Source: Halarcobacter sp.
Lineage (GTDB): Bacteria; Campylobacterota; Campylobacteria; Campylobacterales; Arcobacteraceae
Length of the DNA stretch: 64,000 nt
Direction: 5' to 3'
Assembly (NCBI GenBank): GCA_963676565.1
Contig: OY781089.1
Location: forward strand, 1,376,001 to 1,440,000
Shown: piece by piece, positions 1 to 64,000 of the stretch
How positions within the stretch are numbered: position 1 is the stretch's first letter
Layout: every line of letters begins with the position of its first letter
Translations under genes and position numbers: made by a program
Notes under the pieces: model-generated
What the model was told of the DNA's origin: nothing
Seen by the model: the letters and a program-made list of their open reading frames with translations, nothing else
Databases searched by the model: none

Positions 1-1074
1 AAATCTTTTATTGTTGCAATTTCAGTTATTGTTATTGCTTGTCCTTGTGCCTTGGCTTTAGCAACTCCTATTGCAAGTTTAATTGGTATTTCAGAACTTG
101 CAAAAAAAGGTTTACTTTTTAAAGAAGCAAAATTTATTGAAACCTTAGCAAAAGCAGATACATTAGTTCTTGATAAAACAGGAACTATTACAAAGGGTGA
201 ATTAAAAGTTAAAAAAGCCAGAATAAAAGATGATAATATACATAAATTAAATCTTTTATATTCACTACTTGAATCATCAAATCACCCAATTTCTAAATCT
301 GTAAAAAAATATTTAGAATCAAAATATGATAATTTGCAATTAAAAAATATCTATGACGTTAAAAATATCCAAGCAAAAGGTATGATTGGAAAATATGATA
401 ATGTAGAAGGGAAAACTTTTCATCTTTTAGGTGGGAATATTGAACTTCTAAGGGAAAATAGAATCAATTATATATTTGATAGTTCAAACTCTGTTTATAT
501 TTTTGCAATCAATAGAAGGGTTATTGCAACTTTTGAGTTAGCTGATGAAATTAAAGAGGATGCAAAAGAGTTAGTTTCTTATGCGAAGGCTAATGATATT
601 GATGTGATTATGTTAACTGGTGATAATGAAGATGTTGCAAAAAAAGTTGCATCTAAAGTTGGTATAAGTGACTTTGTAGCAAATGTTGACCCAATTGGAA
701 AAGCAAAATATATAAAAAAATTAAAAGAGGAAAATAAGATAGTTATTATGGCTGGTGATGGGATAAATGACTCAGTTGCCTTAGCTAGTTCTGATATTTC
801 TGTAGCAATGGGTAATTCAGCAGATGTAACAATTTCAGTTTCAGATGTAGTACTTTTAAATAATTCTTTGACAAGTTTAAAAGAAGCCTTTGAAATTTCA
901 AAAAGAACATTTAAATTTATAAAACAAAACTTACTACTCTCTTTGGTGTATAATATGATTACTATTCCTTTAGCAATGGCAGGATGGGTAATTCCTTTAG
1001 TAGCAGCAGCTTCAATGAGTTTAAGTTCACTTCTAGTTGTAGCAAATTCGATGAGAATAAAAATGAAAAAATAG
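1..1074 (+). CDS. ccoI: Heavy-metal (Cu) P1B-type ATPase, cbb3 oxidase maturation CcoI/FixI type; 5'-truncated by the window edge
   Basis: Frame is open from base 1 (KSFIVAISVIVIACPCALAL). CPC, DKTGT and GDGIND motifs present; followed by a ccoS-like gene. Confidence 0.85.
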   Translation, partial: KSFIVAISVIVIACPCALALATPIASLIGISELAKKGLLFKEAKFIETLAKADTLVLDKTGTITKGELKVKKARIKDDNIHKLNLLYSLLESSNHPISKSVKKYLESKYDNLQLKNIYDVKNIQAKGMIGKYDNVEGKTFHLLGGNIELLRENRINYIFDSSNSVYIFAINRRVIATFELADEIKEDAKELVSYAKANDIDVIMLTGDNEDVAKKVASKVGISDFVANVDPIGKAKYIKKLKEENKIVIMAGDGINDSVALASSDISVAMGNSADVTISVSDVVLLNNSLTSLKEAFEISKRTFKFIKQNLLLSLVYNMITIPLAMAGWVIPLVAAASMSLSSLLVVANSMRIKMKK

Positions 1075-1082
1075 GAAAAAGA

Positions 1083-1319
1083 ATGATTAATGATACACTT
1101 TTTATGATGCTAATGGTTGGACTTATTGTCTCTTTTGCAGTTTTAGGTATGTTTATTTGGGGTGCGAAAAAAGGGATGTTTGATGATAGTGAAAAGATGA
1201 TGGGAGGACTTTTATTTGATAGCGAAGATGATTTAAATGATGCTAGAAGAAAAGAGGACAAGAAAAAAGAGGTTAAGGCTTCAGTAAAAAAAGAGCAAAA
1301 AAAAAGTGAACTACCATAG
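1083..1319 (+). CDS. ccoS: cbb3-type cytochrome oxidase assembly protein CcoS/FixS
   Basis: ATG at 1083 after AGGA. Single TM helix then FIWGAKKGMFDD (CcoS W-x-x-K-x-G-x-F-D-D pattern); directly after ccoI. Confidence 0.85.
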   Translation: MINDTLFMMLMVGLIVSFAVLGMFIWGAKKGMFDDSEKMMGGLLFDSEDDLNDARRKEDKKKEVKASVKKEQKKSELP

Positions 1320-1331
1320 TAGCTCACTTTT
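1302..1331 (-). terminator. Intrinsic terminator of the cytochrome c gene, possibly bidirectional
   Basis: Minus strand AAAAGTGAGCTAC-TATG-GTAGTTCACTTTT (one G-U pair) followed by a T run. Confidence 0.75.
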
Positions 1332-1351
1332 CATTTAGGAATAATCGCTAA

Positions 1352-1630
1352 TTAAAATGCAGCGATTTGTTTTGCTAAATCTTCAATGTCTGCATCAGAA
1401 AGTCTTGCAACTTGACCTTTCATAACACCTTTCATAGCTCCACCATAAGATCCATCTTTATAACCTTTTAAAGCAGCAACAGTTTTTTCAACTGGCCAAC
1501 CTTTAATGATTTGTGATTTCCCTAAAGCAGCTTTTTCAGCAGTAGCTCCGTGACATGCAGCACATGGTGCAAAACTTGCAGCCATTAAAGATGCAGCAGC
1601 AATCATTGTTCCTAAAACAATCTTTTTCAT
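1352..1630 (-). CDS. Periplasmic monoheme cytochrome c553
   Basis: Signal peptide, CAACH heme motif, distal Met region GAMKGVMKGQV typical of Campylobacterota c553. Confidence 0.9.
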   Translation of the reverse strand: MKKIVLGTMIAAASLMAASFAPCAACHGATAEKAALGKSQIIKGWPVEKTVAALKGYKDGSYGGAMKGVMKGQVARLSDADIEDLAKQIAAF

Positions 1631-1797
1631 TCAATCTCTCCTTAAATATAAAAATAAGATTTTAGCACTTTTAGCTTTTATTTAACTTACATTATCCATT
1701 TAATCGGGTATCTATAATGATAATCTTTTTCATTTATAGCTTACTTATCTTTTAAACTATTTTTTAATATAGTATCATCTACTTAATGGGAATAATA

Positions 1798-2409
1798 ATG
1801 GAAAATAACACAGTATTAGAAATAAGAAATTTAGATTTTGGCTATAACAAAGATAAATTAATTTACAAAAATTTTAAACTTTGTTTACAAAAGGGACAAC
1901 TAGTATCAATAGTTGGAAGTAGTGGTAGTGGTAAAAGTACGCTTTTTGAACTAATAAGTGGAAACTTAAAACCTTTAAAAGGGACAATTAGTGTTTCAAA
2001 TATAAGTTCAATTTATCAAGATCCATATAGTTCTTTTCATCCTTCTTTTAAAATCATAGAGCAAATAAAAGATGTTTTAAATCTAAAAAGTTTAAATTTT
2101 GAAGAGGAAGTTAGTAACAAATGTGAACTTTTAACTTTAGAAAAATCACTTTTAGAGAAAAAACCACATGAACTTTCAGGGGGACAACTACAAAGATGTT
2201 CAATTTTAAGAGCCTTACTTATGAAACCAGATTTACTTTTGGTTGATGAACCAACTTCGGCTTTAGACAATATTATTGCAATGGAAGTTATGCAATTGAT
2301 AATAAAACAACTTGAAAACTGTGGAATTCTTTTAATAACACACGACATGTCACTTGCAACTTGGTGCAGTGATGATATAATTAATTTAAATAAGATTTTG
2401 GAGAAATAG
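1798..2409 (+). CDS. ABC transporter ATP-binding protein (orphan)
   Basis: Walker A GSSGSGKS, LSGGQ signature, VDEPT Walker B. Start may be 1786 or 1798. Confidence 0.85.
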   Translation: MENNTVLEIRNLDFGYNKDKLIYKNFKLCLQKGQLVSIVGSSGSGKSTLFELISGNLKPLKGTISVSNISSIYQDPYSSFHPSFKIIEQIKDVLNLKSLNFEEEVSNKCELLTLEKSLLEKKPHELSGGQLQRCSILRALLMKPDLLLVDEPTSALDNIIAMEVMQLIIKQLENCGILLITHDMSLATWCSDDIINLNKILEK

Positions 2410-3345
2410 ATGACTAAACAGTGCACTAAAGCATTAGTACTTTTAAATATGGGTGGAGCTAGAAATAAAGATGAATTAAAAATGTTTTTAACAAATATGT
2501 TCAATGATAAAAATATTTTAACTGTTAAAAGCAATTTCTTAAGATCACTTATTGCAAAATTTATAGTAAGTTCAAGATTAAATAGTGCTTGGAAAAACTA
2601 TGAAGAGATTGGAAATCAATCCCCAATTAACCCTTTAACTGAAAAATTAGTAGATAGATTAAATGAAGAATTTGAAGATATTTGTGTTTATCAAGCTATG
2701 AGATATACTCCACCTTTTGCGTCTTCTGTTGTAGAAGACTTAGAAAAAAAAGGGATAAAAGATGTGGTTTTATTACCTTTGTATCCTCAGTATTCAACTA
2801 CAACAACAAAATCATCTGTTGAAGATTTTGAAGAGGTGGCAAAGGAAAAATTTAATATTAAAGTTATAGAGCCTTATTACCAAAATAGAGTTTTTAACGA
2901 GGCTTTAGTAGATACTATAAAAAATACAGTTGAAAATCCAAATGAGTATAATCTAATTTTTTCAGCCCATGGACTGCCACAAAAGATTGTTGATGCAGGT
3001 GATCCATATGAAAAACATGTAAACGAACATGTAAAAATTTTAGCAGAAATTTTAAAAGAGCAGGGTGTTGAGTTTAAATCAATCTCTTTAGCTTATCAAT
3101 CAAAAGTTGGTCCGATGAAATGGTTAGAGCCAGCTTTAGATAAAGAGCTTGAAAAATATAAAGACCAGAAGGTTTTAATCTATCCAATTGCATTTATTGT
3201 TGATAATTCAGAAACAGATTTTGAATTAAGTATTGAATATAAAGAGGAAGCTGATAAAATAGGTATTGCTGATTATAAAGTTTGTAAGTGTTTAAACTAT
3301 GATGATAAATTTATAAATGCAATTAAAGATATAACAAAATTATAA
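2410..3345 (+). CDS. hemH: Ferrochelatase
   Basis: LLNMGG, LYPQYS, FSAHGLP, QSKVGP-WL and ETDFEL motifs. Confidence 0.95.
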   Translation: MTKQCTKALVLLNMGGARNKDELKMFLTNMFNDKNILTVKSNFLRSLIAKFIVSSRLNSAWKNYEEIGNQSPINPLTEKLVDRLNEEFEDICVYQAMRYTPPFASSVVEDLEKKGIKDVVLLPLYPQYSTTTTKSSVEDFEEVAKEKFNIKVIEPYYQNRVFNEALVDTIKNTVENPNEYNLIFSAHGLPQKIVDAGDPYEKHVNEHVKILAEILKEQGVEFKSISLAYQSKVGPMKWLEPALDKELEKYKDQKVLIYPIAFIVDNSETDFELSIEYKEEADKIGIADYKVCKCLNYDDKFINAIKDITKL

Positions 3346-3359
3346 AAAAGGAATAGTTT

Positions 3360-3908
3360 ATGAATGAGGCCTTACTTTTAGAGATTGCAAAAACTGCAAT
3401 TAATTCAAATTTTCATGATGATGTAAAAGTTGATAAAGAGAAACTTTTAAAAGAAAATTCTTTTTTAGGTGAAGAACAAGCTTGTTTTGTAACATTAACA
3501 ATTGACCATAGATTAAGGGGATGTATAGGTTCCCTTGAAGCAAAAAGAAGTTTAATAGATGATTTAATATCAAACTCGATATCAGCAGCTTTTGGAGACC
3601 CAAGGTTTTTAGAATTGACTGAAGAAGAGTTTGAAAAAACAGATATTGAAATCTCAATTCTAACAAAACCTGAACCTTTAGAGTATGATAGTTTTGAAGA
3701 TTTAGAAACAAAACTAATTCCTAATAAACATGGCGTAATTTTAGAATTAGAGGGCAAAAAAGCAACCTTTTTACCTCAAGTTTGGGAACAGTTACCAACT
3801 TTTAATGATTTTATGGTTCATCTATGTCAAAAAGCTGGTCTTGATCCACATAAACTTCCCGCACTTCCAAAAATTCATACCTATGAAGCAACAAAAATAA
3901 GAAGTTAA
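3360..3908 (+). CDS. amrA: AmmeMemoRadiSam system protein A (AMMECR1 domain)
   Basis: FVTL-x-LRGCIG, DPRF and ATFLPQVW motifs; adjacent to radical SAM and MEMO genes. Confidence 0.9.
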   Translation: MNEALLLEIAKTAINSNFHDDVKVDKEKLLKENSFLGEEQACFVTLTIDHRLRGCIGSLEAKRSLIDDLISNSISAAFGDPRFLELTEEEFEKTDIEISILTKPEPLEYDSFEDLETKLIPNKHGVILELEGKKATFLPQVWEQLPTFNDFMVHLCQKAGLDPHKLPALPKIHTYEATKIRS

Positions 3909-3909
3909 A

Positions 3910-4899
3910 ATGAATTATTATGAGAAAAAAGACAATGGAAAATATATATGTCTTCTTTGCTCATATTACTGTGAAATAGATATTGACAAAGTAGGGATTT
4001 GTGGTGTAAATAAAAACACAGGGGAAGGGATAGATTGTCTGGTTTATGGTCATATTAGTGCTTTTAATATTGATCCCATTGAAAAAAAGCCCTTATATCA
4101 TTTTTTGCCAAATTCAAACTCATTATCTTTAGGGACAGTAGGGTGTAATTTTCATTGTAACTTTTGTCAAAACCATGGTATTTCCCAAGAAAAAAATATT
4201 GATACATCAAACTATATAGAGCCAAAAAGAGTTGTTGAAATAGCATCTTTAAATGAGTGCAAGTCTATTTCATATACTTATAATGAACCAACTATTTTTT
4301 ATCCTTTTGCTAAAGATATTGCCATAGAAGCTAAGAAAAAAGGTATTAAATCTGTTTTTGTTAGCAATGGTTTTGAAAGTAGGGAAGTAATAGAAGATAT
4401 GAAAGGTATTATTGATGCTATAAATGTCGATTTAAAATCTTTTGATGAAAAGTATTACAAAACAAAACTTGGCGGTAATTTACATCAAGTTTTAGAAAAT
4501 TTAATTATTTTCAATAAAAATGGTATACATTTAGAGATTACTACACTTTTAGTCCCTACTAGAAATGATTCAAAAGAAGAGATAACAAAAATGGTAAAAT
4601 GGATAAAAGAAAATTTAGGGGTAGATATACCTTGGCATATTTCAGCTTTTCATCCTGATTACAAAGAATTAAAACTTCCTAGAACATCAATTGAAACTTT
4701 ATTTATGGCAAAACAAATTGCTAAAGAGTATGGATTAAATTATGTTTATATTGGAAATGCAGGCCTTGATAATATAAGCTCTTGTCCTAAATGTAATGAA
4801 AATTTAATTAATAGAAAATATTTTGAAGTGCAATCTTCAAAACTAGTTGATGGCAAATGTCCAAAGTGTAATCAAGAAATATATGGAGTGTTTAAATGA
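3910..4899 (+). CDS. amrS: AmmeMemoRadiSam system radical SAM enzyme
   Basis: CNFHCNFC radical SAM motif, DPIEKKPLYHF, YTYNEP, terminal Cys pairs. Confidence 0.92.
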   Translation: MNYYEKKDNGKYICLLCSYYCEIDIDKVGICGVNKNTGEGIDCLVYGHISAFNIDPIEKKPLYHFLPNSNSLSLGTVGCNFHCNFCQNHGISQEKNIDTSNYIEPKRVVEIASLNECKSISYTYNEPTIFYPFAKDIAIEAKKKGIKSVFVSNGFESREVIEDMKGIIDAINVDLKSFDEKYYKTKLGGNLHQVLENLIIFNKNGIHLEITTLLVPTRNDSKEEITKMVKWIKENLGVDIPWHISAFHPDYKELKLPRTSIETLFMAKQIAKEYGLNYVYIGNAGLDNISSCPKCNENLINRKYFEVQSSKLVDGKCPKCNQEIYGVFK

Positions 4900-5699
4900 C
4901 CCAAAGAAAAACTGTAGTAGCAGGTTCTTTTTACCCAAATTCAAAAGAAGAGATTTTAGCTTTTATAGATAATTTTAATAAAAGCTTTAAACTAGAAAAA
5001 GCAATTGATATTAAACCAAAGGCAGTAATTGTTCCCCATGCAGGTTATATCTACAGTGGTTTTACCGCAAATTTAGCTTATAATTTATCTTCTTGTATAT
5101 CTTCAAAGCAAAACTTTAAAAGAGTAATTGTAATAGGTCCATCACATAGAACTTTTATAGATGGTGCTTCAATTGCTTTATATGATGAGTTTGAAACACC
5201 ATTGGGAAATATAAAAATTGATAAAGAGTATTCTTTAAAATTAAAAGAAAAATACAATTTTTTACATTTTGATGAGGAGTTACATTTTGAACATTCAACG
5301 GAGACTCAAGCTCCTTTTGTAAAAAACTATTTTGAGAATTCAAAGATTATAGAGATTGTTTATGGGAAATTAGATTTTAATGAGCTATCACTTTTAATAG
5401 ATTTCCTTCTTGAAGATGAAGAAAATTTTATCATCATTAGTACAGACTTAAGTCATTTTTATTCACAAAATGAGGCAAAAAAGTTAGATAATATTTGTTT
5501 AAATGCAATTGTTGAAAAAAACCTTGAAATGTTTGACCAAGGTTGTGAAGCTTGTGGAAAGATTGGAGTAAAAGCCATAATTAAATCAGCTATAAAAAAA
5601 GATTTAAAAACACAACTTTTACATTATTGTACAAGTTATGATGTAACTAAAGATGATAAAAGTGTAGTTGGTTATACATCTGCATTAATAGGAGTTTAG
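4896..5699 (+). CDS. amrB: AmmeMemoRadiSam system protein B (MEMO1 family)
   Basis: AGSFYP, PHAGYIYSG, GPSH, EHS and STDLSHF motifs. Confidence 0.92.
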   Translation: MTQRKTVVAGSFYPNSKEEILAFIDNFNKSFKLEKAIDIKPKAVIVPHAGYIYSGFTANLAYNLSSCISSKQNFKRVIVIGPSHRTFIDGASIALYDEFETPLGNIKIDKEYSLKLKEKYNFLHFDEELHFEHSTETQAPFVKNYFENSKIIEIVYGKLDFNELSLLIDFLLEDEENFIIISTDLSHFYSQNEAKKLDNICLNAIVEKNLEMFDQGCEACGKIGVKAIIKSAIKKDLKTQLLHYCTSYDVTKDDKSVVGYTSALIGV

Positions 5700-5702
5700 G
5701 GT

Positions 5703-6467
5703 TTGTTATTTAGTTTAAAAAAATTATTATCTATTTTCTTGATGCCATTGTCTATTTCATTGATTTTGTTTTTTATTGGTCTTTATTTTCTTTTTTCAAA
5801 AAGTTATAAAAAAGCAAAACTATTTTTAAGTGTCTCTTTTCTTTGGCTTTTTTTAATCTCATATTCACCCTTTTCTAATGCACTTATTAAACCATTGGAA
5901 AATGAGTACAAAGCTTATTTAGATATTGATTCAAGTATTGAATATGTTTTAGTTTTAGGAAGTGGACATATTACAAATAAAGAGATTTCACCCCATTCTC
6001 AACTTTCTTCTTCTGCTCTTATGAGATTAACTGAAGGTATTAGAATATTTAAAAAACTAGATAATGGAAAACTTATAGTTTCAGGATATGGAGGAGATGA
6101 TATAACACCCCATGCAATTATCTCAAAAGAGGTTGCTATTTCAATGGGAATTGATGAAAAAGATATCTTAACTCAAGAGGAAGCAAAAGACACTTACGAA
6201 GAAGCACAATATGTGAAAAAATTTGTAGGTGATAAAACTTTTATTTTAGTTACTTCTGCATATCATATGCCTAGAGCCATGAAACTTTTTAAAGAAAATG
6301 GTTTAAATCCCATTGCAGCACCAACAGATTTTTTACAAGAAAAAGAACTTAAAATATTAAGTAGTCCAAATGCAAATAATGTAAGAAAAACCCAATTGGC
6401 AATGCATGAATATATAGGTACTCTTTGGGCAAGTATTATTGAAAAATATAGATTTTATGTAAATTGA
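5703..6467 (+). CDS. DUF218/ElyC-YdcF family membrane protein
   Basis: Two N-terminal TM helices; VLGSG, RL-EG, DTYEEA and LVTSAYHMPRA motifs. Confidence 0.85.
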   Translation: MLFSLKKLLSIFLMPLSISLILFFIGLYFLFSKSYKKAKLFLSVSFLWLFLISYSPFSNALIKPLENEYKAYLDIDSSIEYVLVLGSGHITNKEISPHSQLSSSALMRLTEGIRIFKKLDNGKLIVSGYGGDDITPHAIISKEVAISMGIDEKDILTQEEAKDTYEEAQYVKKFVGDKTFILVTSAYHMPRAMKLFKENGLNPIAAPTDFLQEKELKILSSPNANNVRKTQLAMHEYIGTLWASIIEKYRFYVN

Positions 6468-6515
6468 GTAATCATTATAGTATAATTCCCGAAATTACAA
6501 TACTTAAAGAGTTAT

Positions 6516-7268
6516 ATGAATAAAATTATTGAGATAAAAAATCTTTTTTTCACCTATGATAAAAACAACGTTTTAGAAGATATAAATTTAGATATTTTAG
6601 ATAATGATTTTTTAGCTATTATTGGACCTAATGGTGGAGGAAAATCTACTCTTCTTAAATTAATACTTGATTTATTAAAACCAAAAAAAGGGCAAATAAA
6701 ACGAGATGTAAAAATTAGTTCTATTGGCTATGTTCCTCAGAATACAAATTTAAACACTGATTTTCCAATCACAGCTTTAGAGGTTGTCTTAATGGGACAT
6801 GTAGGTAAGAAAAAATCTTTTTTTGGCCACTGTAAAGAGGATATATCATGTGCGATGAACTCTTTAAAGCAAGTGGGAATGGAAGAATTTGCTAATAGTA
6901 AAATTGGTGATTTAAGTGGAGGTCAAAGACAAAGGGTGTTTATTGCAAGGGCACTTTGTTCAAACCCAAAGGTTATGTTACTTGATGAACCAACTGCAAG
7001 TATTGATGTAAAAGGTCAAACAGAAATCTATGAACTTCTAAAAGAGTTAAATAAATCTATTTCAATAGTTGTTATTAGTCATGATATCTCTGTACTTATG
7101 AATTATGCAAAAAATGTTGCCCATGTAAATAAAAACCTTGTATATCATCATTTAAAAAATATTGAACAAACCTTTGATACTCAAAATGAGCATCTGTGTG
7201 AAGTTGAACTTTTATCAGCATTAGGGAAAAAACAAGTTTGTTGTAATCATACCCATGGAGATGAATAA
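6516..7268 (+). CDS. znuC: Zn/Mn ABC transporter ATP-binding protein (ZnuC-like)
   Basis: GPNGGGKS, IGYVPQ, LSGGQRQR; His/Cys-rich C-terminal tail. Confidence 0.8.
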   Translation: MNKIIEIKNLFFTYDKNNVLEDINLDILDNDFLAIIGPNGGGKSTLLKLILDLLKPKKGQIKRDVKISSIGYVPQNTNLNTDFPITALEVVLMGHVGKKKSFFGHCKEDISCAMNSLKQVGMEEFANSKIGDLSGGQRQRVFIARALCSNPKVMLLDEPTASIDVKGQTEIYELLKELNKSISIVVISHDISVLMNYAKNVAHVNKNLVYHHLKNIEQTFDTQNEHLCEVELLSALGKKQVCCNHTHGDE

Positions 7269-8066
7269 ATGCTAGAAGCTTTACAATATGATTTTATACA
7301 AAATGCAATAATTGCTGGAGTTTTGGTTTCTATTGCCGCAGGTATTATTGGTTCATTAGTTGTAGTAAATAAAATTACATTTTTAGCAGGGGGAATTGCC
7401 CATAGTTCTTATGGGGGAATTGGTCTTGCAATTTTCCTTGGTCTTCCTGTACTTTTTGGAGCAACTATTTTTGCAGTTACAACAGCATTTATAATTGCAG
7501 CAATAACTTTGAAAAATAGAAGTAGAATTGATTCTATTATTGGAATAATGTGGGCTTTTGGTATGGGTATTGGAATCATTTTTGTTGATTTGACCCCTGG
7601 TTATAATGTAGATTTGATGAGTTATTTATTTGGGTCTATCATTGCTGTTTCAAATGAGGATATAATCTATTTAAGCATATTAGATATGTTTATAGTCTTT
7701 TTAGTTTTATTCTTTTATAAACAAATTCTTGCAGTTTCTTATGATAGTGAATTTGCAAAATTACGGGGTATAAATGTAAGGTTTTTTTATACACTTATTT
7801 TGATTTTAGCTGCTCTTAGTGTAGTTGCTGCAATAAAAGTTGTGGGGCTTATTTTAGTAATTGCTCTTCTTACTATACCTACCTATCTAGCTGAGATGTT
7901 TGCAAAAAAACTTTCAACTATGATGGCTTTAAGTGCTTTACTAGCTACAAGTTTTACCCTTCTTGGACTTATGATATCATACCTTTATGATATTAGTTCA
8001 GGGGCATCAATTATTATGGTTGGAGTAGTAACTCTATTCATAGCAAAAAATTTAGGAAAAAAATGA
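7269..8066 (+). CDS. znuB: Zn/Mn ABC transporter permease (ZnuB-like, ABC-3)
   Basis: GIAHSSYGG, YLFGSI and VGLILVIALL motifs; multiple TM helices. Confidence 0.8.
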   Translation: MLEALQYDFIQNAIIAGVLVSIAAGIIGSLVVVNKITFLAGGIAHSSYGGIGLAIFLGLPVLFGATIFAVTTAFIIAAITLKNRSRIDSIIGIMWAFGMGIGIIFVDLTPGYNVDLMSYLFGSIIAVSNEDIIYLSILDMFIVFLVLFFYKQILAVSYDSEFAKLRGINVRFFYTLILILAALSVVAAIKVVGLILVIALLTIPTYLAEMFAKKLSTMMALSALLATSFTLLGLMISYLYDISSGASIIMVGVVTLFIAKNLGKK

Positions 8067-8899
8067 ATAAAAATATAATCTTAGGAGAATTAAACTCTTT
8101 AAAAGTAAACCGTGTATCAGAACCAGGTCTTTATTTAATTGCAGAGGATGAGGAAGAGGTTTTATTACCAAATTGTTATGTAAACTCTTCTATGCAAATA
8201 GGTAATGAGATTGAAGTTTTTATTTATACAGATAGTGAAGATAGATTAGTTGCTACTACACAAAAACCATATGCTATGAAAAATGATTTTGTTTCTTTGG
8301 AAGTTGTTGATATTACAAAGTTTGGTGCTTTTTTAGATATGGGCTTACCAAAAGATTTATTGGTACCAAAAAATAAACAAAGATCAACATATCAAGTTGG
8401 AAATGAAAAAGTGATACAAGTTGTTGAAGATGAAAAAACACATAGACTAATTGGAACAGAAAAATTCAAACTTGATAAAACAGCAACTGATTATAAACAA
8501 AATGATGAGGTTGAGGTTTTAGTTTTTATAAAAACACCACTTGGTTTTAAAGTTATTGTAGATAACCAATATGAAGGTCTTATTTTCCATAATGAGATTT
8601 TTGAAAATTTAAAAATTGGAGACAAAAAAAGAGCCTTTGTTAAATCTTTGAGAGAGGATGGGAAACTTGATATTTGTTTACAAAAAATTGGTGCAAAAAA
8701 TAGTGATGATAATCCAAATAAAGTTTTATCAATTTTAGAACAAAATAATGGTGAACTTTCATTTACATATAAAAGTGATGCCCAAGATATAAAAGAGTTT
8801 TTTGGATTAAGTAAAAAAGCTTTTAAAGCAAGTCTTACAAAACTTATTGAAGATAAAAAAATAGAGCTTTTAGAAAATAGTATTAAGATTAAAAAGTAG
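8063..8899 (+). CDS. CvfB-family S1 RNA-binding protein
   Basis: VFIYTDSEDRLVAT, GAFLDMGLPKDLLVP, C-terminal winged-helix SKKAFK. Confidence 0.85.
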   Translation: MNKNIILGELNSLKVNRVSEPGLYLIAEDEEEVLLPNCYVNSSMQIGNEIEVFIYTDSEDRLVATTQKPYAMKNDFVSLEVVDITKFGAFLDMGLPKDLLVPKNKQRSTYQVGNEKVIQVVEDEKTHRLIGTEKFKLDKTATDYKQNDEVEVLVFIKTPLGFKVIVDNQYEGLIFHNEIFENLKIGDKKRAFVKSLREDGKLDICLQKIGAKNSDDNPNKVLSILEQNNGELSFTYKSDAQDIKEFFGLSKKAFKASLTKLIEDKKIELLENSIKIKK

Positions 8900-8999
8900 T
8901 TTATTTTTAATTTTTTCTATAATAACTTAATTTTATTTTGTTATACTATTTTTCTAGTTTTATTTAAAACTCAAATTTATAATAATAGGGAGAAGATAT

Positions 9000-9488
9000 A
9001 TGGCAACAACTAAATTAAAAGGTAATATTGTTAATTTAGCAGGAACTGAAGTAAATGTAGGTGATAAAGCACCAGTTGTAAATGTTGTAGCACAAGATTT
9101 ATCAGAAATTACTGTTGGTGGAAAAGCACAAGTTATTGTGGTAGTACCATCACTTGATACTCCAGTATGTGCTGCAGAAACTAGAAGATTCAATGAAGAA
9201 GCTGCAAGTTCAGATGCTGAAGTTGTAGTTGTATCTATGGATTTACCATTTGCAATGGGAAGATTTTGTACAACTGAAGGAATCGAAAATCTAAAAGTTG
9301 GAAGTGACTTTAGAAATAAAGATTTAGCAAATGCATACGGTGTTTTAATTGCTGATGGACCATTAGCAGGTGTTACTTGTAGAGCAATTTTTGTTACAGA
9401 TGCAAATGGTGTTGTAACATATAAAGAGATTTGTCCAGAGATTACTGAAGAGCCAAATTATGAGGCTGCTTTAGCTGCAATACAATAA
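9000..9488 (+). CDS. tpx: Thiol peroxidase Tpx
   Basis: VPSLDTPVC and SMDLPFAMGRFC motifs. Confidence 0.95.
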   Translation: MATTKLKGNIVNLAGTEVNVGDKAPVVNVVAQDLSEITVGGKAQVIVVVPSLDTPVCAAETRRFNEEAASSDAEVVVVSMDLPFAMGRFCTTEGIENLKVGSDFRNKDLANAYGVLIADGPLAGVTCRAIFVTDANGVVTYKEICPEITEEPNYEAALAAIQ

Positions 9489-9491
9489 TTT

Positions 9492-9534
9492 AAAAAAAGA
9501 AAAGTGAAGGATAACTCCTTTCCTTTTTCTTTTT
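9492..9534 (+). terminator. Probable terminator after tpx
   Basis: Imperfect hairpin around AAGGA-TAAC-TCCTT with a T-rich tail. Confidence 0.55.
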
Positions 9535-9813
9535 AATTTCTTTTCTTACAATTCTAAAACTTCAAAAAATAACAAAAAATTATATATAAAGTAGAGAAAA
9601 TATTAGTTCTTATATAACACTTTAAATCTCAAATATAAAATAGTGTTTATTTGCAATTAATTTGAATTTAAAATTTGTCTTAAATTGAAGCTTTAAAATG
9701 TATAAAAAGAATATAAGTTTAATCTATATTATATAATTACGTTTTAATTTTAAAAGGGTATAATTTTTTATAAAATAATTGAGGAAATAGTTTATTCCAT
9801 GGGAGAGGATAGT

Positions 9814-12498
9814 ATGAATAACTTTACTATAGGTAAAAAAATAGGGATAGTAGTTACTTTAATTTCTGTAATTGCTTTAATCATTGGAATTGTAGTTTTG
9901 CAGTATCAAAAGTCTCATCTAAAAGATGAAGTTTATGAACGAGATGCATTGAGTCTTCAGCATATGTCTGAAGATAATATTAATGCAAAGTTTGGTGTAG
10001 GTATTTCAAATGCAGTATCTATTGCTAATGATGGTATGTTAAAAAAGTCATTAAAAGAAAATAATAGAGAAATAGCTATTAATGCCTTATCTAAACTTAG
10101 TAAAGCAATGAAAGATTCAACTGATTTTAAAAACATTAAAGTTCATATTCATACAAAAGATAATAAATCTTTTCTTAGAGCATGGAGACCAGATAAGTTT
10201 GGAGATGATCTTAGTAGTTTTAGACATAGTGTAGTTCAAGTAAATTCAACAAAAAAAGCTGTAAATACCTTTGAACTTGGGAAAGCTGGATTATCTATTA
10301 GGTCAGTTATGCCAATTATGGACGAGGGAACTCATTTAGGTTCTTTAGAGTTTGTTCAAGGCTTAAATTCCGTTGCAAAAATATTTAACAAACAAGAAAA
10401 AGGTTTTCTTCTTTTAATGGATAAAAGAAAATCTTCAGTAAAACTTTTTAATGAAGAGTTAATATATAAGACTAATTATGTAATCTCACAAAATTTTTTA
10501 AATGAAGATTTTTTCAATGATGCAAAAAATATAAACTTAGATGAACTATTAAAAAACAAAACATATCTTACTGATAAATATCTTTATACATATGAAGTTG
10601 TTAAGGATTTTAGAGGAGAAGAGTTAGGTATTGTAATTTTAGCAGATACAATGAAACATGTAAATTCTGCAGTTGAAGATGCAGAAACTATAATCAACAC
10701 TGCACTAATTTTAATAGTATCACTTTTAGTTTTCATTTTAATTTTTATAACTTTGACAATTAGAAAAATTGTAATTACTCCTTTAAATGAGCTAAGAAAT
10801 GGAATTGATGAGTTAACTAACAATTCAAATAGTTCTTCTATGAAAATTACAAAAAAATCAGATGATGAACTTGGTTTAGTTGTAGATAGTTTTAATAATT
10901 ATTTACAATTTATTGAAGATGGAATTAAACAAGATGGTGTAGTTATCAATGAAGCAATTGATATTATAGAAAAAACAAAAAATGGTTTTTATTCATATAA
11001 TATTAATTCAAAAGCAAACTCTCCACAAGTTGAAGAGTTTAAAAATAAAGTTAACGAGATGTTGGATATAACAAAAGATAATCTTAGTATGGTTACAAAG
11101 GCACTTATCGAATTTGGTAATGCTAGATATAATTATACAATTGATGCAAAAAGTTCAGGAAATATAGGTTCATTAATTAAAGGAACAAACTCTTTAGGAA
11201 GTTCAGTTTCTGAAATTTTATGTATGATTGATAATACAAGTAAAAGAGTTTCAAACAATGCAGAAGAGTTAGCAGCAACTTCTGAGCAATTATCAGCATC
11301 TTCTACCCAACAAGCTGCTTCTTTAGAGGAAACAGCAGCTGCTGTTGAAGAGATAACATCAACAATTACTCAAACAGATGAAAAGACGAAAAAGATGTTA
11401 GAAATTTCAAGTGAATTATCTAATACAAGTAAAAAAGACAATGAATTAGCACATAAAACTGGTAGCTCAATGGAAGAGATTAATAAAGCTACAAATGATA
11501 TTGTTGATGCAATTACAATAATTGACCAAATCGCTTTCCAGACAAATATTCTTTCACTTAATGCAGCTGTTGAAGCTGCAACAGCAGGAGAAGCAGGGAA
11601 AGGCTTTGCCGTAGTAGCTCAAGAAGTTAGAAATCTAGCAGCAAGAAGTGCTGAGGCAGCTAAAGAGATTAAAGATATTGTTACATTTGCCCAAGAAAAA
11701 ACAAAAGAGGGTAAAGAAACAGCAGATATTATGGTTGAAAGTTTCAAGACTTTGAATAAAAGAGTTCAAGATGTTACTGCATTAGTTGGTGAGGTATCTA
11801 CAGCTTCTGAAGAACAAAAACAAGGAATGATTCAAATTAATGATGCAGTAAATCAATTAGATAAGGCTACTCAAGAAAATGCAAATGCCTCTGAAACTGT
11901 TTCAAGTAAAGCTATGGCATTAAGTGAATTATCTGCACAACTTGTATCTATTATTAATAGAACTTCATTTGATAAATCAAAAGCAAATAGTGTTTGTGAT
12001 GTAAACTTGGTTTTTGATACCACAAAATTAAAACTTGACCATGTAAATTTCAAAGAAACAAATTTTGTAAGACTTGGAGATGGGAAAAATTGGACAGTGA
12101 AAAATCACCATGAATGTGATTTAGGTAAATGGATTGAAGCTCATAAAAATGAACCATTTACTAATAATTCTGATTGGCAAGAGTTTTTAAAAGCTCATGA
12201 AGAAGTTCATTCAAATGTTCAAGAATATATCAATGTTGATAGTGTAAACAAAAGAGATGAAAGACTTCCTTCTATTGCAAGAAATATTGAAGAGAGCACT
12301 ACTAAAGTATTTGATTATATTGATAAAATAAAAGTTCATAAATGTGAAGAGATGAAGATTGAACGGGAACGTGAAGTTTCAACTAAGAAAATAAATGACA
12401 ATAAAAAATATGAATCAAGTCATGAGAAAAAAGAGTATTCTAAGCCTAAAACTATAGAATCTCAAAACAATAATAATGATGAATGGGAAAGCTTTTAA
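9814..12498 (+). CDS. Methyl-accepting chemotaxis protein: periplasmic Cache-like domain, HAMP, signalling domain, C-terminal CZB domain
   Basis: Two TM helices, [30 protein letters not shown]-like H...HHECDLGKW...H, terminal EWESF. ATG 9814 follows GAGGA; the track start is 9799. Confidence 0.9.
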
Positions 12499-12564
12499 GC
12501 TTTCTTATTCTAGTGATTAACAATCTATTAACTTTTCATTACTTTATGATTAATACAAAACTAT

Positions 12565-12570
12565 TATAAT
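12565..12570 (+). promoter_or_regulatory. sigma70 -10 box for the putative sRNA
   Basis: TATAAT 6 nt upstream of the structured block starting at about 12577. Confidence 0.55.
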
Positions 12571-12576
12571 TTTCAT

Positions 12577-12695
12577 ATGGAAAGAGAAAGGACGTGCGAA
12601 ATCCTTTCTCAGTTAATTTAAAAATAGCGAATTTTTAAGTTTTCCAAATTTGTTTCCTTGTGTGTGAAAAGGTTCCTTAGGGAACCTTTTTTTTT
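12577..12695 (+). ncRNA. Putative stand-alone structured small RNA (about 120 nt)
   Basis: TATAAT upstream. Outer stem TGGAAA/TTTCCA encloses hairpins GAGAAAGGA/TCCTTTCTC and AATTTAAAAAT/ATTTTTAAGTT; then single-stranded TTTGTTTCCTTGTGTGTG and a strong terminator. Confidence 0.65.
12667..12695 (+). terminator. Intrinsic terminator
   Basis: AAAAGGTTCC-TTAG-GGAACCTTTT followed by further Ts (T9 in total). Confidence 0.85.
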
Positions 12696-12760
12696 ACCCA
12701 AAATAAAGTAGACTACTGCTAATATTCGCTCCATGAAAAACTACCTAAGACTTATTATCA

Positions 12761-14803
12761 ATGCCTTTATCTAATTTAAACGAAGACCAATTAAGTGCTG
12801 CAACATGTGAAAAAGGGTTTAACCTTATTATTGCTAGTGCTGGTACGGGAAAAACTTCTACAATTGTAGGAAGAATTGCAAATTTAATTAATAATGGCGT
12901 AAAACCTGAAGAGATACTACTATTAACTTTTACAAATAAAGCAGCTGCTGAAATGGTTACAAGGGTTGCTAAATTTTTTGGAAAAGATACAGCAAAAAAG
13001 ATTATGGCTGGAACTTTTCACTCTGTATCTTATAAACTTTTAAAAGAGTTAAATATAAATATAACTCTAAAGCAACCAAGTGAATTAAAGACATTATTTA
13101 AATCTTTATATGAAAAAAGAGTTTTTTATGATAGAAATGATGAGGCTAATCCATATGATGGGGGTTATTTGTATGACCTTTATTCTTTATATCTAAACTC
13201 TAATGATGGAGAAGATTTAGGAACATGGATTAAAAATAAAAATGAAGCCCATGAGATTTATACTCCAATATATGAAGATGTTGTTTTAGAATTTAATGAG
13301 TTAAAAGTAAAGTATGGATATGCAAATTTTGATGATTTATTAACTATTATGCTGGATACTTTAAAAGAAAGTGAATTTCCTTTTAAAGAGATACTTGTGG
13401 ATGAATATCAAGATACTAACCCTTTACAAGGAAGACTTTTAGATGCTTTTAAACCAAAATCACTATTTTGTGTAGGTGATTATGACCAAAGTATTTATGC
13501 TTTTAATGGTTCAGATATTGGGATTATCTCAACTTTTTCAACTAGATATAACAATGCAAATGTTTTTACATTAAGGAAAAACTATCGTTCTTCTAGACCT
13601 ATTTTAGATTTAGCTACAAAAGTTATTGAACACAATGAAAGAATATATGAAAAACATCTGCAGGTTATGAGAAATGATGTATCAATTCCACCAAAACTTT
13701 TAGCTTTTAATGAGCTTTTTGCACAATATCATCATATTTCTGATTTGATTTCAAAAAGTTCAACCCCACATAATGAGATTGCAATTATCTTTAGAAATAA
13801 TTCAAGTGCTGATGGGATAGAAGCAAACCTAAGAGAATATGGAATCCCAGCTAAAAGAAAAGGGGGAATGTCTTTTTTTGATTCTGTTGAGGTTAAATTT
13901 GTTTTAGATTTACTAGTTATGCAATTAAGCCATAATGATATGATGGCCTTTATTCATATTTTAGAGCATGGGAAAGGTATTGGAAAGGCAATTTCAAAGG
14001 ATATCTTTGATGCCTTAATTAAATTAGGCCATGGTGACATTTTTAAAGGCTTATTTCATCCAGATGATTCAATTTTAAATCCATACGAATCAAATAGAGT
14101 CAAAAATATACAACTTGGTCTTTTTGATGATTTTGTTGAATTAGGCTCAGTATCAAAATTTAAAGATTGTGGTTTTGAAGAGGCATTTTTAGGAAACCCA
14201 ATTTTAAAACACCCAAAACTTACAGTTGATGGAGCAAAATATATTTATGATTTTTATCTACTAATAAAACAAATTAGAAGAACTAAAAATCCAGATTCAT
14301 TAATTGCATCTATTACAGGATCTATGCTTTATTCAAGACTTAAAGATTTTCTTTCTATAAAAAGAGCAACCCAAAAAGATGGAACAGTAAATCCTGTACA
14401 AAAGGCAAAGGCATTAGCAAAATTAAATAGAAAAGTGATGCTTTTAAAACAGCTTTCAAGAAATTTTAATGACCTGTCAAAGTTTGTAAACTCAATGATT
14501 TTAGGTGGTGGTGAGATGAGTGAAGGTGAAGGGGTAAATCTTCTTTCTGTTCACGCAAGTAAAGGTTTAGAGTTTAAAGAGGTTTTTGTAATTGATTTGA
14601 TGGATGGAAGATTTCCAAACAGAAAATTGATGAGTAAAGGTGGAAGTTTAGAAGAGGAAAGAAGACTTTTTTATGTTGCAGTAACTAGAGCAAAAGACGT
14701 ACTTTATTTAAGTTATGCCAAGTTTGATAAAATCAAAAAAATGGATTTTATCCATTCTCCATTTTTAAAAGAAGCAGGATTAATTAAAAAAGAATCTGAA
14801 TAA
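12761..14803 (+). CDS. ATP-dependent DNA helicase, UvrD/Rep family
   Basis: ASAGTGKT, LTFTNKAA, VDEYQD, VGDYDQSIY, HASKGLEF, EERRLFYVAVTRA. Confidence 0.92.
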   Translation: MPLSNLNEDQLSAATCEKGFNLIIASAGTGKTSTIVGRIANLINNGVKPEEILLLTFTNKAAAEMVTRVAKFFGKDTAKKIMAGTFHSVSYKLLKELNINITLKQPSELKTLFKSLYEKRVFYDRNDEANPYDGGYLYDLYSLYLNSNDGEDLGTWIKNKNEAHEIYTPIYEDVVLEFNELKVKYGYANFDDLLTIMLDTLKESEFPFKEILVDEYQDTNPLQGRLLDAFKPKSLFCVGDYDQSIYAFNGSDIGIISTFSTRYNNANVFTLRKNYRSSRPILDLATKVIEHNERIYEKHLQVMRNDVSIPPKLLAFNELFAQYHHISDLISKSSTPHNEIAIIFRNNSSADGIEANLREYGIPAKRKGGMSFFDSVEVKFVLDLLVMQLSHNDMMAFIHILEHGKGIGKAISKDIFDALIKLGHGDIFKGLFHPDDSILNPYESNRVKNIQLGLFDDFVELGSVSKFKDCGFEEAFLGNPILKHPKLTVDGAKYIYDFYLLIKQIRRTKNPDSLIASITGSMLYSRLKDFLSIKRATQKDGTVNPVQKAKALAKLNRKVMLLKQLSRNFNDLSKFVNSMILGGGEMSEGEGVNLLSVHASKGLEFKEVFVIDLMDGRFPNRKLMSKGGSLEEERRLFYVAVTRAKDVLYLSYAKFDKIKKMDFIHSPFLKEAGLIKKESE

Positions 14804-14823
14804 AATTAAAAAATAAACATAAA

Positions 14824-14843
14824 TGAGACACTATTGAGACACT
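14824..14843 (+). promoter_or_regulatory. Tandem direct-repeat operator with 11-bp period
   Basis: TGAGACACT at 14824 and 14835, just upstream of a -10-like TACCAT/CATAAT. Confidence 0.5.
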
Positions 14844-14881
14844 TTTGTGTTACCATAATAAATCACACATTAGGAATTTAT

Positions 14882-15202
14882 ATGCAAAAGATTGAAGTCT
14901 CAAAGTTAAGTAAAGTTATTGCAAATAAAGAGGAAAATGATTTAAAAGAAATCAATTTTGCAATTAATGAAGTAAATCAAATTCTTCAACTTGAGATGGT
15001 AAGAGAAACTCAAATAAAGCATAAACTTAATGAGGTTTTTAAACCTAGTACTATTTCTACTTTAAAAACTCATTTAGTAAATATTCAAAAAAATATTGAA
15101 CATCTAAATATTTTTTTACTAATGTTAAAATCAAAAATCCAGATTGAAGTTTCAGAAAAAATAGATTTTTCAAAAGCAACTCCAATTTCAAAATTTTTAT
15201 AA
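14882..15202 (+). CDS. Hypothetical helical/coiled-coil protein (106 aa)
   Basis: ATG 14882 follows AGGA; the track uses an upstream TTG at 14834. No recognisable motif. Confidence 0.65.
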   Translation: MQKIEVSKLSKVIANKEENDLKEINFAINEVNQILQLEMVRETQIKHKLNEVFKPSTISTLKTHLVNIQKNIEHLNIFLLMLKSKIQIEVSEKIDFSKATPISKFL

Positions 15203-15238
15203 ATATACTGCCTTAACTTATATAAATCAATATTTAGA

Positions 15239-15409
15239 TATAATCGCGCATAATTTTTAACAAGGCTTTCTCGAAGAGAGTGCAAAGCACAAAATTCTTA
15301 AAGCCCTTTAGTTTTTACTACTTTTAAGTGGATTTAATATCTACTGATAAAAAGTAGACAAATTTTTAAAAGGTTCTCTAAAAATTGGGAATCAATTTTA
15401 AGGAATAAA
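15239..15409 (+). promoter_or_regulatory. valS promoter and structured 5' leader
   Basis: TATAAT at 15239-15244, then about 160 nt containing five stems before the AAGGA RBS. Confidence 0.5.
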
Positions 15410-18031
15410 ATGAGTAATAAATACGAACCATCAAAAGTAGAAGATAACTATTATAAAATCTGGGAAGATAGAGGTTATTTTGAAATAGATGGAAACAAAG
15501 ATATTCAGGAAGAGGGTAAAAATTTTGCAATTATGATGCCACCACCAAATGTAACAGGAAGTTTACATATTGGTCATGCCTTAACATTTACACTTCAAGA
15601 TATTATTACTAGATTTAAAAGAATGGATGGGTTTAAAACTTTATGGCAACCTGGAACTGATCATGCTGGAATTGCAACACAAAATGTTGTTGAAAAACAA
15701 TTATTAGCAGAAGGTACTACTAAAGAAGAGATAGGTCGTGAGAAGTTTTTAGAGAGAGCTTGGCTACAAAAAGAGACTAGTGGTGGAAATATTGTTCATC
15801 AAATGAGAAAACTTGGTGTTACTCCAGCTTGGAAAAGAGAAAGATTTACAATGGACGAAGGGCTTAAAGAAGCTGTTAAAGAAGCTTTCGTTTCATTATA
15901 TAATGATGGGTATATTACACAAAACAATTATATGGTAAATTGGTGTACACACGATGGTGCTTTATCAGATATTGAAGTTGAGCATGAAGAGGTAAATGGA
16001 AAATTTTACCATATGAATTATCACTTTGCAGATGGTTCGGGACATGTAACTGTTGCAACAACTAGACCTGAAACATATTTTGGGGATACAGCTATTATGG
16101 TTCATCCAGATGATGAAAGATACACAGACATCGTTGGAAAAGAAGTTGTTCTTCCATTAACTGAAAGAAAAATAAAAGTTATTACTGACTCTCACGTTGA
16201 TATGGAATTTGGAACTGGTGTTGTAAAAGTAACTCCAGCTCACGACCAAAACGACTACGAAGTAGGTAAAAGACACAATTTAGAGTTTATTACTTGTTTT
16301 GATGACAAGGGTATTTTAAATGATTATTGTGGAGAATTTGCTGGATTAGAAAGATTAGAAGCTAGAGAACCAATTGTAAAAAAACTTCAAGAAGAAGGTT
16401 TTATTGTAAAAATTGATGAACATGTTCATCAAGTAGGGCATTGTTATAGATGTAAAAATATTGTTGAGCCATTTATTTCTCAACAATGGTTTTTATCTGA
16501 AAAAGTAGCACAATCTTCAATTGCAAAAACAAAGGCACACAATAATTTCCATCCACAACATTGGATAAATTCATATACAGCTTGGATGGATGAATTGAGA
16601 CCTTGGTGTATCTCAAGACAATTATGGTGGGGGCATAGAATCCCAGTATTTACTTGTGACTCATGTAATCACCAATGGGCAGATACTCAAGATGAACCAG
16701 AAGCTTGTCCTAAATGTGGAAATAAACACTATACTCAAGATCCAGATGTATTAGATACATGGTTTTCTTCAGCTTTATGGGCTATGTCTCCTCTTGGTTG
16801 GGGAAATAAAGGGAAACTTCCTGAACTTTATAATCTTGAAGAGGATATGAAAAACTTCTATCCAAATTCATTACTTATTACTGGTTTTGATATTATGTTT
16901 TTCTGGGTTGCTAGAATGATGATGATGGGTGATCACTTTATGGGTGAGTTACCATTTAAAGATATTTATATGCATGCCCTTGTTAGAGATGAACATGGTG
17001 CAAAAATGTCAAAATCAAAAGGAAACGTAATTGATCCACTTGATATGGTTGAGGAGCATAGTGCTGATATTATCAGATTTACACTTGCTTATTTAGCAGT
17101 TCAAGGAAGAGATATAAAACTTGGAGCAAAAAATTTAGAACAATTTAGAAACTTTACAAATAAGCTTTATAATGCTTCTAATTTCTTAACTTTAAATGTT
17201 GATACATTCCCTGATTTAAAAGATGTTGAAATTAAAACACCACTAGGTATTTATATGCAAAGTAGATTATCTCATGCAGTTGATGAGGTAAGAGATACTT
17301 TAGAAAACTTCAAATTCAATGAAGCTGCTTCAACACTATATAGATTTGTTTGGACAGAGTTTTGTGATTGGGGTATTGAGTACTCAAAAGCTAGTAAAGA
17401 ATCAATTGTAGAACTAGGAGCAATCTTTAAAGAGACACTTAAAATGGTTTCTCCATTTATGCCTTTTATTTCAGATTATCTTTACCATAAACTAAGTGGT
17501 ACTTCTTTGGAAAATGGAGATAAATCATTAATGGTTTCTACTTTCCCAAAAGAGGTTAAAAAAGATGAGCAGATTGAAGAGATGTTTGCAATTATTGAAG
17601 AAGCAATTACAGCTCTTAGACGTGCAAAAGTAGTTATAGATATGGGTAATTCTAAAATTGCAAAAGCTTATATAAAACTAGACAAACAAATAGATACTGA
17701 AGTAGCTAAGCCTTTTATTGAAAAATTAGCAAAGGTTGAAGATATTGAGTTTGTAGAAGCTAAAGTTGAAAACTCTATTACTGATGTAAGTGATAATTTA
17801 GAGGTTTATTTACCAACTGGTGAGATTGATATGACACCAATTATTTCAAAACTTGAAAAACAAAAAGAGAAAGTTGAAAAAGAAGTAAATAAACTAAATG
17901 GAATGCTTTCAAATGAAAGATTTGTAGCAAATGCTCCTGAAGCAGTTGTACTTGAAAACAAACAAGCTTTAGAAGATGCTAAAGCAAAACTAGAAAAAAT
18001 TGAAAACGAATTAAAAACTCTTGGTTTATAA
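15410..18031 (+). CDS. valS: Valine--tRNA ligase
   Basis: PPPNVTGSLHIGH, WCISRQLWWGH, DPDVLDTWFSS, KMSKS, C-terminal coiled coil. Confidence 0.97.
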   Translation: MSNKYEPSKVEDNYYKIWEDRGYFEIDGNKDIQEEGKNFAIMMPPPNVTGSLHIGHALTFTLQDIITRFKRMDGFKTLWQPGTDHAGIATQNVVEKQLLAEGTTKEEIGREKFLERAWLQKETSGGNIVHQMRKLGVTPAWKRERFTMDEGLKEAVKEAFVSLYNDGYITQNNYMVNWCTHDGALSDIEVEHEEVNGKFYHMNYHFADGSGHVTVATTRPETYFGDTAIMVHPDDERYTDIVGKEVVLPLTERKIKVITDSHVDMEFGTGVVKVTPAHDQNDYEVGKRHNLEFITCFDDKGILNDYCGEFAGLERLEAREPIVKKLQEEGFIVKIDEHVHQVGHCYRCKNIVEPFISQQWFLSEKVAQSSIAKTKAHNNFHPQHWINSYTAWMDELRPWCISRQLWWGHRIPVFTCDSCNHQWADTQDEPEACPKCGNKHYTQDPDVLDTWFSSALWAMSPLGWGNKGKLPELYNLEEDMKNFYPNSLLITGFDIMFFWVARMMMMGDHFMGELPFKDIYMHALVRDEHGAKMSKSKGNVIDPLDMVEEHSADIIRFTLAYLAVQGRDIKLGAKNLEQFRNFTNKLYNASNFLTLNVDTFPDLKDVEIKTPLGIYMQSRLSHAVDEVRDTLENFKFNEAASTLYRFVWTEFCDWGIEYSKASKESIVELGAIFKETLKMVSPFMPFISDYLYHKLSGTSLENGDKSLMVSTFPKEVKKDEQIEEMFAIIEEAITALRRAKVVIDMGNSKIAKAYIKLDKQIDTEVAKPFIEKLAKVEDIEFVEAKVENSITDVSDNLEVYLPTGEIDMTPIISKLEKQKEKVEKEVNKLNGMLSNERFVANAPEAVVLENKQALEDAKAKLEKIENELKTLGL

Positions 18032-18036
18032 GGCTT

Positions 18037-18795
18037 ATGATGGCAGTGAAAAATATATTAATCATTTTTATAACTTCACTGCTGTTTACAGCATGTGTAC
18101 CAAAACAAGATGATGTAAAGTCAGTTTTTCAAACAAACTCTGCAACTATAATAAAAAAAGATTATAAAGATATTCAAAAACATCTAATCTCTTTAAAAAA
18201 GAAACTAGACCTTAGAAACCCAAAATCCTTTAGTAAAAAGTATGAAAAAAGAATTTATACACTACTAAATGAGATGGATGGAAGTTTTGTATTAAAATAT
18301 AAAAATCAAGTTTTAACAAAATATAAAGATTATCTACAAATTGCTTTTAGTAAAGATGATATTGTAAATAGAAATGATTATTTGATTTTAGGTATTTATT
18401 ATCTTATTCATGATACTTATAATTTAAATGATTCCCATAAAATTGGTGCTTTTGAATATGATGAAGAAAAACTTAAAAAAATGCATGCAAATCTACAAAT
18501 TATTAGATGGAAGATTAAGTATGACAAAGATTTAAATGGAAACTATTTATTTTTAACTTGGCAAAATAACTGGCAAGTTGAACTTCAAAAAATCTTTAAA
18601 GAAGAGATTATTGATTACTCTAAAATTAAAGATTTAAAATATATAAAAGAAAACAAAGAGACTATTTTTAGTTCATCAAATTTTTCATTTGAAGTTTTAT
18701 TAACTCAAATGATTGATGATGTTGAAAACTCTTTGCAAGCTTTAGGGGAAGAGCCTAAAGAACTTACAGTAAAAACTTTATTTTTATTCCTATAA
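18037..18795 (+). CDS. Hypothetical lipoprotein
   Basis: Lipobox LFTAC after a hydrophobic signal. Confidence 0.75.
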   Translation: MMAVKNILIIFITSLLFTACVPKQDDVKSVFQTNSATIIKKDYKDIQKHLISLKKKLDLRNPKSFSKKYEKRIYTLLNEMDGSFVLKYKNQVLTKYKDYLQIAFSKDDIVNRNDYLILGIYYLIHDTYNLNDSHKIGAFEYDEEKLKKMHANLQIIRWKIKYDKDLNGNYLFLTWQNNWQVELQKIFKEEIIDYSKIKDLKYIKENKETIFSSSNFSFEVLLTQMIDDVENSLQALGEEPKELTVKTLFLFL

Positions 18796-18809
18796 AAAAG
18801 ACAAAGCAA

Positions 18810-21800
18810 TTAAACTTGCTTGTCTTTTTTTAATTTATGCGAAATTGAATATATAACTGGCAGATAGATTAGATTTAAAATTGTTCCCCATAAAAGACCA
18901 AACCCAAGTCCAATAGCAATAGGTTGGAAAATTACCGCTTGACCTGTTGGGAAGAATATAAGTGAACTCATACCAATAAGTGTCGTAATTGTTGTAAGAA
19001 CAATTGGTCTAAACCTTTTTGTTGCTCTAACAAAAACATCGTGCAGATTTTTTGCTTTTTTAAGATAGGTCATCATAATAATACCATCATTTATAACAAC
19101 ACCAGCAAGTCCTAGTGCTCCAATCATTGATGGCATAGATAGATTAAGACCCATGATTTTATGACCTATTAACACCCCAAGAAGTGAAAATGGAATAACA
19201 CTCATTAAGATAAATGTTTCCCTAAATGAATTAAATAAATACAGCATAGAAAGCATAATTAGTGTTAATGCTAAAGCTGTTGCTAGCAACATGTCATGTC
19301 TTAATGACTTTTGCTTTTCAGCTTCCCCTTTTAGGATAATTTTTACATCATTTTCTCTTATTTTATTTAGTAAAGGTTCAATTTTTTCTAAGGCTTCACC
19401 TGCTGTTAATATTTCTGGGTCAACATTAGCAAAGATATAGAAATTTTTCTCACCATTATCTTTTATAAGTTGCTCAAAACCTCTAATTACATTAAAGTCA
19501 ACAACTTGATTTAATGAAATAAATGTTCCATCACTAAGTGGAACACTTAAGTTTTTAAAGTTTTCAAAATCATCTTTATTGATACTTTCTATTTTAATAT
19601 CAAGCATATCTGTTGCATCAAAGGTTGTTCCTTTTTTCTTTGAAAGATACATATTTGATAGGTATGAACCTATAAAGGCTTCATCAATACCTAACTGTTC
19701 ACCATAGGCATTTACTTTTAGTTTAATCTCATCAACACCAAATTTTAAAGAGTTTGATACTGTTTTAATCCCTTTCATATTTGAAAGTTCTTTTTGAAGC
19801 ATCTCAATACCACCAATAATCTTTTTATTGTCATTTGATACAAGTCCAATTTTAAGGTCTGATTTTACTGGTCCAACTCTTCTTTCAAGTACTATTATCT
19901 CTTCAAGGTTAAATTTTTCTTTATAGTTTTTTTTCTCAATAAAATTTTTTAATTTTTTTGCAATTTGCCTAGATTTTTCTGTTCTTGTTCTTCCTTCATC
20001 ATCATAATAAAATGATAAATAAGGTGTTACATATTTATCTAAGAAGTTTGCTTCTTTTAGTTTTTGAAGTTCAACAGTCATATACATAACATATGGATAT
20101 CTTTCTGTATTTCCACCATTGTCCCTTCTAAATCCAGCAACAGAATCAATACTTCTTACAAAAAACTTATCACCTTTTTCCATAATGTCAGATTCAATTG
20201 ATTGAACAATTTTAAAGGCATCTTCTAATCTTGTATTCTCATTTGCTTTAATTGAGATTTTTACATCCGTTCCATCAAATTTTGGGAACATTTGGAACTT
20301 TGAAGTTTTCATGGCAAAAAAAGTTGCTATTGGCACTCCAATTATAAATATAATTAAGAAAGTCTTTTTCCAATCCATAAAGAAATGTAATATAGTATTA
20401 TAGATTTTATTTGCTTTTTCCCACGAAGTTACTTTTGCGCCATTTTTAAGTGTATGTGCTGCATGAATTGGTAAGAATACAAATGATTCTAGTAAAGAGG
20501 CAACAACAAGAGCCGAAAGGGCAATAGGAATAAGTTTCATAACCTCTCCCATGGTCCCACTAATCATTAAAATTGGTAGAAATGAAAAAAGTGTTGTAAT
20601 TGAAGCAATAGTTACAGGTTTAAACATCTCTTTTGCACCCATAATAGCAGCTTCTTTTGGGGGATATCCCTCTTCAATGTGTTGTTGAATATTCTCACTT
20701 ACAACAATAGCATCATCAACAACGATACCAATTGCAATTAAAACTCCAACTAGTGAAATCATATTTATAGTATAGCCACTTAGATACATATATACTGCTG
20801 CAATTACAAATGAAGTTGGTATCCCAATTGCTATAATAAATGACATTCTAAAGTTAATTAAAATCATTACTAAAATAGTAATAAGAATAATTCCAAGCAT
20901 GATATTTGATACAACAATATTAAGTCTATCAAGGATTCTTTCAGAATTATCATCTGCAATTGAGATTTTAATATCTGGATTTTTTTTATTCATCTCAGGA
21001 AGGACTTTTTTAATATTTTGAACTATTTTAATAGCATCTGCACTATTACTTTGTTCAATTGCTAATGAAAGAGCATTTTGACCATTGAACGAATACATCG
21101 TTGAAGAGTCTTCATACTTTTTTGAAATAAATGCTATATCACTTAAATATAGATTTTGATCGTTGATTCTAATTTGAGTATTTGCAAAATCTTGAGCAGT
21201 TTTAGCTCCATTGAATGTAGAGATATAATAGTGTTTATTTCCCCCTTCAATTTTACCTACAGGGAAAATATACGAGAGGGTTGAAATTGCAGAAAATACA
21301 CTGTTTTTATTTAGATTTAAAGCCTCAATTTTTCTATCATCTAATAAAATCTCAAAATACTTATCTGAATCCCCATAAATAGTAATATCATTAATTCCCC
21401 CAAGACCAAGAAGTCTACTTTTTAGATTGTCCGCAAAAGGTTTTAACTCATCCGTTGTATATTTTTCTGATGTAAGAGTGATATCAATAAGTGATCTTGA
21501 ACGCTCTAAAACATTAACTGTTGGCTCATCCATGTCAGATGGTAAATTCGATTTAACATTTGCAATTGCATCTTTGATTTTATCTGCTTCATTAAATCTA
21601 TTTTTACCTTTTTTTAATTCTAGTACAATAGAAAAGCTTCCTGGGCTAATTACTGTAGTCATAACATCAACACTATCAATATTTTTTAAATTATCTTCTA
21701 TTTCAGCTACAGCCATTTTATCTAGAATATCAACTGATGCACCTGTATATGAACCTCTTACTGAAATCATATCCAAATCAAAACTTGGAAAAATCTCTTT

Positions 21801-21905
21801 TGGTGTATTATTGTATGACCAAATCCCAATGGCAAAAACTAACACAAAAAGTGTGTAGTTCATTCTTGAGTTCTCAACAAAAAACTTTATAAATTTTTCA
21901 AACAT
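18810..21905 (-). CDS. RND family efflux transporter permease (AcrB/AcrD/AcrF)
   Basis: 1031 aa, two large periplasmic loops, GIVVDDAIVVSENI and RFRPIVLTT motifs. Confidence 0.92.
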   Translation of the reverse strand: MFEKFIKFFVENSRMNYTLFVLVFAIGIWSYNNTPKEIFPSFDLDMISVRGSYTGASVDILDKMAVAEIEDNLKNIDSVDVMTTVISPGSFSIVLELKKGKNRFNEADKIKDAIANVKSNLPSDMDEPTVNVLERSRSLIDITLTSEKYTTDELKPFADNLKSRLLGLGGINDITIYGDSDKYFEILLDDRKIEALNLNKNSVFSAISTLSYIFPVGKIEGGNKHYYISTFNGAKTAQDFANTQIRINDQNLYLSDIAFISKKYEDSSTMYSFNGQNALSLAIEQSNSADAIKIVQNIKKVLPEMNKKNPDIKISIADDNSERILDRLNIVVSNIMLGIILITILVMILINFRMSFIIAIGIPTSFVIAAVYMYLSGYTINMISLVGVLIAIGIVVDDAIVVSENIQQHIEEGYPPKEAAIMGAKEMFKPVTIASITTLFSFLPILMISGTMGEVMKLIPIALSALVVASLLESFVFLPIHAAHTLKNGAKVTSWEKANKIYNTILHFFMDWKKTFLIIFIIGVPIATFFAMKTSKFQMFPKFDGTDVKISIKANENTRLEDAFKIVQSIESDIMEKGDKFFVRSIDSVAGFRRDNGGNTERYPYVMYMTVELQKLKEANFLDKYVTPYLSFYYDDEGRTRTEKSRQIAKKLKNFIEKKNYKEKFNLEEIIVLERRVGPVKSDLKIGLVSNDNKKIIGGIEMLQKELSNMKGIKTVSNSLKFGVDEIKLKVNAYGEQLGIDEAFIGSYLSNMYLSKKKGTTFDATDMLDIKIESINKDDFENFKNLSVPLSDGTFISLNQVVDFNVIRGFEQLIKDNGEKNFYIFANVDPEILTAGEALEKIEPLLNKIRENDVKIILKGEAEKQKSLRHDMLLATALALTLIMLSMLYLFNSFRETFILMSVIPFSLLGVLIGHKIMGLNLSMPSMIGALGLAGVVINDGIIMMTYLKKAKNLHDVFVRATKRFRPIVLTTITTLIGMSSLIFFPTGQAVIFQPIAIGLGFGLLWGTILNLIYLPVIYSISHKLKKDKQV

Positions 21906-22011
21906 ATATTTCCTTAATAAAAAAAGAATTATATTATACCTTCATTAATGAAAGTTTAATCCTAGTAATTTTAAAAAATTTGCTATAATAAATAATCAAA
22001 TAGGATGCTAA

Positions 22012-23271
22012 ATGGAAAACTTAAAAGAATTAAAAGAGATTTGTAAAGATTTTAAGGTGATGTATGTGGAAGATGATGAATCAATCGCTTCTACATTAGT
22101 TAATTATTTATCAAAATTTTTTAAAGAAGTTATTTATCTAAAAAATGGAAATGATGCTTTAGAGTTTTATCAAGATAATAAAGACTTTGATATTGTAATT
22201 AGTGATATAAAAATGCCTGGAATTGATGGTCTAGAGTTAACAGAAGAGATTAAAAAAATCAATCCAAATCAAAATGTTATTATTGTTTCCGCTTATTCAG
22301 AAATGGATAATTTTTTAAAATCTATAAAACTTGGTGTTGATGGTTTTATTACAAAACCTGTGGACTATGCAAATTTAAATAAAACACTTTTTAAAACAGC
22401 CGAAAAACTAAAAGCATTTAGAGATAATAAGATATTTGAAGAAAGATTAAAAGTAGAAAATAATAAGTTAAAGCAATTTTCTGAAGTTTTTGATAAGGTT
22501 GCAATTGTTTCTAAAACTAATACAAACAAAGAGATAATTTATGTAAATGATTTTTTCTGCGAAATTTCAGGGTATTCAAAAGAGGAACTTTTAGGAAAAG
22601 AACATGAAATTGTAAGACATCCTGATATGCCAAAATCTGTTTTTACTAAAATGTGGGAAGAGCTTGAAAAAGGTAACACTTGGGAAGGTACTATAAAAAA
22701 TAAAGCAAAAGATGATACTCCTTATTTTTTACATTATGTAACTATTCCTTTAAAAGGTGTTGATGAAAAAATCTATGAATATATAGGAATAGGTTTTTTG
22801 ACAACTCAAGAGGAGATTGAAAAAAGGGAATTCAAGAAAAAAGTTATGACAAACTACCTTGAGTTTAAAAAAACAAATCTAAATGCAATTGAAAGAATCT
22901 CTTCTTTAGAAAAAGAGTTGGAAATTGTAAAATCAAAGAATGAATCTTTAGTACTTTCAACTTCAAACGCTGAAAAAAGATTAAAAAAAGCAAATAGTGA
23001 AGTAGACTTTTTGGAAACAAAATTAAAAGAAAAAGATGGTCATTACAAAAGAATTCTTGAGATGCAGAAATCTAATTTAGTAAATATTACAAATGCTCAT
23101 CAAAAAGCTTTGGCATTAAATGAAAAATATGAAAATGAGATTAGAAAAATCAATGAAATTGTAGAAGTTAAAACCCAAGAGATACTAAATTTAAATGGAA
23201 AATTAAATGAACAATCTAGTGTGGTACATGATTTAAGGGATACTATTAAAAATATCAATCCTTCAAATTAG
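22012..23271 (+). CDS. Response regulator: receiver, PAS and coiled-coil
   Basis: VEDD, DIKMPGIDG, FITKP; PAS segment YVNDFFCEISGYSKEEL..RHPDMP. Confidence 0.85.
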   Translation: MENLKELKEICKDFKVMYVEDDESIASTLVNYLSKFFKEVIYLKNGNDALEFYQDNKDFDIVISDIKMPGIDGLELTEEIKKINPNQNVIIVSAYSEMDNFLKSIKLGVDGFITKPVDYANLNKTLFKTAEKLKAFRDNKIFEERLKVENNKLKQFSEVFDKVAIVSKTNTNKEIIYVNDFFCEISGYSKEELLGKEHEIVRHPDMPKSVFTKMWEELEKGNTWEGTIKNKAKDDTPYFLHYVTIPLKGVDEKIYEYIGIGFLTTQEEIEKREFKKKVMTNYLEFKKTNLNAIERISSLEKELEIVKSKNESLVLSTSNAEKRLKKANSEVDFLETKLKEKDGHYKRILEMQKSNLVNITNAHQKALALNEKYENEIRKINEIVEVKTQEILNLNGKLNEQSSVVHDLRDTIKNINPSN

Positions 23272-25527
23272 GTTCTTTTTTATAGTTATAATAAATTGTG
23301 CGCCATCTTTTTCATTTGTAACATTCAATGTTCCTTTTAGATTTTTTTCAATAATCATTTTTGACATATACAAACCAAGGCCTGTTCCATTCATCTCTTT
23401 TTTTGTTGTAAAGTAGGCCTTGAAGATTTTATCTAGGTTTTCTTCTTTTATTCCACCTGCATTGTCTTTTACGATTATTTGAATATTCTCTTCTTCCTCT
23501 TTAAAGGTAAGTTCTATTATTTTATTATTGTTTTTATGTTCAAGAAGGGCTTCTTTTGCATTTTTAACAAGATTAAGTAAAACCTGTAACAGTTCTCTTT
23601 TGTGAGTACTAATACTTAGGCTTGGTTCATATTCAACTTTATAAATTATGTTATTGTTTTTTATTGAAGCTAGTAAAATAGAATCTAATTCATTTATTAG
23701 TTCACTAATTTTAAACTCTTCAATCTCTTTTTCTTCTCTAAAAAAGTTTCTAAAATCATCTATTGTTTTTGACAAAAATTGAGTTTGTTCACCAATATTG
23801 TGTGCAATCTCTTTGATAATATTTTCATCAAATTCATTTAACTCAATATCTGCAATAATATTATTTGCATTCATTGATATAGTTGTAATTGGTTGTCTCC
23901 ACTGGTGTGCAATCATACTAATCATTTCACCCATTGCTGCATTTTTTGATTGAGCTAACATCATTTGTTCTTTTTCTTTTAACTTTTTTTCTAAGAAAAC
24001 CTCTTTTGTAATCTCCCTCATAATTCCTAAAAAGTTTACAATTTCACCTTTAGTATTTATAATTGGAAGAACAGTTATTGTGACCCAGAAATCTTTATTA
24101 TCTTTTGTTTTGTTTTTGAATATTCCACCCCAAGTTTTTTTGTTAGTAATTCTATCCCACATATTTTTTATTTTAAGTTCCGTTTCTTTACTAAAATCGC
24201 CTCTAAGTATACTTGGATTTTTCCCTATTAACTCTTCTTTTGAATAAGCACTTAATTGACAGATATATGGATTAACATAAGTCATTTTCCCATCTATATC
24301 AGTAATAATAATTGAAACTGGAGCACTTTCAATTATAAATTTAAATTCTAATAATTCTTTTTTTGTATTTTTTAAATCTATTTCTAAATTTTTTAATTCT
24401 GTAATATCAGAGTGAAAACCAACCATTCTTACAGCTTTCCCCTCATCATCATAATAGGTTTTCCCCCTATCAAGTATCCATACATAATAACCATTTTTAT
24501 GTTGCATTCTATGGATATTTTTATAATAAGTAGTTTTTTTATCTTGGTTGTTTTTTATATCATTTATTGCATCATCAATGTCATCAGGATGAACTCTTTT
24601 TTCCCATTCTTTAAGTTCATTTGCTAACTCATCATCTTCAAAGCCTAGCATTTTTTTCCAGTTTTTAGAGAAAAAAACTTTGTTGTTTACTAAATCCCAA
24701 TCCCACAAACCATCTCTACTTCCTTCTAATGCTCTGTCATATCTTAAAAGAACTTTTTCTTTATCTTTTTCTAGTTCTTTAATCTCTTTTAAGTTTTTAG
24801 TAATTTCTAAATTACTTTTACTTAGTTTATTAAATATTTTTATAAAAACTAAAATCAGTACAATTGTTAAAGAAGTGAAAAGTACAATTAAAATGTAACT
24901 TTTTTCTTCTATTTTATTAAAGGTTTTATAATACTCTTTTGTGGGGATAGAGATTCTAATCCCACCTCTTATATCTCCAATTTTATAGCCTTGATGAGCA
25001 TGGCATTGAAGACATGATTCTGTTACTTTTAAAGAACCCATAAAGTCAAATTTTGTGAAATCATCTTTTAGTTTTGAATAGAAAGGTTCCTTTTTGTTCT
25101 TTTCAAAATAGTTTAGTGCTTCTTTTTCAAAATCATCGGGAGCATTTATTGGATTTATTGGATTTAAACTTGTCAATTTAAAATAGTTTTGATGGTCTTT
25201 ATTTGCGATTTCTGAAATTTGTCTAGTCATCCAAGCAGGATTAATTTTAATAAGAATTTCTCCATCTTTTGTTTCTAAGGTATTATCTTTTAAGTATTTA
25301 TTAGGTTTTATAGATTCACTTTGTTTAACATAAACTCCACCATGTAAAGCATTCCATTTTCTTGTATCTGTGATACTATTGTAATTTGAAACTGCTTCAT
25401 TTATAATCATTTTTTTTAAAAAGGTTTCATTGTTTTTTGTGTTATCAATTATTGTGTAAATTACAAATATTGAAAATATCATTAACATAAAAATTAAAAG
25501 ATTACGAATGTTTTCTATTCTTTTCAT
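23263..25527 (-). CDS. Sensor histidine kinase with periplasmic c-type heme (DUF3365-like) domain and PAS domains
   Basis: INPAWMTRQ, KLTSLNPINP-NAPD, CLQCH; PAS domains; IAHQWRQP, DNAGG, GTGLGL. Confidence 0.88.
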   Translation of the reverse strand: MKRIENIRNLLIFMLMIFSIFVIYTIIDNTKNNETFLKKMIINEAVSNYNSITDTRKWNALHGGVYVKQSESIKPNKYLKDNTLETKDGEILIKINPAWMTRQISEIANKDHQNYFKLTSLNPINPINAPDDFEKEALNYFEKNKKEPFYSKLKDDFTKFDFMGSLKVTESCLQCHAHQGYKIGDIRGGIRISIPTKEYYKTFNKIEEKSYILIVLFTSLTIVLILVFIKIFNKLSKSNLEITKNLKEIKELEKDKEKVLLRYDRALEGSRDGLWDWDLVNNKVFFSKNWKKMLGFEDDELANELKEWEKRVHPDDIDDAINDIKNNQDKKTTYYKNIHRMQHKNGYYVWILDRGKTYYDDEGKAVRMVGFHSDITELKNLEIDLKNTKKELLEFKFIIESAPVSIIITDIDGKMTYVNPYICQLSAYSKEELIGKNPSILRGDFSKETELKIKNMWDRITNKKTWGGIFKNKTKDNKDFWVTITVLPIINTKGEIVNFLGIMREITKEVFLEKKLKEKEQMMLAQSKNAAMGEMISMIAHQWRQPITTISMNANNIIADIELNEFDENIIKEIAHNIGEQTQFLSKTIDDFRNFFREEKEIEEFKISELINELDSILLASIKNNNIIYKVEYEPSLSISTHKRELLQVLLNLVKNAKEALLEHKNNNKIIELTFKEEEENIQIIVKDNAGGIKEENLDKIFKAYFTTKKEMNGTGLGLYMSKMIIEKNLKGTLNVTNEKDGAQFIITIKKNLI

Positions 25528-25562
25528 GAAACTACTTTTTAAAAACTTCTAAATGGAAGAGT

Positions 25563-27788
25563 TTAACTCTTACATTTACTTGATGCAAAAAGTTTAACTT
25601 TTTTTAAAATAGCTAAATCTTTTTCACTTTTTATATTCTCTGCGAAAATTTGAATATTTAATAGATTTGCTAAATCACAAATTGAATCTAAGAACTCTTG
25701 TTTAGATCTTTCTTTTTCAATATCTGTTGTATAATCCCTAGCAAGTCTAATATAATCAACATTGAACTCTTTTAAGTTTTCTGTTGGTATAAATTTACTT
25801 TCAAATCTTTTTATAATAACTTTAGCTCCACAATCATGGATTGAATCACAGAAGTTTTTAAATATATCCATATCTTTTGCAACAGAATATGCTGTTAATG
25901 AGAACACAAGTTGAGATGCAAGTTCTTTATTTCTTGATATTCTATTTTGAAGCCATTTTACAAAATCTTTTTTACCAATTGAATCAATTGATAGATTTAT
26001 GCAAATCTTGTGATTTATATTGTTTAAAATCATATATGTAATAACTTTTTCAATAACTGCTTTATCAAAACTTTCAATCATCTCATATTTTTCAGCGATT
26101 GAAACAAAAGTACCAATTGGTATTTGATTATTCTCTTTATCTTTTGCCTTTGTAAATGCCTCTTGCATAACAATTTCATTAGAATCATCTTCTACTTTAT
26201 AAGCATCATTGATAAAGTCAACATCAAAATCGCTATCAGTAATAATTTGCTTGATTAGTTCTCTCCAAAGATTCATATCCCTTGAATGCTCATTTTTTGC
26301 ACCAATAAAGAATTCATTTGGTCCAATAATTTTTGCTTTTTCATAGGCTTCATTTGCTCCTTGTAAAAGTTCATCGATTGAAGCTAATTCATTAAATGGT
26401 GCTGCTCCAATATGAGCAACCTCAGTTAATGTTAATTCGTCACCTAATGCATTAAAGGCAAGTTTTAATCTTGCACAAATACCTAATGCACAATCTTTAT
26501 CACAAGTTTTAGCCAAAAGTGCAAATTCAGAACCAAATACTCTATATGCATTAATATTTAAACTATTATCTGATCTAAGATTTTTTAATATATTTGAAAA
26601 TCTAATTAAATATGAATCAACCTCTTCTTTTGTATGAGTCTTAGCGTATGCTGCAAGATTGTCAATCTTTATATTAAAGATAAAGCCATCCTCTTTTTTT
26701 ATAAACATTTGTTTAAGATCAGTTTCCAAAGTTTGTTTTAAATCTAATCCTGTTAAGTCATCTTCTGATAATTTTTTTGATAAAACATTTATATTGTTTG
26801 TAAGTTTATTAATCATTGATTCAATTTTTCTTGACATATCATTCATTGCAATGGATACATTTTTAATCTCTATTGTCCAAGGTAAAGGGTCTATTACACC
26901 AAACTTTGCTTGAGCAATATTTTTAGCTAAGGCTTCAATCTTTTTAAGAGGTCTTAATAAGAATTGAACAAAAACTAAAAGAAAAATCATTGAGATTATA
27001 AAGGCAATAAAAGCATAAACAATTGAATTTTTTGCTTGCTCAAAAAGTTTTGCATAGGCTTCCCCTGGATTTGGACTTACATAAATTACTGCACTTGTAT
27101 TCCACCCATCAGAGATTTCACTTCTTTTTTCCTCTAAGTTAATTGGAATTAAATTTATAAACCAGCTAGGAACATATTCAAATTTAATATCTCTTTTTTC
27201 TTCAATTAAAACTTTTTTGATATTTAGTTTTGCTGTTGTAATAATTCTATCATTAGGTTTTTTAGCTTTGATATTAAAAATTATCTCTCCACCTTGTTTA
27301 TAAGCATTTGATGGAATAAATCTATACTCTTTACTTTTTACATCTTCAACAAAACCTAAGTCTTCAGTCTCCCCTTCAAGTTTTAAAAGTTGCTCATTTA
27401 AAGAACTATCATCACCAACTTTTTCAACACTACCAAATTTTGGATTAACACTTACAGATTCAATTTCCCAATTTGAATCATCTAATTGTTTAGCTGCACC
27501 AATTAGTTCACTTGATTTAATTGTAAAATCAGCATCTTCAAGTCTAATTTCATTATAAAAGCCACTATTTGAAATCACTTTAATTATAGATTCAATCTCT
27601 GGATCATTTTTATCTTTAATTAAAGGTCTTAAACTCATCCCTATGGATGTAGCTGTATCTTGAGCTTTTGTTGCGGATTCTACTTCAAGGTACTCTTTCA
27701 TATTTTTAACACTTATTAAAAAGTTTCCACTAAAAATAATGAAAAAGATAATAGCGATAATTAAATATAGTTGTTTAGATAATGACAT
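25563..27788 (-). CDS. lapD: LapD-like c-di-GMP receptor (periplasmic LapD/MoxY, HAMP, degenerate GGDEF-EAL)
   Basis: MSLSKQL N-terminus, AQDTATSIGMSL, VPSWF; GGDEF site reads FGSEF and EAL site reads EAF; directly after lapG. Confidence 0.8.
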   Translation of the reverse strand: MSLSKQLYLIIAIIFFIIFSGNFLISVKNMKEYLEVESATKAQDTATSIGMSLRPLIKDKNDPEIESIIKVISNSGFYNEIRLEDADFTIKSSELIGAAKQLDDSNWEIESVSVNPKFGSVEKVGDDSSLNEQLLKLEGETEDLGFVEDVKSKEYRFIPSNAYKQGGEIIFNIKAKKPNDRIITTAKLNIKKVLIEEKRDIKFEYVPSWFINLIPINLEEKRSEISDGWNTSAVIYVSPNPGEAYAKLFEQAKNSIVYAFIAFIISMIFLLVFVQFLLRPLKKIEALAKNIAQAKFGVIDPLPWTIEIKNVSIAMNDMSRKIESMINKLTNNINVLSKKLSEDDLTGLDLKQTLETDLKQMFIKKEDGFIFNIKIDNLAAYAKTHTKEEVDSYLIRFSNILKNLRSDNSLNINAYRVFGSEFALLAKTCDKDCALGICARLKLAFNALGDELTLTEVAHIGAAPFNELASIDELLQGANEAYEKAKIIGPNEFFIGAKNEHSRDMNLWRELIKQIITDSDFDVDFINDAYKVEDDSNEIVMQEAFTKAKDKENNQIPIGTFVSIAEKYEMIESFDKAVIEKVITYMILNNINHKICINLSIDSIGKKDFVKWLQNRISRNKELASQLVFSLTAYSVAKDMDIFKNFCDSIHDCGAKVIIKRFESKFIPTENLKEFNVDYIRLARDYTTDIEKERSKQEFLDSICDLANLLNIQIFAENIKSEKDLAILKKVKLFASSKCKS

Positions 27789-27800
27789 GACTTTCCTTTT

Positions 27801-28448
27801 TTATATTCTACTTAACATGGATTTCCAATTTCTTAGATTATTTGAACCCACTCTAACTGAAGTTTTACCTCTGTTTTTTGCTTGCCAAAGTCCCGTTGCA
27901 TTGAAACTGTAAATTGGTCTTAAATCTGGCCTTTTACTAGCTAATTTCAGTGTTTTATTTACATTATCAAGTACAATAGGAGTAGCTCCAGGTTTATGGT
28001 AATAAGTTAATACCATATGAGCTTCTTCATATTTTGTTCTTGATCGTTTTAATTTTACATAAGTTATCCTAAGTTTGCTATCTGGAACTCCTAATTTTTT
28101 CAAACTATAATATTTTGCAATAGCATAATCCTCACAATCTCCTGCTCCTGTACCTAAGAATTCAAAAGGTGTTGCCCAGTAATCATTTTGTTTCCAATGA
28201 ACAATATCTCTTTTATATCTTAATTTATTCCAGAAATCATTTACATCTTTTAACTTATGTAAAATATCTTTTGATTTAGCATTTTGGATTACATTATCCC
28301 AGATTTCAACTCTTTTTAGAGCTTTTTCTCCGTATTTAGCAGTGATTTTGGATAATTGATCTTGAGTGATATTATAGGTTTTTTGTGCAGAACTTGTTGT
28401 TAAAAAAGAAGAGAAAAGAAAAAAAGATAAAAAAAATATTTTTTTCAT
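27801..28448 (-). CDS. lapG: LapG-like transglutaminase-family periplasmic cysteine protease
   Basis: DYWATP-EFL, GDCEDYAIAKY, AHMVLTYY, VLDN. Confidence 0.85.
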   Translation of the reverse strand: MKKIFFLSFFLFSSFLTTSSAQKTYNITQDQLSKITAKYGEKALKRVEIWDNVIQNAKSKDILHKLKDVNDFWNKLRYKRDIVHWKQNDYWATPFEFLGTGAGDCEDYAIAKYYSLKKLGVPDSKLRITYVKLKRSRTKYEEAHMVLTYYHKPGATPIVLDNVNKTLKLASKRPDLRPIYSFNATGLWQAKNRGKTSVRVGSNNLRNWKSMLSRI

Positions 28449-28471
28449 ATTCTCTCCTATGAGTTTATTTA

Positions 28472-29785
28472 TTATTTTAAGGTATTTAAAATTGAATCTT
28501 CCTGAAGTTTTTCACTATCATATTTTACAATAACTACATTTTCAGTTTTATTTATATACCACTCATCAATTCCTTCAACTGAATCTAACTTTGATGTGTT
28601 ACTTGATGTCGTGTCATCTAATGGGATATAAGATAGTTTTTTCTTAGCTGGATTTGGCATAGTTAAGATTAAAATTATCCATAAAACACAAATTACTGCA
28701 ATAACAATAACAAGTGATGATAATGTAACTTTTTCAAAAAATAAACCACCTAATAGTCCACCTAGGAAAGTTCCAAAATATCCAAAAGAGTTAAAAATAC
28801 CTAATACTAATCCTCTTTGGTGAACTTTAGCAAATTTTGAAGCAAGAGATTGCATAATTGGTTCATGCATGTTAAATCCAATAAAGAAAATAACAACACC
28901 TATAACAAAAATTGTTGCAGATGAACTTAATCCAATAATTAAATATGAAACAGCAAAGAAAACAATACCAATCATAAGAATCTCTTTAAATTTACCTTTT
29001 TTCTCAGCTAAAATAGCAGCAGGTGCCATAGCTAAAAATCCAAATATCATAGATGGAAGGTAAACTTTCCAAAGTTCAGACATTTCCCATTGGAAGTTTT
29101 TGATTAAAACCATTGGAATAATCATAAATGCAAATGTCATCAAACCTTTTTGTAAAAAGTTTGTTATATTCATTTTCATTAAGTTTGCATTTCCTAATAC
29201 TTCTGGAAGTTTTGACTTACCATTGTAAGAGTGTTCAATATGTGGTGGATTCGGTACTGCTTTTAATAATACTACAATTGAACCAAGTGCAATTACTGTA
29301 GTAATATAAAATAAACTTTCAACACCAGCAAATGAACTTATTGTTGGTCCTAAAATCATAGATGCAGCAAAACTAACACCAATAGCCATACCCATTACAG
29401 CCATAGCTTTTGGTCTTTGTTCCTCTTTTACTAAATCACTAATCATTGCTGTAACTACTGCTCCAATAGCTCCAGCACCTTGTAAAAACCTTCCTAACAT
29501 TAAAGTTAAGATATCAGTTGCAAGTGCACAAAAAATTGAACCAATTGCAAAAAGTAAAAGGCCTGTTATGATAGTACCTTTCCTTCCTAATTTATCACTC
29601 ATTATTCCAAATGGAACTTGAAAAATCATTTGTGTTAAGGCATAACCACCAACAACTACTCCTACAAGTGTTGTTGTTGCACCATGAAGATTTATTGCAT
29701 AAACTGAAAGAACAGGTAAAACTAAAAATAGACCAAAGAATCTTAGCGCAATAATTGAACTAAGAGGTAAAATAGATTTAATCAT
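28472..29785 (-). CDS. MFS transporter, YajR-like
   Basis: 12 TM helices; GIMSDKLGRK (MFS motif A); small soluble C-terminal domain. Confidence 0.85.
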   Translation of the reverse strand: MIKSILPLSSIIALRFFGLFLVLPVLSVYAINLHGATTTLVGVVVGGYALTQMIFQVPFGIMSDKLGRKGTIITGLLLFAIGSIFCALATDILTLMLGRFLQGAGAIGAVVTAMISDLVKEEQRPKAMAVMGMAIGVSFAASMILGPTISSFAGVESLFYITTVIALGSIVVLLKAVPNPPHIEHSYNGKSKLPEVLGNANLMKMNITNFLQKGLMTFAFMIIPMVLIKNFQWEMSELWKVYLPSMIFGFLAMAPAAILAEKKGKFKEILMIGIVFFAVSYLIIGLSSSATIFVIGVVIFFIGFNMHEPIMQSLASKFAKVHQRGLVLGIFNSFGYFGTFLGGLLGGLFFEKVTLSSLVIVIAVICVLWIILILTMPNPAKKKLSYIPLDDTTSSNTSKLDSVEGIDEWYINKTENVVIVKYDSEKLQEDSILNTLK

Positions 29786-29871
29786 ATATAATCCCAGGTA
29801 ATTTAAAATAGAGCAGATTATATTTGATTTAAGTTAAAATTACTGTTAAAGTCTGAAAGTAAAGGATATTT

Positions 29872-30474
29872 ATGAAAATTGTTTTAGCTAGTGGCAATAA
29901 AGGAAAAATCGAGGAGTTTAAAAAGCTTATGCCAAATGATGAGGTTATAGCTTTTAAAGAATTAATTGGTGATTTTGAAGTTACTGAAGATAAAGATACT
30001 TTTCAAGGAAATGCTGTAAAAAAAGCTGTTGAGATTTATGAAAAAATTGTTTTAGAACATCCAGATGATAATATTGTAGTAATCTCAGATGATAGCGGTA
30101 TTACAGTTCCAGCAATCAATAATGAACCAGGAATTTACTCAGCCAGATATGCTGGGATTGGTTCTAGTGATAGAGAAAATAATGCAAAGTTAATCTCAAA
30201 ATTAAAAGAGAAAAATCTATCAAAAACGCCAGCTTATTATACAGCTTGTATAGCAATTATTTATAAAAGTGAAACTTATACTGTTCATGGATGGATGCAT
30301 GGAAATGTTATAGATGAAGAAAAAGGTGAGGGTGGTTTTGGATATGACCCTATGTTTATCGCAAATGGTTTTGATAAAACATTAGGGGAATTAGGTTATG
30401 AAGTAAAAAAAGATTTTTCCCATAGAACAAAGGCTTTAAAATTGGCGAAAAAAGTTTTAGAGGTGATTTTATAA
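29872..30474 (+). CDS. rdgB: Non-canonical purine NTP pyrophosphatase (RdgB/HAM1)
   Basis: [29 protein letters not shown]. Confidence 0.93.
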
Positions 30475-30500
30475 AAGTAGAGATTTCTCTACTTTTATTT
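30471..30500. terminator. Bidirectional terminator between convergent genes
   Basis: Perfect inverted repeat ATAAAAGTAGAGA-TT-TCTCTACTTTTAT. Confidence 0.75.
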
Positions 30501-31825
30501 TAAAATACGTATACTGCTGCAATCCATCCAAATATAACTAGTGGGATATTATAGTGTAAAAATGTTGGTACAACTGAATCCCAAATATGATCATGTTGTC
30601 CATCAACATTAAGTCCTGAAGTTGGACCTAAGGTACTATCTGAAGCAGGACTTCCAGCATCACCTAAGGCTGCAGCAGTCCCAATAATTGTTATTGTTGC
30701 CATAACTGAAAAGTCTAATTGTAAACATAAGGGTGCATAAATAGTTGCAATAATTGGAATTGTAGAAAAAGATGAACCAATTCCCATAGTAATAAATAAT
30801 CCAACAAGAAGCATCAATAAAACTGCCAATGATTTATTGTCTCCAATAATATCTACAACTGATGATACTAAAGTTTCAACTGCACCTGTTGAGTTGATAA
30901 CACTTGCAAAACCATTTGCTGCAATCATAATAAATCCAATCATTCCCATCATTTTTAAACCCTTAGTAAAAAAATCTTGGGTTTGATTTGCTTTAATCAC
31001 ACCTGCTACAATGAAAATAATAAAACCTGCTAATGAACCTAATATAATAGAATTTGTGTAAACTTGTAAAGCTAGAGCAGTAATAACTGAGATTAAAGCG
31101 ACAAAGATATGAAAAAAGTTAATCTCTTTTTTCTCTGATTCAATTTCTAATATTTTACTTATGTCATATTCTCTTTTCTTTTTATATGAGAAGAAAACAG
31201 CAACTAATAAACCTAAAAACATACCAAATACTGGAATGGCCATAGCTATAGGAAGTTGAGCTGAAACTGCTTTAACACCATTATCAACTAGATTTTTTAA
31301 TAATATTTCATTTAAAAATATTCCTCCAAATCCAACAGGAAGTAACATATATGTAGCAACTAAACCAAAGGTGATTAAACAAGCTATTACTCTTCTATCT
31401 AATTGTAGTTTTGCCATTGAATGAAGTAAAGGTGGAATTAAAATTGGAATAAAAGCAATATGAACTGGAACAAGATTTTGTGATGAAATTGCAGCAAATA
31501 AAATTAGTGTTAGCATTAAATATTTTACATAAATAAAGCCCAAAGATGATTGATCTGATGATACTTTTTTAATTATCATATTTGATAATAGATCAGTTAT
31601 ACCAGATTTTGAAATAGCAACTGCAAAGGTTCCTAACATTGCATAACTTAAGGCAATTGTTGCACCATCACCTAATCCATTGTTAAAAGCTTTTATTGTT
31701 TCATTTAAATCAAGACCTGCACTTAAGCCTCCAATTATCGCTCCTACAATTAAAGCGATAACTATATTTACCCTTAAAAGTGAGAGTAAAACCATTAAAC
31801 TAACTGCAATTATTACAGAGTTCAT
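30500..31825 (-). CDS. Na+/H+ antiporter family protein (YuiF-like amino-acid transporter)
   Basis: [18 protein letters not shown] and [26 protein letters not shown] motifs. Confidence 0.85.
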
Positions 31826-31936
31826 ATCTTGTCCTTCTTTATGAGTTTTATAAAAATTACATAAATATTTTATATAAATTACATTTTTTAAGGTGGAAGT
31901 TTACTCAAAAGATTGTAAAAAGAAACTAAAGTTAGA

Positions 31937-32272
31937 TTATTTGATTAAGAAAATAGTTTTATATACTCTTACATTAAAATCAAGGGCTTTTACAAACATC
32001 TCAATCTCAAACTTTTTTTCTGATATTTTTTTAATCGATGCTATTATTTCAAATTTTTCGTTTTGAACTTGAATTTTATCTAAGCTTTCAAAATTATCGA
32101 GGGTATTGATATATTTTTCTAAAAAAAGAAGATGGTTCTTTGCTTGAATATACTTGTATTGGTTTTGAATATTTAAAGAGTTTATAGATTTTAATTCATA
32201 TAAATTTATAGAGATTATTGAAAAAATAAATACTAAAATGATAGTTGAAAAAAGAGTAAAAGATTTAATCAT
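31937..32272 (-). CDS. Minor pilin/pseudopilin-like protein lacking Glu5 (PilX/GspK-like position)
   Basis: MIKS|FTLFSTIILVF; last of three pilin-like genes. Confidence 0.6.
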   Translation of the reverse strand: MIKSFTLFSTIILVFIFSIISINLYELKSINSLNIQNQYKYIQAKNHLLFLEKYINTLDNFESLDKIQVQNEKFEIIASIKKISEKKFEIEMFVKALDFNVRVYKTIFLIK

Positions 32273-32612
32273 TTTTAAATTCCCACTCTTGCGTAATCAT
32301 ATCTTTTAATGTGATGTTTATATTTATATGATTACTTGAACTATTAATTGAAAAAGAATTAATATCTTTTAACAAAATATTATTTTCAAAATATAGAGTA
32401 TTGTTTTCAAATTTTAATTTACTTGATAAATTGCTTTTATGCTTTTCTAAAAAAATCTTTGTTGCATTTAAATCAATCTTTGATATTGCTAATTCTTGAT
32501 TTTCTATTTGTGTTTCTTGAATATTTTTAGCAAAGGATAAAGATGTGATAATTACAAGAGAACTTATAAAAACTACAATTATTAGTTCAAATAAAGAAAA
32601 ACCATTTTTCAT
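32265..32612 (-). CDS. Prepilin-type N-terminal methylation domain protein
   Basis: MKNG|FSLFELIIVV class III signal peptide. Confidence 0.8.
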   Translation of the reverse strand: MKNGFSLFELIIVVFISSLVIITSLSFAKNIQETQIENQELAISKIDLNATKIFLEKHKSNLSSKLKFENNTLYFENNILLKDINSFSINSSSNHININITLKDMITQEWEFKND

Positions 32613-32933
32613 TTAGTTTAACTCATATTTATAAAGATTTATTTTTTCATCTTTATATTCAATTTTTTTAACACTTAAGTTTTCTATTTGGGAATCATTT
32701 ATTATGATTTTTATATTTTCAGTTGAGTTTATAAAATTTGACGAGAAAGTGTTTGTATTAAATGAATTTTCCAATTCATTTAATTTTATGTACTCTTCAT
32801 CAAAATTGTCATAGTTGGAAACTTTTGAAAAGCCAACTATAACAATAGATAAAAGAAATACACTTACTAAAGTTTCAAATAAAGTAAAACTATTTTTTCC
32901 CAATTTCGCAAGCTTTTTCATAGGCTGCTTCAA
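32613..32933 (-). CDS. Prepilin-like protein at the CtsT-like position after proC
   Basis: KNS|FTLFETLVS. True start may be TTG at 32903, overlapping the proC stop. Confidence 0.7.
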   Translation of the reverse strand: MKQPMKKLAKLGKNSFTLFETLVSVFLLSIVIVGFSKVSNYDNFDEEYIKLNELENSFNTNTFSSNFINSTENIKIIINDSQIENLSVKKIEYKDEKINLYKYELN

Positions 32934-33654
32934 TTGTTTTAATCATAGAATCTCGTACAGCTCCTTCTTCCAATTTAGCATAACCAGCTGCAGTTGTACC
33001 ACCTGGACTCATAACAGAGTCTTTAATAAGAGCAGGGTGTGATTTATCTAGTAGTTTTGCAAACCCTTCAAATAATCCTTGAACTAACTCATTGCTAATT
33101 TCCCTTTCAAGTCCAGCTTTAACAGCTCCATCACTTAAACTTTCAGCAATTAAACTTAAAAATGCTGGACCGCTTCCTGCGACAGCAGTTGCAATATCAA
33201 GTTGTTTTTCTGTATTTACCCAAACAGCTTTTCCTATATAAGAAAACAATTCAATTGCAAGATTCTTAGCCTCTAAATCACCTGTGATAGTTGTAGTTGA
33301 ACTAGAAACTGATGCCGCTACATTTGGCATAGTTCTTACATAATATTTAGATTTTATTTGTTTTTTTAGTGTATCTAATTGAGTACCAGCTAATATTGAA
33401 AATAAAATATTTGCTTCCCCTTCAAGACGCGCAGCTACACTTTGTAGTGCATAGGGTTTTACACACAAAATTATGTTTTTATTTGTCATATCTTCATTGT
33501 CAGATATTTCTTTTATCTCAATATTAGGAATTTTTTCTTTTAACTGTTTTAATTTGTTTAAATCCCTTCCAATAATTTCAACTTCAAAATTATTTATTAA
33601 ACCCTTAGCAAGAGCTTGTGCCATAAAACCATTTCCAATTAGAGTTAATTTCAT
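32890..33654 (-). CDS. proC: Pyrroline-5-carboxylate reductase
   Basis: IGNGFMA, VKP, RTMPN, GSGPA, SPGGTT. Confidence 0.95.
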   Translation of the reverse strand: MKLTLIGNGFMAQALAKGLINNFEVEIIGRDLNKLKQLKEKIPNIEIKEISDNEDMTNKNIILCVKPYALQSVAARLEGEANILFSILAGTQLDTLKKQIKSKYYVRTMPNVAASVSSSTTTITGDLEAKNLAIELFSYIGKAVWVNTEKQLDIATAVAGSGPAFLSLIAESLSDGAVKAGLEREISNELVQGLFEGFAKLLDKSHPALIKDSVMSPGGTTAAGYAKLEEGAVRDSMIKTIEAAYEKACEIGKK

Positions 33655-33780
33655 TCTTATAAACCTTATTTAATTATTTAGTTTATTATAGCTAATTGAT
33701 AATATTAGGTCAAAAAAAGTAAGTAAGTAGCAAGGATTTATTAGATAGAATATTGCTTTTACGATATAAGGATTGTTAAA

Positions 33781-34473
33781 ATGAGATATCTTTTTAAATT
33801 TAGAAATTTACTTCTTGTCGCAGGAATAGCGTTTACATTCACTGCTTGTTCACAAAAATCAGAAAAAATTCAAGAGTATGGAAAGCCTGCATTATACTGG
33901 TATAACAAAATGATTACTGAGATCACTACTGGGTATTTAGAAGATGCGGATGACACATATACTTCTTTAGAGAGTGAGCATAGAAATTCACCTTTATTGC
34001 CTACTGCACTATTAATACTTGCAAATGGACATATGGATGAAGAGGAATATCAATTAGCGAATTTTTATCTTGATGAATATATCAAAAGATATGCTTTAAG
34101 TAAAAATATTGATTATGTAAGATATTTAAAAATTAAAGCAAATTTTATGGGATTTGCTTATGATTTAAGGGATCAACAATTAATCGAAGATACAATTGCT
34201 GATATTGACAATTTTAAAAAGACTTTTCCAAGGTCACCATATATGCCATTAGTAAATACTATGAGTGGAAGATTATTTATGGCAAAGGCATCTTTAGATA
34301 AAGAAATTTCTGATTTATATAATAGAATAGGTAAAGAGAAAGCAGCAATCTATTATCTAAAAAAAGCTAAAGATTCTTGGGTTGAACCAAAAGAGATTGA
34401 AGAAGTAGATGTTCCATTCTATAGATATCCATTTGAAAGAAATATGTTTTTAGATAAAGTCTATTTTAAATAG
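33781..34473 (+). CDS. bamD: Outer membrane protein assembly factor BamD
   Basis: Lipobox FTAC, TPR-like helices; upstream of lon as in other Campylobacterota. Confidence 0.85.
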   Translation: MRYLFKFRNLLLVAGIAFTFTACSQKSEKIQEYGKPALYWYNKMITEITTGYLEDADDTYTSLESEHRNSPLLPTALLILANGHMDEEEYQLANFYLDEYIKRYALSKNIDYVRYLKIKANFMGFAYDLRDQQLIEDTIADIDNFKKTFPRSPYMPLVNTMSGRLFMAKASLDKEISDLYNRIGKEKAAIYYLKKAKDSWVEPKEIEEVDVPFYRYPFERNMFLDKVYFK

Positions 34474-34493
34474 AAAATTAGGAGTTAGAATAT

Positions 34494-36911
34494 ATGGAAT
34501 TAGAAAATTATGATTCTTTCCCACAACAAATACCACTAATTATTGAGGATGATGTATTTTTATATCCTTTTATGATTGCACCTTTATTTTTAAGTAATGA
34601 AGAAAATATTAAAGCAGTAGAAGATGCAATTGAATTTAATAAACTTGTAATAGTTAGTGTTAGTAAACCAGGGTTTGAGGGAAAAAGAGAAGAGGGTAGC
34701 TTCTATGATGTAGGAGTTATTGGAAATATTATGAGAAAAGTTAGTTTACCTGATGGTAAAATTAAAGTACTTTTCCAAGGTTTAGCAAAAGGAAAAATTG
34801 AAAGTTTTAATATTGAAAGTCCTATTTATGTTGAAGCTGATAAGTTACATGATGAAGAGTATTCAAAGGAAAGTGTAGACTCTATAGTTGATGTACTAAG
34901 AGAACAAGTTAAAAAATTATCAAGAATCAACTCGAAATTTCCAGCTGATTTAATAAAAACAATTGAAGAAAATGATGATGCAACTAGAATTGCTGATTTA
35001 ATTTCATCTGTTTTAAGGGTTAAAAAAGAGGATGCTTATAATCTTTTTTCTGAAACAAATATTGAAAAAAGACTTCTTGAAGTAGTTGAAACAATCAAAA
35101 AAGAGATTGAAAGCTTTAAAATTCAAAAAGAGATTACTCAAAAAGTAAATTCTAAAATTGAAAAAACACACAAAGATTATTTCTTAAAAGAGCAAATTAA
35201 AGCTATACAAAAAGAGCTTGGTGGGGATAATCAAAAAGAAAATGAGATTAAAGCTTACAAGAAAAAGCTTAAAAAACTTAAAAAACATATGCCAATTGAT
35301 GGTTATAAAGAGACAAAAAAACAAATTGAAAAATTAAGTAGAATGCATCAGGATTCTCCTGATAGTTCTTTACTTCAAACATACATTGAAAATGTTTTAG
35401 ATATACCATTTGGTGAGTTTTCAGATGAAAAAATCACTGTAAAAAGTGTAGAAGATCAATTAAATAATGACCACTATTCATTAAAAGTACCAAAAGAGAG
35501 AATCTCTGAATACTTTGCTGTAAAAGAGATGTTAGAGCAAAGAAAGATTGAAAGTCTAAAATCAAAAGGAACTGTTTTATGTTTTGTGGGACCTCCAGGT
35601 GTAGGTAAAACTTCATTGGCAAACTCTATTTCTCAAGCATTAAAAAGACCACTTGTAAGAGTTGCTCTTGGTGGTATGGAAGATGTAAATGAGTTAAGAG
35701 GTCATAGAAGAACTTACGTTGGAGCAATGCCAGGAAGAATTGTAAAAGGTCTAACAGATGCTAAAAAAATGAATCCTGTAATTGTTTTAGATGAGATTGA
35801 TAAGTTAGGTGCTAATCATAGGGGTGACCCAACTGCTGTTATGCTTGAGGTTTTAGACCCAGAACAAAACCATGAATTTAGGGATTTATACTTAAATTTT
35901 GCAATTGACCTTTCTCAATGTATCTTTGTAGCAACTGCAAATGATGCAAGAAGAATCCCAGCAGCATTAAGGGATAGAATGGAGTTTATTGAGATTAGTT
36001 CATACACTCCAAATGAGAAGTATTATATTGCTAAAGACTATTTAATTCCTCAAGAGTTAGAAAAACATGGTTTAAAAAGAAGTGAAATAACACTTTCAAA
36101 AACAACTATTGAAGCTATTATCTCTAAATATACAAGAGAAGCTGGGGTTAGAAACTTAAGACGTGTATTTGCAAAACTATTTAGAAAAGCAGTAAAAAAA
36201 CTTCTTAAAAATCCAGAATGTAAAAAAGTTTCAATAAATACAAAAAATCTAAAAGAGTATTTAGATAATCCAATTTTTGAAATTGACCCAGCTGAAAAGA
36301 AAAACCAAATTGGTGTAACCAATGGTTTAGCTTGGACTGCAGTTGGTGGAGATGTTCTTAAAACTGAAGCTGTTAAACTAAGAGGTAAGGGTATTTTAAA
36401 TGTAACAGGAAATCTTGGGGATGTTATGAAAGAATCTTCAAGAATCTCATACTCTGTTGTTAAACTTTTAATTGATGCTAAGAAACTAAAAATCAAAGAT
36501 TCAATTATTCCTAAAACAGCGAAAGAGGAAGAGGAAAAAATTAAAGTAGACCCAAGTGAGGTTTATAAAAGATATGATATCCACTTACATATTCCAGAGG
36601 GAGCAACTCCTAAAGATGGACCAAGTGCAGGTATAACTATGGCTGTTACAATTGCTTCAATTTTAAGTGAAAGAGAAGTTAGATCTGATGTTGCAATGAC
36701 AGGAGAATTAACTTTAACTGGAAAAGTATTACCAATTGGTGGATTAAAAGAGAAACTAATTGCTGCTTATAAAGCAAAAATGAAACTTGCTTTAATTCCA
36801 AGAAAAAACTATCAAAGAGATTTAGAAGAGATCCCTGATGAGGTTAAAGAAGCTATGGAGATTAAAGCTGTAGATACAATTGAAGATGTATTTAAAGAGA
36901 CTTTAATCTAA
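34494..36911 (+). CDS. lon: Lon protease
   Basis: GPPGVGKTS, RGHRRTYVGAMPG, PKDGPSAG, GGLKEK. Confidence 0.97.
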   Translation: MELENYDSFPQQIPLIIEDDVFLYPFMIAPLFLSNEENIKAVEDAIEFNKLVIVSVSKPGFEGKREEGSFYDVGVIGNIMRKVSLPDGKIKVLFQGLAKGKIESFNIESPIYVEADKLHDEEYSKESVDSIVDVLREQVKKLSRINSKFPADLIKTIEENDDATRIADLISSVLRVKKEDAYNLFSETNIEKRLLEVVETIKKEIESFKIQKEITQKVNSKIEKTHKDYFLKEQIKAIQKELGGDNQKENEIKAYKKKLKKLKKHMPIDGYKETKKQIEKLSRMHQDSPDSSLLQTYIENVLDIPFGEFSDEKITVKSVEDQLNNDHYSLKVPKERISEYFAVKEMLEQRKIESLKSKGTVLCFVGPPGVGKTSLANSISQALKRPLVRVALGGMEDVNELRGHRRTYVGAMPGRIVKGLTDAKKMNPVIVLDEIDKLGANHRGDPTAVMLEVLDPEQNHEFRDLYLNFAIDLSQCIFVATANDARRIPAALRDRMEFIEISSYTPNEKYYIAKDYLIPQELEKHGLKRSEITLSKTTIEAIISKYTREAGVRNLRRVFAKLFRKAVKKLLKNPECKKVSINTKNLKEYLDNPIFEIDPAEKKNQIGVTNGLAWTAVGGDVLKTEAVKLRGKGILNVTGNLGDVMKESSRISYSVVKLLIDAKKLKIKDSIIPKTAKEEEEKIKVDPSEVYKRYDIHLHIPEGATPKDGPSAGITMAVTIASILSEREVRSDVAMTGELTLTGKVLPIGGLKEKLIAAYKAKMKLALIPRKNYQRDLEEIPDEVKEAMEIKAVDTIEDVFKETLI

Positions 36912-36916
36912 CAAAA

Positions 36917-37483
36917 ATGAGACGTGGGGCAAGAGATAGTCAAGTTATCAATAACTTTTTTTCTTTTGCCACCATTGTTATAATATCTGTTGTTTTAATT
37001 TTATATAAAACTTTTATACTTAAAGATGAATCCCCAAAGATAGAAAAACTTCAATGTCAAAAAGAATCCCAAACAAGAGTCTTTGTAAATAATTTAGAAA
37101 TATTAGAAAAATCATTCAATGCTATGGTTAAAGGTTATTACAAACTTGATGGGGGTATGATTGAATCTTCTTTAGAAAGTTCAACTTTAAAAAAAAGTAT
37201 TTCATTAGATGAGATTAATGGTTTTTTTATTGAATCAATTGGTAATGAGCCTAAAAAAGATATAAAAAGTTTTTTGAAAATAAATTATGAAATAGTTGAA
37301 TTTGATAAAAAAGAGAGCGAAAAACTAGATTATGGTGTTCTAATGACCTCATTTCGAATAAATTCAAATGAAGTTTTTAGGGTAAATACAAATATAAAAT
37401 TTATGTACAGCAATGGTATTAAAAATAGAGTAGACTGTACGATGAAGGTTTTTAAAAATTATGTTGAATACTCAAGAAAATAA
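36917..37483 (+). CDS. Hypothetical membrane-anchored protein
   Basis: N-terminal TM helix; operonic between lon and the rhomboid gene. Confidence 0.7.
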   Translation: MRRGARDSQVINNFFSFATIVIISVVLILYKTFILKDESPKIEKLQCQKESQTRVFVNNLEILEKSFNAMVKGYYKLDGGMIESSLESSTLKKSISLDEINGFFIESIGNEPKKDIKSFLKINYEIVEFDKKESEKLDYGVLMTSFRINSNEVFRVNTNIKFMYSNGIKNRVDCTMKVFKNYVEYSRK

Positions 37484-38018
37484 ATGGACACTTACTAATA
37501 TAATCATTGGTATAACTATTGTTTTATATTTAGTCCAAACTAATGTTTTTACTTATGGTTCTCTTTTAATGGGATTAAATATTTATTTTACTAGAGAAGG
37601 TTTTCTTTGGCAACCTTTGACTTCTATGTTTGCCCATGGTGGTTTAGGACACTTAGCTATGAATATGTTTGTTCTCTACCAATTTGGTAACTTAATAGAA
37701 AAATATAGAGGAAAAAAAGAGTTAGCAATAATCTATTTTGTTGGAGGAGTATTAACTTCTTTATTAAGTTACTTATATATTTACTATCTTGACTATCAAG
37801 TTAATCTTGTGGGAGCTTCTGGCGCTATTTGTGTTTTACTTGGGTATATTGCATATTTTGATAAGTATCAACGAAAAGGGATAATAACTTGGATATTAAT
37901 AATCTCTGTTGCCCCTTTAATTATTGGACTTCCTATTGCTTGGTATGCTCACTTTATAGGTTTAGGATTAGGGTTTGTATTTGGAATTATTAGAAAAAAA
38001 ACTTTAATTAACAGGTGA
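37461..38018 (+). CDS. Rhomboid family intramembrane serine protease
   Basis: WQPLTSMFAH-GHLAMNM, VGASGA, AHFIG. Confidence 0.92.
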   Translation: MLNTQENKWTLTNIIIGITIVLYLVQTNVFTYGSLLMGLNIYFTREGFLWQPLTSMFAHGGLGHLAMNMFVLYQFGNLIEKYRGKKELAIIYFVGGVLTSLLSYLYIYYLDYQVNLVGASGAICVLLGYIAYFDKYQRKGIITWILIISVAPLIIGLPIAWYAHFIGLGLGFVFGIIRKKTLINR

Positions 38019-38177
38019 TACAAAAAAGGAAACAACATACATAACTGCTAAAACAAAAAATATTCCTATAAAGATATCTTTGACTTTTACTGTTGGATTT
38101 AGTGTACCACAATATGGACATCTTCTTATTTTTGATTCTATATCTCTTTTACAGTGTCTACAAGGTTCTAAATTTAT
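38004..38177 (-). CDS. Small zinc-ribbon membrane protein (57 aa), apparent ATA start, absent from the ORF track
   Basis: AAGGA-N6-ATA then NLEPCRHCKRDIESKIRRCPYCGTLNPTVKVKDIFIGIFFVLAVMYVVSFFVSPVN*; two CxxC motifs plus a TM helix. Confidence 0.65.
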   Translation of the reverse strand: MNLEPCRHCKRDIESKIRRCPYCGTLNPTVKVKDIFIGIFFVLAVMYVVSFFVSPVN

Positions 38178-38467
38178 TTTTTATCCTTTATCTTAATCTA
38201 AATAGGCTTAGTTTGATATTTATTTATCTCACTTGATATAATTGTGAAACTATATCATAAAATTAAAAATATTTAACTTTCACAGTAATTTTTACTATTT
38301 AAAATAACTATAAATAATGAAAATATAATTTTCTTAATTTTTTTAAAAGAAACATTTTAAGGGACTTTATAAATATTATCTACTAGATATTAAAGTAAAT
38401 AAATAATATATATACTCTTAAGTTCAATGATTATAGAATATTGTATTTTAACTAAGGTAAATGCTAA

Positions 38468-39514
38468 ATGAGTTTTTCAAATATGCAAATAGTATCAGTT
38501 GATGATAATGAAAATAATCTTTTTTTGATTGAATCTATATGTCAAGATATGGATTTAAATATAAAAAGTTTTTCCCAGCCTTTAGACGCACTTCTTTACT
38601 CACTTCAAAATAATGTAGACTTAATTATTACAGATTATATGATGCCCGAGCTTGATGGTTTGGAGTTTATTGAAGAGTTTAGAAAACAAAAGAAAAATAT
38701 ACCTATTATTATGATTACAGCTGCTGGAGATGATGAAAAAATTCATAAAAAAGCTTTTGAATTAGGTGTTAATGATTTCTTAAGTAAACCCATTAATGCA
38801 ACTTTATTTGAAGCAAGGGTAATAAACTTATTAACAAATCATCAAAATAGGATTTTACTAGAAGATAGAGCAAAACACTTAGAATCTGAAGTTTTAAAAG
38901 CTACTGAAGTATTGATAAAAAGAGAACATGAAACATTAAGAATTTTAGGTAAAACAGCAGAATATAAAGACCCTGAAACTGCATCCCATGTTGCAAGGGT
39001 GGCACACTATTCAAGAATGCTTGCTAGAGAATATGGTTTAAGTAAAGAGGAACAAGATATTATTTTCTATGCTGCACCATTTCATGATTTAGGAAAAGTT
39101 GGTATAGAAGATAAGATTTTATTAAAACCAGGGAAACTAGATTTTGATGAATTTGAGATTATGAAAACCCATGCCCAGATAGGTTATGAGATATTAAAAG
39201 ATTCTCAAAGTGAGTACTTAAAAGCAGGGGCTATTATTGCAATTACTCACCATGAAAAGTTTGATGGGAATGGATACCCAAATAAAATTAGTGGTGAAGA
39301 TATCCATATTTATGGAAGGATTGTAGCTGTAGTTGATGTTTTTGATGCCTTAACTTCCCATAGACCTTATAAAAAAGCTTGGAGTTTTGAGGAAGCATTA
39401 AATCTTTTAAGAGAGGAAAAAGGTAAACACTTCGACCCAAAAATAATAGAATTATTTGAAAAGAATATTGATGAAGTGAGCGAAATATACAATTCCTTTA
39501 AAGAAGAATTATAA
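38468..39514 (+). CDS. Response regulator with HD-GYP c-di-GMP phosphodiesterase domain
   Basis: Receiver DYMMP; HDLGK; HHEKFDGNGYP; DVFDALTSHRPYK. Confidence 0.92.
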   Translation: MSFSNMQIVSVDDNENNLFLIESICQDMDLNIKSFSQPLDALLYSLQNNVDLIITDYMMPELDGLEFIEEFRKQKKNIPIIMITAAGDDEKIHKKAFELGVNDFLSKPINATLFEARVINLLTNHQNRILLEDRAKHLESEVLKATEVLIKREHETLRILGKTAEYKDPETASHVARVAHYSRMLAREYGLSKEEQDIIFYAAPFHDLGKVGIEDKILLKPGKLDFDEFEIMKTHAQIGYEILKDSQSEYLKAGAIIAITHHEKFDGNGYPNKISGEDIHIYGRIVAVVDVFDALTSHRPYKKAWSFEEALNLLREEKGKHFDPKIIELFEKNIDEVSEIYNSFKEEL

Positions 39515-39527
39515 TAAAGGGTTAAAA

Positions 39528-42500
39528 TTGAAGAATTTAAGTATAAAAGTAAAATTAATACTTCTTTTTATTTTTGTAAAAATTATTCCTTTATTGATTA
39601 TTGCATATATTGCATATGTAGGCGTTTTAAAACTAGATAAATATATTCAAGATAGTACAAGATATTATTATAATAAAAACAAAGAGATTATTTTAAATAC
39701 AGCAAATGAGTCTATTGAAGATAGTGTGAAGTTTTTAGATAAAAAATCACAACATGCCTTAGAAAGATTAACTTTTGAAACAGCAAATAAAATTGCTCAG
39801 TTCTTATATGAAAGGGATGATGATATTCTTTTTCTTTCAAAAATACAATTAAATGACGAGGTAATAAAAACTTTTTTTGAGAGTAAACAAAAAGAGATTT
39901 TAGTCCATGAAGATTATATCTTTAATGATAATACAAATAGATGGGAATCAACTAAAAAGCCTACTAAAGAGATTAGAGATTCACTTAATGCAGATTTAAA
40001 AGACAATGAAAAAGAGTTTAATTTTATTGATCCCTTAGAATTTACAAAAAAACAAATTCCTTTATATAAAGAGATAAACTATTTTGATTTAAATGGAATG
40101 GAGATTTACAAAACTTCATTGATAAATCAAAAGCTTTTAGATATTTCAAAAAAAGAAAATACATATATTAATTCTGAAAACTATTTTAATGAGATTTCAA
40201 ATTTAAAAAAAGGTGAAATTTATGTTTCTGAAGTTATTGGTGAATATGTAAAATCAAATATAATTGGAACATACACAAAGAAAAAAGCCTCTAAAGCTAA
40301 TATTGCTTTTGAACCAGAAAAAAGTGCCTATGCAGGGAAAGAAAACCCTGTTGGGAAAAGGTTTGAGGGGATTATTAGATTTGTAACTCCTATATTTAAA
40401 AACAATACTAAAGTGGCTTATTTATCTTTAGCTTTAGATCACGAACACCTAATGCAATTTACAGATACTTTAAACCCCACCGAAGATGATGCAGTACAAA
40501 ATATCTCCGATGCAAGTATTGGAAACTATGCTTTTATGTGGGATAATTTAGGACGAAATATTTCCCATCCAAGGGATTATTTCATCTCAGGATTTAATAA
40601 AGAAACAGGGACAAGAGAGATTCCATGGTTAAGTAGTGATTTGGCATTGAAGTTTAAATCTTCACATAAACCTATAAATGAGTTTTTAAAAGATTATCCA
40701 ACTTTTGAAGAACAATCACTTAGAAAAAAACCAAACTTGCCACAAATAAAAGATGGAACTCTAGGATTAGATTGTAGATATTTAAATTTTGCACCACAAT
40801 GTCAAGGTTGGATGCAATTAACAAAAAATGGTGGATATGGTTCTTTTATTATATATTGGAGTAAGGTTTGGAAACTTACAACTGCAGCTGCAATTCCATA
40901 CTATACAGGCAGATATAAGAATTCAAAAAGAGGTTTTGGATTTGTTACAATTGGAGCAAATGTAGATGAATTCCATGCTGTTGCAAATGAAACAAAAAGA
41001 AGTGTAAATAAAATTTTAGATGAACAAACTCAACATATGGAAGAGATTATTAGTGAGAATAAAACTGAAGTTAAAGAGTATATAAAATCGTTAATTAATG
41101 AACTTACTATTATAACTTTTTTGATGGTTCTTATTGTAATAGCAATAGCAATTGCAGTTTCAAATTATATAAGTGGAAAAATCAAAAAACTTCTAGTGGG
41201 TACACAAAAATTTATTAATAAAAAGTTTGATTATAGAATCAAAGTTGATTCAAATGATGAGATTGGTAATTTAGAACAATCATTTAATAAAATGGCTGAC
41301 CAGATAGAAAGTTTAATAAATGAACAAAAAATATTAAATGAAAATCTTGAAGAAAAAGTAGAAGAGAAAACAAAAGAATTAGTTGATATAAATGAAAATT
41401 TAGAAAATCAAATCACACAAAGAACAGAATATCTAAAGCAGACACTAAAAAGAGCACAAAAAGCAGATGAAGCTAAATCTACGTTTTTAGCTAATATGTC
41501 CCATGAAATAAGAACTCCACTTAACGCAATTATTGGTTTTTCTGAATTATTAAGTCAAAAAGAGGAATTAGAACCTCAAGTAAGGAAACAAGCTGATGTA
41601 ATACATTCTAGTGCAAACTCATTATTAACAATAATAAATGATATTTTAGATATCTCAAAAATAGAAAGTGGTAATTTTGATATTACAATTGAAGAATCAG
41701 ATATATATTTTATTAGTGAACATGTAGTTGAGCTTTTTTCAAAAAGAGCAATTGAAAACAATATAAGATTAGTATTAAACCTTGATCATAAAATTCCACT
41801 GTGTCTAATGACTGATGGAGTTAGAATTAGACAGGTTCTATCAAATCTTTTAAGTAATGCAATTAAATTTACTCAAAGTCATGGCACAGTTGAATTAAAT
41901 ATCTTTGTTCTTGAAACAAAAGATGACAATGAAATAATAATTAGATTTGAGGTTATAGACAATGGTATTGGAATCCCAGATGATAAATTAAAGAATATTT
42001 TTCAACCTTTTGTTCAAATTGATCATAAAACAAATAGACAATATGAAGGAACAGGTTTAGGTCTTAGTATTTGTAGACATATTATAAATGCCTTTGGTTC
42101 AATGTTAAATGTTCAAAGCGAAATTGGAAAAGGAACTAAATTTTGGTTTGATATGGATTTTACAATATGTCCAAATACAATTTTTGATGACAAAGATTAT
42201 TTAAGTAGTTTAAAATATACAATTGAAAAAGAGGATAATGACCTTTACCATTACTCAAAAAGATATCTTGATATTTTTGGAAAACCAACTTCAACTTTAA
42301 GTGCTGAAAATATTATTGTTTATCCATATGAAGATAAATTAGAATTAGATTCAATAAGAAAAAAATATCCAAATAACCCAATTCTGATCCTTTTAGAGTA
42401 TGAAAAAGACTCAAGACAATTTACCATAAAAAGCGACGAGTTTTTTGTTGCCTTACCTTTTTATGCCTCAAAGATAAATGATGGATTAAGGGAACTTCTT

Positions 42501-43298
42501 AGAAAGAAGAATAAGAATATTCCAACTGAATACAATGGCGTAAAAGATAGTTATGATGCGAAGGTTTTAGTTGCAGAAGATAACTTTGCAAATCAAGAGT
42601 TGATCTCATATATTTTAGAATCTTTAGATATCGAGTTTACAATTAAAGAAAATGGAATTGAAACTTTTGAAGAGTATAAGAAAAATACTAATTATGATTT
42701 GATTTTCATGGATATAAATATGCCTATTATGGATGGAATTAAAGCCTTTAAAGAGATTAGAAGTTATGAGAAAGAAAGAGATTTAAAACAAACGCCAATT
42801 ATCGCGTTAACTGCTAATGCAATTAAAGGGGATAAAGAAAAATTCTTAGACTTAGGGATGAATGATTATTTAAGTAAACCTATTAATTCAAATGAATTAA
42901 CAAGGGTGTTTAAAAGTTTTTTAGGGGATAAATCTTTAAAAAATTTAGAAGAGACTCAAAATTTAAGTAATGAAAAACAAGAAGATAAAAAAATAGAAGG
43001 TTTTGGTATAGATTTAGAAAAAGTAATTGATAAATTAGGTGTAAATGAAAAAATAGCAAAAATGGTTGTGGATAAATTTTCAAAAGATATTACCAAAGAT
43101 TTAAATGAGCTTGAAAAATTTATTAAAGAAAATGATAAAGCCAATATAATATCAAAGACGCATTATATTAAAAACTCATGTTTAAATGTTGCATTAGTTG
43201 AAGTTTGTGATATTTTACAAGATATAGAGCATGGAGATATAGAAGGTGATTTATTAGAGGAGAAGTTTGAAGAAATAAAAAAATTATTAGGAATTTAA
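39528..43298 (+). CDS. Hybrid sensor histidine kinase (periplasmic sensor, HAMP, HisKA, HATPase, REC, probable Hpt)
   Basis: FLANMSHEIRTPLN, NLLSNAIKFT, GTGLGL, MDINMP; C-terminal HYIKNSC Hpt-like segment. Confidence 0.92.
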   Translation: MKNLSIKVKLILLFIFVKIIPLLIIAYIAYVGVLKLDKYIQDSTRYYYNKNKEIILNTANESIEDSVKFLDKKSQHALERLTFETANKIAQFLYERDDDILFLSKIQLNDEVIKTFFESKQKEILVHEDYIFNDNTNRWESTKKPTKEIRDSLNADLKDNEKEFNFIDPLEFTKKQIPLYKEINYFDLNGMEIYKTSLINQKLLDISKKENTYINSENYFNEISNLKKGEIYVSEVIGEYVKSNIIGTYTKKKASKANIAFEPEKSAYAGKENPVGKRFEGIIRFVTPIFKNNTKVAYLSLALDHEHLMQFTDTLNPTEDDAVQNISDASIGNYAFMWDNLGRNISHPRDYFISGFNKETGTREIPWLSSDLALKFKSSHKPINEFLKDYPTFEEQSLRKKPNLPQIKDGTLGLDCRYLNFAPQCQGWMQLTKNGGYGSFIIYWSKVWKLTTAAAIPYYTGRYKNSKRGFGFVTIGANVDEFHAVANETKRSVNKILDEQTQHMEEIISENKTEVKEYIKSLINELTIITFLMVLIVIAIAIAVSNYISGKIKKLLVGTQKFINKKFDYRIKVDSNDEIGNLEQSFNKMADQIESLINEQKILNENLEEKVEEKTKELVDINENLENQITQRTEYLKQTLKRAQKADEAKSTFLANMSHEIRTPLNAIIGFSELLSQKEELEPQVRKQADVIHSSANSLLTIINDILDISKIESGNFDITIEESDIYFISEHVVELFSKRAIENNIRLVLNLDHKIPLCLMTDGVRIRQVLSNLLSNAIKFTQSHGTVELNIFVLETKDDNEIIIRFEVIDNGIGIPDDKLKNIFQPFVQIDHKTNRQYEGTGLGLSICRHIINAFGSMLNVQSEIGKGTKFWFDMDFTICPNTIFDDKDYLSSLKYTIEKEDNDLYHYSKRYLDIFGKPTSTLSAENIIVYPYEDKLELDSIRKKYPNNPILILLEYEKDSRQFTIKSDEFFVALPFYASKINDGLRELLRKKNKNIPTEYNGVKDSYDAKVLVAEDNFANQELISYILESLDIEFTIKENGIETFEEYKKNTNYDLIFMDINMPIMDGIKAFKEIRSYEKERDLKQTPIIALTANAIKGDKEKFLDLGMNDYLSKPINSNELTRVFKSFLGDKSLKNLEETQNLSNEKQEDKKIEGFGIDLEKVIDKLGVNEKIAKMVVDKFSKDITKDLNELEKFIKENDKANIISKTHYIKNSCLNVALVEVCDILQDIEHGDIEGDLLEEKFEEIKKLLGI

Positions 43299-43309
43299 AA
43301 GGAGATAAA

Positions 43310-43858
43310 ATGAGGGGAGTCATTTTTACAGAGCTTATTGAATTTGTTGAAGAGGCATTAGGTTTCGAGGTTGCTGATAAGATGATAGAAAAAGCACACT
43401 TAGGAAATGAAGGTGTTTTTTCTCAAGGAGGGAATTATCCCTTTAATGATATGCAAAAGATATTAATGGCTCTTTCTGAAATTACAGGGAAAAAACCAAA
43501 TGAATTATTATATCTTTTTGGTAAACATCTATTTAGTATCTTAGTAAGAATTTATGGACACAACATAAAAAATATTGGGAATTCCTTAGATTTTATTGAT
43601 TCAGTAGATAAACTTGTTCATGCTGAGGTAAAAAAACTTTATCCTGATGCAGAGTTGCCAACTTTTGCAACTATTGAAAAAAATAGTAATTTATTGATTA
43701 TGATTTATAAATCAGAAAAGCGTCTTGAAGCTTTTGCCCATGGATTAATTGTTGCTTGTGGAAAATATTTTGGTGATGAATTAAATGTAAGTTATGAAAC
43801 TATAAGTCAAAATCCATATGAAGTAAAATTTATAATAAAGAAAAATGACAATCCTTGA
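43310..43858 (+). CDS. H-NOX (heme NO/O2-binding) domain protein
   Basis: MRGVIF start, GNYP, FGKH, proximal-His segment VHAEVKKLYPDAELPTF, YKSEKR variant of YxSxR. Confidence 0.85.
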   Translation: MRGVIFTELIEFVEEALGFEVADKMIEKAHLGNEGVFSQGGNYPFNDMQKILMALSEITGKKPNELLYLFGKHLFSILVRIYGHNIKNIGNSLDFIDSVDKLVHAEVKKLYPDAELPTFATIEKNSNLLIMIYKSEKRLEAFAHGLIVACGKYFGDELNVSYETISQNPYEVKFIIKKNDNP

Positions 43859-43875
43859 AACTATAAAATAAATTT

Positions 43876-43928
43876 CATATTGTAATTTTATTGCAAAATG
43901 AAATTTATTGTGATAAAATTGCAATATG
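43876..43928 (+). terminator. 21-bp RNA hairpin after H-NOX (terminator or processing stem)
   Basis: CATATTGTAATTTTATTGCAA pairs fully with TTGTGATAAAATTGCAATATG on the + strand using three G-U pairs. Confidence 0.55.
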
Positions 43929-44076
43929 TTTATCCATATTGATATTGATTGTTTTTTTATTTTTCTTGAAAACTCACTAAAATTCAAAAAATCTAATAGA
44001 TAGCCTAAAATAGGAGCTTTAAACTTATATTAATAACTCATGATGTATCATTGTATATCAGTGAAACTCATTTTTA

Positions 44077-44097
44077 TTACGGTATCAATTGCGGTAC
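44077..44097 (+). promoter_or_regulatory. Probable integrase arm-type binding repeats
   Basis: TTACGGTAT and TTGCGGTAC, 12 bp apart, immediately upstream of int. Confidence 0.45.
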
Positions 44098-44111
44098 TAA
44101 AAGGTATATAA

Positions 44112-45374
44112 ATGGCAAAACTAGTTAAACAGTTAACAGATACAGAAATAAAGAAAGCAAAGTATACAAGTAAAGAAGATTTTGAAAAATTAAAAAAATT
44201 AAATTCCAATGTATTGAGAAAAAATAAACTATCTGATGGTAAAGGTTTGTTTTTAATTTTAAAATCAAATGGAACAAAATTTTGGCAGTTTGATTTTTCA
44301 TTTGGTGGAAAAAGAAGGAGTATGTCTTTTGGTTCTTACCCTACAGTATCACTTAAAGAAGCTAGGGATAAAAGAGAAGATGCTCGAAATAATATTCAAA
44401 ATAATATTAATCCAATTAATCAAAAAAAAGAAGATAAAGAAAATCAAAAACTTATATTTGAAAATATCGCAGAAAAATGGATAAATAATACTGCAAATTT
44501 ATCTGATGAAACGAGATTAAATTATAAAAGAAGTTTAGATAAAAATGTAAACCCTTTAATTGGGAAATTAGAGGTTCACAATATAAAAAGAAAACATATT
44601 GTTAATGTGCTTATATCACTTCAAGATAGAACCACCGTTGCAAGTAGAATTTACAATCTTTTACAAAGAATCTTTTCTTATTCTGCAATTAATTATGATT
44701 TAGAATATAATCCAGTTGATTTTAATTTAAATGATTTAATAACAAGAAAAAAAATTTCACATCATAAAGCAATAATAAATGAAGATAAGATAAAAGAGTT
44801 AATTAGTGATATAAAAAACTTAAGTGTTGAAAATAGGGATTATCTTCATTACAGTGGAGTGTATGCTCTTAAAATGTTACCTTATATGTTTGTAAGGATT
44901 ACTTCTCTCTTAAAATCTAAATGGGATGATATAGATTTTGAAAATGAAACGTGGCTCTTTCCTGCGAAAAATACAAAAACAAAAGAGGACTATCTCTACC
45001 CTATGCCTAAGCAAATTATTGATTTGCTTATGGATTTAAATGAAGACACAATAATTAAAAGTGAATATGTTTTTCACTCTGCTCAAAATAATCCAATGAA
45101 ATATTTAAGTAGGGCTACAGTTTCAAATTATCTAAAGCAAGTACTTGGTTATGATGGAGAAATGACTCTTCATGGCTTTAGAAGTACATTTTCCACAACA
45201 ACGAATAGAAAAAAAGGTGAACATGGCTATAGTGAAGATATAATTGAAGCTTGTCTATCTCATTCTGAAAGAAATAGGGTGAAAAAAGCTTATGATAGGG
45301 AGTATATTGATAAATATATAGATGAAAAACGCCAATTAATTCAGTGGTATGCTGATTATTTGGATAAACAATAA
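44112..45374 (+). CDS. Tyrosine recombinase/integrase, P4-like with arm-DNA-binding domain
   Basis: LSDGKGLFL and FGSYPTVSLKEAR N-terminal domain; catalytic R (VRIT), HGFR, LSH and Y (AYDR). Confidence 0.93.
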   Translation: MAKLVKQLTDTEIKKAKYTSKEDFEKLKKLNSNVLRKNKLSDGKGLFLILKSNGTKFWQFDFSFGGKRRSMSFGSYPTVSLKEARDKREDARNNIQNNINPINQKKEDKENQKLIFENIAEKWINNTANLSDETRLNYKRSLDKNVNPLIGKLEVHNIKRKHIVNVLISLQDRTTVASRIYNLLQRIFSYSAINYDLEYNPVDFNLNDLITRKKISHHKAIINEDKIKELISDIKNLSVENRDYLHYSGVYALKMLPYMFVRITSLLKSKWDDIDFENETWLFPAKNTKTKEDYLYPMPKQIIDLLMDLNEDTIIKSEYVFHSAQNNPMKYLSRATVSNYLKQVLGYDGEMTLHGFRSTFSTTTNRKKGEHGYSEDIIEACLSHSERNRVKKAYDREYIDKYIDEKRQLIQWYADYLDKQ

Positions 45375-45413
45375 TACTTATATATTACTAAAGTGATTCA
45401 AATAAGTATATTT

Positions 45414-45440
45414 TAGAAAATCGCTTAAGGCGATTTTCTA
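45414..45440. terminator. Hairpin between convergent int and HTH genes
   Basis: TAGAAAATCGC-TTAAG-GCGATTTTCTA perfect inverted repeat. Confidence 0.7.
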
Positions 45441-45641
45441 GGATTCTCTCTTTTCCCCTAGTTTTTCTAATAATTCTGCAAAAAGTTCTAATTTTTTATC
45501 ATCAATATTATTTAAATGTGCTCTAGCACCTAATTTAAGGACTTTTAGTAGTTCAGGGTTTGACTGCTTATACCCTTTTATTGTTTGTTCATTCTTCCCA
45601 ATTATTTGACCAATTTCAGCATATGTTATTTTTTTTGCCAT
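45438..45641 (-). CDS. Small helix-turn-helix protein (putative island repressor)
   Basis: TYAEIGQIIGKNEQTIKGY HTH pattern; AAGGA RBS; divergent from alpA. Confidence 0.65.
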   Translation of the reverse strand: MAKKITYAEIGQIIGKNEQTIKGYKQSNPELLKVLKLGARAHLNNIDDKKLELFAELLEKLGEKRES

Positions 45642-45889
45642 AAGAATCCTTTATTAATATGAAGTATATATACTTTTTATTAAAAAAAGTATTAAAAAAA
45701 TATTTTTTAAGAATAAAATAAGATTTCATATGTAATACTTTTATTAACTAAAAGTATCTAATTAGATACTTCTAATACTGATAATGGATGGAGAATAAAA
45801 TATTGTTTAAGAAAAAATTAATATTTAAAGATTAATATTTTTTTCATAATGAATCACCAAGATTCACAAAATAAAGAAAAGGATGTTAA

Positions 45890-46138
45890 ATGAGCGTAAT
45901 TAACCTTGATCCATCTTTAAGGCTAGAAAAACTTGAGGAAAAATTAGATATTTCAATCTCATCAATTTACCGAAGAATAAAAGACCAAACATTACCCGCT
46001 CCTATTAAACTAGGTAGATGCTCACTTTGGTCTGAGATAGAGGTCGATTTTGCTATCGAAAATAAAAGATTGATGACAAAAGATGAGAAAAAAACTGAAT
46101 TAGAGCGAAGAGAAAGATTGTATTACAGTATCAATTAA
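45890..46138 (+). CDS. AlpA-family regulator/excisionase (RDF)
   Basis: ISISSIYRRIKDQTLPAPIKLGRCSLWSEIEV matches the AlpA winged-HTH pattern. Confidence 0.85.
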   Translation: MSVINLDPSLRLEKLEEKLDISISSIYRRIKDQTLPAPIKLGRCSLWSEIEVDFAIENKRLMTKDEKKTELERRERLYYSIN

Positions 46139-46197
46139 AAATTATATGCTAGATAAAAAGGATGTTTAATGATAATATTACAAAGTTTTAAAAAGTC

Positions 46198-46704
46198 ATG
46201 AATAAATATATTAATTGTTTTTTAAATATTGAAAAATTAAAACATCTATTAGATAATTCTTTTTATGAAGTAAAGAAGCCAACAATTTCTATAGAACAGT
46301 TAGACAAAGTTGATAATTACTATTTTGATAATATAGGAAAATTTGCTTCATTAATCAATAACGCTTACAGTTACAATGATTTAGAGTCGCTTCTTTTAGA
46401 TATTAACAATCAAATAAAAGAAAATAGACTTAATGCAAATAAGATGGATTTTAATAATATGTTTAATCCTGTTAAACTTATAAATAGAAAAATTGTAAGC
46501 TTGTCTTTATTTCACTATATGGAATTTAAAAATTCAAAAAAGATGATTGTGCTTATTTATATAAATAAAGAAACACCCCTAACAATAATTAGTGAGCAAT
46601 TGAATCTTTTTTATAGTTTGTTAGATGATAAAATCGATTTGATTTTAGATATAAAAACAGTTAAAAATAAAAAAGATGAGAGAGTAGAGTTTTTTTATTG
46701 TTAA
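46198..46704 (+). CDS. Hypothetical protein; C-terminal half resembles the FtsZ C-terminal domain
   Basis: KKMIVLIYINKETPLTIISEQLNLFYSLLDDKIDLILDIKTV strand-helix-strand pattern; resemblance judged by eye only. Confidence 0.55.
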   Translation: MNKYINCFLNIEKLKHLLDNSFYEVKKPTISIEQLDKVDNYYFDNIGKFASLINNAYSYNDLESLLLDINNQIKENRLNANKMDFNNMFNPVKLINRKIVSLSLFHYMEFKNSKKMIVLIYINKETPLTIISEQLNLFYSLLDDKIDLILDIKTVKNKKDERVEFFYC

Positions 46705-46736
46705 AAAACTTATAAAGAAAAATACAGGAGATAAAA

Positions 46737-47588
46737 TTGAAAGTCGATTTCTTAAGTGATTTACATATAGATTTTTACTTTGACTCTAGACAGAAGATTA
46801 AAGATGAAAAGATAAAAAAACTATATCATCCAATTATTACAGAAAATGATAGAAAAATAGGTGATGTTCTTATTGTTGCAGGAGATATAGGACACTATAA
46901 TCATCAAAATATAAGAGTATTAAAATATTTAAAAGAACACTACTATAAATATATTATCTGTGTTCTTGGAAATCATGACTATTACTTATTTGATAAAGAT
47001 TCAAAAACACAGTTTAAAGACTCTTTTGAAAGAGTAGAACAAATGAGACTTAGAATTAATAGAGAAGAGAATATGTATTGTCTAAATGGTGACTTTGCAG
47101 AAATTGATGGAGTAATTTTTGGAGGTTGCGATTCATGGTACAATGATGGGTACTTTACAAGACAATATCCAACTCAGAATTTTCCTACAAAATCTACAAA
47201 TATACAATGGAAAAAAACAATGCATGATGGAGAGATGATTATAGGAGTAGAAAACTTTGATGATATCTGGCATATAGAAAAACCAAAAATAGAAGCAGTA
47301 TATGAACAATGTGATGTAATGATTACTCATATAAGTCCATCCTGTAAAGATGAACACTTTTCTCCAAGGTTTCAAAACTCTCCTTCTAATATATTTTTCT
47401 CTTTTGAAGGTGAAAAGTATTTAAAAGATGGTTCAATGAAATACTGGCTATTTGGACATACTCATGAAGAGTTAGAGTATGAAGAACATGGAGTACATTG
47501 TCTTTGTAATCCATTTGGATATCCAAGTGAGAGTGGTAATGGAGAATGGATTGTTATGCAAAGTTTTGAAATAGAAAAAAGAAATTAA
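46737..47588 (+). CDS. Calcineurin-like metallophosphoesterase
   Basis: SDLH, AGD, LGNHD, ITH and FGHTH motifs; TTG start after AGGAG. Confidence 0.9.
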   Translation: MKVDFLSDLHIDFYFDSRQKIKDEKIKKLYHPIITENDRKIGDVLIVAGDIGHYNHQNIRVLKYLKEHYYKYIICVLGNHDYYLFDKDSKTQFKDSFERVEQMRLRINREENMYCLNGDFAEIDGVIFGGCDSWYNDGYFTRQYPTQNFPTKSTNIQWKKTMHDGEMIIGVENFDDIWHIEKPKIEAVYEQCDVMITHISPSCKDEHFSPRFQNSPSNIFFSFEGEKYLKDGSMKYWLFGHTHEELEYEEHGVHCLCNPFGYPSESGNGEWIVMQSFEIEKRN

Positions 47589-47590
47589 TT

Positions 47591-47797
47591 ATGAAAGAAT
47601 TTAGTCCTATGTTGTTATTAACAGTCAATAACTCCATAGGAGATAAGAATAAGCATTTTACAGTAGAAGAACTAGTTAAGCTATTTGATAAAAAACAAAA
47701 AGATTTTACAAATAGAGATAAGTATGGAATAGAGGTAATACAAACAAAAGCAGATGCTTTTGAAATTGATGATTTTATAAAAGAGCATAAAATATAA
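47591..47797 (+). CDS. Hypothetical protein (68 aa)
   Basis: ORF starts 2 nt after the previous stop; no motif. Confidence 0.55.
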   Translation: MKEFSPMLLLTVNNSIGDKNKHFTVEELVKLFDKKQKDFTNRDKYGIEVIQTKADAFEIDDFIKEHKI

Positions 47798-47883
47798 AAA
47801 GAAAAAGTAGATTATATATTATCTTGTAAACCTTTCGATTAAAAAGAAATGTGTACTTTGTTAGATATCTTAAAAGGCTATAA

Positions 47884-48591
47884 ATGAGTGGAAAAATTTA
47901 TATTATAGGTGATGTTCATGGTTGTTATAAAACACTATGTGCTTTAATAAAGAGACTACCAAAAAATGCAAGAATATGTTTTGTAGGCGATTTATGTGAT
48001 AGAGGTAATAGCTCTAAAGAAGTAATAGAGTTTGTAAAATTAAATGATTATGACTGTGTTCTTGGTAATCATGAATCATTTTATATTGAAGGTGTTGAAA
48101 ATATTCTTGAAGCTTCAAGAATAGATGAAAATACAACATATTGGCTTAATAGGTGTGGTGGAGAAAAAACTATTGAGTCATACAAAAAAGATGGTATTTT
48201 AGATGAAATCACTTTAAAAGTACATCTTAATTGGATAAGCCAATTACCTTTATATAAAGAGTATAAAGACATCAAAACTGAAGATGGAAGATACTTAGTT
48301 GTTTCTCATTCTCATATTTATAATAAATGGGAATATAGAAATTCACATGAAAATAGTATTGAATATAGTGATTTTACAAATACAGTACTCTTTTCTCGAT
48401 ACAAAAACTGTGACAATGAAGAGATTTTTAATGTTTTTGGACATACTCCAACATCTACACCAATAATGGAAAAACATAAAGCTTCAATAGACTTAGGTTG
48501 TATTTATACTAATGATGAAAGTTTAGAAAATAGATTATGTGCATTGGAATTCCCAACCATGAAAGTAATTACTCAAGAAAATATTGAGTAA
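47884..48591 (+). CDS. PPP-family Ser/Thr protein phosphatase (lambda-PP/PrpA-like)
   Basis: GDVHG, GDLCDRG, GNHE, FGHTP and IDLGC motifs. Confidence 0.9.
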   Translation: MSGKIYIIGDVHGCYKTLCALIKRLPKNARICFVGDLCDRGNSSKEVIEFVKLNDYDCVLGNHESFYIEGVENILEASRIDENTTYWLNRCGGEKTIESYKKDGILDEITLKVHLNWISQLPLYKEYKDIKTEDGRYLVVSHSHIYNKWEYRNSHENSIEYSDFTNTVLFSRYKNCDNEEIFNVFGHTPTSTPIMEKHKASIDLGCIYTNDESLENRLCALEFPTMKVITQENIE

Positions 48592-49000
48592 TTAAAATAA
48601 AGTTCTGATATAGATTGTAGCTCCTTCGCTTTTTATCTTTTAAAACTATAAATAAAAAGGAAGCCCAGTCAATAAAAATACCACTTAAATAACTGTTACA
48701 ATCAACATAGTTCTTTATTTGTTTGTGGTTAACAAATAAATCAAACAAGTTTTAAAGTTTATTAAACTTGTAGGTAGTTAATCAGAAATATAATTATATT
48801 GAATAATAGTTTCTTAGTCAATATAATCGTCAACTAATTTAATATCACCTCTGAACTTAAATTTTAAGTTCACTATCCAATCTAGTCTCGAAAAATATTG
48901 TCAATTGTGAAAGTGTTAAGTTCTAAGTCCACATTAGCATATTCCATTTTTTTGTAGCATTTTCATTACCATATAAAGCAATTTTAAAAGTGATTTTTGT

Positions 49001-49054
49001 TGTTCAAGAAGTCTTAAGGGTTTGAGAAAATCTCAAAATTCTACTTCTTGAACA
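49001..49054. repeat. Nested inverted repeat (long hairpin)
   Basis: TGTTCAAGAAGT...ACTTCTTGAACA enclosing TTTGAGA-AAA-TCTCAAA. Confidence 0.7.
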
Positions 49055-49162
49055 CTTTTTGGAACAAATTATATCTCTAAAAAAAGGTTATTAAGCCAAT
49101 AAGTAAGATTTTCTAATTTTGTTTCAAAATTTATAGATTATGTAATTCCATAAGTCTTTTTA

Positions 49163-49291
49163 TTATTTTTTTGTACTTTTCGATGGCTTCAAACTTTTTG
49201 TATTACCTGGAGTACTTTTATTGTCTCTACGTCTTTGATCAGGTTTTCCAGTAGATTTTGCAATAGGTTTTGGTCCTGGTTTTAATCCCAT
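49163..49291 (-). CDS. Small basic Pro/Lys-rich protein (42 aa), absent from the ORF track
   Basis: Strong RBS AAAGGAGGT. MGLKPGPKPIAKSTGKPDQRRRDNKSTPGNTKSLKPSKSTKK*, starting about 50 nt after the S8 protease stop on the same strand. Confidence 0.75.
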   Translation of the reverse strand: MGLKPGPKPIAKSTGKPDQRRRDNKSTPGNTKSLKPSKSTKK

Positions 49292-49340
49292 AATATTTTA
49301 CCTCCTTTCAAAAAATTTTAAATAGTTAAGTATTAATAAA

Positions 49341-51563
49341 TTATTCAAATTCAATTTCTTCTTCTGCAATATTAAATATATCAATTCTTGTATCTATATC
49401 AATTTTATTAACTAACCAACCTCTTAATTGAGCGTTTTTAATGAATTCATCAATTCTATTAACTCCATTGATCTCTTTTAGAGTTATTACAATACCAAAT
49501 TTAAGATTTTCTCCATATTTATCTTCAAGTCGCTCTTTTGTTTTGAGACTTAATCCCCATAAAGGGTTATTATAAGCTTTCAACTCTCTATTTTTACCTG
49601 TAAAAATATCTCGTATATGTTTTACATTATCCCATTTTCTGAATAGTCTACGTGCATCTTCTTCCCAAGTCTGATGATTATATTCCTCTGTTTGATAATT
49701 TTTATTAATTGATTGAATATTACCTTTGTTATTTAATCTACCAAACTTTATATCAAGTTCTGTATTAGTATAGTCTACACCTTGGTTTCTCGAGGATGCT
49801 GGGAAATAACAAAGGGTTGCTTTTGCAATAAATGGATGCTTTTCTTGAACTACAGGAACTGGTATATTATAAGTATAAGTATCATATTTTTCAGAAGTAC
49901 CTTGTATTATAAATTGTATTTCATCAGATTTACAATATATAATATCATCTATTTTTTTTGGTACAACTCCATGCCCTATAAGTGTTGGATCATTCTGTTG
50001 TATGTCCCATCCTGTTGCAGAGTGAATAAGTAATGCCTTTGCAACATCTCTACTTAATCCTAATATATTAATCAAATATGATAATTTTCTAGAGATCCAT
50101 GGAGCTGCAAATGAAGTTCCTTTTACCAATGCTTCGCCATTTGGAGTACATACTTTCATTGGATTTTTTGAATCACCACCATAATAACTAATATCAGGCT
50201 TAATAAAAAACGATAATACAGGTCCTTTTCTACAATAAGAAGAAGGTTGATTATTTTTATCTACAGAATTTACTACTAATGAATTTATAGAATCTGCAGG
50301 TGCACCAATTGATCTAGTTATAGTTTCTCCAAAAGATAAATTTGTTCCAGCTATAACAAATATAACATCATTCTCAAATTGAATTTTATCCAAGATAGCT
50401 GCTTCAGGAGATATAAAATTAGGATTTATATTGAGTTTTGAACCTAAAGATAAATTCCAAACTTTTATATCTTTATTCGCAGCTACTATTTCACTAATAT
50501 TTCTTAATATGGTAAATGAGTTAAAACTGTTACCACTAGCTACACCGAAATGTCTAACTCTAAATCTACCACATCCATCATCCAGATCAGGATTAAAAGT
50601 TGGTCCATCTACAATTATAGAAGAAACTGCCGTACCATGCTCAAAATCATTTTGAGAAATAGGAATTTCACTTGACAACATATTTGTATACTCAACCCAT
50701 TCCGAGAAATATACATTTTCATCAAATAGTGTATCAATAACACCAATTATTGGCTCATTTTTTGGAGAATCAATTTTTATTATTCCATCATCAATAAATT
50801 CAAAATCATCTTTTGTTATTTCAGATAGATCACTAACTGCCATTGATATTAAGAAAGGAGCTTTTGTTTTTAAGATTTCTAATTCATCAGGTCGTAATAA
50901 AATAGTAGTTTCATCCATGATACGGCTAGAAAGTATATTAATCCCTATTTTTTCTAAAAGTTGTATGGTTTTTACATCTGTTTTATATATAGTAATAATC
51001 GCATTTTTTTCAAACATTGCATCTTCAATAGATATATCAAATTTTTCAACATAATATGCATCTACAATGACATTAAGAAAAATTGTTTTAAAAATTGTTT
51101 TATGATTATACGGAATCTTTTTTTTATTAACTTTATTGATTGTGTCATAGTCAATGTTTCCATTAAACTGCTGATTTAAAATATTAATACTATCTGTTAA
51201 TCTTTGTATTGATTCATTTAATATATCTCGTGATATATAATGTGTAATTATGTGCTTGGGAGAGGCATCAAGTGAAAACTTGGCACCTACTATGGAATTA
51301 TTAGGTTTATTAGAACTATTTCCTAAAAGAGCTTGTATTCTGTTACTTTTGGCTGCAACTTTAATATAATGTACTGAAACAAGTGCTCCAGGAAGTAAGT
51401 TTTGACTTTTCCAATACTCTTTAAGCTCTTTTAAGTTTTTTAGTAAATCTTGTAATTTTGATACATCTATAGATTGTCCAGCCGGTAAATTAGGAGCTCC
51501 AAATCCATCTGCTGATCTAGATGCTTGTTCAAATCTTCCTTTTAATTGTAATAAGTTATTCAA
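49341..51563 (-). CDS. S8 subtilisin-like serine protease (IetS-like)
   Basis: Catalytic triad GVIDT / HGTAV / GTSFAAP; no signal peptide; coupled to the upstream AAA ATPase. Confidence 0.88.
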   Translation of the reverse strand: MNNLLQLKGRFEQASRSADGFGAPNLPAGQSIDVSKLQDLLKNLKELKEYWKSQNLLPGALVSVHYIKVAAKSNRIQALLGNSSNKPNNSIVGAKFSLDASPKHIITHYISRDILNESIQRLTDSINILNQQFNGNIDYDTINKVNKKKIPYNHKTIFKTIFLNVIVDAYYVEKFDISIEDAMFEKNAIITIYKTDVKTIQLLEKIGINILSSRIMDETTILLRPDELEILKTKAPFLISMAVSDLSEITKDDFEFIDDGIIKIDSPKNEPIIGVIDTLFDENVYFSEWVEYTNMLSSEIPISQNDFEHGTAVSSIIVDGPTFNPDLDDGCGRFRVRHFGVASGNSFNSFTILRNISEIVAANKDIKVWNLSLGSKLNINPNFISPEAAILDKIQFENDVIFVIAGTNLSFGETITRSIGAPADSINSLVVNSVDKNNQPSSYCRKGPVLSFFIKPDISYYGGDSKNPMKVCTPNGEALVKGTSFAAPWISRKLSYLINILGLSRDVAKALLIHSATGWDIQQNDPTLIGHGVVPKKIDDIIYCKSDEIQFIIQGTSEKYDTYTYNIPVPVVQEKHPFIAKATLCYFPASSRNQGVDYTNTELDIKFGRLNNKGNIQSINKNYQTEEYNHQTWEEDARRLFRKWDNVKHIRDIFTGKNRELKAYNNPLWGLSLKTKERLEDKYGENLKFGIVITLKEINGVNRIDEFIKNAQLRGWLVNKIDIDTRIDIFNIAEEEIEFE

Positions 51564-51565
51564 TG

Positions 51566-52603
51566 TTACTCCTTTAACTCTCTAGAAACTTGACTTTTTG
51601 ATATGCCAGTTAAAATCTCAATTTCCCTTACCGTAAAGCCTTTACTTTGCATATGTTTTAAATCCATACTTTCATCAGTTTTAGTAACATTAATATATAG
51701 CTTTTTTAAGTAATCATATTCATTACTAGGATCACTAAATGCTATTGATGTCTTTATAAGATTTTTAAGTTCTCCTGGATATGGTATTACATCCATACTT
51801 TCAAGTATTTTTTTAAACAATCTAATATTTCTTCCTGTGAATTTAAATTTCTGTAACATGTCATTTAAAATCGCTTCACCAACTTCAATAAGATCTTGTT
51901 TTGTATAATTACTAAAATCTATAATAGCATCAAATCTTCTAGATAATGCCTTATCAAATGCTTTATATAAATTAGTAGTTGCAATTAACACAATATTATT
52001 ATTTAAATTATCTAATCCTTTTAAAACAGAAGAGGTTGCTCTACCCATTTCTCTTAAATCATTAGAGTTAATTCTATCAATGGCTATAGAATCTATTTCA
52101 TCAAAAAGAATAATAACTTTATCTGGATTTGCTACTGAAGAAATTTCTTTGAAAAGCAATGAAATATTTTTAGAAGTTTGTCCCAGTTTACTATCTATGA
52201 CAGAATCAAAATCTACAATAAATAATTCTCGCTCAAGTATTCTTGCAATTTGTTTAGCTGTTTCAGTTTTACCTGTGCCAGGAGGTCCTTCAAATAAGAA
52301 TTTATTTACTCCAGCATTATGTCCAATAGCATTTATCAGCCCTAAAATATTATTTTTAATTGAATTGGGCAGAGGTAATGGATTATTTGATGTTTCAATT
52401 CTCTTAACAAAAATATTTTCATTAGAATCTATTTGAGGGGAAAAAGTATTGGTATCTGATAATAAAGCCATAATATATTCAGAAAGTTGATAGTCATTAC
52501 TTTTGTCAAAATATTTTGCAATTTCATATGCTTCATTTCTAAAAGCATCTTCATTTTTTTCTGCATGATATTTTATTAAGTTTAATATATTTTTTTTCTT
52601 CAT
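51566..52603 (-). CDS. AAA+ ATPase with C-terminal HTH (IetA-like)
   Basis: GPPGTGKT, LFDEID, ATTN, RRFD; C-terminal TVREIEILTGISKSQVSREL HTH. Confidence 0.88.
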   Translation of the reverse strand: MKKKNILNLIKYHAEKNEDAFRNEAYEIAKYFDKSNDYQLSEYIMALLSDTNTFSPQIDSNENIFVKRIETSNNPLPLPNSIKNNILGLINAIGHNAGVNKFLFEGPPGTGKTETAKQIARILERELFIVDFDSVIDSKLGQTSKNISLLFKEISSVANPDKVIILFDEIDSIAIDRINSNDLREMGRATSSVLKGLDNLNNNIVLIATTNLYKAFDKALSRRFDAIIDFSNYTKQDLIEVGEAILNDMLQKFKFTGRNIRLFKKILESMDVIPYPGELKNLIKTSIAFSDPSNEYDYLKKLYINVTKTDESMDLKHMQSKGFTVREIEILTGISKSQVSRELKE

Positions 52604-52625
52604 TTTAATTCCCTTTTAAAAATAT

Positions 52626-52665
52626 ATTATATCTTGTTCGGGACATAAAATCAATAGTTGGGACA
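52626..52665 (-). promoter_or_regulatory. sigma70 promoter of the ATPase-protease operon with TGTCCC repeats
   Basis: Minus strand TTGATT-N17-TATAAT; TGTCCC occurs twice, 20 bp apart, flanking the -35. Confidence 0.65.
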
Positions 52666-52836
52666 AAACATTAATAATTAATTTATATGAATTTGAAAAT
52701 ATTCGCTTTAATTTCGCCTTAAAAAATTCACTTCAACATATAGTTATTCAAAAAGTAGTTAAAATAAAAGCTCTTTAAATTGGCATGTTTTCAGAAGTTA
52801 ATATAAAAAAAGTATCTTCATAATAGATACAAACCT

Positions 52837-52907
52837 AAAGTTCCTTAACCTGTTATATTTGGAACTTTTAACTAAAACTTAAAGTCGTGTTCCAAATATA
52901 AGAGGTT
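52837..52907. repeat. Recombination-site-like cluster of inverted half-sites
   Basis: AACCTGTTATATTTGGAAC (52847) and its inverted copy GTTCCAAATATAAGAGGTT (52889); also AAAGTTCC/GGAACTTT dyad. Confidence 0.7.
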
Positions 52908-52976
52908 TAGGTAAAGATTATCCAAAGTTTTATGTCAATTTATTATTGTTCGGTCAAAATATATTGGATTGTTTTA

Positions 52977-55900
52977 TTAAAATTCTATTCTAAAAACTGC
53001 TCCCATTAATTCTTTATTTTTAAATAAATATTTTTCATTAGATACTGATATATTGCCATGAAATTGTTTTGTTATAATTTGATATGTCATATATAACCCG
53101 AGTCCTGTTCCCATTGATTCGTGTTTTGTAGTAAAATATGGTTCAAATATTTTTTCAAATATTTTTTCATCTATTCCACCTGCATTATCTTTTAACTTAA
53201 CAATATTTTTATCTTTGTATTTTTCTAATGATATAAAAAATAGTTTTTCTTCTTGTTCATTTTCTTTTAATGCATCAATTGCATTATTATAGATATTAAT
53301 AAGTGCTTGGATTAATAAGTTATCATTTCCTTCAATATATATATCATCTAATAAGTTTTTATGGACTTTAATAAAGTTATGATTAAAAGAATCAGCTGTC
53401 AATTCTTCAACTCTTAATAAAGTTTCTTTTAAGTTAAACTCTTTTCTAAGTGAAATATCCCCTTTAAAGAAATTTCTAAAATCATCAATAGTTTTTGAAA
53501 GGTGTTGTGTATGTTCATTAATTTTGTCAAGAGTATTCATGACTTCTTCTTTTGGGAATAACTCTTCTGAAATTTCTAAAGAAAGTTTTAAACCTGTTGA
53601 GGCAGTAGAAATTATTGAAAGAGGTTGTCTCCATTGATGAGCAATATTGCCAATCATTTCACCTACAGCAGAAGTTCTTGCTTGTTGTAATAACATCTTT
53701 TCTTGTTGTTTTTGAGTAGTTATATCAGAAAATATACCTACGTAGTTTTCTATTTTATTGTTTTGTTTAATAGAACTAATTGATAGCAACTCTTCATAGG
53801 TATTGCCATTTTTATTTTTATTTATTATTTCCCCAGACCAATGACCTTCATCATAAATCTTTTTCCACATATTTTTATAGAAATTACTATCATGCTTATT
53901 TGATTTTAAAATTGAAAGATTCTCTCCAAGAACCTCACTCTCTTTATACCCAGTTGTTTGAGTAAAAGCTGGATTTACACTTATGATTTTATTATTACTA
54001 TCTGTAATCACAATTCCATCATGGGTATTTTTAAATACTAACAATGCTTGGTGCATGTTTTTTTCATAATTTTTTCTATTAGTAATATCTTGAATAGTTC
54101 CAAATAATCTTTCTGGTTCATTTGTTTCTTTATTATTAACAAAAATACCTAGTCCATGAACCCATTTTGTTTTTTTTGTTGTGTAGTCTATAATTCTATA
54201 TTCTTTATCAAACTTTTCTTGATTCACTATTAACTTTTGAAAATAATTATACATCATTGTCTTATCTTCTGGATGAATTAAATCAATCCATGTATCAAAA
54301 CTTTTTTTATAATCATTTGATATTCCAAATATATTATCTAATATTGGTGATGTAGTAAATGAATTATTTTGTATATCGTAATCATAATGACCAATCTTTG
54401 AAATACTTTGAGCTTCCAATAACTCTTTTTCTTGCTCTTTTAAATATGTTATATCTTGAACTGCTCCAATTAATTTTATAACTTTACCATTTTCTATAAT
54501 TGGATTACCTATTATTGTTAAAGTTTTAACTTCGCCATCTTTTTTTATTCTATATTCAAAATGAAAGGAAGTTTTTTCTTTTAAAGCAGTTTCAACTTCT
54601 TTTCTATGTTTTTCTAAATCATCTTTTAAAATTAATGATTCAATTACTTCAATATTGACTTTTTTCTTATTTTCTATACCGTAAATATCATAAGTGATGT
54701 CTGACCAAGTAAAAATATCATTAATAATATCCCATTCCCAAGTTCCAAGGTCTGCAATTTTCACAGCATTGTCTAGCGTATTTTTTAAATTTAATACTTC
54801 TTGGTTCTTCTTTTCTAGTCTTTCATCGTTTAATTTTTCATCATTTATATCTTGTATAATTGATATGAAATAGTTAGGTTTTCCATCTTCTTTTAAAATC
54901 ATAGTTACTGTAAGTTTTATCCAAATTAAAGAACCATCTTTTTTTATGTATCGCTTTTCCATTTCATATGAGTCAATCTCTTGATTTAACATTTGATTGA
55001 CATATTCTAAATCTTTGTCTAAATCATCAGGATAAGTGATATCTTGAAATGTTATATTTAATAGTTCTTCTTTTCCATAACCAATTATTTGACATAACTT
55101 ATCATTTACTTCTAACCACACTCCATTTAAACCTACTCGTGCTATCCCTATACCTGAATAGTTAAATATTTTTTTTAGTTTAACTTCACTCTCTTTTATT
55201 TTTCTATCTTTTATATTTTGTTCAGTAATATCACTAAATACACCAATATAATTTAATACATTTTTATCTTTATCAAATATAGTATTTATTGTTAGCCATT
55301 CTGTAAATAAACTTCCATTTTTAGTTTTATTAGTTACTTCCCCTTCCCAATAACCATCTTTATTAATTTTATCCCACATATTTTTATAAAATTCGCTTGA
55401 GTGTATATCTGATTTTAAAATATTTGTTTTTATGTTTAATATCTCTTTTTTACTATACCCTGTAATTTTAGTAAATGCTCTATTTACATCAATAAGTTTT
55501 GTATCCTTATCAGTAATCATAATTCCATCACGAGTATTATTAAATACTGAATATGTTTGTTTTAATCTTTTCTCTCTATCTTTTCTTTGGGTTATATCTT
55601 GACCAATAACAATATAGTTATATAATCCTTCTTTATGAATTGTTGATAAATTAAAATCTATAATGGCTTCTTCTTTTTTTGAAGTTAAAGCTTTTAATTC
55701 TTTTTGAATATTCTTTTCACTATCACCAAATAATAGGATTTCTTCTAAAAAAACTTTTTCACTAATATCCCAGCAATCTAAATCCCAGAAGTTTAATCCT
55801 TTTAAGTGTTTCTTTTTTTCATTTAAAAACTTTGTTGAGATATTATTTATATCAAGTATCTTTCCTTTATTATCTAATACTGTTGCTAATAAATGTGAAT

Positions 55901-56900
55901 CTTCAAAAAGTAATTTAAACTTTTCTTGTTCTTCTAATTGTTGTTTGTGTAGTATTATCTCATGTTCTCTTGTTCTATTGTAAAGATAGAATAAAAATAG
56001 TGCTATTAAAGTTGTTAAAACAATTGTTATAATTGTAATGATAAAAAAGTCATATTGTTTTTTATCCCAACTTATTAAACTTTTATCATAATCTAATTTT
56101 ACAGATAAATTAATAGGAAAGTTATCAGTTAAAATATAAGTTATAATGTATTTTTTGCCATCAAGTATTTCTATTCCTGTTATTTCACTTTTTTCTATTG
56201 TTTGTTCAAGTAACTTATCTTCTTTTATTTTCTTACCAATGGTTTTTGATTCATCTGTTGAAAGCAATAGTATTCCATCTAATCTAACTAATTCAAAAAT
56301 CACTTCATTTGATTTTATATTTGCAAGGAATCTATTTTTAAAATAATCATTATTTAAATTAACAATAACAGTAAAATTACCTTTTTTTGCATTTATTTTT
56401 TTAGCAATAGGTATAAAAAAAGATTCATTCTTTTCGATTTTATCCTCAAAGGAATAAACATCATTTCCATTAATAAAATCTCTTCCTATCCAAGGAGTAG
56501 ATATTTTTAGTATATTATCTTCAAATATTGGTTGAGGAAACAAATTAAGGTTATTTACAACTAAACCTAAATTAGTTGTATTAGAACTATATTCAACAGT
56601 ATCATTTTTTAGTATATTTATTGACCTAATTTGAGGATAGTTTCTTTGAGTATCAATTAATCTTGAATTTATCTTATCTTTTAGAGCATACAAATCGATA
56701 ATCGAAGGTATATTATTGATAACTTGTTCAATATTCGTAAGGTCTTGATTTAATTCTTTTGAAAAAGATTTAGCATTTAATTTAGATATTGTAAGATAGT
56801 TATTAACAGCTTCTTCTTTTAACATGGAAGAAGCCATAAATATAATTGATAAGATAATAGTAAAGCCAGCTACTATTCCAATACCTAATTTATAATTCAT
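52977..56900 (-). CDS. Multi-PAS sensor histidine kinase with periplasmic Cache-like domain
   Basis: Two TM helices, about six PAS/PAC repeats, IAHQWRQP, DNAGG, GTGLGL. Confidence 0.9.
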   Translation of the reverse strand: MNYKLGIGIVAGFTIILSIIFMASSMLKEEAVNNYLTISKLNAKSFSKELNQDLTNIEQVINNIPSIIDLYALKDKINSRLIDTQRNYPQIRSINILKNDTVEYSSNTTNLGLVVNNLNLFPQPIFEDNILKISTPWIGRDFINGNDVYSFEDKIEKNESFFIPIAKKINAKKGNFTVIVNLNNDYFKNRFLANIKSNEVIFELVRLDGILLLSTDESKTIGKKIKEDKLLEQTIEKSEITGIEILDGKKYIITYILTDNFPINLSVKLDYDKSLISWDKKQYDFFIITIITIVLTTLIALFLFYLYNRTREHEIILHKQQLEEQEKFKLLFEDSHLLATVLDNKGKILDINNISTKFLNEKKKHLKGLNFWDLDCWDISEKVFLEEILLFGDSEKNIQKELKALTSKKEEAIIDFNLSTIHKEGLYNYIVIGQDITQRKDREKRLKQTYSVFNNTRDGIMITDKDTKLIDVNRAFTKITGYSKKEILNIKTNILKSDIHSSEFYKNMWDKINKDGYWEGEVTNKTKNGSLFTEWLTINTIFDKDKNVLNYIGVFSDITEQNIKDRKIKESEVKLKKIFNYSGIGIARVGLNGVWLEVNDKLCQIIGYGKEELLNITFQDITYPDDLDKDLEYVNQMLNQEIDSYEMEKRYIKKDGSLIWIKLTVTMILKEDGKPNYFISIIQDINDEKLNDERLEKKNQEVLNLKNTLDNAVKIADLGTWEWDIINDIFTWSDITYDIYGIENKKKVNIEVIESLILKDDLEKHRKEVETALKEKTSFHFEYRIKKDGEVKTLTIIGNPIIENGKVIKLIGAVQDITYLKEQEKELLEAQSISKIGHYDYDIQNNSFTTSPILDNIFGISNDYKKSFDTWIDLIHPEDKTMMYNYFQKLIVNQEKFDKEYRIIDYTTKKTKWVHGLGIFVNNKETNEPERLFGTIQDITNRKNYEKNMHQALLVFKNTHDGIVITDSNNKIISVNPAFTQTTGYKESEVLGENLSILKSNKHDSNFYKNMWKKIYDEGHWSGEIINKNKNGNTYEELLSISSIKQNNKIENYVGIFSDITTQKQQEKMLLQQARTSAVGEMIGNIAHQWRQPLSIISTASTGLKLSLEISEELFPKEEVMNTLDKINEHTQHLSKTIDDFRNFFKGDISLRKEFNLKETLLRVEELTADSFNHNFIKVHKNLLDDIYIEGNDNLLIQALINIYNNAIDALKENEQEEKLFFISLEKYKDKNIVKLKDNAGGIDEKIFEKIFEPYFTTKHESMGTGLGLYMTYQIITKQFHGNISVSNEKYLFKNKELMGAVFRIEF

Positions 56901-56908
56901 ATTTGTAC

Positions 56909-57697
56909 TTATTTTAATTTAGCAATAGGTTCCAAACCATTTTTCTTTGCAAGTTTTAAAAGTCTTCCATCTTTTTTTATATCACTAATAAACTTTTCTA
57001 CTCTTAGATGAAATTTATCATCACCATATGCCATTGTCCATGCATAAGGAGTTAAGTGATATGTTGTTTCTGGGATTATTAACTTTGCCCAATCAGTTTT
57101 TGCAAGCATTTTTTTACCGTATGGATAATCTGTCATAAAAACATCAGCTCTTCCAGATTGAACTTCTTCTTCTCTTTGTTTAAAACCTTTTATAACAAGA
57201 AGTTCTGCATTTTTAAGTTTTTCTTTCACAACAGGTTCATGGTAAGTTCCTTTTGCAACGGCAACTACTACACCTTTTTTATCAATATCATCCCATGATT
57301 GAATTTTTTTATTTGTTTTAGTAGTTACTGCATAAATATCACTTTCTAGGTGAGGAGTTGTAAATCTAATTTTTGCACGTCTTGCTTCTGTATTACCAAT
57401 TGCAAACATTGCAATATCACATTTATCACTAGTAACGTCTTTAATTAAAGTGGGAAATGAACTTTTTACAAGTTTTAATTTTACACCTAAATCTTTTGCT
57501 AATTCTACTGATAAATCACTATCTATACCTACAAGTTTTTGAGTTCTAGGGTCAATATATGAAATTCCATAATACTGGGGCCATATACAAACTCTTAATT
57601 CATTATTAGATTTTATTTTATCAAGTCTATTTTCTTGTGCATTTAATAAAATAGCACTTAACATTATAAGAAAAGTTAATTTTATGAAATGTTTCAT
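56909..57697 (-). CDS. Family 3 solute-binding protein (polar amino acid/cyclohexadienyl dehydratase-like)
   Basis: Signal peptide; LVGIDSDL, DIAMFAI, FTTPH, ADVFMTD. Confidence 0.85.
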   Translation of the reverse strand: MKHFIKLTFLIMLSAILLNAQENRLDKIKSNNELRVCIWPQYYGISYIDPRTQKLVGIDSDLSVELAKDLGVKLKLVKSSFPTLIKDVTSDKCDIAMFAIGNTEARRAKIRFTTPHLESDIYAVTTKTNKKIQSWDDIDKKGVVVAVAKGTYHEPVVKEKLKNAELLVIKGFKQREEEVQSGRADVFMTDYPYGKKMLAKTDWAKLIIPETTYHLTPYAWTMAYGDDKFHLRVEKFISDIKKDGRLLKLAKKNGLEPIAKLK

Positions 57698-57825
57698 TAA
57701 TTATCTCCATTTTAATATCTTTTAATTATTATAATCATAACCAAATATTCTATAATAATTCTTAACTATTTGAGTAAGTATACTACTATTAACTAAGATA
57801 AATGAGCTTTAAAAATAAATCCCAC

Positions 57826-57846
57826 AACCTGTAATATTTGGAACTT
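57826..57846 (+). repeat. Direct copy of the 21-bp site at 52847
   Basis: AACCTGTAATATTTGGAACTT versus AACCTGTTATATTTGGAACTT (20/21). Confidence 0.75.
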
Positions 57847-58047
57847 ACTTTATATCATGAGCAATTGTTTTAATGACTATAAGTTACTGCCATAAAACTC
57901 TAAGTAGTCTTTATAAAATTCACAAATACAATAAAATTTTATACTAGCTATTATGTAATTTTTTAATTAACAGATAAACATATAAAATACTGATTTTTAT
58001 AATGTTAACTCTCTTTAATCTATAGTTTATTTTAATTACAGAGAATA

Positions 58048-58432
58048 TAACTTTTGAAAGAAACGTAGAATTTTTTAATAATCTTACTATGTTAAGTATA
58101 TATAAAGTACTTTAGCCCTAATTTAGGGCTATTCTATATAAGTGTGAGTAACTTTTGAGAAAAAACTACAAATTGAAAGTGTAAGTTAAAATAGTAACAA
58201 TTATTGCCCTGAAATAGGTCATCAAAACAAAATCTAGGTAACTTTTGAAAGAAATGTAGGGTTTTTTTTAAATTTCACTATGTTAAGTTTAGATAGAAAA
58301 ATACTACACTCCTAATTTAGGGATATTCTACATACGTGTTAGTAACTTTTGAGAAAAAACTATAAATTGAAAGTGTAAGTTAAAATAGTAACAATAATTA
58401 CTCTGAAATAAGCCATCAAAACAAAGTGTATG
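58048..58432. repeat. Diverged tandem duplication with units of about 191-194 bp
   Basis: Units start TAACTTTTGAAAGAAA at 58048 and 58239. They share CTATGTTAAGT, CCTAATTTAGGG, AGTAACTTTTGAGAAAAAACTA-AAATTGAAAGTGTAAGTTAAAATAGTAACAAT and CATCAAAACAAA. Confidence 0.85.
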
Positions 58433-58573
58433 TATTTTTTCAAAAAAATAAAAAAACTTTTAAGAAAAGAAATACCATATTTTAATGTGATTTTAAAAAT
58501 TCAATAACTATTCTAGGAGATATTTAGAAATGAATAAGTCAATTTCTATTTGCAATTGAAAATAAAAGAAGAA

Positions 58574-58705
58574 AATGATTTACACTCTGTTAAAGAGTGA
58601 GTTCCCCATAATGAAATAATAAATCGATAAGATTTTATGGAATAGTTGTATATAATTTTGCCTTCGGCTAAATTGTAATACAAATGGGTAACTCGCTTAC
58701 AACTA
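58574..58705 (+). repeat. 132-bp structured element, copy 1 of an inverted pair
   Basis: 128/132 identical to the reverse complement of 59096-59227. Confidence 0.9.
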
Positions 58706-59095
58706 CATATTCCTAAGTATTGGTATTTAAAGATAGTAAAATTTTATTAAAATAAACTAGGACATAATAAATAGTGTATAAAACCTAATTAATTCATAGA
58801 TAAATTTATATTAAGTTAATAATAACTATCTGATAAGTTTTGAGTAAAGATAAAATAAAAACTTTATAGGAGAAGTCTAGTTTTGTATTAATTGTACTAA
58901 ATTCTTTTCAAGTAAATAAAACTGGGTATTTAGTCAATATGATAGTTCAATAAATTTATATATAAAACAAGTGCATTTTATATTAAAATTAATAACATAC
59001 TATTAGTATTTTTAGTTTATATTATATATATTTTATCATTTTCTTTGTATCTTTTTACTGAATCAATTGTTTTTAGCTACGATAATTTGGGAAGC

Positions 59096-59227
59096 TAGTT
59101 GTAAGCGAGTTACCCATTTGTATTACAATTTAGCCAAAGGCAAAATTATATACAACTATTCCATAAAATCTTATCGATTTATTATTTCATTATGGGGAAT
59201 TCGCTCTTTAACAGAGTGTAGATCATT
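59096..59227 (-). repeat. 132-bp structured element, copy 2 of an inverted pair
   Basis: Reverse complement of 58574-58705 with 4 substitutions. Confidence 0.9.
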
Positions 59228-59620
59228 CACTCTTTTTAATTTCACTTTGCTTAAATAAAAACCTCTTTATTTCTTATCTTATAGTAGATAGATTATACTA
59301 AAATTATGTAAACAGATTTTGAGGAAAGTGGTAGAAGTTTTTTGTCACTTTGATAGAGTTTATTCAAAAGGAATGAACAATAAATCAAATGCTTGATATG
59401 ACAGATGTGTATGAATATCTTCAGATACTTATGTTTAAGGCATTGCTATTTTTTATCCACGCAATTAATGATATTTGATTTACTCTAAATCTTTCTATAG
59501 TTTCTAAAATTTCATAGCTATTTTCAGTAATGTTTTATACTTCATCTATTCTAAAATAATCAGCATATTATAGGGATATTGTTATTCCTTTTTATCTCAA
59601 AATGATTTTATTATTATGAG

Positions 59621-60031
59621 TTAAATTAAAGAATTAGAGTTTAAAGCTAATTCTTTTATAGTGGTTTTGGAAAAAGTATGACTTATAGAATTTTTTGATT
59701 CCATCCAAGTTTCATGCATGGCACATTTGTTTTTTTCACTGCATAAACCAAGACCTAATATACATTTATCATCATCTAAATCATTCATAATTATCAAAAT
59801 GTCTTTTATTGATATTTCACCACTGTCTTTTTTTAGTGTAATACCCCCATTTTTACCTTTTTTTGAAATTATAAGTTCATTATTAGACAATAATGTAATT
59901 ATTTTAGTCATATATTTATAAGATATATTTAAAGTTTCAGATATTTCTTTTGTGTGAAATAATTCATTTTGATTTTTTGCCATAAATATCAAAATCCTAA
60001 GTGCATATTCAGTTGTAGTATTTAGTTTCAC
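59621..60031 (-). CDS. Rrf2-family transcriptional regulator with three Cys (Fe-S; NsrR/IscR-like)
   Basis: TEYALRIL, SKKGKNGG, CILGLGLCSEKNKCAMH; downstream of the nor genes; GTG start. Confidence 0.88.
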   Translation of the reverse strand: MKLNTTTEYALRILIFMAKNQNELFHTKEISETLNISYKYMTKIITLLSNNELIISKKGKNGGITLKKDSGEISIKDILIIMNDLDDDKCILGLGLCSEKNKCAMHETWMESKNSISHTFSKTTIKELALNSNSLI

Positions 60032-60138
60032 AATCAGCTCTTTTTTATTTATATTTTAGTTAATAATTAGTTAAACTACAATGTTTTTTATAATCAATAT
60101 TTATTTTCTATATCTAACACAAGGAATAGCATTATTTT

Positions 60139-60939
60139 TTACTGACTTTTATCAAACTCTTTTTTTGGAAAATGTAATGATATCAGTTTTTCTAAAACTT
60201 CCAAAACATCATCTTCATCACTTAAAGACTCTACTAAAGAGTGAATACAAGCACTGTATGGATTAAACCCTTTGACAATAAGTTTTGCAGCGTAAACAAG
60301 TAATCTTGTTGATACAGCTTCTTGAATATCTGTATCACTTAATTGTCTAATCTCATGTGCTATATCTACTAACTTTTGTGCAATATTTTCATCTACACCA
60401 CTTTCTTTGATAATTATCTTTTTTTCCACTTCTTTTTCTGGATAACTAAAACTAAGGGAGATAAACCTTTGTTTTGTGCTTGGTTTCATACCTTTTAAAA
60501 CATTTTGATATCCAGGATTATATGAAACAACCAACATAAAATCTGGATGTGCTTCAATTACTTCTCCTGTTCTATCTATTGGTAAAACTCTTCTATAATC
60601 AGCTAAAGAGTGTAAAATTACAGTTGTATCTTTTCTAGCTTCTATAATTTCATCTAAATAACAAATACCACCATTTCTAACTGCTTTTGTAAGTGGTCCA
60701 TCTTGCCAATATGTTCCATTTTCGTCTATTAGATGTCGTCCTATTAAATCAGCAGCACTTAAATCATCATGGCAAACCACTGTATAAACTTCTCTATTTA
60801 GTTTTTCACCCATATGTTCAATAAATCTAGTTTTTCCACATCCTGTAGGACCTTTTATAAGAATAGGTAAATTCATAGAAGCTGCAGCTTCAAAAAGTTC
60901 AACTTCATTTGTTTGTGATAAATAGTATGTATTTGACAT
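60139..60939 (-). CDS. norQ: NorQ/NirQ AAA+ ATPase
   Basis: KGPTGCGKTRF, CHDDL, WQDGPLT, LDEIIEAR, SYNPGYQ, STRLL. ATG 60939 fits the RBS better than the track's TTG 60945. Confidence 0.92.
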   Translation of the reverse strand: MSNTYYLSQTNEVELFEAAASMNLPILIKGPTGCGKTRFIEHMGEKLNREVYTVVCHDDLSAADLIGRHLIDENGTYWQDGPLTKAVRNGGICYLDEIIEARKDTTVILHSLADYRRVLPIDRTGEVIEAHPDFMLVVSYNPGYQNVLKGMKPSTKQRFISLSFSYPEKEVEKKIIIKESGVDENIAQKLVDIAHEIRQLSDTDIQEAVSTRLLVYAAKLIVKGFNPYSACIHSLVESLSDEDDVLEVLEKLISLHFPKKEFDKSQ

Positions 60940-60953
60940 TATCAATTTCCTTT

Positions 60954-62720
60954 TTATTTTGTTAAATTTATATATACTTCAGGCATAATTTTTGGTAGTT
61001 TCTTACTATCTCTTACTACTGTATAGCCATTTTTACCAAATAAATATGAGAGATAATCTTTTGCTTCAATATCAATTGTTATACAAAACGGAATTATCCC
61101 TTTTTGTTTAACTTCTTCAATCGCTTTTTTTGTATCTTCAATGCCATATCTTCCATCGCATCTATCTATGTCATTTGGTTTTCCATCACTTATGATTAAT
61201 AAGAGTTTATTTTGATTTTGTTGCTTATTTAAAATCTTAGTTGATTCCCTAATAGCTGCACCTAATCTTGTGTAATACCCAGGTTTTATTGCTTCAATTC
61301 TTCCTCTAATTAAGTTTGAATATTTCTCTTTAAAGTTTTTAATAATATGAAATTTTACATTTGTGTTTTTATTTGATGAAAAAGCATATATTGCGAATTT
61401 ATCTTCAAGTTTTTCTAAAGCCTGTGAAAAAACCATAAGTCCATCTTTTATCATATCAATTACCCGTATCTCTTGTGTAATTCCAGCTTCTGTAGATAAT
61501 GAGATATCTGCTAAAATAAGAGTTGCCATATCTCTGGTTTTTTTCTCAAAATTCTCATAAAATTTTTGATGATGTAAAGATTTATTTTGATGTCCTTTAT
61601 AATCAATCCATGTATCAATGCAAATCTCATCTCCATAAGGTAAATGATTGTTTTTAAATCTATTGATTTCTAGTAAATCAAGTTCTGACTGTATTTTTTT
61701 AACAGTTTTTTGAAGCCTTTTTGGTAAATGTATCTCTTCTGTATTCACTGAAATAATTGGTTTTATACGTACATAGTTTTTCAAATAAGTTTTTTTTGTA
61801 TAATCCCATTCATCTAGAAAATGACCACGTCCAATAGGGTACTCTTCATTTATACTAGCTTTAATATCCAAATCCATTTTTAATCTAGAATTTAAATTTG
61901 CTTTTTTCTGTCCTAAAGTAATCTCATCTAAATCTTGGGCATTATATAAAGCATCTTCATCAAAACTATCATCTTCTGCTCTATCAACATTTACTTGTTC
62001 TAAAATACTCATCATTCCTTCAGGAATAAAAGCCATAAAACCATCTGTCTTTTTTTTATCATCAATTTGTTTAGCTTTTTTCTTCATCTTTAAAGATTCA
62101 GTTTTTTCATCTTTTCTTTGTGATTGATTTTCTTCCTCGTAAGAATTGCTTAATTTAGAATTTTTATTCAAAGATGGATAAATCCACATTATAAATGGAT
62201 AATTATTATTAAATTCTATATTCTTTTTATCAATATATACAAGTTCTGGTATTTTTGAGATAAGATACTTTTTTGCTTTGATATAAAATGTATTAAAACC
62301 AGTATATTTATCACAAAGATACTTTGATACTTTTTGATTTTCATCTATCATATTTGAATTATCTACATTTATATTTGTAGCCATTGCAACTAACCAAAAA
62401 TAAAGCATTATATTCTCTTCTTTTGTTGGTAAAACATCAAGTTTTGGAGGGAAATAAATTGCATCTTCATCTTGCCAAGTTAAAAAAAATGATTTTCCAT
62501 AACCAGATATTTTTTGCAAAAATGTTATTGACTTTTTTATATCTCTTTTATCAGTTATTTTTAACTCTTTACCTTTATCACCTCCTAAAAGGTGATAAAA
62601 GATTTTTAATTGTTTGGAAAGAGTTTGGAATTCAACTTGGGCTTGTTTATTTGAAATAGTAGTTTTTTTGCGTAAAAAATTATCCCAAGCTTTTCCTGCA
62701 TCTTCTTCCCATTCAAGCAT
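60954..62720 (-). CDS. norD: NorD vWA-domain NO reductase activation protein
   Basis: EWDY, MIDAS DISLST, YYTRLGAAIR, SDGKPND-GRYGIEDT. Confidence 0.9.
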   Translation of the reverse strand: MLEWEEDAGKAWDNFLRKKTTISNKQAQVEFQTLSKQLKIFYHLLGGDKGKELKITDKRDIKKSITFLQKISGYGKSFFLTWQDEDAIYFPPKLDVLPTKEENIMLYFWLVAMATNINVDNSNMIDENQKVSKYLCDKYTGFNTFYIKAKKYLISKIPELVYIDKKNIEFNNNYPFIMWIYPSLNKNSKLSNSYEEENQSQRKDEKTESLKMKKKAKQIDDKKKTDGFMAFIPEGMMSILEQVNVDRAEDDSFDEDALYNAQDLDEITLGQKKANLNSRLKMDLDIKASINEEYPIGRGHFLDEWDYTKKTYLKNYVRIKPIISVNTEEIHLPKRLQKTVKKIQSELDLLEINRFKNNHLPYGDEICIDTWIDYKGHQNKSLHHQKFYENFEKKTRDMATLILADISLSTEAGITQEIRVIDMIKDGLMVFSQALEKLEDKFAIYAFSSNKNTNVKFHIIKNFKEKYSNLIRGRIEAIKPGYYTRLGAAIRESTKILNKQQNQNKLLLIISDGKPNDIDRCDGRYGIEDTKKAIEEVKQKGIIPFCITIDIEAKDYLSYLFGKNGYTVVRDSKKLPKIMPEVYINLTK

Positions 62721-62721
62721 T

Positions 62722-63999
<1,278 letters not shown>

Positions 64000-64000
64000 T

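Follow-up and report, generated by a model that had tools for sequence, protein, structure and literature searches.

A conserved family of small RNA genes with a predicted anti-Shine-Dalgarno seed in Halarcobacter and related Arcobacteraceae

What is encoded in the 262-nt spacer between a chemoreceptor gene and a UvrD-type helicase gene (uvrD/pcrA) of Halarcobacter sp.? The spacer lies in the window, the 64-kb stretch of DNA analyzed here, which corresponds to positions 1376001-1440000 (C1) of a complete 3.34-Mb genome. A first-pass annotation of the window had proposed a stand-alone structured small RNA (sRNA) that pairs with the ribosome-binding site of a gene further downstream. The TATAAT box, the three-way junction, the unpaired tract with its seed at 12654-12667 and the terminator with nine T residues are all found where that annotation had placed them (Table 1). 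As judged from its sequence, the element is not a chance hairpin; it belongs to a real, conserved family of sRNA genes that Halarcobacter shares with related genera. With its own promoter and terminator, the element would be a short non-coding RNA gene without a conserved open reading frame (ORF) and would belong to the trans-acting class. We put the probability at roughly 70% that the family acts by Hfq-independent pairing of an anti-Shine-Dalgarno, G/U-rich seed with C/A-rich ribosome-binding regions.

Table 1. Features of the locus and of related loci in the same genome. Positions are counted from the first base of the window; those prefixed with C1 are positions in the complete genome. MFE, minimum free energy.
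Feature	Position	Strand	Basis or remark
Chemoreceptor gene (dCache/MCP/CZB)	9799-12498	+	5′ neighbour of the sRNA
Four direct repeats (ATTAAC 12516, ATTAAC 12527, ATTAC 12538, ATTAAT 12549)	12516-12554	+	Exact 11-bp phasing
-10 box TATAAT	12565-12570	+	Fixed distance in every aligned copy
14-codon frame (MERERTCEILSQLI)	12577-12621	+	Opens at ATG 12577; judged not to be a gene
5′ three-way junction	12578-12646	+	MFE fold, covariation
Closing helix P1 (TGGAAA/TTTCCA)	12578-12583 with 12641-12646	+	MFE fold
Hairpin 1	12584-12610 (arms 12584-12592 / 12602-12610)	+	MFE fold
Hairpin 2	~12615-12640 (arms 12615-12625 / 12631-12641)	+	MFE fold
Conserved single-stranded core TGTTTCCTTGTGT	12651-12663	+	Putative anti-Shine-Dalgarno / G/U-rich seed
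Rho-independent terminator (10-bp stem, 4-nt loop, nine T)	12667-12695	+	Fold
UvrD-type helicase gene (uvrD/pcrA)	12761-14803	+	3′ neighbour of the sRNA
Earlier proposed target site	14863-14876	+	5′ of ORF 14882-15202; regarded as a chance match
Two sibling small RNA genes flanking a 66-aa ORF	C1:777090-777750	minus	Outside the window
Repeat pair upstream of cbb3 oxidase subunit I	C1:1049732		
mlaA	C1:1782394-1783236	minus	MlaA lipoprotein by Pfam
Repeat pair upstream of 706-aa multihaem cytochrome	C1:2869399		

Transcription from the sigma-70-type TATAAT promoter would begin at about 12577, some 7 nt past the box, and would yield a trans-acting RNA of ~115-120 nt. The predicted fold of this sRNA has an MFE of -37.3 kcal/mol (z = -4.56), and 0/200 shuffles fold equally well. 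The loops of hairpin 1 and hairpin 2 both contain GCGAA in the window copy. The same helices can be followed in relatives. A plain MAFFT alignment analyzed with RNAalifold recovered only parts of P1 and of the terminator, as the stems were misaligned, and a model-based alignment was used instead. The pair counts come from 51 model-aligned copies, 49 of them distinct, from at least five genera. In this alignment 89.6% of cells in the helices are paired, vs 74.0 ± 0.6% in shuffles (0/500 reach 89.6%) and 43-73.5% when the partners are slid; the alignment was fitted to the covariance model's structure, so the pairing figures lean towards that structure, a bias that the slid controls share only partly. 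Among the 49 distinct copies, 34/39 pairs of the sRNA have changed on both sides. By helix these are 3/3 pairs in P1, 11/11 in hairpin 1, 8/10 in hairpin 2 and 10/13 in the terminator, where 96.3% of cells are paired. The proposal of a structured RNA is supported both by a fold that beats chance and by helices that are kept through covariation.

Sequence conservation is distributed differently from structure. Only the promoter, the 13-nt core and the terminator are fixed across the 51 aligned copies; the sequence of the 5′ domain varies from genus to genus. Conservation of 90% or more is reached by a single internal stretch, T(G/A)TTTCCTTGTGT, and the 13-nt core pattern, U(G/A)UUUCCUUGUGU in its RNA form, is matched in 50/51 copies. 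As a seed should be, the G/U-rich tract with its CCUU is better conserved than any other part of the RNA. It is also predicted to be accessible. The mean unpaired probability of the core is 0.70 with a start at ~12577, and in 47/50 copies its predicted exposure exceeds that of the rest of the RNA when transcription starts 7 nt after the -10 box. With a start three bases earlier, the mean is 0.55 and the 5′ end is predicted to be able to cover the seed in part.

The transcript had also been read as a possible dual-function RNA that encodes a leaderless peptide of 14 residues. We regard this as extremely improbable. An ATG does stand at the inferred 5′ end (12577) and is followed by an open frame of 14 codons, but the frame ends as Met-Asp-stop in 21/29 same-genus copies and the ATG is absent from two. 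Both closest relatives, which are 96% identical, have the frame shifted by an indel. Neither the frame nor the peptide is kept.

How widely does the element occur? In a DNA search of the source genome and 60 relatives, 61 genomes in all, it was found in 23/24 Halarcobacter genomes. Several of these carry 2-4 copies, with tandem pairs about 200 nt apart, and several genomes have extra copies on other contigs. A covariance model (R1) built from 29 copies matched 47 of 151 Arcobacteraceae genomes. The matches include all genomes of Halarcobacter (g1, 21/21) and of a Malaciobacter-like genus (g38, 7/7). They are weaker in six genera beyond these two (g11, 11/21; g3, 2/6; g7, 2/11; g43, 1/2; g10, 1/6; g46, 1/3), and 14 further Arcobacteraceae genera among the 151 genomes gave no match. 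We inspected 20 of the weaker matches: 11 have the same seed with a different 5′ domain, eight are siblings that lack the G/U tract, and one resembles a bare terminator. An exact-pattern scan over 185,579 species (one genome each) returned 25 stretches. Sixteen of them, with the full architecture, are in Halarcobacter, Arcobacter, Malaciobacter or Campylobacteraceae; the other nine are chance matches from unrelated taxa.

The first-pass annotation called the element stand-alone, which is not supported: the family has multiple copies, often in tandem, and the source genome contains two siblings with a different C/U-rich tract. These siblings, near C1:777 kb, have the same type of promoter with TTAAC repeats as the window copy, as well as its three-way junction and its GCGAA loops. 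Between hairpin 2 and the terminator, a UCUCC-type tract replaces the G/U-rich core. Similar siblings are present in Halarcobacter genomes other than the source genome, and two more genera have them too. Such exchange of the tract indicates a modular family in which the promoter is of one type, each genus has one scaffold, and the C/U-rich, anti-Shine-Dalgarno-like tract comes in two kinds.

A family built in this way could also be understood from its 5′ end. The structured 5′ domain would then be the main actor, its GCGAA loops binding or titrating a protein or docking an RNA, and the conserved tract would be a protein-binding site. The same GCGAA motif is present in both loops of nearly all Halarcobacter copies, and the two siblings without the G/U-rich tract retain the same 5′ domain. 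However, the domain and its loop motif are lost in other genera that keep the seed, and it is the seed that is the most conserved part. Searches in which control genomes gave matches found no gene for Hfq (PF17209), CsrA (PF02599) or ProQ in the source genome, which is 99.97% complete; the absence of Hfq had been expected and is borne out here. CsrB/RsmZ-type sponges carry many GGA loop motifs and have CsrA/RsmA as their partner. We rejected a sponge of this type, since the loops contain GCGAA and not GGA and PF02599 has no match in the genome. Overall, we consider it unlikely that the 5′ domain is the main actor, and retain the pairing of an exposed seed as the preferred explanation.

The position of the element suggests a role in cis, as a leader or attenuator of uvrD/pcrA whose terminator gates read-through. 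In 23/23 Halarcobacter loci the sequence for the UvrD N-terminus starts no more than about 100 nt past the last sRNA copy, and the succession of three-way junction and terminator resembles the layout of a riboswitch. In other genera uvrD lies downstream in 1/7 loci only. That the uvrD context is mostly confined to Halarcobacter, with extra copies located elsewhere, argues for a stable insertion site and not for a cis-acting leader. The tandem pairs also speak against such a leader, as does the variation of the 5′ domain between genera that keep the tract before the terminator. No alternative anti-terminator pairing was seen, and there was no Rfam match. A function as a leader of uvrD is therefore quite unlikely.

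It is very unlikely that the element is a terminator or insulator between the chemoreceptor gene and uvrD, combined with a DNA operator, and that it makes no functional RNA. The candidate RNA is known from DNA sequence alone, and its terminator, with an A-tract and a T-tract, could act in both directions. Nevertheless, the fixed-distance TATAAT and the covarying helices make sense only for an RNA, copies occur also away from the chemoreceptor/uvrD pair, and the chemoreceptor gene has its own hairpin directly past its stop codon. The latter is a short hairpin with a T-rich tail at 12485-12510. It looks like the chemoreceptor gene's own terminator, distinct from that of the sRNA.

The promoter aligns without gaps in 30-31 copies from 24 genomes as (A/G)TTAAC-N5-(A/G)TTAAC, two TTA-type boxes and TATAAT, and the sRNA promoters contain two to four (A/G)TTAAC-type half-sites at 11-bp phase. 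The four repeats of the window copy are presumed binding sites for a transcription factor, which would presumably activate the promoter. A profile of the promoter, compared to the 3.34-Mb genome at E < 0.01, found three sites, every one of them 5′ of a small RNA gene: the window copy and the two at C1:777.2-777.7 kb. A conserved promoter of its own (a TATAAT at fixed distance and upstream boxes), together with a covarying terminator, supports the claim of an independent small RNA gene.

The pair of repeats by itself is more widespread. On its two strands together, the genome has 54 occurrences of the pattern (A/G)TTAA(C/T)-N5-(A/G)TTAA(C/T), and 42 of these fall in the 8.4% of the genome left intergenic by a simple ORF caller. 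Genes near such pairs encode cbb3 oxidase subunit I, a multihaem cytochrome, a PCuAC copper chaperone, the NiFe hydrogenase small subunit, two TonB-dependent receptors, ExbB and a rhodanese. Two repeat-pair sites are identical at 26/28 bases. Several pairs adjoin genes for OmpR-type regulators. The OmpR-type DNA-binding domain has 56 matches in the genome, 54 above the Pfam cut-off, which is an unusually large set for a genome of this size. Of 55 OmpR-type genes scanned with NCBIfam, a single one was assigned to a named family, of a heavy-metal type, and no gene was identified as CosR or HsrA.

CosR and HsrA are orphan OmpR-family regulators of Campylobacter and Helicobacter, and HsrA, the H. 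pylori homologue of CosR, binds similar 11-bp-spaced repeats. In the C. jejuni cmeABC promoter, CosR protects a 21-bp site in which two direct half-sites, ATTAAC and ATTAAG, are spaced by about one turn of the helix (PMC10936212). The CosR site described there and the sRNA promoters both have TTAAC-type direct half-sites about one turn apart, which is a resemblance only. Our best guess for the regulator of the sRNA promoter would be an OmpR-family response regulator.

As for known RNA families, Rfam contains none that matches the sRNA, and no family reached its gathering score within the 64-kb window. At E values up to 10, 21 matches were obtained between 12450 and 12800. GcvB was not among them, and the weak matches that were aligned rest mainly on the terminator. 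Full-text searches of the literature turned up no description of an RNA like this one. A GC-IGR analysis of Arcobacter sp. L reports unnamed motifs confined to Arcobacter, and these may include it (PMC6429828). Found neither in Rfam nor in the literature searched, the sRNA family is new and makes a good candidate for an Rfam entry of its own; the kind of regulator is well known. Most of what is known about post-transcriptional control in Campylobacterota comes from Helicobacter pylori and Campylobacter jejuni, and the literature searched described no such control for free-living or animal-associated Arcobacteraceae.

In the pairing mechanism that we favor, the 5′ three-way junction and the strong terminator would leave the 13-nt core exposed between them. 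The CCUU part of the core would mimic the anti-Shine-Dalgarno end of 16S rRNA. The GUGUGU part would add specificity for C/A-rich sequence just 5′ of the ribosome-binding site. Pairing of the core at a leader would then keep translation from being initiated, with no need for Hfq, ProQ or CsrA.

The closest known parallel in this respect is GcvB of Enterobacteria (RF00022), in which a single-stranded, G/U-rich seed pairs with C/A-rich sequence at or upstream of ribosome-binding sites. GcvB is Hfq-dependent, has the divergent gene gcvA as its neighbor and is under GcvA/GcvR control. The sRNA resembles GcvB in having an exposed G/U-rich seed for C/A-rich leaders 5′ of a Rho-independent terminator, with pairing that is predicted here. 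However, it has no match to RF00022 and no Hfq in its genome, is flanked by a chemoreceptor gene and uvrD instead of gcvA, and has the TTAAC-repeat promoter. In addition, its seed also holds the anti-Shine-Dalgarno CCUU, and the family is multi-copy. Multiple copies are a feature of PrrF1/PrrF2 in Pseudomonas, which are in tandem, Qrr1-5 in Vibrio and OmrA/OmrB in E. coli, all Hfq-dependent and regulated by Fur, LuxO and OmpR, respectively. These are, like the family described here, near-identical and often tandem genes with a common promoter type and seed. In contrast, the Arcobacteraceae siblings combine a common 5′ scaffold with either of two types of seed. A parallel without Hfq is RepG of Helicobacter pylori, whose C/U-rich terminator loop is directed against a G-repeat (PMC8295292). 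Both RNAs belong to a lineage that lacks Hfq, and in both a pyrimidine-containing seed is directed, for the sRNA by prediction, at leaders or ribosome-binding regions of genes for the envelope or chemotaxis. They differ in that the sRNA seed is a linear tract before the terminator, and no similarity in sequence or structure to RepG was seen.

Which genes might the seed recognize? We scored seed duplexes on the region from -40 to +20 of each start of 3214 genes from a simple ORF caller. The site first proposed as a target was described correctly as to its position (14863-14876), the ATG at 14882 and the pairing at 13/14 positions. The pairing is no better than chance. At -18.6 kcal/mol the site ranks 11/3214, and 21 regions reach -18 kcal/mol or lower with the real seed, vs 6-23 regions with 14 control seeds that had shuffled flanks and the CCUU core kept. 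The ORF at 14882 (106 aa) is found in 6/25 genomes of the genus, strongly in three only, and matched no Pfam family. In the two closest relatives the site is altered, from -18.6 to -13.7 and -14.4 kcal/mol. We therefore no longer consider this ORF as a target.

Across the genome, the target enrichment of the real seed appears weak. The real seed beats 13/14 control seeds at ≤-18 kcal/mol and has 69 regions at ≤-16 kcal/mol, vs 31-67 for the 14 controls; at ≤-12 kcal/mol, 2/14 controls exceed it. A different count looks at the leaders themselves. Among 978 genes with an AAGGA Shine-Dalgarno, ACAC stands directly 5′ of AAGGA nine times, vs 1.87 expected, and this ratio is the highest among the 4-mers seen at least five times in that position. 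With this excess and with C/A-rich mlaA leaders (see below), the idea in the first-pass annotation that C/A-rich leaders matter seems to hold.

The top 20 predicted targets have mixed functions, with no theme by Pfam. Seven candidates from the single genome were compared across other genomes. The site is not kept for a 142-aa protein (C1:1866210; present in 16/25 genomes) or for a TolC-like protein, and for prs it is retained in a minority only; these three were rejected. The site of HU is identical in 6/6 Halarcobacter genomes and weaker elsewhere, a pattern that is confounded by relatedness.

The remaining lead is mlaA, which is the most likely conserved target, by predicted pairing, in Halarcobacter and the Malaciobacter-like genus. 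Its start region ranks 1/3214 (-23.4 kcal/mol). For the comparison in 29 genomes, we chose mlaA starts by our own heuristic (Shine-Dalgarno and signal peptide) and calculated energies for the real seed only. With these starts, leaders complementary at ≤-15 kcal/mol were found in 12/16 genomes, i.e., 8/12 other Halarcobacter and 4/4 Malaciobacter-like genomes. The leader sequences differ among these genomes despite the shared complementarity. In 13 genomes of other genera none reached -15 kcal/mol (best -13.2), and six of the 13 carry the same seed. The absence of the complementarity from seed-bearing genomes of g11, g3 and g43 means that mlaA cannot alone fix the seed across the family. We also observed that C/A repeats, followed by the Shine-Dalgarno, make up the whole of the short mlaA leader in both Halarcobacter and the Malaciobacter-like genus. 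The mlaA leader is A/T-rich in five other Arcobacteraceae genera.

A regulon of exported proteins was considered as well. In five other genomes from five genera, the pattern ACACAAGGA(A/G) followed by 3-10 bases and ATG was found 35 times, vs five for the reversed pattern. In these genomes, 11/20 downstream ORFs of at least 60 aa have N-termini like signal peptides, vs a baseline of 22.8%. This enrichment is absent in the source genome, where three counts gave 1/6, 15/69 and 14-15%. Since the five-genome signal is not reproduced in the source genome, we rejected an exported-protein regulon as a finding, and an envelope regulon is only a lead.

These leads can be joined into a broader, speculative picture of a stress circuit, which we think doubtful as a whole. 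Sibling sRNAs with exchangeable anti-Shine-Dalgarno seeds (G/U-rich and UCUCC-type) would be controlled through the TTAAC repeats by one CosR/HsrA-like regulator of the OmpR family. The G/U type would silence mlaA and exported proteins and so remodel the envelope, and the GCGAA loops would recruit an RNA chaperone. In the narrower mechanism of seed pairing, the mRNA of mlaA, which encodes the outer-membrane lipoprotein MlaA, would be the likeliest conserved target in Halarcobacter and the Malaciobacter-like genus. MlaA controls outer-membrane lipid asymmetry and vesicle formation. The invariant 13-nt seed, a promoter type almost confined to sRNA genes in the source genome, and natural siblings with swapped seeds offer a testable entry point. 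A host without all three classical RNA chaperones and with mlaA as a concrete candidate target provides a clean system.

We searched four wastewater RNA runs from four studies (4-6% of sampled words) over 12300-13000, and only conserved pieces of the flanking genes were matched. Contigs from other organisms in these runs matched the stretch at 12485-12510 and parts of uvrD only. Between the sRNA terminator and the start of uvrD, a short -10-like stretch is conserved in the window (12696-12760) and in the relatives' loci.
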